From: Trichoplax adhaerens
Lineage: Eukaryota; Animalia; Placozoa
Reading direction: 5' to 3'
Assembly: GCF_000150275.1 (NCBI RefSeq)
Contig: NW_002060968.1
Span: 467,788 to 531,787, forward strand
Length of the DNA: 64,000 nucleotides
A program made the translations under genes and the position numbers. The notes under the pieces were generated by a model. The model made no database searches and was not told the DNA's origin. It saw only the letters and a program-made list of their open reading frames with translations. Positions 1 through 64,000 of this stretch are shown here, one piece after another. Within the stretch, counting starts at the first letter, position 1. The number at the start of each line of letters is the position of its first letter.

Positions 1-1583
1 ACTATTCGGCATCTACCGCTTAACTACAGCATCCAATATGACGAGCTGAGCTAATTGAACGCTGAGAAAGCTGAGCCCTGAGCTAACTAAACGCGGAGCT
101 GCTGCTATGCAGCAAAATATAATTACACCAAGGCTACCATTATGGCTCCTTCTATCGTAGTATCAACATTAATTACATATATTATACGCCAATTAATAAT
201 TCCATATTTATCAGTCGTATTTACGTACATTTTGATATACTACGCATATGATGGGATGAGAATAGTGCCTTAAATTACAGTAATTGTAGCGCTTGTGTAT
301 AAGAAGTATAGGAGCAGAATGGAGTGAAACATTATGTAACTAAGCAGCTTAAAATAGTCGATGGTAAGTGAAAACGTAATTGTGGATTGTGACTGATATA
401 ATAAAACGTCCAGCTTGTACTGTTCGAATTAATGACGATTATTGGAATTTCTAATAATAATGATTTAGTGTTATAAGATATTCTGACTGTATGTTACTCA
501 GTAATTCAATGGAAAAACTGCTATGACACATGTTCTAAGCTAATCCTTTTCATTAGTATTCAAGCATCATTAAAAAATATAGCATCTAGTATGAGCCCCG
601 TAATAAAGAATTACTACAAATTATGTATTACTATGATAGGGTTTTCTATTTAAACGATATTGCAATAACCGGTACTGTAGGTATTTCCATTTAATTATCA
701 CACTTTAATGCACTTACAAGTTAGTAACTCCAAACAACCGTGGACATCATACTGAGCTATGGCATTAGCTAGCTATTATACCTTTTCCTCTCTACAATCC
801 TTTTGGTATGCTAGCATTACATCGTGCACAAGTTCGTCCATTGAGATACATGAGCAACTGTTTACGAATCTTCTTCGCTTCTCGCTCGCTTTAGCCTTAA
901 ATTCATCTCCAACTAATATAACTGTTAGCATAGCATGTAACTATGACAGCGTTTATAAACTTTTCCTCTCTGCAGCTGCTGTACGGTAATTTTAATATTT
1001 ATTTTTCTGCTAACAAACTAACCCGTAGTGTAACGATAAATCCATGAATTATGTTATCTTATAGGGTTATACAATTACTATGGAAAGTTACAACATTGTG
1101 TCTGTTACGCTATATTGTAACGTATACTGCTGAAACTTAATAAAATTATGTATTAATGTAGTAACAGCTATATAAAATGACAAAACTACGCTTGCTTTGT
1201 CTTTTGTTTTGTATAGCAACATATGCTACTACTGGCTATTCTAAAATTGCACCATAGATGCCTGTTATTTTTATTAAAACTGCAAATTGATTACAATTTT
1301 GCCATTTAAGTATTTACTGCTTCAATGCATTCAGTTTTGAGATGAATTGCTTTCCAATGGCATATAATTTACAATAATATTCAAAATATTAAACATTCAA
1401 AATGAGATAGTAATCTAATGTAATGCTGAAGGAGAGATTATGGCAAGCCTTCAGATATATTTGCTTTTACAGGTGCCGTTGGAGTGGTACTGTATACCTC
1501 TTAACATTTGCCTTTAGAATATCCAATACGAAAAGCATATTTTGATGAAAAATTACTATCATCTCAGCAATATAAATCTTACC

Positions 1584-2024
1584 ACATTCCTTTTAAATAA
1601 TCGCAATTCATTCTTTAATCAAGAAATATTTTCAATTTTCAATCTTTAGAAGTTTCTCCTATCATATTCTTTATTGCATGCTTCAATGAAAAAAATTCAG
1701 AAAATCTATAAAATGTAGCAATTTCTTATGTATTTAAGAAAAAATTCTTACTGTATGATTTTATAAAGTTGCACATGTAATGATTTGAAGAGACTACACT
1801 GTAAATCATATATTAAACATTTCCTTTTGCATTCTTTAATCTTAAAGAATTTTTAATTTTGTAAACCTCAGTAATTCTCCTTATTACAGTATAATTCCTG
1901 TTATTCTTAAATTCTGAAAAATTCTTGAATTTTATAAAGTAAAGTAATTTCTTATGTTTTAATTTATCGAAGAGAAGATCATCACTGTATGATTTTATAA
2001 AATTTTATATATAATAATTGAAAG
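1584..2024. repeat. Degenerate direct duplication, two units, period about 235 bp
   Basis: Shared blocks such as CATTCTTTAATC, AATTTCTTATGT and ACTGTATGATTTTATAAA recur about 235 bp apart (about 1584-1790 and 1817-2024). Boundaries approximate. Confidence 0.6.
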
Positions 2025-5000
2025 TATAATAATAGATACTACTCTAGCAGAGCTTTAATGAATACGTAACATCTGAAAGTTTACTATCGTAATTCCTGAT
2101 CGTTCAAGGTTAGCATACTTACTTAATGTTTAATATTTTGAATATAATTGCGATCTATACCACTGCTAGGCAAATTTCTCATAGGATATCATAGTAAATT
2201 TATAGCAGTAATATCTGTTAATATACAAAATATCATGGAAAAAAAGCATAATGTTGCAATTTTATATAGTATGATCCGTATGTGCAGTTTGAATTAATTG
2301 CAATGGCCAATAGTTGGTATTTTAGTCATTTTTAAAGGCCAAAAGAGTTACTGTAATCTGATGGATCGCGTAATAATGCAGCCAACGGCACCTACAAGAA
2401 CATAGTTTGTAGATTTATCGATGTACATAATTTTGAAATACTATTGTATAATATATATCACGATTTTATCGTGTTTACTATTTCTAAGCACATTGATTTC
2501 TTTAAAAAGGTGAAGAATAAAATTCTTCTTCTCGCTGCAACTCTTTTAATGCAAGGCTCAACTACTGCTACCCGTAAATTTCATGGCTACAACTGGTTAA
2601 TTGTAATCTTTTTTAATTGAGGCCACTTGATGATAGAACTTAGTATATGAAATTTTAAAATCCCTGTAATTTGGTACTATCATTCTACTTTACATTGTTC
2701 AATAGCTGCAACTTTAATTACAGCTGTTCTATTTAGCTAAAGGATGAATCTTATAGGTAATACACGAAAGCTTAACATTAGAGAATGAGTAATTATACGG
2801 TTGACCAGAAATTGTATTTTGATGTGACATATTATTTTCATACTCCTTCGTAGAGTGACATACTTCTACTAAGATTATGCTTAAACAAGAAGTTCAGGGA
2901 TATTTTCAGTATCTTGATTCTGTATTCTACTGCATTCCATCTAATTGTTTATGTCCCTCGAATGTAAACTCTTTCTAAGCACAGTGAATAAGAGCAAGCC
3001 TATTAACTTGATAAATCAGTTTCACAATATCTGTTATTCTACAAAATAGTTGTCGATAGAACACTAAGCACCGTTATGCAGTTGTTTTAAGGTGTAAGGA
3101 ATTTTTAAAAATACAATTTGCTGTCTTTGTATCAACCACAATGATTTTGATATAGGATAAATAAATTTTAGTTAAAATGTATGTCTAATGAAAATGGAAA
3201 GCAACTGCTGCAGTATCTTTCTACAGGATATAATAAATAAATTTCCTGCACACTTTGATAAAGGTTGTAACAAACAACTTTGTTGGCACCAAATTGTAGA
3301 GCAAGGGTATTTACTAATTTATTTGCGGTAGCATTAGTAATCTGCTACAAATGCTGACAAGACTGCCTAAGAAATATATTGTAGTATCAATATTTTCTTG
3401 ATGAAATTATCACTTTGACTGGACAGAAACATGAAAACAAGCTTAGTTTAATAAGAGCTATTAATAGAGTTATGTAAACTACAAGATAATTCTTACCTTT
3501 ATTACTAGAAATTTCTTTGCTCAAATATAAAATTTTATGTAGTGAATCAATTATATTTATTTAATAAACTTGGCAGTGAAAGTCTAGAATCAAATTAGTG
3601 ATGTCATTAATTTGTATATGTCATTGCTTTAAATTGTTATCAAATGGCGGTTAAAATGTTGGGAAATAAATCCTATAAAATCCATATTAAATTTGAATTT
3701 TAGTACTATTGAGACGAAAACATAAATTAGTCGCTTGTTGGTTGCATTGTTCAACTTATTCCCTAAGAACAGGATAGCAAACATTACCGGTAAAGTAGCT
3801 TTGAAATTCGTCATTGTAGTATTTTTTTCAAAATATTTGTACTGTCCTTGTAGAAAGCTTTTCCAATCAAAAATAATTCAAATACTGCTTGAAAGATTCG
3901 CCATAAGATCATTTTCAAGATAATACGATAGAAAGCTTAGTCAATAATCTCATCTACAATAATTTTATGATAGCATCAGATCATTATTGCCAATTTCAGA
4001 TTCAAATTTATATAGAAAGATTTGAAATTTATATCCAAAAGTTACAGTGTCTTGTACACCTGTATGAAGTGGAAATCAAATCTTAAACGAAGTCATTTTG
4101 CCCATCATCGTCCGAAAAAGAGATCTTTAGCAGATAGAGGAAATTCAATATCAACGAATTATTTGATGAAAATGAGCCTCCAGTAATGATAGCGTATCGT
4201 CAACAATAAGTCAAGTAGGAGCGGTTATTTTACCAATTTTTATATCTTGAAAAATTTGAATATAACGATGGACGATCCTATTTTTACTGTTACTTGATAT
4301 CCATTAAATTATGTAATAAAGTGAAATAGCTCATTACTTTACTATTTGATTAACTATTATCCAACTATGATCAGGCTCGTTTTACCCGCATAGAAAAAAT
4401 CTGGAAAGAACTTAGATGTAATTACATTATTTATTATAACCTTATAAACAGATGTTGCTTTTTAAGTACTTTTGAAATCTATAAGTTAAGTCTGATAATA
4501 CGGTACTTATCAGAATTGATGTACTTTATGACGCCCAATTTTTCCTGTAATTCATAGTTTTCGAAATCTTAAATCTGTGGATTGCTATTTCTAATAGGAA
4601 AAATTCCCCTTTTAACATTCTGCTCATGCTATAAATTAATTATGAGATAACATGTCATCTGTCACATTCGTTTCATTTTAGAAAAAATTTATAACTGCCT
4701 TAATAATTAATATGTTTTATAAGTCTGCTCATTAAAGTTACTTAAACACAAGCCATAATCGAATCGTCGCTAATGACAACATCAAAATAAATCAAAATAT
4801 TCAAAGAATGAACGCTATCAACAATGGCTAACTAATTCCCAAAATTAGCAATACAATATATGTTTACTTATACAGAAATTATGTTGATATAAATACAGTT
4901 TATTTAGTTTAAATATGCAATATAACACAATGTTGAACTTGTACTAAAGTGATATAAAAGATAGTTTGATAATAGTCTATTTTTTATTTAAAAAGTGTCC

Positions 5001-7009
5001 CAATCTTTACAATATAACATTCAAAGGCGTTAAACTGCTTTTACTTCTTATTGGTTACCAGTAACCGGAAGCTTTTCTAAACTGGCAGTCTACTGCAAGC
5101 TTAATGAAACTCAATTGAAGCATACAATTGATTTAATCTGACAATTCGCGGCATTTATGGTTTTACAGTACAATCTCATATATCAAGTTTAGCATTTTCA
5201 GTAATTTTACGAGAATGTGCAACATTAAAGTGAGATTCAAGATAGATGATAATCCCTATGAAATGGGTGTAGATTTAATAATTAATATTTTTAAGGTGGT
5301 ATCAATTATGGTAATTATGGTTCTTCAATAGTAAATATTGATATAATATTTACATTTGAAGTTCGAGAATTTTCATATTTATATTATATTAAATACCTCG
5401 AGTTGCTTCTAGTATAATGAAATGTCTACAAGAAGTCTTCTGATTGCAATTTACAATCTTAAAATTGCATTAAAATTAGTTAAAAAGGTCTGCTTCATAT
5501 CTATATCTAGATTTTACCATTCTAATCAAGGTCACCTGTCAAGATAGAATCGAAATAAACCGTAATTTCTCAGTATAATTTCACTGACACAAGGGTGCAT
5601 GCTTGCAGTATTGATAAATGAAAACTCAATTTCAAGTTGCGCTAATTCGTTAGCTATTATAATGTTGATACTCATATGAATTATAGTATTTAGGATGATG
5701 TCAGTCAGTATAAGTTTGCAAGTCCATTTAAGAAGGAAAGTATTATCACTTTAATACAATGTTAAAGAAGATAGAGAATTTACAATCTAATTTTTTATGA
5801 TAAAATGACCAGCAGGTTGATAATTTACTGATATCAATTGAGCTGCTATTGCTACCCGATGATTGAATTACTCCTTTTAATTTAGTACAGTAGCTCATTC
5901 TTTGTCTATTTACAAAAGCTGGTTTTGAAAAGCTATAGAATTTGAAATTACTTCCGTTCAAATGATACTGTAAATGATAAAATATTGAATAAAGAATATT
6001 AAACCGACAAAGCTAACGGATTACTCGTAGTTTAGTATAGAAATAAATCAGCTGAAGAGAATGAATAATTATTGTGATTAAAAAGTGAATTTGCTTATGC
6101 AGTAGATATTTGGTAAATTGGTTGATTTTCTAGTACCTTACTTAAATAGTGCCTAGTCAAACTGCTCGTATATGCCATAAAATCGAAAGTTTATTTTACA
6201 ATGTGAAGTACAATTACTCTCTTATAAGACTAACTACCAGTATGCTAAAAAATTTTTCATTAAATATTTAAAGGTGATATTTCGAAATAAAACCCGAAAA
6301 TCTCCTTATTGATTAGTTCCTCATTCCAAATAGTGCATTAATGCTAGAACTCTTTGACTAGCTACTTTTTACCTATCATTTTATTGCCTATATCAGCTTT
6401 ATTGATTGTAAACTGATAAAGTACTTTTAATTGGGTTTTTCTAATATGTTTAGCTTGCTTTCTGCTCTTAATAAGATACTGTATGAAGTAGATAGCTCCA
6501 CAATTAGATTTGATATTTCCGTATGATTTTAATATTGTGTAATTATAAACATTTTTAAATTAGTAATCCATACTTTTCAACTCATCTTCCAGAATATTAA
6601 TAAATAATGTATTATAAACCAGTAATTTTACACAGTCATGCATTGTACAGCACAAACAGTTGTAAATTTGGCTAACTATTGCTTTACGCTAGAAAGCATT
6701 AAAAATACATGGTTACATTCGAGTGTAATACTCTTTTAATTTACCTTCTCACAATTACGATTAAGTAAGTAAATCTTCAGACAAAACTGCATGAAAGAAT
6801 TAGATATTGCTCAACTGGTTTAGACTCAAGTAAGAAAAGCTACTTTGGATATTTCGGCATTCCGAAACTATGGCATACTCTACATCACATACATTAGTAG
6901 AATAGTTAAGTAGCTGCTGACATTTATTTTCATACGAATTGGTAATATTTTATCGGTTATTCAAAACAAAATCTTGGAAATAAATTCTTAAATTTAGTTA
7001 TCATTGTAC

Positions 7010-7595
7010 TGTCACGGTACGCCGTTACTAATTAAGTAACTGTTGATTAATGAATGCTTAAGAATAGATAAGATAAGGTTATGTGCCATGTTTAATGCGC
7101 TTATAGCTGATAATAGGATGGTAGAAATGAGATAAAAATAGAAGTTGTTAGCAGTTAATTTACTGTAGGTTTATAAGGTGTGTTAATCTCTAAAAATAGA
7201 GCCGTATATGGACGAAGGTTAAGCGTCTTAACACCTGATAGCTTGTAGCTATCTAAGTCTGAGAATATCGACATGTATATTTAGTAATGGTATTATACTA
7301 ATTAATGCAACTTGTAAAGCATGAATTCTCACTCGGTAATATTGGAATTCACTTCAGAAACCTATTTAAGCGCATGTGTTTGTAGAATAAAGTTAGTAAT
7401 TGCTCAAGAAACGGCAAGACTCATATCGTAAAGAATAGTGTAATAATTAGTCAGTTGTCAGTGGAGATCAGCCGAGAAATCGAGTTCTCAAATACTTCTC
7501 TCATAGAAACTGAAAGTACTGGGAGAAATAGCCCAAGTTTAAGTAACTACACTAGAGTTCTTTACTTTCCTTTGCCACAAGTGAGGGTTGTGACA
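7010..7595 (+). mobile_element. Solo-LTR-like element, family A copy 1 (586 bp)
   Basis: Termini TGTCAC...GTGACA; perfect 5-bp TSD TGTAC (7005-7009 / 7596-7600); TATA-like TATTTAAG at about 7363 followed by AATAAA at 7386; about 97% identical to 7794-8380. Confidence 0.9.
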
Positions 7596-7793
7596 TGTAC
7601 TTGTAGCTCGAGCTGATTGTATTATAATTAGTAATCTGGAACTCTAAAATGCAAAATTCAACAATTTTGGGATTCATAAACTGCCATAGTTGTAAAATAT
7701 CTAAATTGCGTAATCCTAGATTAAAATTGCCGCTTTGGGAGATTTTATTGTAAGAGCAATTGTAAAATGGTTAGATTATAGAAATTGTAATAT

Positions 7794-8380
7794 TGTCACG
7801 GTACGCCGTTACTAATTAAGTAACTGTAAATTAATGAATGCTTATGAATAGATAAGATAAGGTTATGTGCTATGTTTTAATGCGCTTATAGCTGATAATA
7901 GGATGGTAGAAGTGAGATAAAAATAGAAGTTGTTAGCAGTTAATTTACTGTAGATTTATAAGGTGTGTTAATCTCTAAAAATTGAGCTGTATATGGACGA
8001 AGGTTAAGCGTCTTAACACCTGATAGCTTGTAGCTATCTAAGTCTGAGAATATCGACATGTATATTTAGTAATGGTATTATACTAATTAATGTAACTTGT
8101 AAAGCATGAATTCTCACTCGTTAATATTGGAATTCACTGTAGAAACCTATTTAAGCGCGTGTGTTTGTAGAATAAAGTAAGTAATTGCTCAAGAAACGGC
8201 AAGACTCATATCGTGAAGAATAGTGTAATAATTAGTCAGTTGTCTGTGGAGATCAGCCGAGAAATCGAGTTCTCAAATACTTCTCTCATAGAAACTGAAA
8301 GTACTGGGAGAAATAGCCCAAGTTTAAGTAACTACACTAGAGTTCTTTACTTTCCTTTGCCACAAGTGAGGGTTGTGACA
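7794..8380 (+). mobile_element. Solo-LTR-like element, family A copy 2 (587 bp)
   Basis: Termini TGTCAC...GTGACA; its own perfect 5-bp TSD AATAT (7789-7793 / 8381-8385); about 16 substitutions and 1 indel versus copy 1 by manual count. Confidence 0.9.
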
Positions 8381-9429
8381 AATATATGCTTAAATTTCAC
8401 CTTAGTTATGCTACTCAACAAATTCATGACAAGAGAGATGATATATTTTGTTTTACTTGAATTGATTACTTATATACTAATCTAACCATTTATGTCAATG
8501 ATAGCCTATTTTTGGGTTTTTTAGATCTTCAATTGACAAATATGGAATACTCAGATGAGAATTAAGAAATTTGCTTCTGTACCACGATCATCTAGAAATA
8601 CTTTCAATTTGGCGCTCTTCTATAGTAGCAGAAGTTCATTAGCCGCAAAGTAATTAATTTTCCCTTTCTTACTAAAGATCACATGATGATGATGGATGAC
8701 GTAGATGGTTAATAACATTTCTACATTCTATGTATTTAATTTCGTTTAAATAATAAAAGATTCTTTGCAAAGGATCACGTTCATGGCGAAATTACAAAGA
8801 CCATAACAACATCACATAGGTAAATCAATGAAGATTGCATCGCACGTGCAGGGATGCACTAACTTCTGTGCTAGTATTCTTGTGATTTAAATGGGAAAAG
8901 ATCGATTAACTACGGAAGTAACTCCAAAATAGAAGGCATATTAATAATATTTAACCGTTTAACCATTGCTTCTTTAATAAAAATTAATGACAATTCCACT
9001 GAAAAAACAATATGCATTTGACATTGGTAGCGGAACATATAATTAATACGTTGTCAATATTTAGCTAATCGATTCGGCGCTTCGTTAGGTATTTTTAGTT
9101 GTAGGTCTTGACTAAAGGCCATCATTAAGTACATATTGTGCTTATCTTGAACCTTAATCTTTAGATTAATATATAATTTACGCCATTCCTTCGTAAGTAC
9201 ATATAAAATTATCGACTGGAAAGATTCGATTAATTTGAATTCATATCAGTTACAGTAGGATAGTTTCTATAGCAATAGTCAGCCGTGTTGATGATTATTT
9301 TCACTAAGAAAAGTCTTTGATCAATTCTAGCCTTTAAATTTGACGGCTTCAAATACCTTAGCTTTTTGACCTAAAATAATAACAAATAAGAATTTGAAGA
9401 CAATCATGGTATCTATATTTTTAAGCCCG

Positions 9430-9795
9430 ATTTCATTATGCACATTTTTATTATATTGCCATACCTTGCGACTGTTAATGAAATGATGAATAAATTTTTA
9501 CCTTTTAATCATGTAGAATATGTTTAATTTTATGCTTAAGTGATATTGATTTGTTTCGTTGGCTTTTTCTATATTGCTCGAACCTTGCGACTACTACTGA
9601 TACGGCAAATAATTGGTGGCAATGTAATCGCGTCGGGTATTCTCAATTTCTTATTGTTATGATAGGATTCTTTTCGTTGGCTTTCATTACATTACTATAC
9701 CTTGCAACTGTCAAAGATATGGCCAATAAATTACGACATTGTATTCACGTAGAATATTTCTAATTCTTGCTGTTGTGATAGTGCTTCGTTTCCAA
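9430..9795. repeat. Degenerate tandem repeat, three units of about 120 bp
   Basis: Motif ACCTTGC(G/A)ACT at about 9463, 9582 and 9698, each followed by AATAA(A/T)T and later (G/C)GT(AGAA/CGGG)TAT. Boundaries approximate. Confidence 0.7.
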
Positions 9796-10950
9796 TGTGA
9801 ATGCTTATGATAATCATTGGAAATTATGTCTAAAGGATATCATAATTTTATAAACTGCTTTATTTTACGATCTTTAAATTTCCATTATCTTAATGCTAAA
9901 TCGAGTAAAAATTGAGGTCGAGAAGAAGTGTTGAACTGTTTGTTTGCCGATCGTGTGGTATTTAATAGTCTTCATTCACCGTATACAGTAAAATGCTTTA
10001 AATTACTGCTGTAGTAGTCTACTAAAGCTAAGAAATTGAGATTCGAAGCAATGAGGGCAGTAGAATTGTGTCTCGGTGATTCTATGCTATTTTAGGCTTT
10101 TATTAACTTAAAATGTTTAAAATCATAACTTTCTGTCACGCATAATCCACCATTAATTTAAACATAACGATAATGTGATGCCTAGAAATCATGTCATTCT
10201 TAGCTAGTCAATATCCTACTTGATAGTCTTAGTTAGTTAACCTTTAAGCATACCATGAAGTATTGAAATGCTGATATTATAACGTCTTATTCGGAGTTAT
10301 GGTCTCTTTTGCGAATTTAAAGTTGGCATAATTGCAAGCTATCTTTCAATACTGCCATAGAATGATCGCGTAGAGCCAAAGTTTTGAACAGTTTCAAATC
10401 ATCAAATTGTAAAGATATACCAAGAGATTTGATAGATGATAATTATTTATTGTTTGTTAACTAGCTAAGTGGGTTGTTACGTTTAATGTTCTATTTCACA
10501 GATGTAAAAATAGTAATGCAATAAGATAAATACGATAGTAAATATATTTACTAATACTGAAAGTGTTGACGCAGGCTGACTCATCTTACACATAGAAATT
10601 TATTATTCAGCTATTTAATTCAGATTTGGATGACAAGAGTATCATTAAATATGAAGAATAGGAACCACGGTGTTATTCAACTGTCCCAAACAATAAGCCA
10701 CCGGAATAAATTTACAAAAGCTAAAAATTATCAATTACATCAATTTAGATAAAGGAAATTTTAGCAATTTTATACTGTTGCTAGAAATGAAGGTGTTACT
10801 GTAAATAAAATGGGTTGATGTCAAATTTGCGACTTCTGCCTACGTATGCTCGAGTTTATTATGGCTTCCTATAATACTTGACTGTGACTATTAATATGGA
10901 TCCTGAAATATCTCGAGGTTCAAGCTTTGATGAGACCTAATAAAATTAAA

Positions 10951-11946
10951 TTAACTACGTCTTAGAGAATCTTGTCTGATTTTAGCTGATAAACAGTGAT
11001 AGAGAGTAATGCGGACATCTTTAATTAAGTAGCCATATAAGATTGCATTAACAGCGGGATAACTGAAGGCCATGTAACGCGTATAGGTTAAAAAATAGAC
11101 TATACCACGTAATTTACTTAGTACAGTCCAAGGGACAAATATAAATAATAGGTAGTAGACGTAGTATGGTGTCCACATGACAAAATAGGTAGATACCAGG
11201 ATAGCAAGCACCTTCGCGGTCTTATAATGTCTCTTTGATGTTGAATTTTGCCTAACGACGGGTTGATGAACATGATAGATAGCGTGCTTTTTGGCTAAAC
11301 GTAAGCTGAACGATTTTGCGGCGCAAAATAAACGGATGTAAACGAAAGTCATGATAATAAATGGCAAGATATAGAACAAGATAACATGAATGACGGTATA
11401 AGTCATCTCTCTATCGATCTCCTTCATATTCCAAAATATACATGCACCGGGGACTAGTGGTCGAAAGGTCATGACTGGTAAAAAGCCAAGAATCAGCGAA
11501 CTGGCCCAAATTGCGACAACGTTAAGTAAGGCATACACAGGTTTCGAATTTTTGCGATAGAATACAGGCGATTCTATAGCAATTAATTTGTCAATACTAA
11601 CAGCTAGAAGATGTAAATTAATGGAGATGATAATAGTTGGTGAAATGTTATACATCAATGTACAATAAAGCCAATGATCTCTTCCTTGAGAAGGGTGCCC
11701 GAAACGAGGATAAAGATAGGTTAAAGCGAATAGAATATCTGCGGTAAACATACTTGCCATAATGATATGAGTAAAGTTTCGCAAACGTTGTTTGGCAGAA
11801 ATGATGATAATATTCACTAAATTGAATACAACTGTTAAGGTTGCCATTACATTCCATGCTATAAGCCATCCTACCTCAGGTAGTCTTGCTCTATTACCAT
11901 TTGACGTTGTATTTGATAAGTTAACCGTTTCCTGACTGCCTGGCAT
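10951..11946 (-). CDS. Intronless class A (rhodopsin-like) 7TM GPCR, 331 aa, orphan
   Basis: Single ATG-initiated ORF with seven hydrophobic segments; N-glycosylation sequons NLS/NTT in a short N-terminus; TM1 Asn, TM2 ADILF, TM3 WLYC...SIDKLIAI, TM4 Trp, ECL2 Cys, TM5 YILPF...Y, TM6 MWTPY, TM7 PAVNAILYG. Confidence 0.95.
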   Translation of the reverse strand: MPGSQETVNLSNTTSNGNRARLPEVGWLIAWNVMATLTVVFNLVNIIIISAKQRLRNFTHIIMASMFTADILFALTYLYPRFGHPSQGRDHWLYCTLMYNISPTIIISINLHLLAVSIDKLIAIESPVFYRKNSKPVYALLNVVAIWASSLILGFLPVMTFRPLVPGACIFWNMKEIDREMTYTVIHVILFYILPFIIMTFVYIRLFCAAKSFSLRLAKKHAIYHVHQPVVRQNSTSKRHYKTAKVLAILVSTYFVMWTPYYVYYLLFIFVPWTVLSKLRGIVYFLTYTRYMAFSYPAVNAILYGYLIKDVRITLYHCLSAKIRQDSLRRS

Positions 11947-14900
11947 GGTTTTTGTTTTTCGAAATAGGTGTCAGAACAATATCAATCCTTGATAAAAGAT
12001 AACTTTTCTTACTAAAGAGTTAGAAAAGTTTATGTCTTAGTAGAAATCGCGGTAGATATGGCTTCTTCGATAGCACTTATTTATATGCGAGATTCACAAT
12101 ATCGCTGAATGTAGAAAAGAAGATTTCAAAGTGGTGTTGATTCCTAGTCAGATACAGATACCTTTATGGTAAGCTTGATTAGTAAACTTAGAACGGTGGG
12201 CCAAATTTCTGGTAGCAACTAATTTTTAAATCGTTAATTGAGAATCAAATCCAATTTTTGCTTGTAAACCAATAATTTTCATGATAGTAATGAACCAAGC
12301 AATATGTTACCAGATTGAGCGGTCATTCTAAACGAAGAAATCAACAGGGGAGAATAAATTAAATCAATCTAATTGTATCCTTTTACACACCTCGAAGCTA
12401 TAGCGACTGAATACTAAAGAACACCTATTTATTGTATTATGCTACGCTTGGGAGTATTGTTGACTTGATTATTCAGGTATTGAGATCAAAAGGATAGACA
12501 GAAGAAAACTCTTTGCTTCGATTATGTTCTATTATACTTCTTATTAGTACATTTTGACAAGAGTATAATTTTATTGGATAGTTTTATCTTTTTACTAGAT
12601 ATTATTTTTCTCTATGTCATAATATTGATTTTGTGAAATTAGATGGATAAGAGTATCTAGCAATTCTTACTTTCAATTCTATTGCTGAAATCATAATCCG
12701 GTTAAAAGTTAGGATTTAGTCACCGATCCTATTTATTTCGCAATTAACTTAATCATTTTTAATATGGTAGTTAATTTTTGTTGCGAAAGGAATCCTGCTA
12801 ATTGGAATGAGAAAAATACTGCAATTTTATTTTGGCAAAAATATTATCTTTGAGCTCGATTCAATAAGGAACGTTTGTTAATTCATCTATTGTAGCCAAG
12901 TAAAGTGCATAAAGAAATTAATTTAATGAGAAAAGAAAATAGTTATAGAAAAATAGTTAGCTAGAATTCTTCTTATTAATTTCCTGTCTCATCGAGCTGC
13001 CGAAGCGAAATTTTAATAATTATAAGTGAATGCTAATTTATACTCTATCCTTAAATATTTTTGATAAATTATTTTCAATATCGTGATAGCTGATTAATAT
13101 TTTACTGTTGTAGCTAAGCCTTTTGATAATTCTTCTGGATTTTGTCAAGAATTATATGAATTTTAAGCACTTCTTATGTAACTGCTACAAAGCATAACAA
13201 ATACGAAGATATATAGAATGCAGTTAAAATTTTTTTTCAGTAAAAAATAAGAAAATATATCAACTTATTATAATTAACTTCCTGTTCTAAAATAATAGTC
13301 TAGGTATTTATCGAGGTGACATTTCTCTTTTGTATGATTTATTTAAAGTACCAAAATTCGATACAGTTGGTCTCCGTTATTTAACTACCGCTTGCTGAAT
13401 ACGGTCTAGCACTTGCCGCATTATATTTATGAACGTAGATATTGCAGCGCTAATTTTTTTCGTCCAGTTCATTTAATAAACAAATCGCAATTATTATACA
13501 ATAAGAGGGGGAAGGGAATCGAATAGAAAACGAGTATTTATTATAATAATTTTGATTATGTACCAGTTATTTCGTTTTAAATTTCTTAAAGTGATGTTGT
13601 AACAGGTTTTCTACTTTAATGTTAAATATTGAACTATTATTTCCAAATATTTCTGATTGATAAATAGAAATATTGATCGTTTTCAAGGTAGTTTACTTAT
13701 ATTTTATTGTGGAAAGTCTTTTGCAAAGGTTACAGCCTTATGCAAATAAGTGCCTGATGGAATGCCTGAGTTCAAGTTATATTATGTCAATTAGGCTGTG
13801 GACATGCATTAAATTAAAATGTGTCTATAGCCATTATAATGAATTAAAATTTATTAAGCTCGCTTTTACTTTCTTTTTGCTTACTCTAGACACTATTTTT
13901 ACTGTAGTACAGATGTATAGCTCATTAAATTAAGATTACTATGACAGTCTTCAAATTTAAAATGCTAATAACCTTGTTTCGTAAATAATTTACTGTTGAA
14001 AATTTTGCTGTATATTGACAGAGATTATGATTTTATTTACTAATTTACTGAAGTGAACTAATCATTAGAGCACATCTTAAAATTTTACAAGTGATTACAC
14101 TAGTGTTTATTGGTAATGAAATTGGCTTAGTGTTTGTTCCTTCTGGCCGCTGATTACTAAAATTTAATTTGAACCATGTAAGTGGATCTCTCGTAGCCCT
14201 ACTACGTATCGGAACTACTCGAAGGAATAGCAACGTACGTTTTCGAATTTTGCTTGCCATAAATGAACTTAACTAATTAATCTCCGTAAATGAACAACAT
14301 CTGGCAGTCGGCATTATGTCTAGAATATGGCCCTAATTTTAATCCGAATTATATGTATCAATACATACTGCGCTTAATTACTGACTATGATACATATGTA
14401 ATGGCTATATTTTAGTTTCGAGAAATTTCTCTTATTTATATAGTACAGAAACATATGTTACCGCATCAATTCCCGATAAATGATTGAATGTTTATGAATA
14501 ATAAGCACGCGTAGGTTAATTGTAATTAATAGCGGAGTCTTGTCGACGCTATTATTGACCAATCGATTATTAAAAACAATTTCTTTTTAATCTTAAGTCG
14601 CTTTATAGGCTAATGCTACGTTACTATTCAGTATAATGTAATGTGACAAAGTTCATACCTTTTTCGACATTCATAACATTACTTAAAGTTCTGATTTTAG
14701 GTAGAATGCCATAAAAGTTTTGTAATTAATTCGTCGATTTTAATGGCAAAAGAATTTAACTTTATTTGAGAATGTATACTTTTCATTGACTGCGGTACCA
14801 GTAGTTTGTTACAGTAGGATGATATATCATCGTATTTATTAGCAACCAAAAAAATGATCGTTGATTAATCATTGCGGTGATCAGATTTCCTCATACTGCA

Positions 14901-17900
14901 ATTGCCATTTCTAATACTCAGTATTTTGAATTTGATTATAACAACAATATAAATGAAAGCCACAAATTTGGTTAGCTGTATCACGTTGCACAGTAGTATG
15001 AGTGCTGTAATTGCTAGAGATTTGTAGCAAAATAAACAAATACATAAAGGGTATAAAATGGAGCATTTTCGATTGTTTGAATGTGTCAGTAAGTGAAAGT
15101 AAAGCGCTTCCTTCTGGCGAATTCTAGATTTAAACAAGGATTTATTAGTCTTTCTCTCTTGCTACGGTTATGTAGCAATATGTAAAGTTTATTGATTATT
15201 CTATACGTTATTCAGCAAAATAGCTAACTGTTTTTTGTTACCAATACAGTAGCATTCCTATATTCCCTACGATATGGGTGTTTTATATTTTAATCAATAA
15301 TCCATCCCAGCAATTTGTATTATTAAAGACAATAATGATGTTTAGAGTCCAATCCTTATTCGAAATTGAAAGTTCTGATACGTTTGCTATATTCTCTAAA
15401 TAATGCCTAAATCCCAAGCTTTTTTAATATATAGCAATCTAAAGCTTTGCAATATTGGATTACAGATTTGCACAAACTGGTAGAATTGATCAATCTTATG
15501 ATTAAGTCTATTATGAGTTAATATTAAATTTTCCAAGTTATAGCAAATAAATAAATAGAATTTACAGTACTGCATCATGTGACTTTCAAATATTAATATA
15601 ATTAAAGTTGATCTTAAATCTTGAATCTATTGTAAAAGAGCAGATAGAATTTGCGATACTGTATCATTAATCCATAAAATTTTAATATAATTTGTTACAT
15701 AGGTGTAAGCTATAAAATTAAATATCGATATTACTGCATTTTAGTGTTCTCTAGGGTTTAATTTTGCTAAATTATTGTTGCCTGCTCTGTAAGACTCGAT
15801 TAGACATATTAAGTCAAACTGGTACTTAAGAATAAATGAATTGCTATGGATATCTTATCATAAAATTAAGTTACTCAAATATGTTAGCTTAACATCATAT
15901 GTAGCTAATCAATGTTTTTACATCTGTGTAATAAATTTAAGGGTTCGACATTAACTTTTTACTGCGGTTTTTCTACATAATATGAAATAATTCTTGACAG
16001 ATTGTTCATAATACAAGACCGTCTTTTTATATGATCGTCGTAATGTTCGCTTAGATTTAAAAAATAATCTTAAAAATTTATTAATTACATTGACGCCATG
16101 ATAGTATAGTTTCAGATATTATTGAATTCTCAACAAGTTCTGTCATGATATCAATGTTTAGAAATTACTCTACTGTTTGATTAATAGTAGGAGTAACAGT
16201 AGATATAAAAGTAGAATTATTGTTTTTGATAAAATTTTGCTTAGAATCATTTCAAAATACACTACAATTGTTGATTTTGAATAAGCTCTAGGTAAAAAAT
16301 AGGATAATGGATTTCAAAATTGCTGATTAATTTTCATTGCGCAATATTCCTGGAAAATTACATTTTTTGCTCTAGAAATTTGCACGTATAAGGCAATAAT
16401 TAAGCAGCTTTCTTTGTTTCAGTAAGTAATTTATTTTTTCTAAATTTTTTAATTTGGGAAAATAGTTGAAGAAGATGTAGTTGAAGTTGATTTAAGTAAG
16501 AGGAAAATGTGCTTTGTATAAATAGATATGAAAATCCAAGCATTAGATATTATGTCGAAAATTTTATCTAGCAAGAAATAAATAATTTAATAAACAGCAC
16601 GTGTAAACTTTGTCTTAATTCTCGCCGCATTCAACTTTCTCTATCCTTACTCTATTTGTTACTGCTTTTAATTTTTTGTTATATTCTAATTGCTCTTATA
16701 TACAGTAGCGAAGATATTGCTTGTAAAAGTTTTGTCATCTTATATTGGTTAGTTTTGATGAGATTGAGTAAAATCTTTTAAGTTCCGAAATATCGCAATG
16801 CTTTTGCTATTAAGAGTTGGAGTCTGACTGTTAGAAAAGTACGGTACTTTATAAACTAAAGTGACCTTAATAAAAATTCGATAGCATCACTCTGTTTGTT
16901 CGCTTAATTTTACCGTAATTGCTCAATGGATTGCTTTTCTGCCATAAGTTTTTAGCATTTGAAAAAACAAATTTCTGATTTTGCTGATAAATCAGTAAGG
17001 AATCTACGTAGCAGCTGTATTAGTATCTATTCTTTTAGATTTAATAATGCAATTAAACAAATCCTCTTCTTTATTTCACTTATGAGTTTATCCAGAAAAA
17101 AATTATTTATAACTGTTCTAATTATAGAATATTTACTTTCAATCTTGATTGATAGAAACAATAGCCTTAAAAATAATAGTACATTGGATTATCAACATCG
17201 TTAACATAAATTCAATCCTATCTTAGAAAAAAGATGCAGAAAGACCTGTTCCGTTATAGCTTTATAATGATTAGGCTACTAGAATAATGCTATACCTCTA
17301 CGATGGTATTTATAAGAACAGTTATTATCGCCAAATAATTTTTTTGGAGACAGAGGAATCTTAAATGCTTGTAATAGCTAACGTAGCCTGATACTCTGCT
17401 GATAGAAACTCTTCAATTGTTCAGATTTACGTAAACCCCTCTGAAATAAGTTAAATATCCAAGTTCCATGACCTACTTCAATGTCACTTAATACATACGA
17501 ATAAATAATTCTATTAACTCTCTAAACGAAAATTTAAGAAGCTGTCTATCCATTATACTGTATCATCCAACAATGGCACTAAACTCTAAATTCACCTATT
17601 AGATCTATTTATCGCAAATCGATCTTTTCAACCAGAAAGTTATTTGGTACCCATGTTTTTAAACTTATTAAGGTTAGACATTAATCTTAGAAATCCATTT
17701 CTTATTCAGTAAATGTCTATTATGACTATTACGAATTCAGTAAAATTTTATATGCAGGAAGTTTGGCAAATCATTATTTGGATATGGTAAAGAAAACAGA
17801 TTAATTCTAGGGTATAAAATTTTGGTAAAATTTAGGGTTAGCTTACTTTACTATATGCATATTTTACTTCAGTATACAATCACACATGTTTATTTTGATG

Positions 17901-20056
17901 TGATTTCAATGCGAAAGTGATCTAATCTAATTAATCACGCATGAGAAGTACCAGTATATCTAGTACATTAGAAAGGTATAACCATCGCTTGTATCACTTA
18001 GCTTAAATATATGAAAATGAAATATATCTTTATTTTCTGATGCTGATCATAACAAGAAAAGGGACAGAAAAAAAAATTTGGATAGCTATGAATCCATAAT
18101 CTCTGATCAAGATTTTTAAATAGGATAGGCATCTTACTGGTGTTTTTCAGTATGGTATCAAGTTAATATAGCAATACTTTATACTGTGCATTCTGTTTGA
18201 AAAATAGATCAATAGAACTAATTTGTTTTAAATTCTAGTTAAATTTGAAAAGAGTTCGTAAATTTAGTAAATTCTTTGAAACAAAAAAGCAGGCATGGAT
18301 CAATCTATTTCTTCCATCATTACGCAATACGGAACACCCTATCGACAGAATTTTCACCTTTACATATATCTTGTTACTATATCACTTTAAAGAAAATCCT
18401 GATAGACGGTTGTTGAGTTGTTAGTTACATGCTTTAGTTGTAGCAAAGATATTAAATCCCTCTAGAGTCAATCTTTACAGCCACAATTTATTAGCTGAGA
18501 ATATAATTAATTCAAGATTACGATGATGACCGTGATAGTACTGGCGATGCAAATATAATAGCATAAGCAAAATAGAAATTGAGTAAGATTTGTGGCCATT
18601 ATTGATGCAAGATTGATAAGATAGTTGCCTACCAGAATCACAAGGTGATAGTGCTACTACTACAAACCAGATTTTAGAAAAATGAATTAAATCCTCATGC
18701 TATTGCGCAGTTATTGCGTAGAAGTAATTAAGATATCCTCGATATCACAATCACTAACTGTTTCTATAAAAATAAATGCAGGAAATTTATTAAATGCTAG
18801 AGGGTGTTGTAAATCTAGTTCACCCTTAAAGGACAGATATTTCTGTAATAACTTTACTAGTTGCATGCTGATTTTGTAATCTCGGAACTATACCGGCATA
18901 TTATAAAATTTCATCCATTATGATGACGCCCTATTAGTTCAAATCCATGTTTACTTGTTTTATGTAGTTTACTAGGAAGTTTAACATCTACTGTATGTCT
19001 ATAATCTACTTTCGATCTCTCAAAAAAGATATTCCCGAGATCATCTTGTTAGCTTTATGTATAGTTGCAATTAATCTAAATGAATCTATTTAGGCCTTGC
19101 AAAAAGTCTATATTTAGCGTCATATTGTGTTAAGATAATTTAATTATGGCTATTGCGTTACGGATAATTGTGAATGATTAGCTTTACATTACTGTAATGA
19201 TAAAACTATAGGTGATGATTAAATACATTTCAATGTCTTGAATTTATCGTGTATGTTTAATTAAAAATGATAATACAGCCAAAACCTTTTATTTGATTAA
19301 GCGAAGCTTATTAAATGAATTATTAATGAACTAAATTGGCACTGTTATTCAAAATAATTAGAACTACTCTTAGAGTACACGATAGCTGTAATATAGGCAA
19401 TAAATGGTAACTTGATGTTGAGGAATTTTCTTATGACTGATATATTGACCAAAATATTCCTCTATTTAATATGGTACCGTTGGTAGCAAAGTGAATTGGT
19501 ATATTGTGTAGTATACGTTACCTAACACTGTCTTTAACAATTTTATATACGCGTAGTTTGATAAGATATTTTAAAATTGCAATCATTCCAATGTAAACAT
19601 ACATGATAGACTTGTAACAGTGAATTCTCTTTTCGAAGATATTTTTCTGTTCAATGCTTTAACTCTATCAACTACTCTGTAGCTGTGTAATTTCACAAAC
19701 ATGCGTAAGATAAAATATTCAAGCTGATCTCTAATCATTTTTACTTAAATTCATAAAGGTTTTTGTTATTAAGATTGTACTACAGCAAGTAAAGCAGAAT
19801 TAATGTAAATGTTTTCTTTACGATAGCGAATGGCAAAGCAAAATTTACTGGATGAAATTCTAGTGACTAACATTCTATAATATTAATAATCAAAATTAAC
19901 TACTCTATCAGGAATAAATAATGAGATTTAAGGATAGCGATAACGATAAGCGTAAATAACCTAATTTGAAAAATTAGTGCTAACATGTCTCGCATATACG
20001 ACAGTATTATCACCACTTGCGTCGTGACAATATTTCAGGAAAATAAATTTGCATGG

Positions 20057-20625
20057 TGTCACGATACGAACCACCGTGAAGATTAAATAACTAAATTTAG
20101 TGTTTAACATTTACGTATGGAGATAACTAATGATGACTTACAGTAAGAACTGCGGTAGTTATTATTTTGTTACAGTATATTATGCTGTATTGTAGTAACA
20201 GTTCGCATAAGGTAACAAATATTAATTGATTATAGTATTATGTCTTGTAATGCTTGTGATGAATATCCAGAAGATATTCAATTACAGATGATACTATACA
20301 TAATTCTGTGTGTGGAAATACCGTAGTCTAACTATTTAGAATCGTCCAGTACATATCCAAAATTATAAATAATTTCTGTATTAATTTAGCTTTCCAATAT
20401 GAGTTAGATTTCATAAACTGTTATGACTCTTACATGATAGCTGCTGCTGAAAGGTATTTCAGATCGATAGATAGTTGAATCAAAGAAGAGTTTTATAGTT
20501 GTTTTAACGTAGAAGCAAAGGCGTGTAAATTCTTGTGAGGTAGTTGGGGGATACTGAATCACGAAGACTATAGTAATTTAGAGTCTTCTTTTTCGTTATC
20601 TTTGTCCCGAAGCTGGTTTGTGACA
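20057..20625 (+). mobile_element. Solo-LTR-like element, family B divergent subtype (569 bp)
   Basis: Starts TGTCACGATACGAACCACCGTGAAG and ends GAAGCTGGTTTGTGACA like 33665-34106; shares TTTAACGTAGAAGCAAAGGCG and GGATACTGAATC blocks; TSD CATGG/CAAGG (one mismatch), suggesting an older insertion. Confidence 0.85.
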
Positions 20626-22863
20626 CAAGGATATAATGTCAAAGCAGAAAATGTCTTTAAAAGTGCTATATAAGAGGAAGTCGGTTAAAATATCAAGATG
20701 TCTCGTCCAATTAATTATTTTTCTTGTTAGATAAAAAAGGTAAATAATGGAACTTTAGCGACTATATTTACCTTAAGTATTTGGTAACTGATCATAAAGT
20801 TTCCAAATCTCCACAAAAATATTTTGGGTAAGATTCGACCAAATTTGCAATTCACGTATCTTTCGAGATAGAGTTTGAGAATGTGATCACTCGTTTTTAA
20901 ATTGTTAGCATTTAAACTCGGATACAGTACTAAAATGCATTATATTCATTATTTTATTATGATTAAGATACATATTGAAAATATAAAATACCTGAGGGAA
21001 TTGATTACTTCCTTGATATTAGATAGGAATGAAACTATTTATGAGATAAAGTATGGTATTACTCCCTTTAAATGATAATTTTAGCTCTTGTTCAAGGTAT
21101 AATTTACTGTTATTCTATAAATAATTAAATTACTGCAACTATAATTTTTTGAAAACAGTTTAGATTTTGGCCGGCTACTAAGTTCGATGATAATTAATAT
21201 TCATGCAAATATCATATTGATATATATTTAACTGCTCACAGATAAATCGTTTGGGACTAAAGATGGTTTCTATTTTCAAAATTGATTAGACTACTGTTAT
21301 TCTCTTCCATTTTAAACATACTAACAATATCATTTCTTTTGAAGTTTTGTGTGGCACAGGTATTCTACAAAGCATAACATTGTTTTGCACCGTTTTTAGT
21401 CCACTGTCATCAAGCTTTCATCAAGAAGGTAAAAAAACTGCTATGGCTTGTATGCTTTAAATGGATTAGCAATAAACAAGCCAAACTCTTTGAATATCGT
21501 GACGTCCAATCAACTGTCATCGAATACCAATCTTAACTCATGAGTTATGTGGCAATTAAAACATGGTCAGCTATTAATTTGATCACCTTTTGACATTATC
21601 TATTTTAATTGAATTATTTTTTACGAGAACTTATTTGTAATGAATGCTTACAATTATTCAATATTAAATTCCTGTTAGCTAACGCTGCAGCTATTTCTCA
21701 TAATTGAATAAATCTTTTCACCATAATCCGGAAAAGCAAGATCTAAACGTCAGCTTGCAGTTACTTTTTTTTTAAAACAAAAATTAAATTGTTTTGCCGT
21801 TTATTTTCCAACAGTCTGTTATCGACCACTTAAAAACGATTTATTGCAGTTTGTTATGAGCAATGTTCAAATTTCTTACGAAACTGACGAAAAATAGTTT
21901 AACATAAATAGACTTTGCATTATGATATTAGAGAATGCAGTCAATTTCCCTTCCACTAATTAATCTTTCATTAAAGAAACTATTTAAGAAAAGTGGTAAA
22001 CGTCAAAATGTTAAGAGTTGCCATTTCCAGAAAGAATGTATTTATCACATTAACAGAAGCTGGAGGCACTATCTGTTATTACGATAAACAGAAAGCTGTA
22101 GGATGCCTTCGAGGTTTGTTCATAATAGTATTTCTATTTCCTTACTTTCAAATAATAACGGATAAAATTATACTGTTCTTTTATTTAACGTATGCTAGAG
22201 TAGAAGCTTATCATGAATTGGCTAGTAAGATATCTTTATATATAAAATGATATTGTAATTCTGATTAATTAAAACATACGATGTAGAGACTACAACGTTA
22301 ATAGTAATAAAATAAATATTCACTTATGATTTCAAATGTTATCATGGCATATCCAAAGTTAAAAGTATTGTTGGTGATATTAAGCTGCTACCAAAATTGT
22401 TACTTAAGGAGCACTCAGAATAATTTATTTAGCCAATATATACAAAATTTAAAAAAAATGATTAATATCAAAAGTTTAATGAATCACTGCATACTAGAGA
22501 ATACTGAATAACGCAGGACATTGCCTATAGCAACTTTAACACCCACGGATGTACGTGATTCAATTTATTCATTTACCAATAATAATTTGAAAGTACTTCC
22601 AGATCATTCTAGTAGCCGAATAGTGTTAGAAGATATTTTCGACTGTTTAATTAATTGTTGGCGTCACCTTTTATGTTACTCTTTACCAAAGAATGAGCGA
22701 TACTGCAATAGCCTTTTAAAGTATTCAAGAATTTCTGAGCTTTCATATCTTTACAATGTTGTTATCAGCGAAATTAAGCGACAGTTGTTTTACATTCGCT
22801 TCAATTATGGAGTAAATGTTATTGTAGTAGATGAGTAGGTTGGATCAGAAAAGAAATGACAAT

Positions 22864-23140
22864 AAATCCAAATCTAGAGCACTTATTATTTAAATTCATC
22901 AATATCTTGTAATGACCTTTAACGTATCATTAATTAGGCAGACCGATAAGAAAGTTACTGCCGATCTTTCTCCAAAATATATCATAGGATTTAATTTCCG
23001 TTTGTTTGAATAATAGGAAGGAGTAATGTAGCTTCAAAATGAAATAAGTACGAATCCAAATCTAGTTTCTTTATTATTTAAATTCATTAATATTCTGGTA
23101 AGACATTTAACTTGTCATTAATTAGACTGTCTGATGAGAA
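22864..23140. repeat. Diverged direct repeat, two copies of about 90 bp, about 190 bp apart
   Basis: AATCCAAATCTAG...TTATTATTTAAATTCAT.AATAT...TTTAAC...TCATTAATTAG at about 22865 and about 23053. Confidence 0.65.
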
Positions 23141-24241
23141 GCTTATTACGAATCTTACTTCAAGATAAAAAAGTTGGATTTTTGCTTACAAAGTATACCT
23201 CGCAGTTTAGCTCTAATTATGCACCTTGGAATGCAGATAAGCCATACCGTGTATCTGGTGAAATATTAAGCACTTTATGTTTATTTTTATTTTCTCCATT
23301 TTTCAATCCTGGATGTAAATTAAGTTACTATTAGAAACAATATCTTTGGTAACCCTACCCAAGTAGGCCAAGCCTTTTCTTTCTTTAATAAAGAATTCCG
23401 CGATTGTTTACATTTTTCTCCATCCAGTTTATATACTGTAATTAAAGAAATAAATACTAGCTTCGAAATACGAGACCTTCAGGATAATAGTATTCGATAA
23501 AAACTGCAACACCCAACCAGTCAGTTTACAGATCGTATCTTTGATTTCAATTGGCTAAAACCACGTTGATAGTGCCAAGTGCCTTTCTCGTATATTCTAG
23601 TAACTTCGATAATGGTTCTTATTTTAACTTGGTAAAACTCTATAGCGTAATCACATTGTATAGAAGCAATGTAAAATAATGGTAGCATACATTAATCTTG
23701 TTAGTATTTTACAAAAGTACACTTAATGAAGATCCCCTTGCTCGATTACAATCTATTTCATTAGGAATCTTAACATCTTAATCGTCCTTACATTTTAAGT
23801 TTAATTTTTCTATGTATATTTGTATGGTAAAAATGGTCTGTTAGAAAATATGTTATATACAGAAGCGGCAAAACTGCTTTATCTTACACTGCCCTTTTTG
23901 CCATATAATATAGTTTTATTTATTTCCATACAAAAATTTCTAATAAATACATGTATGTGGGTATTTCAAAGCTATTTACAATTTTCCAGTAAAAGTTAAA
24001 TTTATGCGTTCGATAGCTTAAGAATATTTCAAAAATAAACTATTTAACCCGTAAGCTATTGTAGCTGTTTAAAATTTCCTAGAACAAGCCCAGGCAATTG
24101 ATGGCATATTCTTCAAAGCGTTCGAGTTCATCAAAGACAAATTACGATATTTTTTTTAATTCGGCTAGTATTGCACTTGAGATGATCTTGTTTTTGTAAA
24201 TTCGAACATTCAGTCTGATATGGCCTAGTAGCGCCCGAATA

Positions 24242-25261
24242 CTACAGCTCGTGTATACTAATCACATTGATGATAGGCGATTTGATTGTCTTATTAGAAG
24301 GAAGAGTTTTGTGATTTCGAGTGATTTTTAACTTGCAGACTGTTTTTCTAATGTCGCTGACTAAGTAACCATACAAAATGGCATTCACTGCTGGGTATGT
24401 AAACGTTAAATAAATTAGAATACTTCGTACTGCCAATGTCGTTGGTGATTCGTCTTCAAGTTGTGGATTTAGTATACTTACTAGACTATCGATATAGAAA
24501 GGAGTCCACATGATAAAATAGGTTACCACAATAATGGCTAATACTTTAGCTGCTTTTAGATGTTTTCGTACTCGAGGCGAAGAGGTCATTACTTGCTCTC
24601 GATGAAGGGATGTTAAACTGAAATTGGGACGATTTTGAATGAAGGACTTTGCAATGCAAAATATTCGATAATAGATGATCGATATTGCAAAGAAGGGAAG
24701 AATAAAAAAAATGATAATCTGTACTAAACTGTAATGAAATTCGTGTGGATTTTGTGGATTCCAAGCAAAGCATTCATTTCTTAAAATTGGACGAAAAGTC
24801 AGTATAGGGATAAAACCAATTAGAGCAGATACAATCCAAATAAAGGCGACGATAATAATTGCATATCTGGGCTTAGAGTAAACATGATATCGTATCGGTG
24901 CTTGCAAAGCGATAAGTTTATCGACACTTACGGCTACTAGATGGAGGTTAATGGAAATAACGATAGCAATAGGAATATTGGATGAAAGATTGCAGTATAA
25001 CCAATTTTCTTCTCCTGAAGTAGGATTACCAACGCTAGGGTATAAGTAGGCTAATGCAAACATAATATCAGCTAAGAACATACCAGCCATAATGACGTTG
25101 GTAACATTTTGCATTTGTTTCTTACTCAATATGATGAGAATATTGAATAAATTAAACAAGACTGTGATGGTAGCAATAGAATTGCCTACAATCACTCGCA
25201 CTATATCTTCTGATGAAAGACTAGAATTAAATTTCGATATTTTATAGCTTTCATTATCCAT
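24242..25261 (-). CDS. Intronless class A (rhodopsin-like) 7TM GPCR, 339 aa from the first ATG; paralog of 10951-11946
   Basis: The ORF track starts at a non-ATG codon (25339); the first in-frame ATG is 25261 (MDNESYK, sequons NES/NSS). Motifs match the paralog: ADIMFALAYLYP, WLYC, ISINLHL.AVS.DKLIA, TFRP, KAAKVLAI, MWTPFY, YPAVNAILYGYL. Confidence 0.95.
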   Translation of the reverse strand: MDNESYKISKFNSSLSSEDIVRVIVGNSIATITVLFNLFNILIILSKKQMQNVTNVIMAGMFLADIMFALAYLYPSVGNPTSGEENWLYCNLSSNIPIAIVISINLHLVAVSVDKLIALQAPIRYHVYSKPRYAIIIVAFIWIVSALIGFIPILTFRPILRNECFAWNPQNPHEFHYSLVQIIIFFILPFFAISIIYYRIFCIAKSFIQNRPNFSLTSLHREQVMTSSPRVRKHLKAAKVLAIIVVTYFIMWTPFYIDSLVSILNPQLEDESPTTLAVRSILIYLTFTYPAVNAILYGYLVSDIRKTVCKLKITRNHKTLPSNKTIKSPIINVISIHEL

Positions 25262-26214
25262 AATGTTCAATAATTTACTTGTGGTGCTAACTTCGGCTGT
25301 AAGTTTAACCGAAATATGAGATGGTACCGTTGTGAACACAGATACTAATGTTGGTCTCGACTTTCAAAATATAAGTAATCTTTGTCAAAAATAATGTCAA
25401 TTACAGCTGGCGGATCTAAATAAGACCATTATTAACTGCTTGTCTTTGTATTTGATCAGTTTATGTCTATTTAAGAAAATAGTAATTATAGATTGCCTCT
25501 AAATATAAAAGAAATCAAGTTATTTTACTAGAATACCTAATGCAAGTATGAATTAAAGTAGATACTAATAGACTATAATATAAAGTCATTTTTAAGAACC
25601 GTTCTTAACCATAACAGATAGTTTCCATATATCCATATTACCATATTTACCAAAGGCAAAGATCGATACTATCAATGTATGCTAACTCGTTTTATTTCAA
25701 TTCATTTAACAATGAGATTATTTCCAATAACAATGATTATTATTATCCATGGCATGTACAGAAAAGTTAATTGACATATTGATTAAATGGCATTACTACT
25801 ACAAACAGAAAAAGTTCATATTGAAAGCAACTTTTGATATTCTCTATAGCAGCATTATAAAATGCAAATAATTTGATTTCATTTATTAAAATGGCATAAT
25901 GCAAATGAAACTGTAGTAACGGTTGTGTTCCTAATGTTATACTGCTGCCATAGTGATCATTGTTAGTAAGCCATTTAAGGGCTAATTTGATTAAGAGCAT
26001 AGGTGGAAATAATTTTTCCCTGATGTACATCAAACAATGATTTAAAATTATGACAATATCAAGTTGAAAATATCACAACGATGTATTAAACCAATTCCTA
26101 AATTTACAAATTTCGAAAAAAATAGCTACTGCATAGAAGACTAAATTTAATTCTGTTAGATTAATATCTTAGGCTTAATGAAAATTAAATGATTAAATTG
26201 AACAAAATAACTAT

Positions 26215-27030
26215 ATGGTAAGTTTTCTCCCTTCAAAGTAGGGCCAGGATAGTAGACAAGTTCATTTGTTAGCCGACCCGACTTTCCTGATATTAGATAG
26301 CAGTGGATAAATATGAGTGTATCGTTTAATTAAGAAATTAAATGCCGATGCGACAAGTTGTCTCTCTTCAGAGTAAAGTCGAGATAGTAGACAAGTTGAT
26401 TTATTAGAGTTGACTATCCTGCTATTTGATAGCAGTAGATAAATATATAGCTGAAGAACATAAATACGGACCTGGCAAGTCGTCTCTCTTCGATGAAAAG
26501 TTGACACAACAGGCAAGTTAATTTGATTACAGACTTGACTTTGCTGGTATTGGATAGCAGTTGATAAATATATCGTTAAAAAACAAATGCTGAAATGGCA
26601 AGTCGTCTCTCTCTGATGTAAGGTCAAGATAGTGAACAAGTCGATTTTTAAACAGATTTAGCTTCACTACTCTTGGATAGCAGTATTAAATATACTGTTT
26701 GATTGAATAAAATACCAAAGGGACTATTCGCCTCTCTTTGAAGTTGAGATAGTGGATAAGTTAATTTGTTAACAGACTTGACTTTCAGCTATTGGATATC
26801 GTACGAATAGATAAATATTCTGTTTTAAAGAACAAAATAGCTATATAAAGTAAAGTTGAGATTGTCGAAAAGTTATTTTGTTAGCCGACTTGACTTTCAG
26901 CTATTGGATACCGCGCGAATAGATAAATATTCTGGTTTAAAAAACAAAATAGCTATATAAAGTAAAGTTGAGATAGTCGAAAAGTTAATTCGTTAATAGA
27001 GTTGATTTTCTTACTATTAGATAGCTGTAA
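26215..27030. repeat. Degenerate tandem array, about 7 units of about 112-132 bp
   Basis: Recurring GATAGTAGACAAGTT.ATTTGTTA..GACTTGACTTTC.G.TATTGGATAGCAGT.GATAAATA; GATA(G/T/C)C marker at about 26296, 26428, 26553, 26676, 26795, 26907 and 27020. Units 5 and 6 are nearly identical. Confidence 0.85.
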
Positions 27031-28132
27031 GTACCGTAATATAGAATTAATTGCTAGTTTTCAGTTTCATTCAAATTTTTTGTTGTTGCCCTTCAATTGG
27101 CAGTTACTAATCGAAAAAATTAGGCTTAAAATTGTATTTCAGTTATTTTTGTTTATATATCTGCTCCTTTATAGAACGTCAGCAAGGAAGAAGAATCTTA
27201 AATATTTGATTATGGATTTGCATTTATTGAAAATTCTTCCTCAATAAATGAACTTGTACTTCATAACTAAAAATGAGGTTAAATATGGGGTGATTGATGT
27301 GTTGATCTATTTAAAACAGGAAGACCCCTTTTAGATTGTAAAAAGTTATAATATGATAAAAAATTATCCTTATATGGCTTGAAAATAAATGTATAGACTT
27401 AATTTCAGATGAATCATAAACAATGATAGCTTGTTATAAATTAAATTATGAAAAGAATAGCCGATGCTATAGCTGGATAATCCAGAAAGAGTGTGAAGGA
27501 TTGTTTTGATGAATTTGCCATATAGTTTTAATCAGGCTTTTTTCTAAGATAAACCCTTTCAGTTTCACAAAGAATATGACATAAAAAAGTAGAATGCCAA
27601 GGAGTATTCAAGCTACTATATGTACGTTGTATGTACGTTGCACGTACATACACATATAAGCAGCAAAGATTTACTATTTAATTTTTAAGACATATAAAGT
27701 ACGAAAAATACCTCACATCTCCTTAACGCGGTTTTTTGAAGAGAGTTTTCTTCGTTATTTTGTAAAGTAATCGCAATTAATTATATCATAGTAACTAATT
27801 TGTCGGTGTTAGCTTCTCTGGCTTGCATTGATAAGATTTCAGATTCTAACTGGCTACAGTAGCCAGAATAATGTATGGTTGGATTTCTTAAAGTATCATG
27901 ACAAAATGTTTATGTCATATTTAGTTAAAGCTTAAATTGAGCATCCTGCTTTTAAATATTGGAGGATACAATATAAGTTAGCGGTAGTAAGCTGACTAAG
28001 AATGATTTATACATCTTTCAACAGTAATATGTAAGGAATATTATTGATAGAATACATACTCTAGCTATTTATATAAATTATGACTTTTAGCCTAGGTGAT
28101 ATTATCTCGATAAGCTAACGTCATTTTCATTA

Positions 28133-28280
28133 AGAATGAAAGAATCATAAAATACTAAAAATCAATTACTTTAATACCGGTACTAGTTAATATCAAACAG
28201 GATGTTAGAATGAAAGAATCATAGAATACTAAAAATCAATTATTTTAATACCGGTACTAGTTAATATCAAACAGGATGTT
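28133..28280. repeat. Recent tandem duplication, 2 x 74 bp
   Basis: AGAATGAAAGAATCATA.AATACTAAAAATCAATTA.TTTAATACCGGTACTAGTTAATATCAAACAGGATGTT at 28133 and 28207, with about 2 mismatches. Confidence 0.9.
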
Positions 28281-31018
28281 TTTGGATATGTTTATCCTAT
28301 GCCTATATATTTTTTTCTATAAATTGAAAATATTTTTCCGTTACCATGTTTATAATTTGACTATGCGTTATCTATTAAGTTATTATTGCTATCACGACAA
28401 TACTAGCATTCTAGGTGCTAAAAGGAATCGTATTGAAGTAACATTAAAAATACTATAGCCAAAGGTTTCATTATTATTATCAATTATATCAATGGATAAA
28501 ACAATATGAAATTTTACTACAAATATTATATAAATTGCTTGTTTAGCTTATTGCAAATGGAATATCTTAATGCCACTATTGCATCATACTAATCTTCTAT
28601 AGATTTCAGGCATAATATAGACATAAGAATTTTGCTATTGGCTTTAATCTATAAGCACATTATATAAGAAATTAAACGGTAATCCTATTTATAAGTTTTG
28701 GTTACTTCAAATATATTTGTACACTTACTAAAAAGAAATTGACTCAAAATTTTGTCTCATTCGAAATATTAGCAGTGATTTGCAGAGCCATTCCAATTTT
28801 TTATGCCCAGTTTTATATAATTTATCGCTAAGCTACACTCTTGCAGACTTGTAACATTAAGAATTGAGTATTTTAATATCTGTCATTTTTCAGATTAAAT
28901 TGACATATCCTATCACTGAGGTATCTAGGAAATGTATGACTTCGAGAGAATAATTTATGTATACCTATTACTACTTCATAGGGGATTAGTAAGATGAAAG
29001 TTCAATTATCAGATATCACTGAATTGAATATGAAATATTTAGAAGTTCGTTATCTTATTAGATTATGGATGCCTCTCTGCTGTATATCTACTTAAAACGT
29101 ATTGAAAGAGAAAAAATCCAAGTATTTAATGGGGTCTACTAGTACTATTTCGCTGAACCTTGCATTATAAACAAATGGCCCCGCAAGATATTATGAATGA
29201 ATTAACTAAAAATAGTACAAAAGATTAATTATTTCCACTTAACATTGTGTAGCTATTGGAAAGTTGCTCCCATTTCAATTTTTGACTAGATATCTATATA
29301 TTATACTATCCAAATTTTAGTAATCATGCATTTACTTTGAATTTTTGATTAATTACAAGCCATTGATATAGATATCATTTACAATTCCATTTCATTTAGG
29401 AAATTCATCTTAAATTGACGCTGTCATAAATATGCCTTAAAACAGGAGCCAAGAAATGATATTCGAAATGATTGTGATTGAGTTTTATTCTTTGAATAAA
29501 TCATTTGAGAAATAAAATTATATCTCATATCGATTATTTCACCACTAATATATGGCACCAAAGATGTTGCATAGAAGTGGTAGTATATAAATTACTGTGT
29601 AGCCATATCAGCTTATTTTACCGGCTATATTCGCGGATATTGTACGAAAATAAATTAAGTTAATGATTATTTATGAAAGCTTCGTATCTGTAATAATTAA
29701 AACCTGAAATTTATATTTAATTTAATTTTGCAACTTTCTAGGTAAGACAATGATTTTAAAGAGTACAATAATTTCATTTATTGACTTCGCCAAAGTTACA
29801 ATATGCGCGTGCATAACAAATACAATTAAAACAACTATCTATGTCTATTGCGAAAATTCTATGTAATATCTTGTGGGCTATTAGTTTATAATGCAACGTT
29901 CGTAAGGTATTCTCACAGCAGTTCAAATTAGTCGAGTTGAAGAGAAATATACTAGCCTATCGCTTAATTTATTATGTGAATTAGTCAGCATATAAGCAAA
30001 TAGGAAACGATGTTTGCAATGCCATAATATGTTTGAATACTAATTATATCAAGCGAAATAAGATAAATTTTAATTTCAAGATGAAACAAGTTATTATTCT
30101 GATTGGCTTTTACATAATCTTTATTGGCTTTACATAACCGAAGACCTCATATAACTTTCTGTATTAACTATTTTAGTAAGTCATTTAGCTGGATTTGGCC
30201 AAAACAAATTTATGGTGTGATATGATATTATTTGTCGGATTTTAAGGCTAGCGTGTTTTCGCGCCTAACTTATATATTTACTGCTTATTAGTCTCTATAT
30301 TGCTAACTAAATAAGGATATCCTATAAATACGTATTTGCTTTAATTTACTCAGATTTTATTGGTTAATATCTGGAAGAAAAAGCTTGTATTATTGACAAT
30401 TCAATCAACCTTAGCTATTGTTTATTTAATGTTCTAGAAGATACAATAGCCTAGTTTAACTTCGTGTTACGAAAAATTTTCTGGCCCTTCGAAGTCTTAC
30501 AGATTATAAATACAAAATATCAAAAAAGGGCTTCAATCTGCTAAAATTACATTAAATCTTTTAAGAATTTATAGCAGCATTATATATCCATGGAACATGT
30601 ATAAGGAATGTAGCCTTTAGATTAGCTTTAGAATCATCCTGCGACGAGTAATAGTAAAAATTAAGCTATCTTATCATGTAAACGTTCGTCAAATTATAAT
30701 GTCTTCTTGTTTACTTTATTGTTTGGTAAAGATTAATTATTTTGCATCTAGATCCTTTAATTAATATTATAATCTGATGGAAATTCTATATAGCGTGTTA
30801 CTGTAGCTTTTGCAAAGAGGGCGTTTCTATTCGGATAATTGCATAATTTACACTAAATAAAGCAATATGGGATACATTCCTAATTTGATGTAACGTTCTT
30901 AATCGCGGTTATCATAAGAGATATTAACTCTTATGAACTACTTTGTTTGTTTCTAGTTGTATTTATAATGACTCCAGCATTGTTACAAAAATATACTATT
31001 GAACGACTAATTTACAAA

Positions 31019-34000
31019 ATGGCTCCGATTATACTTTGCTTGATACTTCTTTCAGTTTGTCCATTATTAGGTAAGCTTAAAATCCTAATTCACGCAGCAA
31101 CTTTGAATTCTTGCAATATCTACTGATTTATTGTCTTCATTTTAATCAAATTTTGATCAGACAGATATTGTTTTATTTCATTTAAGATATTTAACTGAAT
31201 GGTAGTGGCACTAGCAAATTTTAAAATTTTAGTTGTGAATTTTGACAATCAGTTATAATCAGATGGCACATTATTGGCCATCAATGGTGTTTAATCTTTC
31301 GAATCAAACTTAATCTTACTCTACTTTATCTCTTTAGCTATAACTCTAAAAGAAAAAAATTTTGTTTAACTAATTTGGCACACCACTGTTGAAAAATCAT
31401 CTCGATATCAGCAATTACGCAACCAGTAAACATTTTATACATTAGCTTATACTTTACCAGCTAAACTAACGCTATCTCGCATTAAACTATCCTTTCAATC
31501 TCTTTCTATTTGTGAATTCATCTTTATAGTTTATAAGATCAGAACTTCGTAACACGTTTACCTATCATTAAATCTTGTCCGGGACTTGTACAGAGAATAG
31601 CTAGTTATGATGTTGCTATTAACTGCTAAATGCATATGATTTTTAAAGCCTTCTCTCAGTGTCCAGTGCAGTGCCAGTGCACAGGAAATCCTGTAACCAC
31701 CGTAGCTTGTACTGGATCACAAATCACATCTCTTCCAATATCTACACAAAACTACGATAAAGTTACTAAATTGTAAGTATAATCATTTTATCAAATTACA
31801 TTAAATTCATTGAAATTGGATTCATTTAGCAAAATAATTTATTTATTGAGATTTTTTGCTTGAAATTACAGCATTTTAGCTAATACCGCCGTCACTACTC
31901 TCCCTGTTAACAGCTTCAACAAGTTTCCAAACTTACTTCATTTGTAAGTATAACTCATATGCGCTTATTAGATTATAATTTCTTACCTATTTGGACTAAT
32001 ACTGCAAGCACATCATTGTTAAGGCAACTCATCTCGCCTTAATAAAATAACGTTCCATCACTCCTAATAAATGCACATAAATACAAGCCTTATACGAGTT
32101 TTATGCACTAGGAACTAACTAATGCCAGGTTATCGTAGTCAGTGCTATGTGAGAGAAGAAAGGATGAAAGAGGAAAGTTATTAATAGAATTGCGGCAGTG
32201 TAAATGATTTCTTCCATGTATATATTAACATACATTAGCATCAATGAACTAAAGCTATCATAGAGTTATACAGTACATTATAAACTCATCTGTAATTTGA
32301 TTTTGAAATCTACTTGGAACGTCCGTAATTTTTATAAGACATACCGTAGAATAGAAATAATAAAGTCTGAGAGGGTGTAGCAGTATCTTACTGAATGATA
32401 TCATTTTTGTTATAAATTATAAAAGATCTTCTGCAAGTTACGTGCTAAAAGTAATAAAATAAATTGCGTAGCTATGTTTCGTAGACGATTGTATATAACT
32501 AGTTATTTTACCTTAAATTGTAAAGTAGATATTCAGACTGAGGCACAGTTTCATACTGATGGATATTTCTAGATACATTAGTGAGTACTAATAGTAATGT
32601 AGAGAAGAGTGTATTTTTTTCAGGTAGAGCAATATTTTAGATAATGATATTATTTTATAGTAAATTATATAAGACTCTTTTAAGGATACGAATAGTAATG
32701 AAAGCAATTGAGGAAGAATGTGTTACTTTTCAGGTAGAGCAGAGTAGTAGTTTAGTTAATACCTTTTTTGTAACAACCATATATGGCTCTTGCTGAAGTA
32801 CTAACGGAAAGAAAGTAACTGTGTAGCTAAGCTTCGCAGATTTTCATGTTTGAGATGTTGTTATTACGATTAATTGCAAAACAGACATAAAAACTAAGGG
32901 CCAGTTTAATGCTTATAGTTGTTGATAGCTATTTGTTTATCAATAGCTAATTACAAGTTCACAGTATTAGACTAGAGATTACTTTCTGCTCTGGATCCCT
33001 TCTTATTGAGCGCGTTTAATAAAGTCTGCACGAATTAAAAGAGGGCAACAGCGATAAAATGTATTAGAACTGAGACTAAGAAGGCAGGATGATTGAATCA
33101 AATTAGTCTAGAATTTATTCTCCAAAAAAATTATAATAAACCAGCTAGTTCAACTACATCTATAAAATAAAATATTGTAGATATAGTAAATAGAATGCAT
33201 CGAGCAAAATGTAAATGATAAATTAGTTTACTTTGGTTAATTTTCTGTCGTTAGGAATAAATTTTAAAACAATGGCTTTGATAAGTTACTATTTAGTGCT
33301 AAATTTTAGATTAGCACATATAGGACAGCTTTTATTTCTTCAAGTTTGTCATGCAATCTTTATTTTGGTTTACATTTTCTGTTGTAGGTATTTGAGCAAT
33401 AACCTAATTAGTGATATTAAAGTTGGTGCGTTTAATAATTTGTCTGCCTTATCGTCATTGTAAGTGGCACAAGTTTAATTATTATTTCCATTTTTCGTAC
33501 CATTATTTGAACAATTCGTCGAATTGGTATTTATCGTCACATAACTTTTATTATGATTTCGTGCTCTTGTATTTGCTTTTTAGAGATTTATCTTCCAACA
33601 AAATACAAACTTTGCCAAACCTGGTGTTTAATTCGCTTTATTATCTTTCAGAATTGTGAGTAATTGTCACGGTACGAACTACCGTGAAGAAATAGCTATT
33701 TAAATTTGGTGAATATAATATAGTGATAATATATTACAACTAGTTACTTACAATAAGAATTACTCTAATTGTAAATGTTTTACTGTAAATTTAATGCTGT
33801 GCTCTAATGTGCACTGAAATGATTCTGTGAATGGACATGTTGTAGTCCGAACGTAAAAAATTAGTTCGTAGATGTTCTCACCTAAGTATTTTTATAAGAT
33901 GACTCGTGAATGTTAGCTGCTGTAGAAGGGTATATAAACCCGTCAGATAGTTGAATAAAGCAGTTGTCAATTGTCTAGTTGAGTTTAACGTAGAAGCAAA

Positions 34001-37000
34001 GGCGTTTAAATTCTAGTGAGATAGTTAAGGGATACTGAATCCCGGAGACTATAGTAATTTAGAGATTTGTTTTACGTTATCCTTGTCACGAAGCTGGTTT
34101 GTGACAGTAATATTTTAAATGAAGTTAATTTTACTTCTTTACGTGCTGATGATAGTAACTAAAATTGTAAATATGTAACAAATTGAATAGGTTATTGATT
34201 AAATTTGCATGATTGGACTATTTATTTGTTGTATTAAGAATAATTTTTGAATTTAATCTTTAAATGTCATATTTTATTATATCTTATGCCAAACTTATCT
34301 TGAATTAATAATTACAGTAATTATGATTGTTTTTAAAGCCTTTTAACTTGTTCCAGTAAAAATTATTCAAAGACAAGATAAATTCAATATAAGGCAATTC
34401 ACTCCGACAAATGCTGTGTATAATTGCTAGAAATTATTAAGCACGTAGACATTCGTCAAAATGATACTTTACTTTATTACTCTGCCATATAAGCTTTAAC
34501 TATAGTTTAGTAAACCGATGAGAAAATATCTAATACAATGGAATAAGATATTCATTAAAGTGTAAGTTGCCATTAATAGCGTTGAAGCAGCAAAAGTTAT
34601 AACTAGAACATGTACTTCTTAAATTATATTGCGAATAACTGCTTTATCCGCAGTAAATTTAAAGTATCTAAACGCTATCCAATACTAAGGAAGATTAAAA
34701 TAGTAATGTAAAAGAAAAAAAAAATTCGCAGATATTATAGTCTAGTGCTGAAAAATTTATAACCAGTGCAAATGTACTAATTAAGAGACTGCAAATAATT
34801 GTTTGTCAAGAGTAACTTTTAAAGTACCTCAATCCAACTCGATAGTACAGAAAATTAAAGTTACTTATCGGTATTCAATTATGACAATGATAATATTTTA
34901 TTACAGATTTAGAACAATCGCACATGACTACCCACATTCCTTAAAAAGTTTAGGCGGCACTTATTTCTTTTATATCTTCATTGAACTTGACTTGTATTGC
35001 TATACGAAATTTAAAACCTAAATAAGTGTTCCAGATTTAATTGATGTTCTTTTATTTTTCTGTCTGCTTGCTATCAGAAGTTAAATTGTATTTTTTAAAT
35101 GTTATCATTAGGGATCTGTATAATAATAGTATTTCCTCAATTCAAGATCAAGCCTTGGCTGGAATGAAATTTCTATTAACATTGTACGGATTATGATATT
35201 AACTGATTAATCGATTGATTCTAGTTACAATAATTGCTTCTATATCATAATGATGTCGTATAATAATCGATAGTACCGATATCTGAAGCAAATTATACTA
35301 TGAGGATGTGAAAATTTACATCTTTGTGTCACTGTTCTTGATTATGAATACTTTCGGTAACAACATTGAAGCATCATCTCCATTTATTTCTTGTTAGGCA
35401 ACTCTTTAACAACAAATTAACGTCTATTCCGTATAAAGCTCTTGAACAATGCCTACTTCTTACCAAGTTGTAAGTAAAATTTTAAATCAAAACAGTAAAC
35501 GTATCCAATCTATCCAGTAAATCCATGGTACCTGAATTTAATGGAACTAAATATTAAAATAGACTATTCTGCAAATTTTTATTTAACATTAATTAGAAAT
35601 TTGAAATATAACAGCATAACCTCAATTGATAGTTCAAAGTTGGATCTACACAAATTAACCGTATTGTAAGTAAATATTGCTTGAGAAAATGAACTTTTTA
35701 GATAGTATTCATAGTATTTATTTATTTTCGTAATCATTTTTACAAGTATTACTGAAGATCTACTCCCAGTTCAATATGATCTTCATGCCATCATTCTTGT
35801 AAATTAATCTTGATATCTTGCCAGCATGGTAACTGGACTCAAATGACATTTAATAAATAGATGGTGTTAATTAATATGACGCCTTATTAGAGAATTAGGT
35901 TTTAACAAGATTGCTTCTGTTGGAAATATGGCATTTGATAATATACCAAATGTTCTGATGATGTATGTACGCCAGATATGATCAAATAGCTGGTACTGCA
36001 CTATTTAGCAAACGGAAATTTTGCTCCAAGATTTAAAGAACATTTCAACTATTTCTATGTATAGTGATTTAACACATAACAACATTAAGACCATTACCCA
36101 AAGGATGTTTTCCAAAATTAAGAAATTAAAGTCTCTGTAAGTTTTGACTAATTACATCTTATACTAAGTGATAAGCTTAATATTACTATGTTAGCGAATC
36201 GTTTTAATGGCTACAGTATGTAGAAGTCCTTCTTCATTGAAACCAAATACAATTGCGAAAACTAATCTTTAAAATGCCTTATTGCCATTTAGGTCTCTTT
36301 CTAATAACAAAATAACATATATTCCGAATGGTTGCTTTATGGGGTTTAACTCGTTGACCAACCTGTAGGAATAAGATTTTTGTTCTGTTTGTAAAATTAT
36401 TACTATACATAATAAGAAAATCTACAACTTTATATTGCTAATAAATTAGTTTGCATCTCTGCTGCATTTGGTATTTATTGAAATAATTAGAAACGCTTTA
36501 ACAATTTCCATAAAAATAACTTTAATGCATTTGATTTTCAATCAAACTTTGGTTTAAAAAATTCTGCAGGGACTTAAGTAATAACCAAATTACCACGATT
36601 AACCAACAGAGTCTCGGATCATTACCTAGCCTTACGCAGCTGTACGCCAAATAGACATATCTTATATTGAACGTATCTTTTCTGCGTATAATTTATAGAT
36701 AATTTTTGAGTTATGATTGCTTGTATCCTTAGGAAAATAATTCGTTAATAATTTTAATAGTGCATTCATTTAATTTATGTATTTTTCGGCAGATCGCTGG
36801 GCTCTAATTTGATTTCGTATATTGCGGATTCTAGTTTCAGTTCCATGCCCAAATTAATGGATCTGTAAGTTTAAAATACTTATTTGTTAGGATTGAAATT
36901 TTAGGGTTTCAATTTTAATTTATCGATTATTTATGCTGAGATTTTTAACAATCAATGCAATTTTTTTGCAATGATTTCATAATGAGGTCACATATTTTAT

Positions 37001-38252
37001 CGTCCATAAATAAAGCAACTTGGGTAATAGGAACCTAATTTAATTTTTAAATTTTAGTTCGCTAAATCATAACCGAATACAAATGATTTCAAAAAATTTG
37101 CTTTATAATCTGAAGTCTCTCCGTTATATGTAAGAATGGATTAGCGTTAAGACTCAACTGAATAATATTACACTGTTATTTGCAATCTTCAATCTGTGCT
37201 AAAAAATCGTCTCTGCCGTTAGAAAAGATAAGCATAGCATCAATTTCATGCCAGATTTTAGAAATTAGCTTAATTTATTATTATCTCTCCAGCATTTTTC
37301 AGAGCAATTGTATTCAGAAAATCGCAGATAATGCTTTTAACCAAACACCAGGCTTGCAGATTTTGTCAGTTTAAATAAGATTTAGATAAGAAAATATTAA
37401 ATATATAAAAACATTATGTATATTTTTATCAAATAGTATTTTAAATTTTTATTGGCTGTCCAAACTATCTTAATCTAAAGATTACTAGACAATAATCGGC
37501 TAACAGTTATTGGTGACAAGACTTTTTCCGGATTAGGAAATGTGACGTTTATGTAGGTCTACAGCCCATATACTATGTAACAGCAGATAAATTATTTTCG
37601 CTTCATCGTGATCAGTTATGCCAATTTTTTAAATTTTATGGTGCTCAATGTATACTGCTTAACATCCTCCTAATAAGAAGAAATTTTATCCTAGAAATTT
37701 AAGAAATAACTATTTGGGTTGTATCTCCACTAAAGCATTTACAATGGCAACCAAATTAAAAGCTTTGTTAGTTTAGATCTATGATTAATTCCATAACAAA
37801 ATCCAAATTATCGAAATTTTGTTTGACCGGACAAGTTTAAAAATATCTTTTGATTTACCAAAAACTTAGAAATAGCAACTATTCAAAAGCTTGTTGTAAT
37901 ATTCCTGCTCAAGTGGCCTGTAACCCTAGGGCTCCTGGAAATTGTACAGGAATTTCACCGACAACGTGTGCAAATTTCAATGTAAACCCACCTCCAACAA
38001 GCATGACCTGCAATGCTAAGTAATCTTTATAATGTAGTACCGTTTTTAAAATTATTTGTTGTAATTGTTACAATATTAATCTTGATCTCGCTATAAAATT
38101 TTTACAAAACCAATTAAAGACCAGCCACACCCCCTTCCACAGTAATAATTGCAACTAGTACCGACGGAGCCACTCCAACATTTGCTTGGGCAAATCAACT
38201 TCTGATCTTTGTTGCTGCATCTTTAAATATCCTTCTTTATTGCACTTCTTAA
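31019..38252 (+). CDS. Secretory-pathway LRR protein 1: signal peptide, LRRNT, 15 LRRs, 6-Cys cap, S/T/P stalk, putative GPI anchor; 19 coding exons, about 511 aa
   Basis: Exons (all GT-AG, frame continuous): 31019-31070 (MAPIILCLILLSVCPLL; an in-frame upstream ATG exists at 30968), 31649-31772 (FSQCPVQCQCTGNPVTTVAC), LRR exons 31872-31943, 33388-33459, 33584-33655, 35112-35183, 35398-35469, 35597-35665 (69 nt), 35891-35962, 36065-36136, 36293-36364, 36570-36641, 36793-36864, 37058-37129, 37293-37364, 37481-37552, 37695-37766, cap 37870-38019 (NSNYSKACCNIPAQVAC...), last exon 38120-38252 (PATPPSTVIIATSTDGATPTFAWANQLLIFVAASLNILLYCTS*). Total 1536 nt. Confidence 0.92.
32583..32810. repeat. Diverged two-unit repeat (about 110 bp) in intron 3 of LRR gene 1
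   Basis: AATAGTAATG...TTTTCAGGTAGAGCA...TTTTAG.TAAT...ATATA.G.CTCTT occurs twice. Confidence 0.55.
33665..34106 (+). mobile_element. Solo-LTR-like element, family B copy 1 (442 bp), in intron 5 of LRR gene 1
   Basis: Termini TGTCAC...GTGACA; TSD GTAAT (33660-33664 / 34107-34111); TATATAA at 33931, TCAG, AATAAA at 33954; about 96% identical to 38817-39258. Confidence 0.92.
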
Positions 38253-38816
38253 CGGCTGTCTTTCAAATAGAATCAAAGCAGCGGACGTGAAATTACTTCT
38301 AACTTAGCAGTAAACATACCTAATTTGATTTATTGTAAAGTTTGTTAGATTTTACATTGGTATACCATTATTATGGCTTCCTAACTAAGATGTAAAATAA
38401 GTTATGATATAGATCATTCTCTTGCGTTACTTGTATAATTATCGCTGGCTCAATAACTTTAATTGATTGCATTAATAGGATAAAAATTCATATTTAGAAA
38501 AATAAAACTAAGTTAAATTCTCCATCTCTTGCTTTATTTAGCCACTGAGTAGGATTGTACAAAAATGTGACCGTAAATGCTGTCTAGTTGTAGCGACGTA
38601 AATATTAAAACTGCAGATAGGATACTTGCTTAACCCCTTATTTTGAGTTTTTAGTAACTGCATATCATCGCTGATTCCATAATATTTACTTGGGTAGCTA
38701 AATACGGAAATAAATAATCTAGCTATAAGTCTTAGCAGTTTATAGTCGTTACTCATTACGCATGAAATAGCATGGATAAAGTCAAGACTTTCTTAAAAGA
38801 TTTTGCAACATTTCGG

Positions 38817-39258
38817 TATCACGGTACGAACTACCGTGAAGAAATAGCTATTTAAATTTGGTGAATATAATATAGTGATAATACATTACAACTAGTTACT
38901 TACAATAAGAATTACTCTAATTATAAATGTGTTACAGTAATTGTAATGCTGTGCTGTAATGTGTACTGAAATATTTCTGTGAATGGACATGTTGTAGTCC
39001 GAACGTAAAAAATTAGTTCGTAGATGTTCTCACCTAAGTATTTTTATAAGATGACTCGTGAATGTTAGCTGCTGTAGAAAGGTATATAAGCCCGTCAGAT
39101 AGTTGAATAAAGCAATTGTCAATTGTCTAGTTGAGTTTAACGTAGAAGCAAAGGCGCCTAAATTCTAGTGAGATAGTTAAGGGATACTGAATCCCGGAGA
39201 CTATAGTAATTTAGAGATTTGTTTTACGTTATCCTTGTCACGAAGCTGGTTTGTGACA
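38817..39258 (+). mobile_element. Solo-LTR-like element, family B copy 2 (442 bp)
   Basis: Termini TATCAC (G->A mutated)...GTGACA; TSD TTCGG (38812-38816 / 39259-39263); colinear with 33665-34106 over its whole length. Confidence 0.92.
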
Positions 39259-42200
39259 TTCGGCTTCACTGTCTGGGTTCTTAAATATAATAGTGCACCT
39301 GATAAAGGAAATACTCGGAAGATTGCAAATCAAACGTGATATTATTAGCGAAATTCTTTTTGCCAATATTGAATTGCTTTTATCGCTAATTTTATTGCAT
39401 CCTATGCACATTTAACATATTGTACAGTTTAACGAAAATGATATAGAAAACAGCTATGACACTTTTATAATACACTTAATCCTGAAAAATATTGCATAGT
39501 CCTCTGGTAAAATTACAAATTATTCGAATCTATTGAATACATTAAGTAGTGGTAATGGGTGAATAAAAGTAATGAAAAATCGGAAATAAATCTCAGCTGA
39601 ATCATTGGTAAGTTAGGACATCATATACTGTACAGTACATATTAGCTCTACTGTAATATACCTCAAAGTAATTTAAAGACATACATAATCAGCATCGGAG
39701 TCGTAGCGGACATTATATTGAAAAATAGAATAAATCCTAATTAGCTGTGGGTTAGGTAAAGATATCCTCAGTCAATATACTGTATTAAAAGTATGAGTCT
39801 GTTGAGACTGCTGACTTAGCATCACAGATTCTTCAGTATACGTATTTCAAGTAGAGATCCTGCTAGTAATGAAGAAGTTCTAAGGATTACGTAATCATAG
39901 GCTACTGATACCGTATATATGGATATATAATAAAATAGCAGAGGTGAGCTATAATAGTTTATTCTAATTTCATTCATAAAATTGATTTGATCTATTCTCT
40001 ATGACTTAAAGCCCTGGGGCATCTAATGTGAACATTCTTCTTACATTGTATGCAATGACTCCTTTAACTTTGTAGTGATTTAAAATAAGCTATAATTCTA
40101 TAGTAAATGTTTTTTTGTAATACTTTGAATGTCGGGGTAGTTTTAAAGCTTTGCAAGCGCAATCCTTTCTGATAATAGTTTTAACCCTGCAGTCACGAAA
40201 AAAAATAATGATAGCAATAACATTCATATATTACACCATACCGTAGTATCACTTAAATTAGCATAACTTAGAACGCAAGTAGATATTTAGAGTAGAAAGC
40301 AAATGTAGGTGTAGTACTTTTCCACTATAATTATTTCAAGGAAATATTCACATCTGTTACCTATCTGTAAGAAAATATTTTATAGATACGGTCTAGAAAA
40401 TCAGTTTTTAAGGGCTTAGCTTTCGAGTAAATAAATCCATTTTTCACGCCACCGAGCTTAAGTGAATTTTATCAATTTAAATCGTCGTATTGGATACTTT
40501 GCAACATTCTCCGTACAAGTTGTATTCACCAATAATGAATTGTCGGTAAGCTTAGACGTGGATATCATTCTTTAGAGGATTACAAAGAAGACTTTTATAG
40601 AACTGTATTGATAGATTTAATATCTAAAATTATTTTAAAACATGAGTCTTGCTTTTATCTTGCAGAGCGGAAAGCATTATCACCATTTGTATAGATCATG
40701 CTGACTAGAAATTGCTACCATCGCCACGCAACAATAGTTCCCTAATGTAGAAATGTCTTAGTAATTTCGATAATCAGCAACAAAACTGCATCATCAAAGT
40801 CTTGCTAAATTTAAATTTGGCTCTTTTGTATCACGTAAGAAAAAATGGCTAAAAAAGAATGCACATCAATTTTAACTGTCCAACTCAAGCTACGAACATG
40901 CAATCAAAGATAACGGATAGCCCCATCGCTTACTAAAATCTAAATATTGATATAAAAATCGTAGAGATACAATAATTATACTGCACTATCGTTATTTGTA
41001 GTAAAGAACATTATGATTAGAAATGTTCAATTAGCTAGGCATCATTATTTATTCGGCGCTAAATTTCTATTTATAGTGATACTCGTATTCTAAAACCATT
41101 GAATTTTAACCTAGGTTGGCGCTGGCGTGATGATAAAGAATCCCTTCCCTCATAAGAGTTGTGACTATGCATATCTCGATGCCGAATTCTAATCAGTTTC
41201 ATTTAAAGGACATTGAAACAAGATTTAAAATCAAAAGTGCTTTGTCTTTGCTAATTCAGCAATTCTTCAAAGTTGCGTTATATTTTAGTTATTAAATAAT
41301 GTCTATCCGTCCTTCTATAGAAGTCTGATCACTTTTTCTACCCCATCAAGACCATACTTAAACTAATATTTTTGCATCTCCTCATTGTCATTACGTAATA
41401 AAATTACGAACTGACATTGCACAGACAACATTCCCAAGCGATGCTCATAATTGTGCTAGTCAATAACACATAAATAGCCACATATTGTTTTACTACCCAT
41501 TTTACTCTCAACAATGCGATGGATTATTTTATCGTAAATAACAAATTAATCAATTACAGCCATAAATAAATTTCGATAGACATGCTTCATATTTCTAAGT
41601 CAGTGCGCCTGCAAACAGTAAGGAAACTGATTAACAAGCTATAGTAATATAAAATATTAGTAGAAGTGGTAGAAATAGCGTAAATGAATGATATTAAACA
41701 GATAATAAAAATTTCCTGGTGGTATCATTATTTAACAGCGGACCAGAATCAATAGCAGCGGTTTCGAAGCGTATTAAATTATATTTTCTTAATTTCTTGT
41801 TAATATATCAGCATTGTTAACCATTCAGTTGTGCTTCTATTGCCACGAATAATGCTAATGAGATAAAAGTTAGGTCAAGTTTACACCAATTTACTATCAT
41901 TACGTCATTTTATTACAGTGTAAGACAATTGACGAGTATGCTATTTTGAAATAACTTAAAATAATATACAAGTTACTAATTAAAGCAATTTAGCAACTGA
42001 AGTACTGAAATATTAGGCTAGATAAAATAAATTAAATAAGAGTCCTTTTATATTAAAGCACTTTCTTTAATAAGACTCTCATATTTTAAAATTCTAACAG
42101 TATTCCATGCGATCTATATTGAAAAAAAACCTCTAAGACAAATACTTCTAACTTATCTCTCTTCGTGTAATTTTAACTTTCGTTCCTAGAAACAAACAGG

Positions 42201-45200
42201 TGATAAAATGATCTAATTTGAATAATTAATTGTAGTAATTTTCTTAGAATGATGCAATTTAAAATTTCTTATTTGATACTTTACATCTTTAACATTCAAT
42301 TACACGTGATGAATTTCTGTTCGGAAATGTTGGTCCGCTCTGTTAGCTTATTGTTTTTTAAATCTTCTAAACTGTCTCTCCTATGGCTTTTAAAAATGTT
42401 TCTAAATCGAAATGAACTTTACTTATAATTCACACTTACAAAGACTACAAAGTGACTTTAGGACAAGTAATTATCTTATTTTTGTTCGATATTATACCTC
42501 GGAAAAGTTTGGTAATTTCGTTTCTTTTAATAAAATATGTTGCCTTAGGCTAAGTTTTATAACTTTATCTACGACGTACTACTTCAGTTAATATTGATTT
42601 CTTTTAAATTAACTAATTTTTCAATAAAGCTTATGTTTAGTTTTTGTCTAAGTGTGAATATTGGTTTACTGTAACCTTTTGCAGATAGAAAAATATGAGG
42701 TTTTGAAATCTGTTGCAGGTTGCTTAAGAGGGTGAATTTGATGGTTAGCTGCAGTATCAGTTTTTGGAGTCGTTTTAATTTCTTTATTGCTTGAATTAAT
42801 TTTTGCAGCCATAGAAGATAAAAGATCTACTATTACCATGGAAGACAAATTAAATGTGCCATAGCGTATCAATTTTTAGCAGTAGCAGATAAAGATTTAC
42901 TCATCTCACGGATTGAAATGGGAACGTATCATAATTTTACTAACTTGAAGTCGAGGCAACAGTAGGACACCTTATAAGTTATTCATATAGAGGGTAGAGT
43001 CAATTTGAATCTAAACCCTAATATTAAGGATAATAAAGAAATAGAATATAATTAAAATAATTGATTTAATGATAGCTTGTTATTCCGCCCCTTTACGAAG
43101 GATGATGAAATCGCTTGTCTTTATGATGCTGCAGTTTGGCTATTGATACTAAAGACTATTATGTTTGATTTATCAGAAAGACGTATCTTGGACGGGCAAT
43201 AATGTAATACGGGTCGTAGATTGTCTCTCCATATGGACTTTGACTACAGTATAAACTGATTCTGGATTTAGAATATACGAGAAGCATAAAGAAATTCAGA
43301 TTATAATTTCAGCCCTAGTTAAAATGGTTATTTTTATTGACTTCTATCAAACTGATGATCATCCCATTGGACATTAACTAGCTCTTTACCGTATGATATC
43401 ATCTTACGTTGAAATTTAACAATTCATTAATAGCAAGGACTTATAAAAAATTTACTATTCTGAATTCTATTTAATCCTGAAGGGCTACCCATTAGAAAAT
43501 AATAATTAACACTTCCTTGCTTTATTATTGACTGATTCCATCTATAGCCCGGACAATGAACTAATAGTTTTAAACATCGCATTATCAATGACTTGCCTTG
43601 CAAATTGATACCTTTCACACGGTGACTAAAATCAGTTTCATTGATTTGAATTAGTTTGATAGAGCTCTAAGAGGGCTCTTTCCTCTGGAAATTTTAGTAC
43701 ATCTGCTATTTGGTTTATATAGCACATAATAAATAGGCTTATAGCTTACAAAATTTGAAGTATCGTTTCATGCTACATTAATTTGAAAGTAAAATTTTTA
43801 AAATTGAGATAATATGCCGAGATTGTGATTCAAGCAGGTATTAAAGTAATCGTCATATTTTCTCAATAGATCTCTTGTTTGATTTCATGGTCGGGGCCGC
43901 AATGCGGAATATGTCAAAAGCGATTAAAGGTGCTAGTCTGATCATATAATAGCTTATTTATTATTTTCACTAGCTTACGAAAATGCTTATAAATTAAAGT
44001 TATGGTTTTAGTAACGTTTCCAGACAATGCCACAATTTCTTATTATAGTATGTCGATCTTTGTCCCTTGAGATTAGTTACTACGTGATAACGAAACCCAA
44101 ATCGAATTTCGAAAGATTCGACTTTAGATATAGTTCTTTGGCAATAATAATGACTAATTACTGCCTTTAGATTATTGGAATATTTTTGCATGTTTTATTC
44201 ATGAGAAGAATTACATCATGATTAATTGGTCCACGTCACAAGGTGAGCGCGCTGGATGATTATCACCAGATTTTGTACGCTACTATTCGCACTGTGTAAT
44301 TATTTAATTGCAAAACAGAAACGAACTAACTTGAATTTTAATATGTATACGACAATAAATGACTTTTGCTTACTGCATATGCTCACTATTTACTGTATGA
44401 CTTGTAGAGATTGAAATGGTATGTGAAGCTAAAGCAAGAAAGTTGTTCCAGAGAGATTTTCTATGCCATTCAACTAATAATTGACCTTTAAATACAATTA
44501 CTTTAGCTAGATTAATTTCTTTGCCTTCCTGTAATACAATCTTAAAAACAATGAAAATGATTTTGGTTATTTTGATAAGTAGTAATTATGTAAGAACAAT
44601 ATTGTAAACATAATTGGATAGCCTAAATTGTTAAGATACTTAAGAAATACGACTCTACTCCAGCGAATAACATTCCGTAAAGGAGTAAAACTTCGTTTTC
44701 CTCTACTACCTACTAGTTCTGTAATATAGGCTAACTAGAGTGGTCATTTTGGACTATCTAAAGAATTGAAGTAGATTAAACTGATCATGATTTATCATTT
44801 CGCTAGCGAAAGGCAATATAATTTAACAGGAATATAATTAGCAAACAAGACAAAGGCAGTATTTATATGACTAATATTGTCAACAAAGTGCCGGCAGCGA
44901 GATAAACCAATTTTATTAAAGTCGTTCGAACGATATTATATTAGATTGAAATTGACCGTTATCCTGATATTAATGGCACTTAGGACGTAGGCTTTTTGCC
45001 AAAGTGAAGTATTTCGGCTAGGAACTAAAAACCTGTAATGATTACTATGGCATCATGCCATCGAAAGATACCTATCAGAACTAGCATTGATGTTGAAATA
45101 ACCCGCAACATGGTTTCCTAGGTGATATTTTCGATGTAAAACATTACAGTGGTTGCTATAGAAGATCAGGTGATGGAATAAGCTGACGATCAGCTAATAC

Positions 45201-46625
45201 TGTTTCCAAAGCGATCAAGTTTCTCTTATTTTAGAGTATAATTGGCGCATTTTGCTAAGATTTCAAAGCATGTCAACAAATTATGTTGTAGTAAAAGATT
45301 CCATAGTTGTATCCAAATTATTTTTACACCATTATACCTATAAAATAGTATTAGAGGTATAGAGTGGTCTAGTCTATTATTGTTTGCTATTATTACTTAT
45401 CCCTAATTACATCATTTTTAAAGTTCGGAGTGAGAGTTGAACACTGTACTCAGTGGCAATCTGTAAAGTTGAAGTCTTTCATTGAGTTATGGACAATAGT
45501 AGAAGCAGACACATTTACTACAATTTTGATTGGATTATTGTTCAACGGCAATATTACAATGTTCGAATTTGCAATCATCAATTTACCCGGTTTACTTTTT
45601 TTAAATTATTCGCAAGCCATGTAGCTAGTAGTAAAAGAAAGAAAACATTTATCGTATTTCTATTTTATAACCACTAGAATGAACTTTGACTAGTATGGCG
45701 TGATTAAAATCACAACAGGAGATTGTAGCCATTCAATCGATTTCTACTGTGTTCGTATAACCTTACAATACTCACCATTGCTTGTTCTTACTATCGACTA
45801 TGACTTACTGTACTTTGCACAAGTCTCTGTTTGTTTACGAATTTTTCTATATAATAAAATGCAAATTAAATTCAAGGGTTAGTGGCAAAGGATAATGGTA
45901 TTGAACAACTTTGAAAAATGAACGACTATTTAAACTTTATCCAACATCGTAATTCATAGTATTCGGGTTGTAAGATAGGACTAAAAATAGTCATGATAAC
46001 CTTATGGTTTGGATCATATGATACATAATACAGTAATGGATATCCCCATCTATTCTATTTTGATGGAATTTTTAACTGGCATGATGACATACGAGTAGTT
46101 CACTTTCAGCCAGTGTTCTCTACCTGAATGGTGTACTTATTGAAAACATGACTCGTCATGCTGATGCTAGGTTTCAACAAGAAACTCAACAGGCCTGCCC
46201 AGGATTAAAAATAATTGTGAACATGTCTGCCAGGGTCATTCATGTCCTTCACAATGAATATTAAATATGCTATAAAGTGAGTGATCTTTAAATTGATCTT
46301 CTATTGACCGCTAGATCTCCTGTAGGTGATTGAATGGTGGTTGCTTAGCGATAGATTAATAGGGCTATTTTTAGATTGTATTTTTTAATCATATTAATTT
46401 AATTGGCCTTTATACCACTTAGAAATGGATCTACTCCAAATAAATGCCGTCATTTATTGAAATATGGACAAAGAAAGTCATTGTTATTTTAAGCTATGGA
46501 ATGAGCCCTGCCCACGGATCCTGATTCTATATAAGTGTTGCACTTTGCCACCAGGAATTAAATTGCATTTGTTAATTTGCTTCGGCAGTTCTTCATCGGC
46601 TGAAAAGTTACTCAACAAATCCACA

Positions 46626-49600
46626 ATGCATCCTTCAACTTTGACTGTTTTTCTTTGCTTGACTGCGTTTCCCTTATCAGGTAGTAAGATATGATCTATA
46701 TAGTATACAGGTTGCAATTCAGGATAACATGCGTATGCATAGATAATTTGACCATATTGAGTAATAAATGCTTCTAAACTGAGTGGCTTAACTTTAGCAA
46801 TTGCCATATCTCATCACTAGCTGACGTATTTTCGATAAATTATGGATTCACGTTATAAAAACGGTGTACTGTAGCTGATCTTAATAATTTTTGTTACCAT
46901 AACTATATTTAATTTTTCACTTATACAGTAGTTCTCCAAGCGACTAGTCGTAGAAATTGTCTTTTAGCAGGAATTTACCTTCATCAGAATTTATTTGAGA
47001 TTCTGATAGTGATTAGGGTTAGATAAAAACTATATATTTCTGGTATGCGTATTTGTGTGCGTGTATTTATGAAGTAATAAATGCATTGCTAATAAATAAC
47101 TCAATTTACATTTCAATAGTCTTGTCACAATGCCCTAATGGTTGCCTTTGCGGCAATTTTCATACGGTTAGTTGCGCTGGATCCGATATTATAACAATGC
47201 CATTAACTTCGTCGGTTATGCCAAACATCAAGTCATTGTGAGTATGAATTCATTACCAGCTCTTATTAGCATATGCAAATCGATATGTTAGCGTATGGAT
47301 TGTAATCGTAAACAGTTTTTCTTCCCTTCATGTTGAAATACGTTAATTAATCATGAGATATACATCATTATTTGTAATGGCCATGACTTTACCATTTAGT
47401 ACTTTGCTCTCTTGGAATGCTGCTTTTAATTCATTTTCTAAAGTCATATTTCTATATATCTAAATTGATGACAAGATGTCTACTGACTTTTAATTAATTG
47501 ACGGTTGTAAATTGTTCTTTCCTTTCATTCGATAGTATTTTAACACATACGAACGTAGCTACAATTCCATCAGCGAGCTTTATCACATATCCGAACTTAA
47601 ATTATATGTAAGTTTATGTACTCATAGTGATACAATTGACGAAAGATAAGACGCAAATAAGAATAATTGCTCTGATAACTTTTTTCAATACGCATATCAA
47701 ATTTAATGGCTCTAAATATTCCCAATTTAAAATACAGAGGTTTAAAGTATAACAAAATTAATAAAATCGAACCAGGAGCTTTCAAAGGATTATCGAAACT
47801 AACGACTATGTAAGTACTTTGACACTGCTTATGCAAGAAGCATTGGTGTGATACTAAAAAATGTTAACAATGTTATGTGGAGAATGTGTGGCATTTCATT
47901 TTATTTAGTAATATAAATTGACTGCTGCAAAAAATTATTAGATAATCAAATTTGTCGTTGTAAATCGTATTCTATTACAGAGATTTTACCGGTAACAAAT
48001 TACAAGTTATTGAGAACAATTTATACGCTAATTCGACAAATTTACGCAAATTGTAAGTAGCTCTATAATGCTATAGTAAAAATTTAATTAAGTATTAAAT
48101 ATATTCATAATTAGTTTCATACATAATAATCTTAACGACTTACATCCGGTGTGTATTATACTTCAATTTACTGGTATTAATGCATTTTGTTTTATTCTAG
48201 GAAATTTGATAAAAATTCAATAACGTCAGTTAAGAATCAAGCCTTTAATGGATTACATAAATTATCTATGCTGTAAGTAGCATTGAAATAAATACACAAC
48301 TGCACATAACATGAAGAAGAAATTACTAGATTATGAAATCTTATGTACATGAATATTAAATAGAAATAACTATTATCCCACAGTTCGTTCAGTAATAATC
48401 AACTTCGTGAAATTCCTACTATCGCATTACATCCTTTAAGCCAACTAAACACACTGTAAGTTATATCGAAGTTTTCGATATTCCTAGTAAAGTAGATAGC
48501 TGTTATTTTAATTGGTTTATATTTACTTCTTGAATATCTAGAATATTGGATAATAACCAATTATCGCGCATTGATGATGAGAGCTTTAAACTACCGAATT
48601 TGCAAGAACTGTAAGTTAAAGTAAATTAGTAACGATATCTAATAGTGAGCATAATCAGAAATACAGTATGTACTAGTACACCATTTCCAGCTGCATATTA
48701 CTTATTGTTTACTTTTTTTTCTTTTTTCATTAAGTTTATATATAAACCATTTTTTAATGATTAATTATTAAATATACTAAATAATTTTACTCTAAATGTA
48801 GGCGATTGTTCCATAATTCCGTCATGAATATCTCCGATAGTGCATTTAAATGGAATTCTAACCTTAAGTACTTGTAAGTATCAACATGAAAATACTTCAT
48901 TAGTTTCCTTATTTAATGTGTATTTGCATAGTTATCAAGATTTTGCGAATAATATTAAAAGAGGCTAAAGGTTAAATTTATTTCACTATAGAGGACTAAG
49001 GTACAATAAACTTAATACCATCAATCAAAAGACTTTTCAGCCGTTATCTCATCTTATGGAATTGTATGTGATATTTTAAATAACTATACAGACAGCTTTG
49101 CTATATATAGGCATCCAATTTTTAATGCTTCCAATATACTTTTTTAGATATTTAAGTAAAAACGAAATTACTTCACTAAGTGCTGAATTGTTTCAGAATC
49201 TTAACAATCTGCTAGCCTTGTAAGTAGAAATAATAGCATTTTGTAAAACATTATTCTTTTGCTATTGAAAAGATTTAATTTTTTATCATTCACGATACGA
49301 TATAATAACTTAATCTATTTGTTAATCTCTACAGAGATATAAGTAATAACCATATCGCTAAAATTTCGAACAATATTTTCGCCCCTATGCGAAATTTAAG
49401 AAGACTGTAAGTTAATCTTTCAACATAATAAACTAGTTTAGCGGAATATTTAATAATTTATAATCTGTTTCTTTAGCACTCGATTCTGTAGCAGTAAAAA
49501 CACTTTCGATTTAGCTTCCAATCAAATATATTGTATTTGTTTACCCGTAGGAATTTATCTTACACTAAACTGACTTCAATCACCAAGACAAGCTTCGGAT

Positions 49601-51830
49601 CTATGCCTAACTTAATTCAACTGTAAGTGTTAGTAAATTAGCGGCATTCTTCGTTGTTTACAGCATCATTCAAACTATTAATTTTATCTTGCTGTTATTT
49701 CAATAGAATTTTAACCAACAACGAAATATCGAGGATCGAGGACGCAGCATTTACGAAAATGAAGAGCTTAACTGAAATGTAGGTTATCTTATATTCATTT
49801 TAATAACTAATAGCCTAGACTGAATTCGTAGCTGTGGTTTTAATTTGTGTAAGAACTAGCAAGTGTTGCTGAAATAAAATTGCTAGCTTTATCTTAGCTT
49901 TAGAATAATCATAGAGGAATAATGATTAAGAAAAAATGAAATAATATGCTATTTCTCATTTATTAATCAGATACTTGCAAGGAAATAGGTTAACTACTGT
50001 CAATTCAAAAGTTTTCATCTCCTTATCAACACTCCAAAAACTGTAAGTGTTCATCGAGAATTAAAAGTGTATTTTTTAGGTCTTAGCTTATTTATTATTA
50101 AATTTAGGTATAACATTAAAGTTATGAAATAGTAACGTATAATTTATTTCTTTCAATAGGGACATATCTAATAACTGCCTGTATGACATCAAAAATAGTG
50201 CCTTCAAAAAATTGAACAATCTGCACAGTCTGTAAGTCAAGCTTCCATTTCAAAAATTATGAATTCCATCGAACGAGTTTTTGATGCTGTTACTGCTATA
50301 CTGTAGGCATTAATTAATTATATGCTATTGATTTCATTTGTATTAGAAATTTAGGAAATAATCACCTCTCTATTATTCGCCATAATGCTTTCGAAGGATT
50401 GCTAAAGCTTTATGAATTGTGAGTGCATTATTGTATTAGATATGCTAGAATTTTTAATGAAATTGAAATCGGATTATAAAGTACCCTAATCAAAATATCA
50501 CTTCAATATGATAGAAATATGTTGAGGACCAATGTTACATGTGTGCACAAGGATGCATTTGTCAAAATGCCAAATTTAAAAACTCTGTAAGTATTAAAAA
50601 TTAAATGTTCCTATACGCTATCTTTTAATTTATAGCTGATAGTACGGTAATTATTAAGTATAAATATTCCCAATTAATTATAATCTACTTAATATATAGA
50701 ATAAGTCATTCAGCTGCTGTATGTTGCAATCTTCCGACTCAAAAATCCTGTAAAGCTTATTCTGGCAGCTGCGAAAAAGTGAATCAAAAATGCCATAATA
50801 ACATGCCAAAGCCGGCATTATGCCACGGCAGGTAATTTTTAGCATTTCTTCTTAGTATCAAATACAACTATCTATTCCGTACAGTTTTTAGCCTTAATCA
50901 TATGAAGATCGTTATTATAATAATTGAAATAGAAGACTTTTGAATATTTATCTAAGTTGTCAATAGTAAATAATATACGTAACATCGTGTATGTATTCTA
51001 GCAATTAGTAAATATCTTAAATATTATTTTCTATTCATGACAATGCTAGTAATGTATCGGAAGACGTAATTTAGCCATAAATTAACCTATTAATCTTAAA
51101 TTAGCAAGATTTACATCAGAATGGTACAACACACCCGAATTAATAATTCAGTTCTGAGACCATAATAGTCTGTTAGCAGTTGCTAATATTTTAGATTGTT
51201 GATTAATGACTCATCTATACTTGAACCAATAAGTAAATAGACGACGTTGTAAACTAGTACGGTAAACGCCCAAGATGACCAACTTACTATTTTTAGCCCA
51301 AATCTTTAGCGAAAAAATTAATGACGACTGATAGACCTGATAGTAATATTATGCGACCAATAGTAACAGTTAAATATGTTTTTGTTTCATTTAGTCTCTC
51401 TTTTAAATGATGCAGATTTATTGCTATTTCCTATCAAATATTACCGTATACCAACTGAGAAAATTTGGATAGTTTCGATTTGAATAACGCAAATATATAA
51501 AACCCTTTATCGTTATATAGCTACTTCTCTCAATAAATGAATGAATGATTTATGACTTACTTTATTCCCTAATTAGGCTAATTTGCGAATTTTATATTGT
51601 GATTGTTAATCTAAACCATATATCGAATGTGTATTTCTTATTTTAGACCTTTAAAAAGTTTTTCCAATGTCAGATCAACATCGGCCCCCATGGTATATAC
51701 TACAACGAACAAAATTCAAACAATCATCAAGATAGAACAAACAAGTGGAGCTTGGTCAATCTTCGCTCGGTCTCAAGTTGACTTGATTATTTTATCGGTT
51801 CTTTCGTCTTATTTCCTGCATATGGTTTAA
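46626..51830 (+). CDS. Secretory-pathway LRR protein 2 (paralog): signal peptide, LRRNT, 16 LRRs, 6-Cys cap, stalk, putative GPI anchor; 20 coding exons, about 545 aa
   Basis: Exons: 46626-46680 (MHPSTLTVFLCLTAFPLS), 47120-47237 (LSQCPNGCLCGNFHTVSC), LRR exons 47536-47607, 47738-47809, 47981-48052, 48201-48272, 48384-48455, 48542-48610 (69 nt), 48802-48873, 48992-49063, 49148-49219, 49335-49406, 49551-49622, 49707-49778, 49971-50042, 50160-50231, 50347-50418, 50515-50586, cap 50700-50831 (ISHSAAVCCNLPTQKSC...), last exon 51647-51830 (...EQTSGAWSIFARSQVDLIILSVLSSYFLHMV*). Total 1638 nt; intron phases match gene 1. Confidence 0.92.
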
Positions 51831-54041
51831 GTATCTTGAAGTCAAAGTCTGTGAAACCTTATCACTCGCCACAATGGAATCTATTTTTGAAAATGCCTTA
51901 GTAATCACCTTTTACATATAAGCTTTGAACATTGTAACAATTCAAAAAATCATAAAAATAGAAAATGCAAATAAACGTCTATTGCTGTAACGTGATGGAA
52001 GAAAGTCGAAATCGGTTGGCCTATTGCCCCGAAACTTTTTTGTAAGTTTGGAACTTAACATCATCAAGCAAGCTTTCAATATTTCGCTTAGGTAATAGCA
52101 AAAAAAAAATGATAGAGATGGGCCATTGCTGCGCATTAATGAAAAATTATTAAAGGTCTTTCTACCCACTTCAGAGTGGCCAATCTTTGGTTGATGTTGC
52201 AGTTATAGTATTAAAAATAACTCTTACTATCGCATTATAAATTTGGTACAGTCAAAGTTTTTACAATTGCACTTGAATTTGGCTAAGTACGATCTTTTAA
52301 TAGACTTGTTAACTTTGTAATCAATTGGGTAGCGTAGAACTTCTTATAATGTCATAATTTACATTAAAGAATTCAATATCATTATATGTTTACGCTATCA
52401 TCTACTTGATGCTGTAACATCAATTAGAATTATCGAGTATAGTGGCTAGACAGCTGAATATCTACAATTATGGTTTCGCCATCAGTTCAGTTATGTACAA
52501 TATCCTCTCTTAGCTGACATTTCTAATTTCTAATTTATATTAACACTTCATTCAGCAGCAATACGCAATAAAATAGATTCCTGCACCTTAAATGTTTCAC
52601 CTTATTACATGCTAATCAAAATTCAGTTATCCTTTTAAAAATTAACAGAAAATTTGCAATTATATCTGTGTTAAATATTCGAAATTAATATTTGTATTAA
52701 ATAACGAATACTTTAGTGCATTAATTGGACGCTGATTTTTAGCTGCTATTGCACTTTAAACAATATACGCGTATTTCTTATTATTAATGTATATTACACG
52801 ATATTTTATTCAAGAAAATCTTCAAGTTGAACTTTTAAATTTCACTTCTAATTTATTATTTGATGTACGATAAATTTCTTACGATATGAATCGATATTTT
52901 CCCTACGATTATCGGATTATATTTACTACAAATAAACTTATGGCAAGCATCACTATAAGCTTAAAATTTGCGTGGGAGTTATTGATAATATAGATCTCAA
53001 ACACGGACTTAATGAAACTGATCCAATCAGTACCTACAGAGGTCATCTAAGTATATATTTACTACCTGAAATTGTCTAAGTTATTTCGAATATTAACGTT
53101 ATGCTATCAAGTTTATAAATTTAAAACTTGTGGCATAGTGTCCAAAATTTATCATCTAGAGTGCATTGAAAACGAAAGCCACCAAAAGCTTATACGTTTC
53201 ATAAATTGGTGCATTCCAGAGGCATACCATAATATGTGCGATTTTTGCTTGCAATACTAAAGCAAAGATATAAATAGTAGAATATGATCAAAGTCAATTT
53301 CAAAATTAATCTGCCTTTGTATCATAATATTTTACAGTTTAGGATTAGTTGAATACGTTATGAATATTTAAGCTTTGCATTTGATTACCTTATTGCTTTT
53401 ACATAATAATAATGTAGAATTAAGAATGCTATATTTAGTATAGTATTGCTGATTACTGCAAATAAAAGATAGTCGAAAATAATTCATCTATGAGGAATCT
53501 AGTTAGAATTCTCGCTTATGAAAACTTTTTGCGAGCCTTATCAGTAAATAAGGTAATGAATCATTTCATACTCACAAGGTCTTACTCTCGTATGTTTCTA
53601 TAAAGTAATTGTAGAGTTTTATCAAGATTGCTATAGATCAAGAACTGAGTGTAGGTCAATCGTATAACATTTTTTATCCTAATACCTTCAAAGCTTAACT
53701 ATATAAAAAAAGCAGTTCATTCATATTCTTTTAAATGAAAAAGCCTGCAATAGTCATCAAAGCAGCTTAGAAATGGATGTGTAGTTTACGATAACATTTT
53801 GTTTTGAACTGGTTAGAAGTATGAAGTACTACTTTAGGAATTGTTAATGATGCTATTATACTAAGTTTATTACGATATTATGACGATATAGTAATATATT
53901 ACAAGTAAGTACCGAGAATATAGGAGTTTCACTGAACTTACAATCTACGTAAACTTACGTCTAAAATTGTTTATGTGATGGAGGGTTTGATATTTCGAAG
54001 GACTGAGATTAATTGCCATTTACTATTAGTATACCAAAGGT

Positions 54042-54748
54042 TGTATAAAAGTTTTACTTTATTTTAAGTAGTTAAGTAAGTACAGTGAGATAGTTACGGT
54101 TGATCAGCGTGCAAGCTGTCGTGAGTAAGTTGTAAAGGAAAACTGGGAAACTAACAAATTCTGAGGTGGAAATTCGCGGTATTTATAGTTTTACAAATAG
54201 AGCACATGTAGAGAATAGGATTATAGAATTAGATACAACATTTACCATAACAGATTACAACATAGCTGATAATTGTAGCAAACAGCGACTGTTGTAATAT
54301 CAAAATAAAGTAGACTATATATGAATGTGAAGCAAGGGAACTGCAGATATGTCTAAATATAAGAGCAGTACAACATGTCTATATTTAAGAGTAGAATATA
54401 GTTACAGTATATTTTAAATACACCACAGTTTACTACCTTGAATGTCTGTATTCGATAATTTAATCGTAATATCATATTCGTTATTGAAATATGTTGATAG
54501 TATAGTAAATACATCTATAAAGGCTGACAGAGTATATTCTTAGGATTGTGATCAATAAATGTTCTTCAGGTTAAGGCTAAGTTGTGTGAGAGTTATATAC
54601 CTTGCATATTGTGTGGAGCGAGTAAGTGTGTATCTAGCAAGAATTCCAATCACTATACTGTGGGCTAGGGAAGTAGTTCTGCGGATTGAAGTAAAGTTTA
54701 TTGTTAGTACTAAGTTTTTTTTATTTTGCCACAAGCGTAGTTCTGGCA
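54042..54748 (+). mobile_element. Candidate diverged solo LTR (family C); left boundary uncertain
   Basis: Right end TTTGCCACAAG...TTCTGGCA resembles the family A end; TATAAA at 54516 then AATAAA at 54554; AAGGT follows the end and also precedes TG at 54042 (possible TSD). The terminal inverted repeat is weak and no second copy is present. Confidence 0.45.
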
Positions 54749-57070
54749 AAGGTCTAATTCGTCTAGATTCCAGGGCTATCGTAAATAAACTTCAGCTAGG
54801 GAAGCAAGTTCATGAAACTGATAGATTTATGGTAAGTGTTAAAATATAAATAAGAATTCCAATAATAGTCTATTTCTGACAAATTTGAAATGCAATTGTT
54901 GTTTTTCATCTCTTGTTTCTAGTTGATATAATACTTTCGTTACTAAGAATAAAATTGTGAGGATCTATGACTAGCTAGCTTCGAAAAATTTGCTAATATC
55001 GTAAGCGAAAGGAAAATAAGCTCTCATTTGGGCTAATTATCGATCAAATTCTAAAGAATCATACACCAATCTAATCAATGAAACTTATTAAGCCTCATTA
55101 TAGATTGTTTATGGGTCCAGTTATTTTAATTCGTGATGACTTTATGACCATCATTGCTAATTACTTGCCGTTGAGAGCATATTTACCCAATCCACGGTTC
55201 GTGCTGAACATTTAATAATTTAATAGATATTGATTTTTAACTTAATCTGCGTGTCCATTACTCTAAAGATAAAGCATGTCTTAAGCAGGCAGATTATCGA
55301 TAGGATCTGCTGTACTTTATATATGTTAGATATATGCATAGCGTGTACAGATAGCATGACATATAAGCTGTCTATAATTCGTATCGAATCATGTTCCAGT
55401 CTTACTTAAGTACTTAAATGTTGTTTAATATTCTAGTTTGGAATGCAATTTGAAAAATAAGTCTTTGTTTAAGCTTTTTACATGCAAATAAGAAGAACAT
55501 ACGTAAATTTTTAACCCTATTAGCTAACAATTTCGTTGCATTCTTGACAATGAAACCTAACGGATCTTGTTCAAATAACTTTACCTTAACCCAGTCTACC
55601 ATATAGACAACGTCTGATTCCATTTGCAATTACTATTTATACATTGGTTTAATATCGGGATTATTGGACCTTAAGATCATCGTATTACATATTCTCCATT
55701 GATTATTTTTAATAGACACTGAATTCGTTTCTAGTGAATTATTATGATTGAAAATTTAGTTTGCTGGATGGGAAGACTCATAAATGAGATTCTATTTATT
55801 CACGAAAGCAATTGTTCCATATCACAATCGGAGGACTTGCGCAACAAACTAGCTTAATTATCATACCCACTTGTTACCCGATGATTTTGCATCTATTAGG
55901 GTAAATTTTTTTGACTATTTTCGTCCCTGATACGTAATTGGACAGTAAGTTGCAGCATCACTCATAGTTTTGAAGCTTCTGTTGTGATCTTGAAGAATGA
56001 AATTTATACCTGCAATTGAGATGTTACTCATATTTTTACTTCCGGCAATAGGTAATAAGAATAAACATTCTTCTTTGAATCGATTATAAATTTTAAAGTA
56101 GCCTGAATGCCAACTATAATCAATAATAATTTATTAGCCATTAGATGTATTTGTTCGTAACTACTTTTATCTTCATTAAGTATCTTCAGAAAACATTAGT
56201 CTCTGATTCATTGAAAGGCTTCAAAATTAATAGAGCGAACTAGGCTTTAAAATCAATTGTAGAAAAATATATAAATGCGGTATGCCGGATAACAAAGAGT
56301 TTCTTAAAATCACTGTTTAACGCAAAATGCAAAGTGTGCTAGTTTTAGCGTTAACTACTCACATAAGAAGTGTGTTCTGAATGGTGCAGATATTTTCTGC
56401 CTGCTAAATGGTTTAGGACCTGACTTCATGATCATAAATTACGCAATCTTGTTGCTCAGCTTCTTTGTAACGCCATACTACTTTTACAATGGAGCAATCA
56501 TTGCTTTATTTCAACTCTTATTTATTATCCATTTACTACAGTTTACTTTCGTAGTAAGGCAAAGAGGATTTTCTGATCTCTCAATAATGTATTCTACATC
56601 AGGATGCGAAATCAACTAAATTTAATTAAGTCTCGTTTAAGACTTTCGTTAAAGTATTCACCTATCATTAGCATTAATTACAATGAATGAGGTCCATGTT
56701 GTTATTCGGGCAAATTAAGATAATTAATTATGAAATATTTTCTTACATTATTATTTAAGAACTTCAATATAATCCCTATAATTATCGACCCGTGTTAAAC
56801 TTTGAGTAACATTGCTGTGCGGATACTTTATACTTCTATAATTAAACGCTAAAACTCGAAGTCTAAAAACGTATCAATTTTTAGATGATTTCAAATTAAA
56901 TTTCAAATCTTTTAATTAATTATCATTAAGCTTTATTAAGATTAGGTAATTATTGATCATAATTGGTGTAGGAATAGCAACATCGGTAAATTAGTCTTAT
57001 TGCTAATATATCCTCTGCTCTAGCGATTGCTTATTCAATCGGGCACGACGTTACCTAGTAGAAAGCAGTA

Positions 57071-60000
57071 ATGTCTCAAAATTTTACTGAAAGCATTGAT
57101 AACTCAACATCCATATTCGACGATCAAGCTGAGACCTTGAATGATACAAAATTTGGCACTGCGGATAATGCTGCTAGTTCTTTACAGTCTGAAGATGATA
57201 TTAAAGCTCAACAAAATTTTATTGAGCAGGATGAAGCTATTATAAAAGTAGAAAATACATCTATTGAATCCTCTACCGTTTTTGAGAGTAATTATAATGA
57301 AGTAAATTTTAACTCAGAAAGCAATCAATCTATGAAGAAGGAGATTAAAAAAGAGAACGAGGATGAATTGCAAGAAGATTTCAATAATTATTTTGATCAA
57401 TCGAACGAAAATCGCGACTTCATCGAGGATAATAATAAATTCTTGGATATGGAACAAAACTCAAAATCTGAACATTCCAAACTAACTGGCGCGGAACAAG
57501 TTTGCCAGCATGGCGTACATTTTAGTTGTCAGGATTGCAAATTACAGAAGCAAAGAGCGCTTACACGAAATAGAGTTCGATTACATCGAATGAGAAAACG
57601 ACAAAAACAATATTTACAAAGTTTAATGTAAGTAAATTTCAGTAAAGCCCTAATAGCATTTTCTTTGAACCAACAGAAGGCCAAGCTCTAGTGACAATCA
57701 TATCATGATGAAGAATAACCCCTGATAAATTAAAATAACTCTTAACATACTTTCTAGGGACGATAATGAGCAAATACCATATGCTTCTAGATGTGCAAAT
57801 GGAGCTATCAGTAGAAGTCGTGGATACGCTATATCGACAAATAATCGTAAGAGTGAGAATATAATATTTTACTGGAATCTTTGATATTATCCGACAGTCA
57901 TAACAGTTATTAAAAATTGAATGCTAATAATTTTGATACATTTAATATTAGGAGTTGAAGATCGTAAATATCAATTAGCTAATTCGTCCGTTGAAAAAGC
58001 AAATCAAGGCTACTATGTCGAACCCTCCAAAATTCCTAATAGTAATTTGCTACTCCACTCCTTACAGGTCTCAGGTCATAAAGAGCATTCTAACTGTAAT
58101 ACATCGATTTACTATCCATCATCTTCTAATAATGTATCGGCTGAGGCAATAATTTACTCAGAAAAGGAAGATCAGAATAATCCCTTTTGCTCCAAATGTT
58201 TAAGAAAATATGATAAAAGTAGGAATTTGGCTTCCTCATTCTGCCCACACACGCAGCCAATGCGTGGTAGGGCACGTAATTTTGGTCTTTTAAATTCTAC
58301 AAGGTTAGCTAGCGAGAGGATGTCGTTGTGGATGTGTTTAAAACATTTACTGAAATATTTTTTATTTTTTTGATCGTTGTTATCATCAACTATAAAAATT
58401 CACATTCAGTAAGAATTTATACGACAAATCTGTTGCACCAAACACAAATGAACACCACCATCTAAATAAAGACAGAGTAGATCACCAGGGCGATTATGGT
58501 AAGTGAGCAAGTTAGTCTACGTATTTCCTGTTGATGCTTTTGTAGTTTTAAAGCGCTATTAAAAGCTGGCCTATCGATTAACTAGGGAATTTTGATCTTA
58601 ATAATGTTATAGCTAAAACAGCTTATGGAGATGACCAAGAAATGGACAATTTTCACTGCATTGCAGATGCAGCTGGTGATAATTTTTTAAATGATACCGC
58701 CTCTTATGATTGTTCACATGGTGCGAATAAGATTACTGATGTTATAGATTATATAGATAAAATGACTACAGACAGTAAAACTTCTCTAGTCAAGAAAAAA
58801 CACTATTGCGGAATAGGTAAAGAATGTATTGTCTATGTCTGTAGTCGTGGAAAATGCCGAGGGAGTTTGCAAAATGCAAACATTGCAAATTACTGTCCAT
58901 ATGGTATAAAATTAATCAATAACTTTTCTTGCGGAAATACGTATCGAGTTAAAGTATTCGGACAGCATAATCATAAGGTACAGGAAAAAGATATTCTTTC
59001 CGCCAATCAAAAGCTACATGGGAAAGTTAAAAAATGGATAACGGCTTGCCTTCTTAGTGGAATGAGTATAAAGCGTATATTTAAAGCTAGCATAGATCAA
59101 GAAAACATTCTCAGTATTGGTCGTATTCCTATCTGTAACGTAGCACTAAAAGGACTTGATGCAGCATCAGCATGGCACCCGTCCATCAACCAAATTGCAA
59201 AGGTTAAAAAGATGGTCAAGAAATCTCGAAACAGCTATGTCAAGCTTAAATTGAATATTCCAAAAATGCTTGACAAATATCGTGATCAAGTTCTGTATAT
59301 CAGTACTTTTGAAGATACCGAATCCATTAACTTATATCTATCTATGGCTAATAAAGGCTTATCAATTTGCAATGCGGATTCATTTAGTCCAATTAAGGTG
59401 CCTAATAATTTGTTTCTTTGCGTATTGCAAACAGAATATATGCGGGCCCGCATGCTAAGCATACAAAATTTGCGTTCGGGCAAATCAGTCTTACACTATT
59501 CAGGCACCAAAAAATTAAATGCTTGTGGACTAGTATTAGGTGCCTTTCTCTATAGATGTCATGCAAAATTAGGTGAAATCGTGGCATATGTTATTTTATC
59601 CGATCATAGTGTAGAGTTGTTAGGTACTGCTTTATCGAAATTGATTTTGGTAGGACTAAAACCAGATATTGGAATAACCAATAAATGTAATAGTATGATA
59701 TGTGCCTTTGAGTGCCTTTTTGGTCCGTCGTTTCCAGTTTTTATAGATCGTAGCTCTATTTTGGATCAATGGAAGAGATGGTTAGCATCATCTAGGCATC
59801 ATCCTCCTAATTGCTTCCCTAGTCCAGCAGATCAATGTTTTATACTAGACAAGATTAGAATACTAGCTACTACTACGGAAGTGGAAAACTTTGCCATAGA
59901 AAAACGGATATTACTCCGATATTGCAAGAAAAAAGGCCTTGATCACGTAAATCATCATTATAGCAACAAATATGGCTTATCATTAGAACAAGCACTCAAA

Positions 60001-60243
60001 AGTTATAATGATCAAAATATTCAACGGAAAATCCCCCTCTATGATTGTTGCGAAAAATTTTGGTGCTTGGTTTATCAAAAAAGTGACTCGGAATTAATAT
60101 CATCAGAGAGCTTAAGCGCTATTGGCAGAAGACATTTTGAAGAATTATATCATCATATTGACATGAAGAAAGGCAGAAATGTTCAAAAGTTTATTTATCA
60201 AGTGTTTGATATTATGAAATTACAGTGCCATGCAGCCAAGTAA
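57071..60243 (+). CDS. Mutator/MULE transposase-derived protein 1 (acidic N-terminus, CxH..CxxC plus basic motif, WRKY/GCM-type C2H2 finger, MULE-like core lacking catalytic Asp residues); 5 exons, about 905 aa
   Basis: Exons 57071-57627, 57758-57846, 57952-58303, 58410-58498, 58613-60243 join in frame with GT-AG sites (2718 nt). The last exon has YVCSRG..CPYGIKL..VKVFGQHNH, LFLCVLQTEYM, GEIVAYVILS, LKPDIGIT, FECLF and WKRWL, the motif order of MULE transposases as recognised by eye. Confidence 0.8.
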
Positions 60244-61612
60244 ATTTATTGACAGTATTTATAAAGTACCATATTACATATGCACTTATTCGTCTTTGCT
60301 AAAGGATATCCATTTACGAATAAATGCGATTATACTTAATTTAATCTGTCTAAATGTCTACGTAATGGTAGCATTTGGGTTTTATATGAGAGACATAGTT
60401 TACCAAATTGGATTTGTTATCTTTAGAATGAGCGAAAAAAGCGAATTGATAGTTTACTTTAGCCAATATATTATATGAGTTTAACACTAGCATATTAATA
60501 ATTAATGACTCTGGGACAGTATTTTGGAATAAATGACAAATGTGAGAATTGAAGGTAAAAATAGTATTTCATTTTCTAGCTTTTCTAATGCAATCGTTGG
60601 TGTTAATGCTTTAAATAATAATACGATAAAGAAATAGAAATTGGAAATTGGAAGAGAAAAACGGTGCATACGATGATAAACTAAGATACTATAACTTATA
60701 CTACAGTATATTCCAAAATGTGTCGGTAGAGTTAAGTGAAATAATATTGACATAACAAGCCAAAGACATATTCCAGTATGAATAAGAATAGCATGTGCAC
60801 TAATAGTCTGCATATTAAAGTTCAACTAAGCTAGAGCTTCTAATGCCTGCGCATACCATTACTTCATTTACGTTAACTATTCGGAATGGTAAATTGATTA
60901 AAATTGCAAAGCGATAAGAGAAACTATAGGACTCGAAGCGATAGCACTTGAAATATCATAGTAACATTAGCAGAGATCGGAAAACCACAGTACCTGCAAG
61001 ATCGATTTCAAGTAACCCCTACTCCTTAATACGAATCTATTTAGAAATTATTCAAGATTTAGAATATTGATCAAAATATCGATGAATTGCTGCGAACTAA
61101 TCATGATACAGTATATTCCTCGATCGACTATTTTCTGTACTTACACTGATGCCAGATTCTACCCCGTTTTTCAATTTTAGTATGTATCCGAACAATGTAA
61201 AGGATGTGATAGACAGGATCATTGCGAATAACCAAGAGATCTTGAGGGAGAGTAGAATGGAATTAGAAAATTTAAATTATTGCAAGCGATCGATCCAATC
61301 TTCAAGTGATGTTGATTTCCATTTGCTTTGAATAACTTTCTTAGAATTGGTACTATTGAAAGATTGTTTCTTTGGGTTTAGCTAGAGCTGATGATCATGT
61401 CAAATTGAATTGATATTTAGGAAGAGATCGAAGTGAAAATCGCCATTTCCTTCAAAGACAACAACATAAATCAAGATCAGCATCTAAGTGTACGACCAAT
61501 CTTAAAAATTGGTGCGCTATTGCATGTTGTGCTTACCATTGATACTAAATTTCTTTTTTAAGTGAGATTAAAATGATCTAAATTTACCTTACGATTACGG
61601 TTGTAAAATTAG

Positions 61613-64000
61613 GATTTCTATGCCGATAAATGGCTTTAGGCCTAACCATAGACATTCATTTCAAAGAAGGTCTTATTCGGCGGATGCAGGTATACTTATG
61701 GTAGATTTAAAACTGATATACTTTCAATCCTATCAAAGTACAGAGATTTTAGAAAATTACGGTGCTTTATAGCATACACCATTATTAAATCCGTACATAC
61801 TATAACATTTGTAGATAGCAACAATTTTCTTCATTTTAGTTCCTCGGGACTGTCGCTGTACTTTTCAAGAACACTTTAGTTCAGATATTCAAGTTGGCAA
61901 ACAGTGTTCAAATCCCTGTAATACATCAGGAAGTAATGTTCTGATCAATAATAGGTCTGAGATTTCACTAAGAACACAGGTAAAGTATTGTTAAAGTGTA
62001 TCAACCTTATAATATTTGCTATGATTTACGGTGCGGTAGAGCAAAGGACTCGAATTAACCTAACTTATATCGCTGAAATCTTTTCAGGGTAAGCAAACTT
62101 TACATGGAGAAGAAACTAGCCACAGTATAAGACAAAGGTTTAACTCTTATTATATCATATTATGACTCCAATTAGATTTATACTTTCTAGAATAAATTTT
62201 GTTTCAATTAAATTTAATAGAAACTCTGAAAATATTTATAGAAAGCAATACAATGCAACCAATCCTAACAATATTTTCATCGATGATGGCAGGAAAAATA
62301 AAGCGCATAGTACACCAGATAATCTTATTTCTAAACCATTAGGCGATGAAATTTATCCGTGCCATGGTCGAAATCCCATGCACATAATTAATACATGATG
62401 AATTGTAATACGTTTATTTTTGCAATGTTTACTAGAAAATGTGAAGAAATTCATTTACAAGACTGCGAATAGAAATCTAAGCCATGACACGAGCTCCGTT
62501 TCAAATTCTTCTATCCAGACAGTCAATATGAACAGCTTAGAGGATCTTGATGATTTCCCTTCAAAATGGCAAGCTTGCCAAAAACAAACCGGAGAAATTC
62601 CAGTGTCTGAACTCAGTTCCTTTTTAATAAATTTAACTGCAGATAACAGCTTTACTTTAACCAAAAAAAGTCATGTCATGAATGGCAGCAGTGAAGAACT
62701 CTGTTTCTTCTGCCGCAGAAATGATTTCTTGGAGGGTCATGCTAATACAAAAAGCAATGTCAAGCCGTGTCCATTTTATGTCAAAATATCCAATTTCTAC
62801 TGCAAAAGAGAGGTTTACCAAATTGAAATGCAAGGATATCATAATCATGCTACGAAAAACAGTAAAGCTAATAATCAAGTCCGTCGAATTCTTCATCGCT
62901 CTGTAAGAGCATGGATCATTGCATGTCTTCGCTCAGGTATGAGTTCAAGACTTACATTTATGGCCAGCATTAATCGTCTAAATATTCCAGGAATAGGCTC
63001 GATCCCAACCAGTAGCAACAATGCGCGTTTATCATCGTCATCCAATTCGATCATCTGGAATCCAACGCTGAAGCAGATCATTAGTATTAAGAACAAATTA
63101 AGAAATGCTCATCAATGTCACATCAGCGATAACCATTGTGTACGAAAACTGATTTTAAAATACCGCAATGATGTAGTTTACATGAGCACTTTTGAAGACA
63201 CGGACGCTGTTAATCAATTTCTTGAAATAAGAAAAAAACATTTACATAAATCGAATTGCTCTATTGGTCTAACTCATGTACCCAAAGATTTATTTCTTTG
63301 CGTATTGCAAACGGATTTTATGCGTAAGCGTATGATAAAGATCCAAAAGATAAAGCAAGGAGATGCAATTTTGCATTATCATACCATAGATGGACTTGAC
63401 TGGCATGGTCAACCTATCGGATTATTATTATACAAAAACGAATTTGATGTCGCAGAAATTATCGCATACATAATATCATCAGAACCAATCGTTGAGCTGT
63501 TAAGTATTTCACTTTCTAAACTGGTTGAAGTTGGATTATCTCCTGATGCGGGGATAGTAACTGAATGGAACTATGTTGCTAGCTCTTATAAGTGTATTTT
63601 CGATGATTCATTCTCGATATTTATTAGTAGTTATCATTTAGTAGAAGGATGGAAGAGATGGTTAGTATCTGTAAAGAATCATCCCATTAATTTGACGCCT
63701 ACTGAAGCAGATCGCATTACAATATTAAACAAAGTTAAGACATTAGCAACAACTGACCAGGAAAATATTCATGCAGAAACGAAGCTAGGCTTATTTAATT
63801 ACTGTCGAGATAGAGGACTCCATCATATTATTGAGTATTATAACGAAAAATACGCAAATAATACCGCAAATAGGAAAATAAATGGCGGTATAGAATGGCA
63901 AACAACTGGGCAAGTGAGCGAAGATTGCTGGTGTTTACTATTCAAAGAGAAGGTTGCTAAATGGCTTCAGAATGGCAATCTGCATACTAGTATGGCATAT
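61613..64000 (+). CDS. MULE transposase-derived protein 2 (tandem paralog); 5' exons unresolved, 3' end beyond the window
   Basis: Frame-consistent exons 61613-61689, 61840-61979, 62088-62137, 62221-62366, then an uninterrupted ORF from 62436 to the window end (absent from the ORF track because it has no stop). It aligns with protein 1: FFCRRN..CPFYVKI..GYHNH, WIIACLRSGMS, YMSTFEDT, LFLCVLQTDFMRKRM, LSKLVEVGLSPD, WKRWL..NHP. Further upstream exons probably lie at about 60970-61490. Confidence 0.8.

What the first reader, a model, noticed from the sequence alone, without database searches (positions are those of the whole stretch)
57071..64000. Tandem pair of apparently domesticated, catalytically dead Mutator transposases: a candidate lineage-specific transcription-factor family
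Seen: two intact, intron-containing paralogs with long unrelated N-termini spliced through a phase-1 intron onto one large exon, and no TIRs or TSDs noticed. The zinc-finger ligands (C..C..HNH) are conserved in both. Where MULE transposases have the first Asp (xDxT), second Asp (xTD) and CxxH, protein 1 reads HYSGT / GITNK / DRSS and protein 2 reads HYHTI / GIVTE / SSYH, so each has different substitutions while the surrounding scaffold is kept. Established: MULE domestication produced plant FAR1/FHY3 and MUSTANG and fungal Aft1/Rcs1 regulators. Inference: an independent animal domestication followed by gene duplication, retaining DNA binding and losing catalysis. I know of no description of this family but cannot search. 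This is the strongest novelty candidate in the window.
Basis: partly seen in the sequence, partly recalled or inferred. Interest (0 to 1): 0.85.

Follow-up and report, generated by a model that had tools for sequence, protein, structure and literature searches.

The report
Dead Mutator-transposase gene pair in Trichoplax
Two neighbouring Trichoplax genes most likely descend from a Mutator-type jumping-gene enzyme that kept its DNA-binding zinc finger and lost its cutting residues; taming of this kind is known, but it has not been reported for placozoans.

Summary
The window is Trichoplax adhaerens. The two paralogues are real. Gene 1 is TRIADDRAFT_61723 (57071-60243). Gene 2's large exon runs from 62436 to about 147 nt past the window end. 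They are 36% identical (E 1e-91) and are the only copies in the genome. No terminal inverted repeats flank them. Trichoplax sp. H2 has adjacent orthologues, and two unnamed Logan assemblies hold one deeper orthologue of each, so the duplication is old.

No profile method links the family to MULE: Pfam, hhalign and a PDB profile search all gave nothing. The link rests on three things:
- Protein-language-model features of both paralogues put MULE/ZSWIM1-3/FAR1 clusters first (0.97 and 0.95).
- All ten nearest structure clusters to the Atlas model of gene 2 belong to those families.
- The N-terminal C..C..HxH domain matches AFT2 and WRKY folds (Z 5-6).

Across the family, residues 196-533 hold only four conserved acidic columns and no conserved DDE triad.

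The best reading is a placozoan-restricted, domesticated, catalytically dead MULE derivative that binds DNA. Unproven points are a transcription-factor role, expression, the exact DDE mapping and gene 2's upstream exons. It is a new member of a known kind. The scan has noted dead transposase genes of other superfamilies elsewhere in this genome, but not this family.

The parts
57071..57627 (+). Gene 1 (TRIADDRAFT_61723) exon 1. It is acidic and Asn-rich, then has a Cys/His cluster and a basic stretch.
   Evidence: ORF. It matches P0001 residues 1-186 and is identical in the H2 model P0008. The donor GTAAGT at 57628 was read. No Pfam hit.
57758..57846 (+). Gene 1 exon 2
   Evidence: Peptide match to P0001 from residue 187. 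The AG acceptor at 57756-57 and the GT donor at 57847-48 were read.
57952..58303 (+). Gene 1 exon 3, which contains a CxxC...CxH cluster
   Evidence: Peptide match to P0001 from residue 217. Only a weak Ima1_N hit, E 0.0096, below the cut-off.
58410..58498 (+). Gene 1 exon 4, followed by the phase-1 intron 58499-58585
   Evidence: Peptide match to P0001 from residue 333. The GT at 58499 and the AG at 58584-85 were read.
58586..60243 (+). Gene 1 large exon, holding the whole transposase-like protein body
   Evidence: 100% match to P0001 residues 382-914.
58714..58986 (+). Gene 1 WRKY-GCM1/FAR1-like zinc finger (ORF residues 25-115; ligands C67, C85, H109, H111)
   Evidence: Four predicted strands at 47-106. 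VIA-align: AFT2 4lmg Z 6.3, rmsd 3.2, 68 aligned; WRKY domains Z 5.1-6.0. These are the only matches to this domain listed in the search of all PDB representatives. The ligands are invariant.
59401..59781 (+). Gene 1 inferred RNase H-like core (ORF residues 254-380). Ser287 sits where the first Asp is expected, Asn345 where the second is expected, and D369-R-S-S372 where (C/D)xxH is expected.
   Evidence: Motifs. Atlas features point to MULE/ZSWIM1-3. No conserved Asp in this stretch. The register is inferred, not shown by a profile alignment.
59782..60081 (+). Gene 1 helical insertion (confidently modelled at residues 372-445) and the helix with Glu471, the candidate third triad residue
   Evidence: pLDDT 63-91 for cropped residues 181-250. 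The Glu column is kept in four of five sequences and shifted by one in P0004.
62436..64000 (+). Gene 2 large exon (H2 orthologue TrispH2_011250). It continues about 147 nt past the window end to a stop at L002:3057.
62585..62863 (+). Gene 2 zinc finger (ORF residues 56-148 counted from L002:1330)
   Evidence: Aligned with the gene 1 finger and has the same invariant ligands.
63281..63664 (+). Gene 2 inferred RNase H-like core, with HYHTI, GIVTE and SSYH at the expected motif places
   Evidence: Atlas features 0.95 and structural neighbours all MULE-type.
61181..62366 (+). Small exons between the two genes with uncertain ownership. The JGI model gives 61632-62366 to gene 2's 5' end. The H2 model joins 61181 onward to gene 1's 3' end.
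   Evidence: P0005. P0008 tail. Sequence read.

Best explanation
The two genes are a tandem pair of host genes, restricted to placozoans as far as sequence searches can see. They descend from one Mutator-like (MULE) transposase.

Each protein keeps:
- the N-terminal four-stranded WRKY-GCM1/FAR1-type zinc finger with which MULE transposases bind DNA;
- a short helical linker;
- the RNase H-like core with its helical insertion.

Each lacks the two catalytic aspartates and a complete (C/D)xxH motif. Neither has a SWIM finger or transposon ends. They therefore cannot cut or move DNA.

The most likely function is sequence-specific DNA binding in the nucleus, with the dead core serving as an interaction or dimerisation scaffold, as in plant FHY3/FAR1. 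Gene 1 adds a long acidic, low-complexity N-terminal extension that could act as an effector region.

Shown: paralogy, copy number, lack of TIRs, orthologues, zinc-finger fold, lack of a conserved acidic triad.
Inferred: MULE ancestry of the core, the residue mapping, DNA binding and any regulatory role.
For: Ancestry:
- Atlas feature search with the gene 1 exon gave a best cluster of PF21056/PF10551 at 0.97 with 194 of 256 shared features. Nine of the ten best named hits were one clan.
- The 36%-identical gene 2 protein P0005 gave the same clusters at 0.95 with 182 shared features. All ten listed structural neighbours of its Atlas model were MULE, ZSWIM1-3, FAR1 or SWIM clusters, with 282-424 aligned residues and TM by row up to 0.61.
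- The AlphaFold model of residues 25-115 aligns to AFT2 (Z 6.3) and WRKY domains (Z 5-6). C67, C85, H109 and H111 are invariant.
- There is a weak local similarity to Trichoplax's own PF21056 proteins. P0002 against P0007 gave z 5.0, with 2 of 5000 shuffles reaching the score.

Loss of catalysis:
- In residues 196-533 the only conserved acidic columns are D225, E312, E325 and D/E375.
- The D-D spacing of 58 and the D-E spacing of 126 resemble Muta1's 69 and 136. The half-kept (C/D)xxH lies 24 residues after the second position, inside the published 15-45 range (PMC5499845).

Host-gene status:
- Only two copies in 105.6 Mb, and only four 50% clusters among 1.84 billion representatives.
- No TIRs.
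- Adjacent H2 orthologues TrispH2_011249 and TrispH2_011250.
- The tree split (gene 1 with P0002 | gene 2 with P0004) has 100/100 support.
- Between the paralogues pN is 0.435 while pS is saturated at 0.775.
- Gene 1 against the DNA run X1 shows 5 synonymous and 3 non-synonymous changes.
- Gene 1 is 907/913 identical to its H2 orthologue.
Against: - No profile or HMM method sees the relationship. Pfam gave nothing for any member even at E 10.
- hhalign against Trichoplax MULE pieces gave probabilities under 1%. hhalign against a 57-sequence IS256 profile gave 0.1%.
- The PDB profile search found nothing, although an IS256-type Mutator-family structure (6xg8) is in the library.
- Both AlphaFold runs gave pLDDT 43-44 and modelled the core as low-confidence helices.
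- The two Atlas results come from one language model and are not independent of each other. Its model of P0005 has pLDDT 0.53, and most TM scores are below 0.5.
- Pairwise alignments disagree on the register at the first Asp.
- Gene 2 differs from its H2 orthologue at 17 of 539 residues, and 4 non-synonymous against 0 synonymous changes were seen in its first 600 nt. Relaxed constraint on gene 2 is therefore possible.
- Expression was not shown.
Confidence: 0.7

Rival explanations
1. The proteins are MULE-derived and dead, but they are not gene-specific transcription factors. They might act in genome defence by occupying the ends of related transposons, or as chromatin or adaptor proteins. Gene 2 would be the fast-evolving partner.
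For: Gene 2 changes about five times faster than gene 1 at the protein level between H1 and H2: 17/539 against 6/913, Fisher p 0.0004. The genome still holds MULE fragments. There is no SWIM region, which is the activation part in FHY3/FAR1 (PMC13306707).
Against: Only four PF10551 matches turned up in the genome, one of them bacterial, so there are few targets to repress.
Confidence: 0.15
2. The family is not transposase-derived. It would be a placozoan orphan family that carries a WRKY-like zinc finger, and the language-model resemblance to MULE would be driven by that finger or by chance.
For: Every alignment-based test was blank. AlphaFold did not give an RNase H fold. Z scores of 5-6 are middling.
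Against: Two paralogues only 36% identical both rank MULE clusters first among 7.7 million. The structural alignments span 282-424 residues, far more than the roughly 90-residue finger. The tool states that shuffled proteins reach 0.95 about once in 100. Motif order and spacing fit the published MULE layout (PMC5499845).
Confidence: 0.1
3. The two genes are stranded copies of a non-TIR MULE that decay neutrally and do nothing for the host.
For: Gene 2 shows many amino-acid differences from its H2 orthologue, and 4 non-synonymous against 0 synonymous changes in its first 600 nt. Some MULE groups lack TIRs (PMC6446971).
Against: Open frames of 553 and 581 codons have chance probability near 1e-20. 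Both paralogues are kept intact in a second, deeply diverged lineage. pN is well below the saturated pS. The core of gene 1 is identical between H1 and H2. An upstream phase-1 intron is shared at a similar place.
Confidence: 0.03
4. The proteins are still nucleases or recombinases that use a non-canonical active site.
For: A Glu at the third triad place is kept in most members. D225, E312, E325 and D/E375 are conserved.
Against: The conserved acids do not lie at the ends of beta1 and beta4 in the inferred topology. The residues at the two Asp places differ between lineages (S/Y/H/N and N/N/T/A), which does not look like a new fixed active site. In Muta1 each triad residue is needed for cleavage and joining (PMC5499845).
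Confidence: 0.02

Closest known systems
Plant FHY3/FAR1/FRS proteins (MULE-derived transcription factors)
   Same: Same order of parts: an N-terminal zinc finger ending in H-N-H, then the MULE-derived core. No catalysis, no transposon ends, low copy number and paralogous partners. The architecture resembles the truncated 'FM-type' members that lack SWIM (PMC13306707).
   Different: No Pfam FAR1 (PF03101), MULE or SWIM hit. Found only in placozoans. DNA binding, dimerisation and activation are untested. Common descent of the domestication event is neither expected nor shown.
Fungal Aft1/Aft2/Rcs1 iron regulators (WRKY-GCM1 DNA-binding domain of MULE origin)
   Same: AFT2 bound to DNA (4lmg) is the best structural match of the zinc-finger domain: Z 6.2-6.3, rmsd 3.2-3.3, 68 residues.
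   Different: The match has only 15% identity and a middling Z. The placozoan proteins keep the whole transposase body. I did not compare the parts of Aft1/Aft2 outside the DNA-binding domain.
ZSWIM1/ZSWIM3-type animal proteins (Pfam PF21056, ZSWIM1-3_RNaseH-like)
   Same: The top Atlas cluster for both paralogues carries PF21056 and PF10551. These are animal proteins with a MULE-like RNase H core.
   Different: PF21056 does not hit these proteins, and there is no SWIM finger. Trichoplax has a separate true PF21056 gene, TRIADDRAFT_59636, that still reads DGT and TDD.
Animal 'FHY3-like' MULE-derived factors catalogued by Mukherjee and Moroz 2023 (PMC10027918)
   Same: The same idea: lineage-specific co-option of MULE transposases as regulators in sponges, molluscs, brachiopods and others.
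   Different: That survey reports no FHY3-type gene in Trichoplax. This pair is too diverged for the BLAST and domain searches used there.
Active MULE transposases such as Muta1 (Aedes aegypti) and the IS256-family ISCth4 (PDB 6xg8)
   Same: An N-terminal WRKY/FLYWCH-class finger plus a DDE core with a helical insertion. Similar spacing of the triad places (PMC5499845).
   Different: Muta1 needs D214, D283, E419 and W401. Here both Asp places are substituted. No W lies upstream of the Glu, there are no TIRs or TSDs, and there are only two copies.

Membership tests
MULE / Mutator transposase superfamily (PF10551, PF21056, PF00872) | Profile match to the MULE core above the curated cut-off | tested here: not met
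   No Pfam family at E up to 1 for the two exons, and none of the MULE group at E up to 10 for any of five members. A PF10551 scan of the genome found other loci but not this one.
MULE / Mutator transposase superfamily (PF10551, PF21056, PF00872) | RNase H-like core with helical insertion, structurally like known MULEs | tested here: inconclusive
   All ten nearest clusters to the Atlas model of P0005 are MULE-type, with TM by row 0.28-0.61 and 282-424 aligned residues. The model's pLDDT is 0.53. Both AlphaFold runs failed on the core, so no comparison with 6xg8 was possible.
MULE / Mutator transposase superfamily (PF10551, PF21056, PF00872) | N-terminal WRKY-GCM1-class zinc finger (FLYWCH, FAR1 or MuDR type; PMC1702500) | tested here: met
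   Invariant C..C..H-N-H. Best matches for residues 25-115 are AFT2 and WRKY domains, Z 5.1-6.3. The Z values are middling, so this shows fold class only.
MULE / Mutator transposase superfamily (PF10551, PF21056, PF00872) | Conserved DDE triad | tested here: not met
   No column with Asp in all members between residues 226 and 533. The conserved acids are only D225, E312, E325 and D/E375.
MULE / Mutator transposase superfamily (PF10551, PF21056, PF00872) | (C/D)xxH motif 15-45 residues after the second Asp, and a W before the Glu (PMC5499845) | tested here: not met
   At 24 residues after the inferred second place, gene 1 reads DRSS, P0002 reads QHWS, gene 2 reads SSYH and P0004 reads STTH. 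Each keeps at most half of the motif. There is no invariant W between residues 381 and 473.
MULE / Mutator transposase superfamily (PF10551, PF21056, PF00872) | Terminal inverted repeats, target-site duplication and several copies | tested here: not met
   No repeat longer than 30 nt flanks either gene. Two copies only.
Domesticated transposase-derived host gene | Low copy number, fixed position, orthologues in related species | tested here: met
   Two copies. Adjacent H2 genes 011249 and 011250 on one contig. Deeper orthologues of each paralogue exist.
Domesticated transposase-derived host gene | Purifying selection on the coding sequence | tested here: met
   pN 0.435 against a saturated pS of 0.775 between the paralogues. 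Gene 1 shows 5 synonymous and 3 non-synonymous changes against run X1 and is 99.3% identical to H2. For gene 2, recent constraint is unclear, with 17 of 539 residues changed.
Domesticated transposase-derived host gene | Transcribed and spliced | tested here: inconclusive
   The four runs laid gave contigs that cover introns and intergenic DNA and show no splice joints, so they behave as DNA. The only indirect hint is that H2 gene models come from an evidence-based pipeline (PMC6057997).
FHY3/FAR1-type transcription factor | FAR1 DNA-binding domain (PF03101) and C-terminal SWIM finger (PF04434) | tested here: not met
   Neither Pfam family was hit. There is no conserved Cys/His pattern after residue 476.
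FHY3/FAR1-type transcription factor | Sequence-specific DNA binding, dimerisation through the core, transcriptional activity | not testable with these tools
   The complex prediction for the two cores returned no verdict. This is not evidence either way.

The most novel reading that the evidence does not exclude
The pair would be a DNA-binding regulator family found only in placozoans. It would have arisen by its own MULE domestication before the living placozoan lineages split, and then duplicated into a slow partner (gene 1) and a fast-evolving partner (gene 2). The family is invisible to Pfam and BLAST-type surveys. If true, catalogues of transposon-derived regulators in early-branching animals undercount them, and Trichoplax, listed as having no FHY3-type factor, has at least one such family.
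Probability: 0.35. Interest if true: 0.6.

Novelty: new member of a known kind. Interest (0 to 1): 0.5.

Why it matters
Taming of Mutator-like transposases into regulators is well established in plants (FHY3/FAR1, MUSTANG) and fungi (Aft1/Rcs1), and has been proposed for several animal phyla. The one survey that looked found none in Trichoplax (PMC10027918).

This locus shows a family that has diverged beyond the reach of profile searches yet is conserved within Placozoa. It adds a candidate lineage-specific DNA-binding family to an animal with a small regulator set. It also shows that surveys based on sequence similarity miss such genes.

Together with earlier notes of this scan on dead Sola1, hAT, piggyBac and ISL2EU genes in the same genome, it suggests that retained dead transposases are a recurrent feature of this genome. 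I did not check those notes myself. The finding does not change any principle.

Tried and rejected
Searches that found nothing:
- Pfam scan of the exons and of all five family members.
- Profile search with alignment A1 in the 5.8-billion-protein collection. It returned only family members.
- Profile search of PDB sequences. Only chance-level rows.
- A1 profile against the own genome at E 10. Only the two genes themselves.
- hhalign of A1 against Trichoplax MULE pieces L007 and L003.
- hhalign of A1 against a 57-sequence IS256 alignment built from 80 bacterial loci. Probability was under 1% in every case.
- A search with the Trichoplax PF21056 protein to collect MULE sequences. It gave only itself and its H2 orthologue, so I could not build a eukaryotic MULE profile.

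Structure attempts:
- AlphaFold2 on the whole exon (pLDDT 44) and on residues 196-533 (pLDDT 43). The core was not modelled.
- Foldseek against the PDB gave no match at E 0.001 or better.

Pairwise alignment:
- Smith-Waterman with shuffles was mostly not significant. The one significant pair puts the first Asp in a different register, so I do not use it to map residues.

Other:
- Complex prediction of the two cores gave no verdict (score 0.00). This is not evidence for or against binding.
- Reads: the first call found the machine busy. The second showed DNA-like contigs only.
- Literature look-ups by gene identifiers found nothing. Yuan and Wessler 2011 is not held.
- I considered D225 as the first catalytic Asp and rejected it, because a helix rather than the beta2-beta3 hairpin follows it.

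Full report
**What is there**

The window is Trichoplax adhaerens, G000 contig C1389:467788-531787. The + strand carries two long open frames: 58582-60240 (553 codons), and 62402 to past the window end (581 codons, completed in L002 with a stop about 147 nt beyond the window). They are 36% identical over 425 residues, E 1e-91. Given the local stop frequency of 0.077 per codon, frames this long have chance probability near 1e-20.

Gene 1 is the database record TRIADDRAFT_61723 (P0001, 914 aa). Its exons, read from the sequence and matched to P0001, are 57071-57627, 57758-57846, 57952-58303, 58410-58498 and 58586-60243. All introns are GT..AG, and the last one is phase 1.

I did not build or search a joined spliced model. 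Exons were searched by reference, and the full-length proteins used (P0001, P0005, P0008) are database records.

**Family size and distribution**

- The own genome (105.6 Mb) holds only these two copies, by single protein and by profile.
- A full phmmer pass over 1.84 billion representatives found four clusters only: gene 1; gene 2, represented by its Trichoplax sp. H2 orthologue P0003; and two proteins from unnamed Logan assemblies, P0002 and P0004.
- H2 has both genes with adjacent locus tags on one contig, TrispH2_011249 (P0008) and TrispH2_011250 (P0003).
- A maximum-likelihood tree separates (gene 1 H1, gene 1 H2, P0002) from (gene 2 H1, gene 2 H2, P0004) with 100/100 support. The duplication therefore predates the split from the Logan organism.
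- No inverted repeat longer than 30 nt flanks either gene.

**Constraint**

- Between the paralogues, synonymous sites are saturated (pS 0.775) while pN is 0.435.
- Run X1 covers introns and intergenic DNA evenly, so it is DNA, and it shares three of gene 2's H2-specific changes.
- Against X1, gene 1 has 5 synonymous and 3 conservative non-synonymous differences. SNP density is lower in coding than in non-coding DNA: 12 in 3315 nt against 21 in 2685 nt, p 0.035.
- Gene 1 is 907/913 identical to its H2 orthologue and has no change in the core.
- Gene 2 differs at 17 of 539 residues, significantly more than gene 1 (p 0.0004). In its first 600 nt it shows 4 non-synonymous and no synonymous changes.
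- The published genome-wide H1-H2 mean dS is 0.024, with mean dN/dS 0.37 (PMC6057997).
- Gene 1 is clearly constrained. For gene 2, long-term constraint is shown by the intact orthologue P0004, but its recent evolution is fast.

**Is it a Mutator transposase relative?**

Alignment-based methods say nothing:
- No Pfam hit for any member, even at E 10.
- No PDB sequence hit.
- hhalign probabilities under 1% against Trichoplax's own MULE pieces and against an IS256 profile.

Three other lines point the other way:
1. The Atlas feature search ranks MULE / ZSWIM1-3_RNaseH-like clusters first for the gene 1 exon (0.97, 194 of 256 shared features) and for the gene 2 protein P0005 (0.95, 182 shared). 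FLYWCH-, FAR1- and SWIM-bearing MULE clusters follow. The tool states that shuffled proteins reach 0.95 about once in 100.
2. The Atlas holds its own model of P0005. All ten listed structural neighbours are MULE, ZSWIM1-3, FAR1 or SWIM clusters, with 282-424 aligned residues spanning the whole large exon and TM by row up to 0.61. Lines 1 and 2 share one language model and are not independent of each other.
3. AlphaFold2 is independent of that model. It gave a usable model only for the N-terminal domain (four strands, residues 47-106) and for helices at 372-445. Residues 25-115 align best to AFT2 bound to DNA (4lmg: Z 6.3, rmsd 3.2, 68 residues) and to seven WRKY-domain entries (Z 5.1-6.0). In the search of all 48,161 PDB representatives, the only rows on that domain with Z of 5 or more are AFT2 and two WRKY domains. 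One lower row, AnaPT (4ld7, Z 4.8, rmsd 6.8), also overlaps the domain.

The WRKY-GCM1 fold is the DNA-binding domain of MULE transposases and of their domesticated offspring (PMC1702500). The ligands C67, C85, H109 and H111 are invariant.

I put MULE ancestry at about 0.85.

**Catalytic residues**

Whatever the exact register, the family alignment has no column with Asp in all members between residues 226 and 533. The only conserved acids after residue 195 are D225, E312, E325 and D/E375.

The pattern of hydrophobic strands and helices from 283 to 372 fits beta1-beta2-beta3-alpha1-beta4-alpha2-beta5. Under that inferred register:
- The first Asp place reads S / Y / H / N in gene 1 / P0002 / gene 2 / P0004.
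- The second reads N / N / T / A.
- The (C/D)xxH place, 24 residues later, reads DRSS / QHWS / SSYH / STTH.
- A Glu at 471 is kept in four of five sequences and shifted by one in P0004.

The spacings are 58 and 126, against 69 and 136 in Muta1. There D214, D283, E419 and W401 are each needed for cleavage and joining, and the (C/D)xxH motif lies 15-45 residues after the second Asp (PMC5499845).

No profile alignment or confident structure supports it, and one pairwise alignment puts the strand in another register. No SWIM finger is present.

**How it most likely works**

By analogy with FHY3/FAR1, the zinc finger would bind a specific DNA motif and the dead core would serve as an interaction or dimerisation surface (PMC13306707). 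The acidic, low-complexity N-terminus of gene 1 could be an effector region. None of this was tested. The complex prediction for the two cores gave no verdict.

The rivals are:
- a non-transcriptional role, such as defence or chromatin binding;
- no transposase ancestry at all;
- neutral relics;
- a non-canonical nuclease.

**Gene structure caveat**

- The JGI model of gene 2 (P0005, 710 aa) joins exons at 61632-62366 to the large exon through a phase-1 intron at 62367-62435.
- The H2 models differ. Gene 2 (P0003) starts at a Met inside the large exon.
- Gene 1 (P0008, 1134 aa) splices from a donor at 60240, which overlaps its own stop codon, to 61181 and on through the same small exons.
- Both large exons are entered by a phase-1 intron about 150 nt before the conserved region. 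This suggests that the intron predates the duplication.
- RNA data are needed. The runs I could lay were DNA-like.

**Comparison and novelty**

The kind is known: MULE-derived regulators in plants and fungi, animal proteins of the ZSWIM1/3 type, and 'FHY3-like' genes in several animal phyla. The survey that reported those found none in Trichoplax (PMC10027918). No paper in the library mentions these genes.

This is a new, highly diverged member of a known kind that is restricted to placozoans. Earlier notes of this scan describe dead transposase genes of other superfamilies (Sola1, ISL2EU, hAT, piggyBac) elsewhere in this genome. They do not describe this family, and I did not check them.

Noticed in passing
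window 60238-60245 and 61175-61185: The stop codon of gene 1 (TAA, 60241-60243) overlaps a good 5' splice site (GTAAAT from 60240). The H2 model P0008 uses that site to join exons starting at 61181, and it continues through the exons that the JGI model gives to gene 2. Gene 1 may therefore have a long and a short C-terminal form, or the two genes may share a transcript.
   Followed up: partly
window 62436-64000 versus P0003: Gene 2 differs from its H2 orthologue at 17 of 539 residues. Gene 1 differs at 6 of 913, with none in its core. In the first 600 nt of gene 2's exon, run X1 shows 4 non-synonymous and no synonymous changes. This could be relaxed constraint or positive selection on gene 2.
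   Followed up: partly
L007 (G000:C1404:2309542-2312754), ORF 1471-2367: A separate Trichoplax gene, TRIADDRAFT_59636 (P0006), hits Pfam ZSWIM1-3_RNaseH-like (30.3 bits). It still reads DGT and TDD at the Asp places. Its H2 orthologue is 82% identical (P0007). This is a second MULE-derived, low-copy gene in the genome.
   Followed up: partly
L006 (G000:C1329:9132-12371): An intact IS256-family transposase (393 aa) sits next to an IS3-like ORF. It matches PDB 6xg8 at E 4e-102 and is 72-74% identical to copies in Rickettsia endosymbionts and other Alphaproteobacteria. This is probably a piece of the bacterial endosymbiont left in the assembly.
   Followed up: partly
L003 (G000:C1033:4420-6378), ORF 1489-1908 minus strand: A 139-codon fragment with a clear MULE core (PF10551, 55.9 bits, reading LDGT and ISD with the following FP..H..C) lies on a small contig. 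It looks like a remnant of a true MULE element in Trichoplax.
   Followed up: no
window 57500-57627 (gene 1 exon 1, residues about 144-186): A Cys/His cluster is followed by a basic stretch with an Asn-x7-Arg spacing that recalls bZIP basic regions. No Pfam family matches it. It is identical in H2.
   Followed up: no
window 58999-59140 (gene 1 ORF residues 120-165): Between the finger and the core lies a conserved helical stretch (invariant W132, C136, L137, G140, A149, S150) modelled at pLDDT 61-69. It has a weak match to the TrpR helix-turn-helix (6ejw, Z 4.9). It may be a second DNA-contacting module.
   Followed up: no
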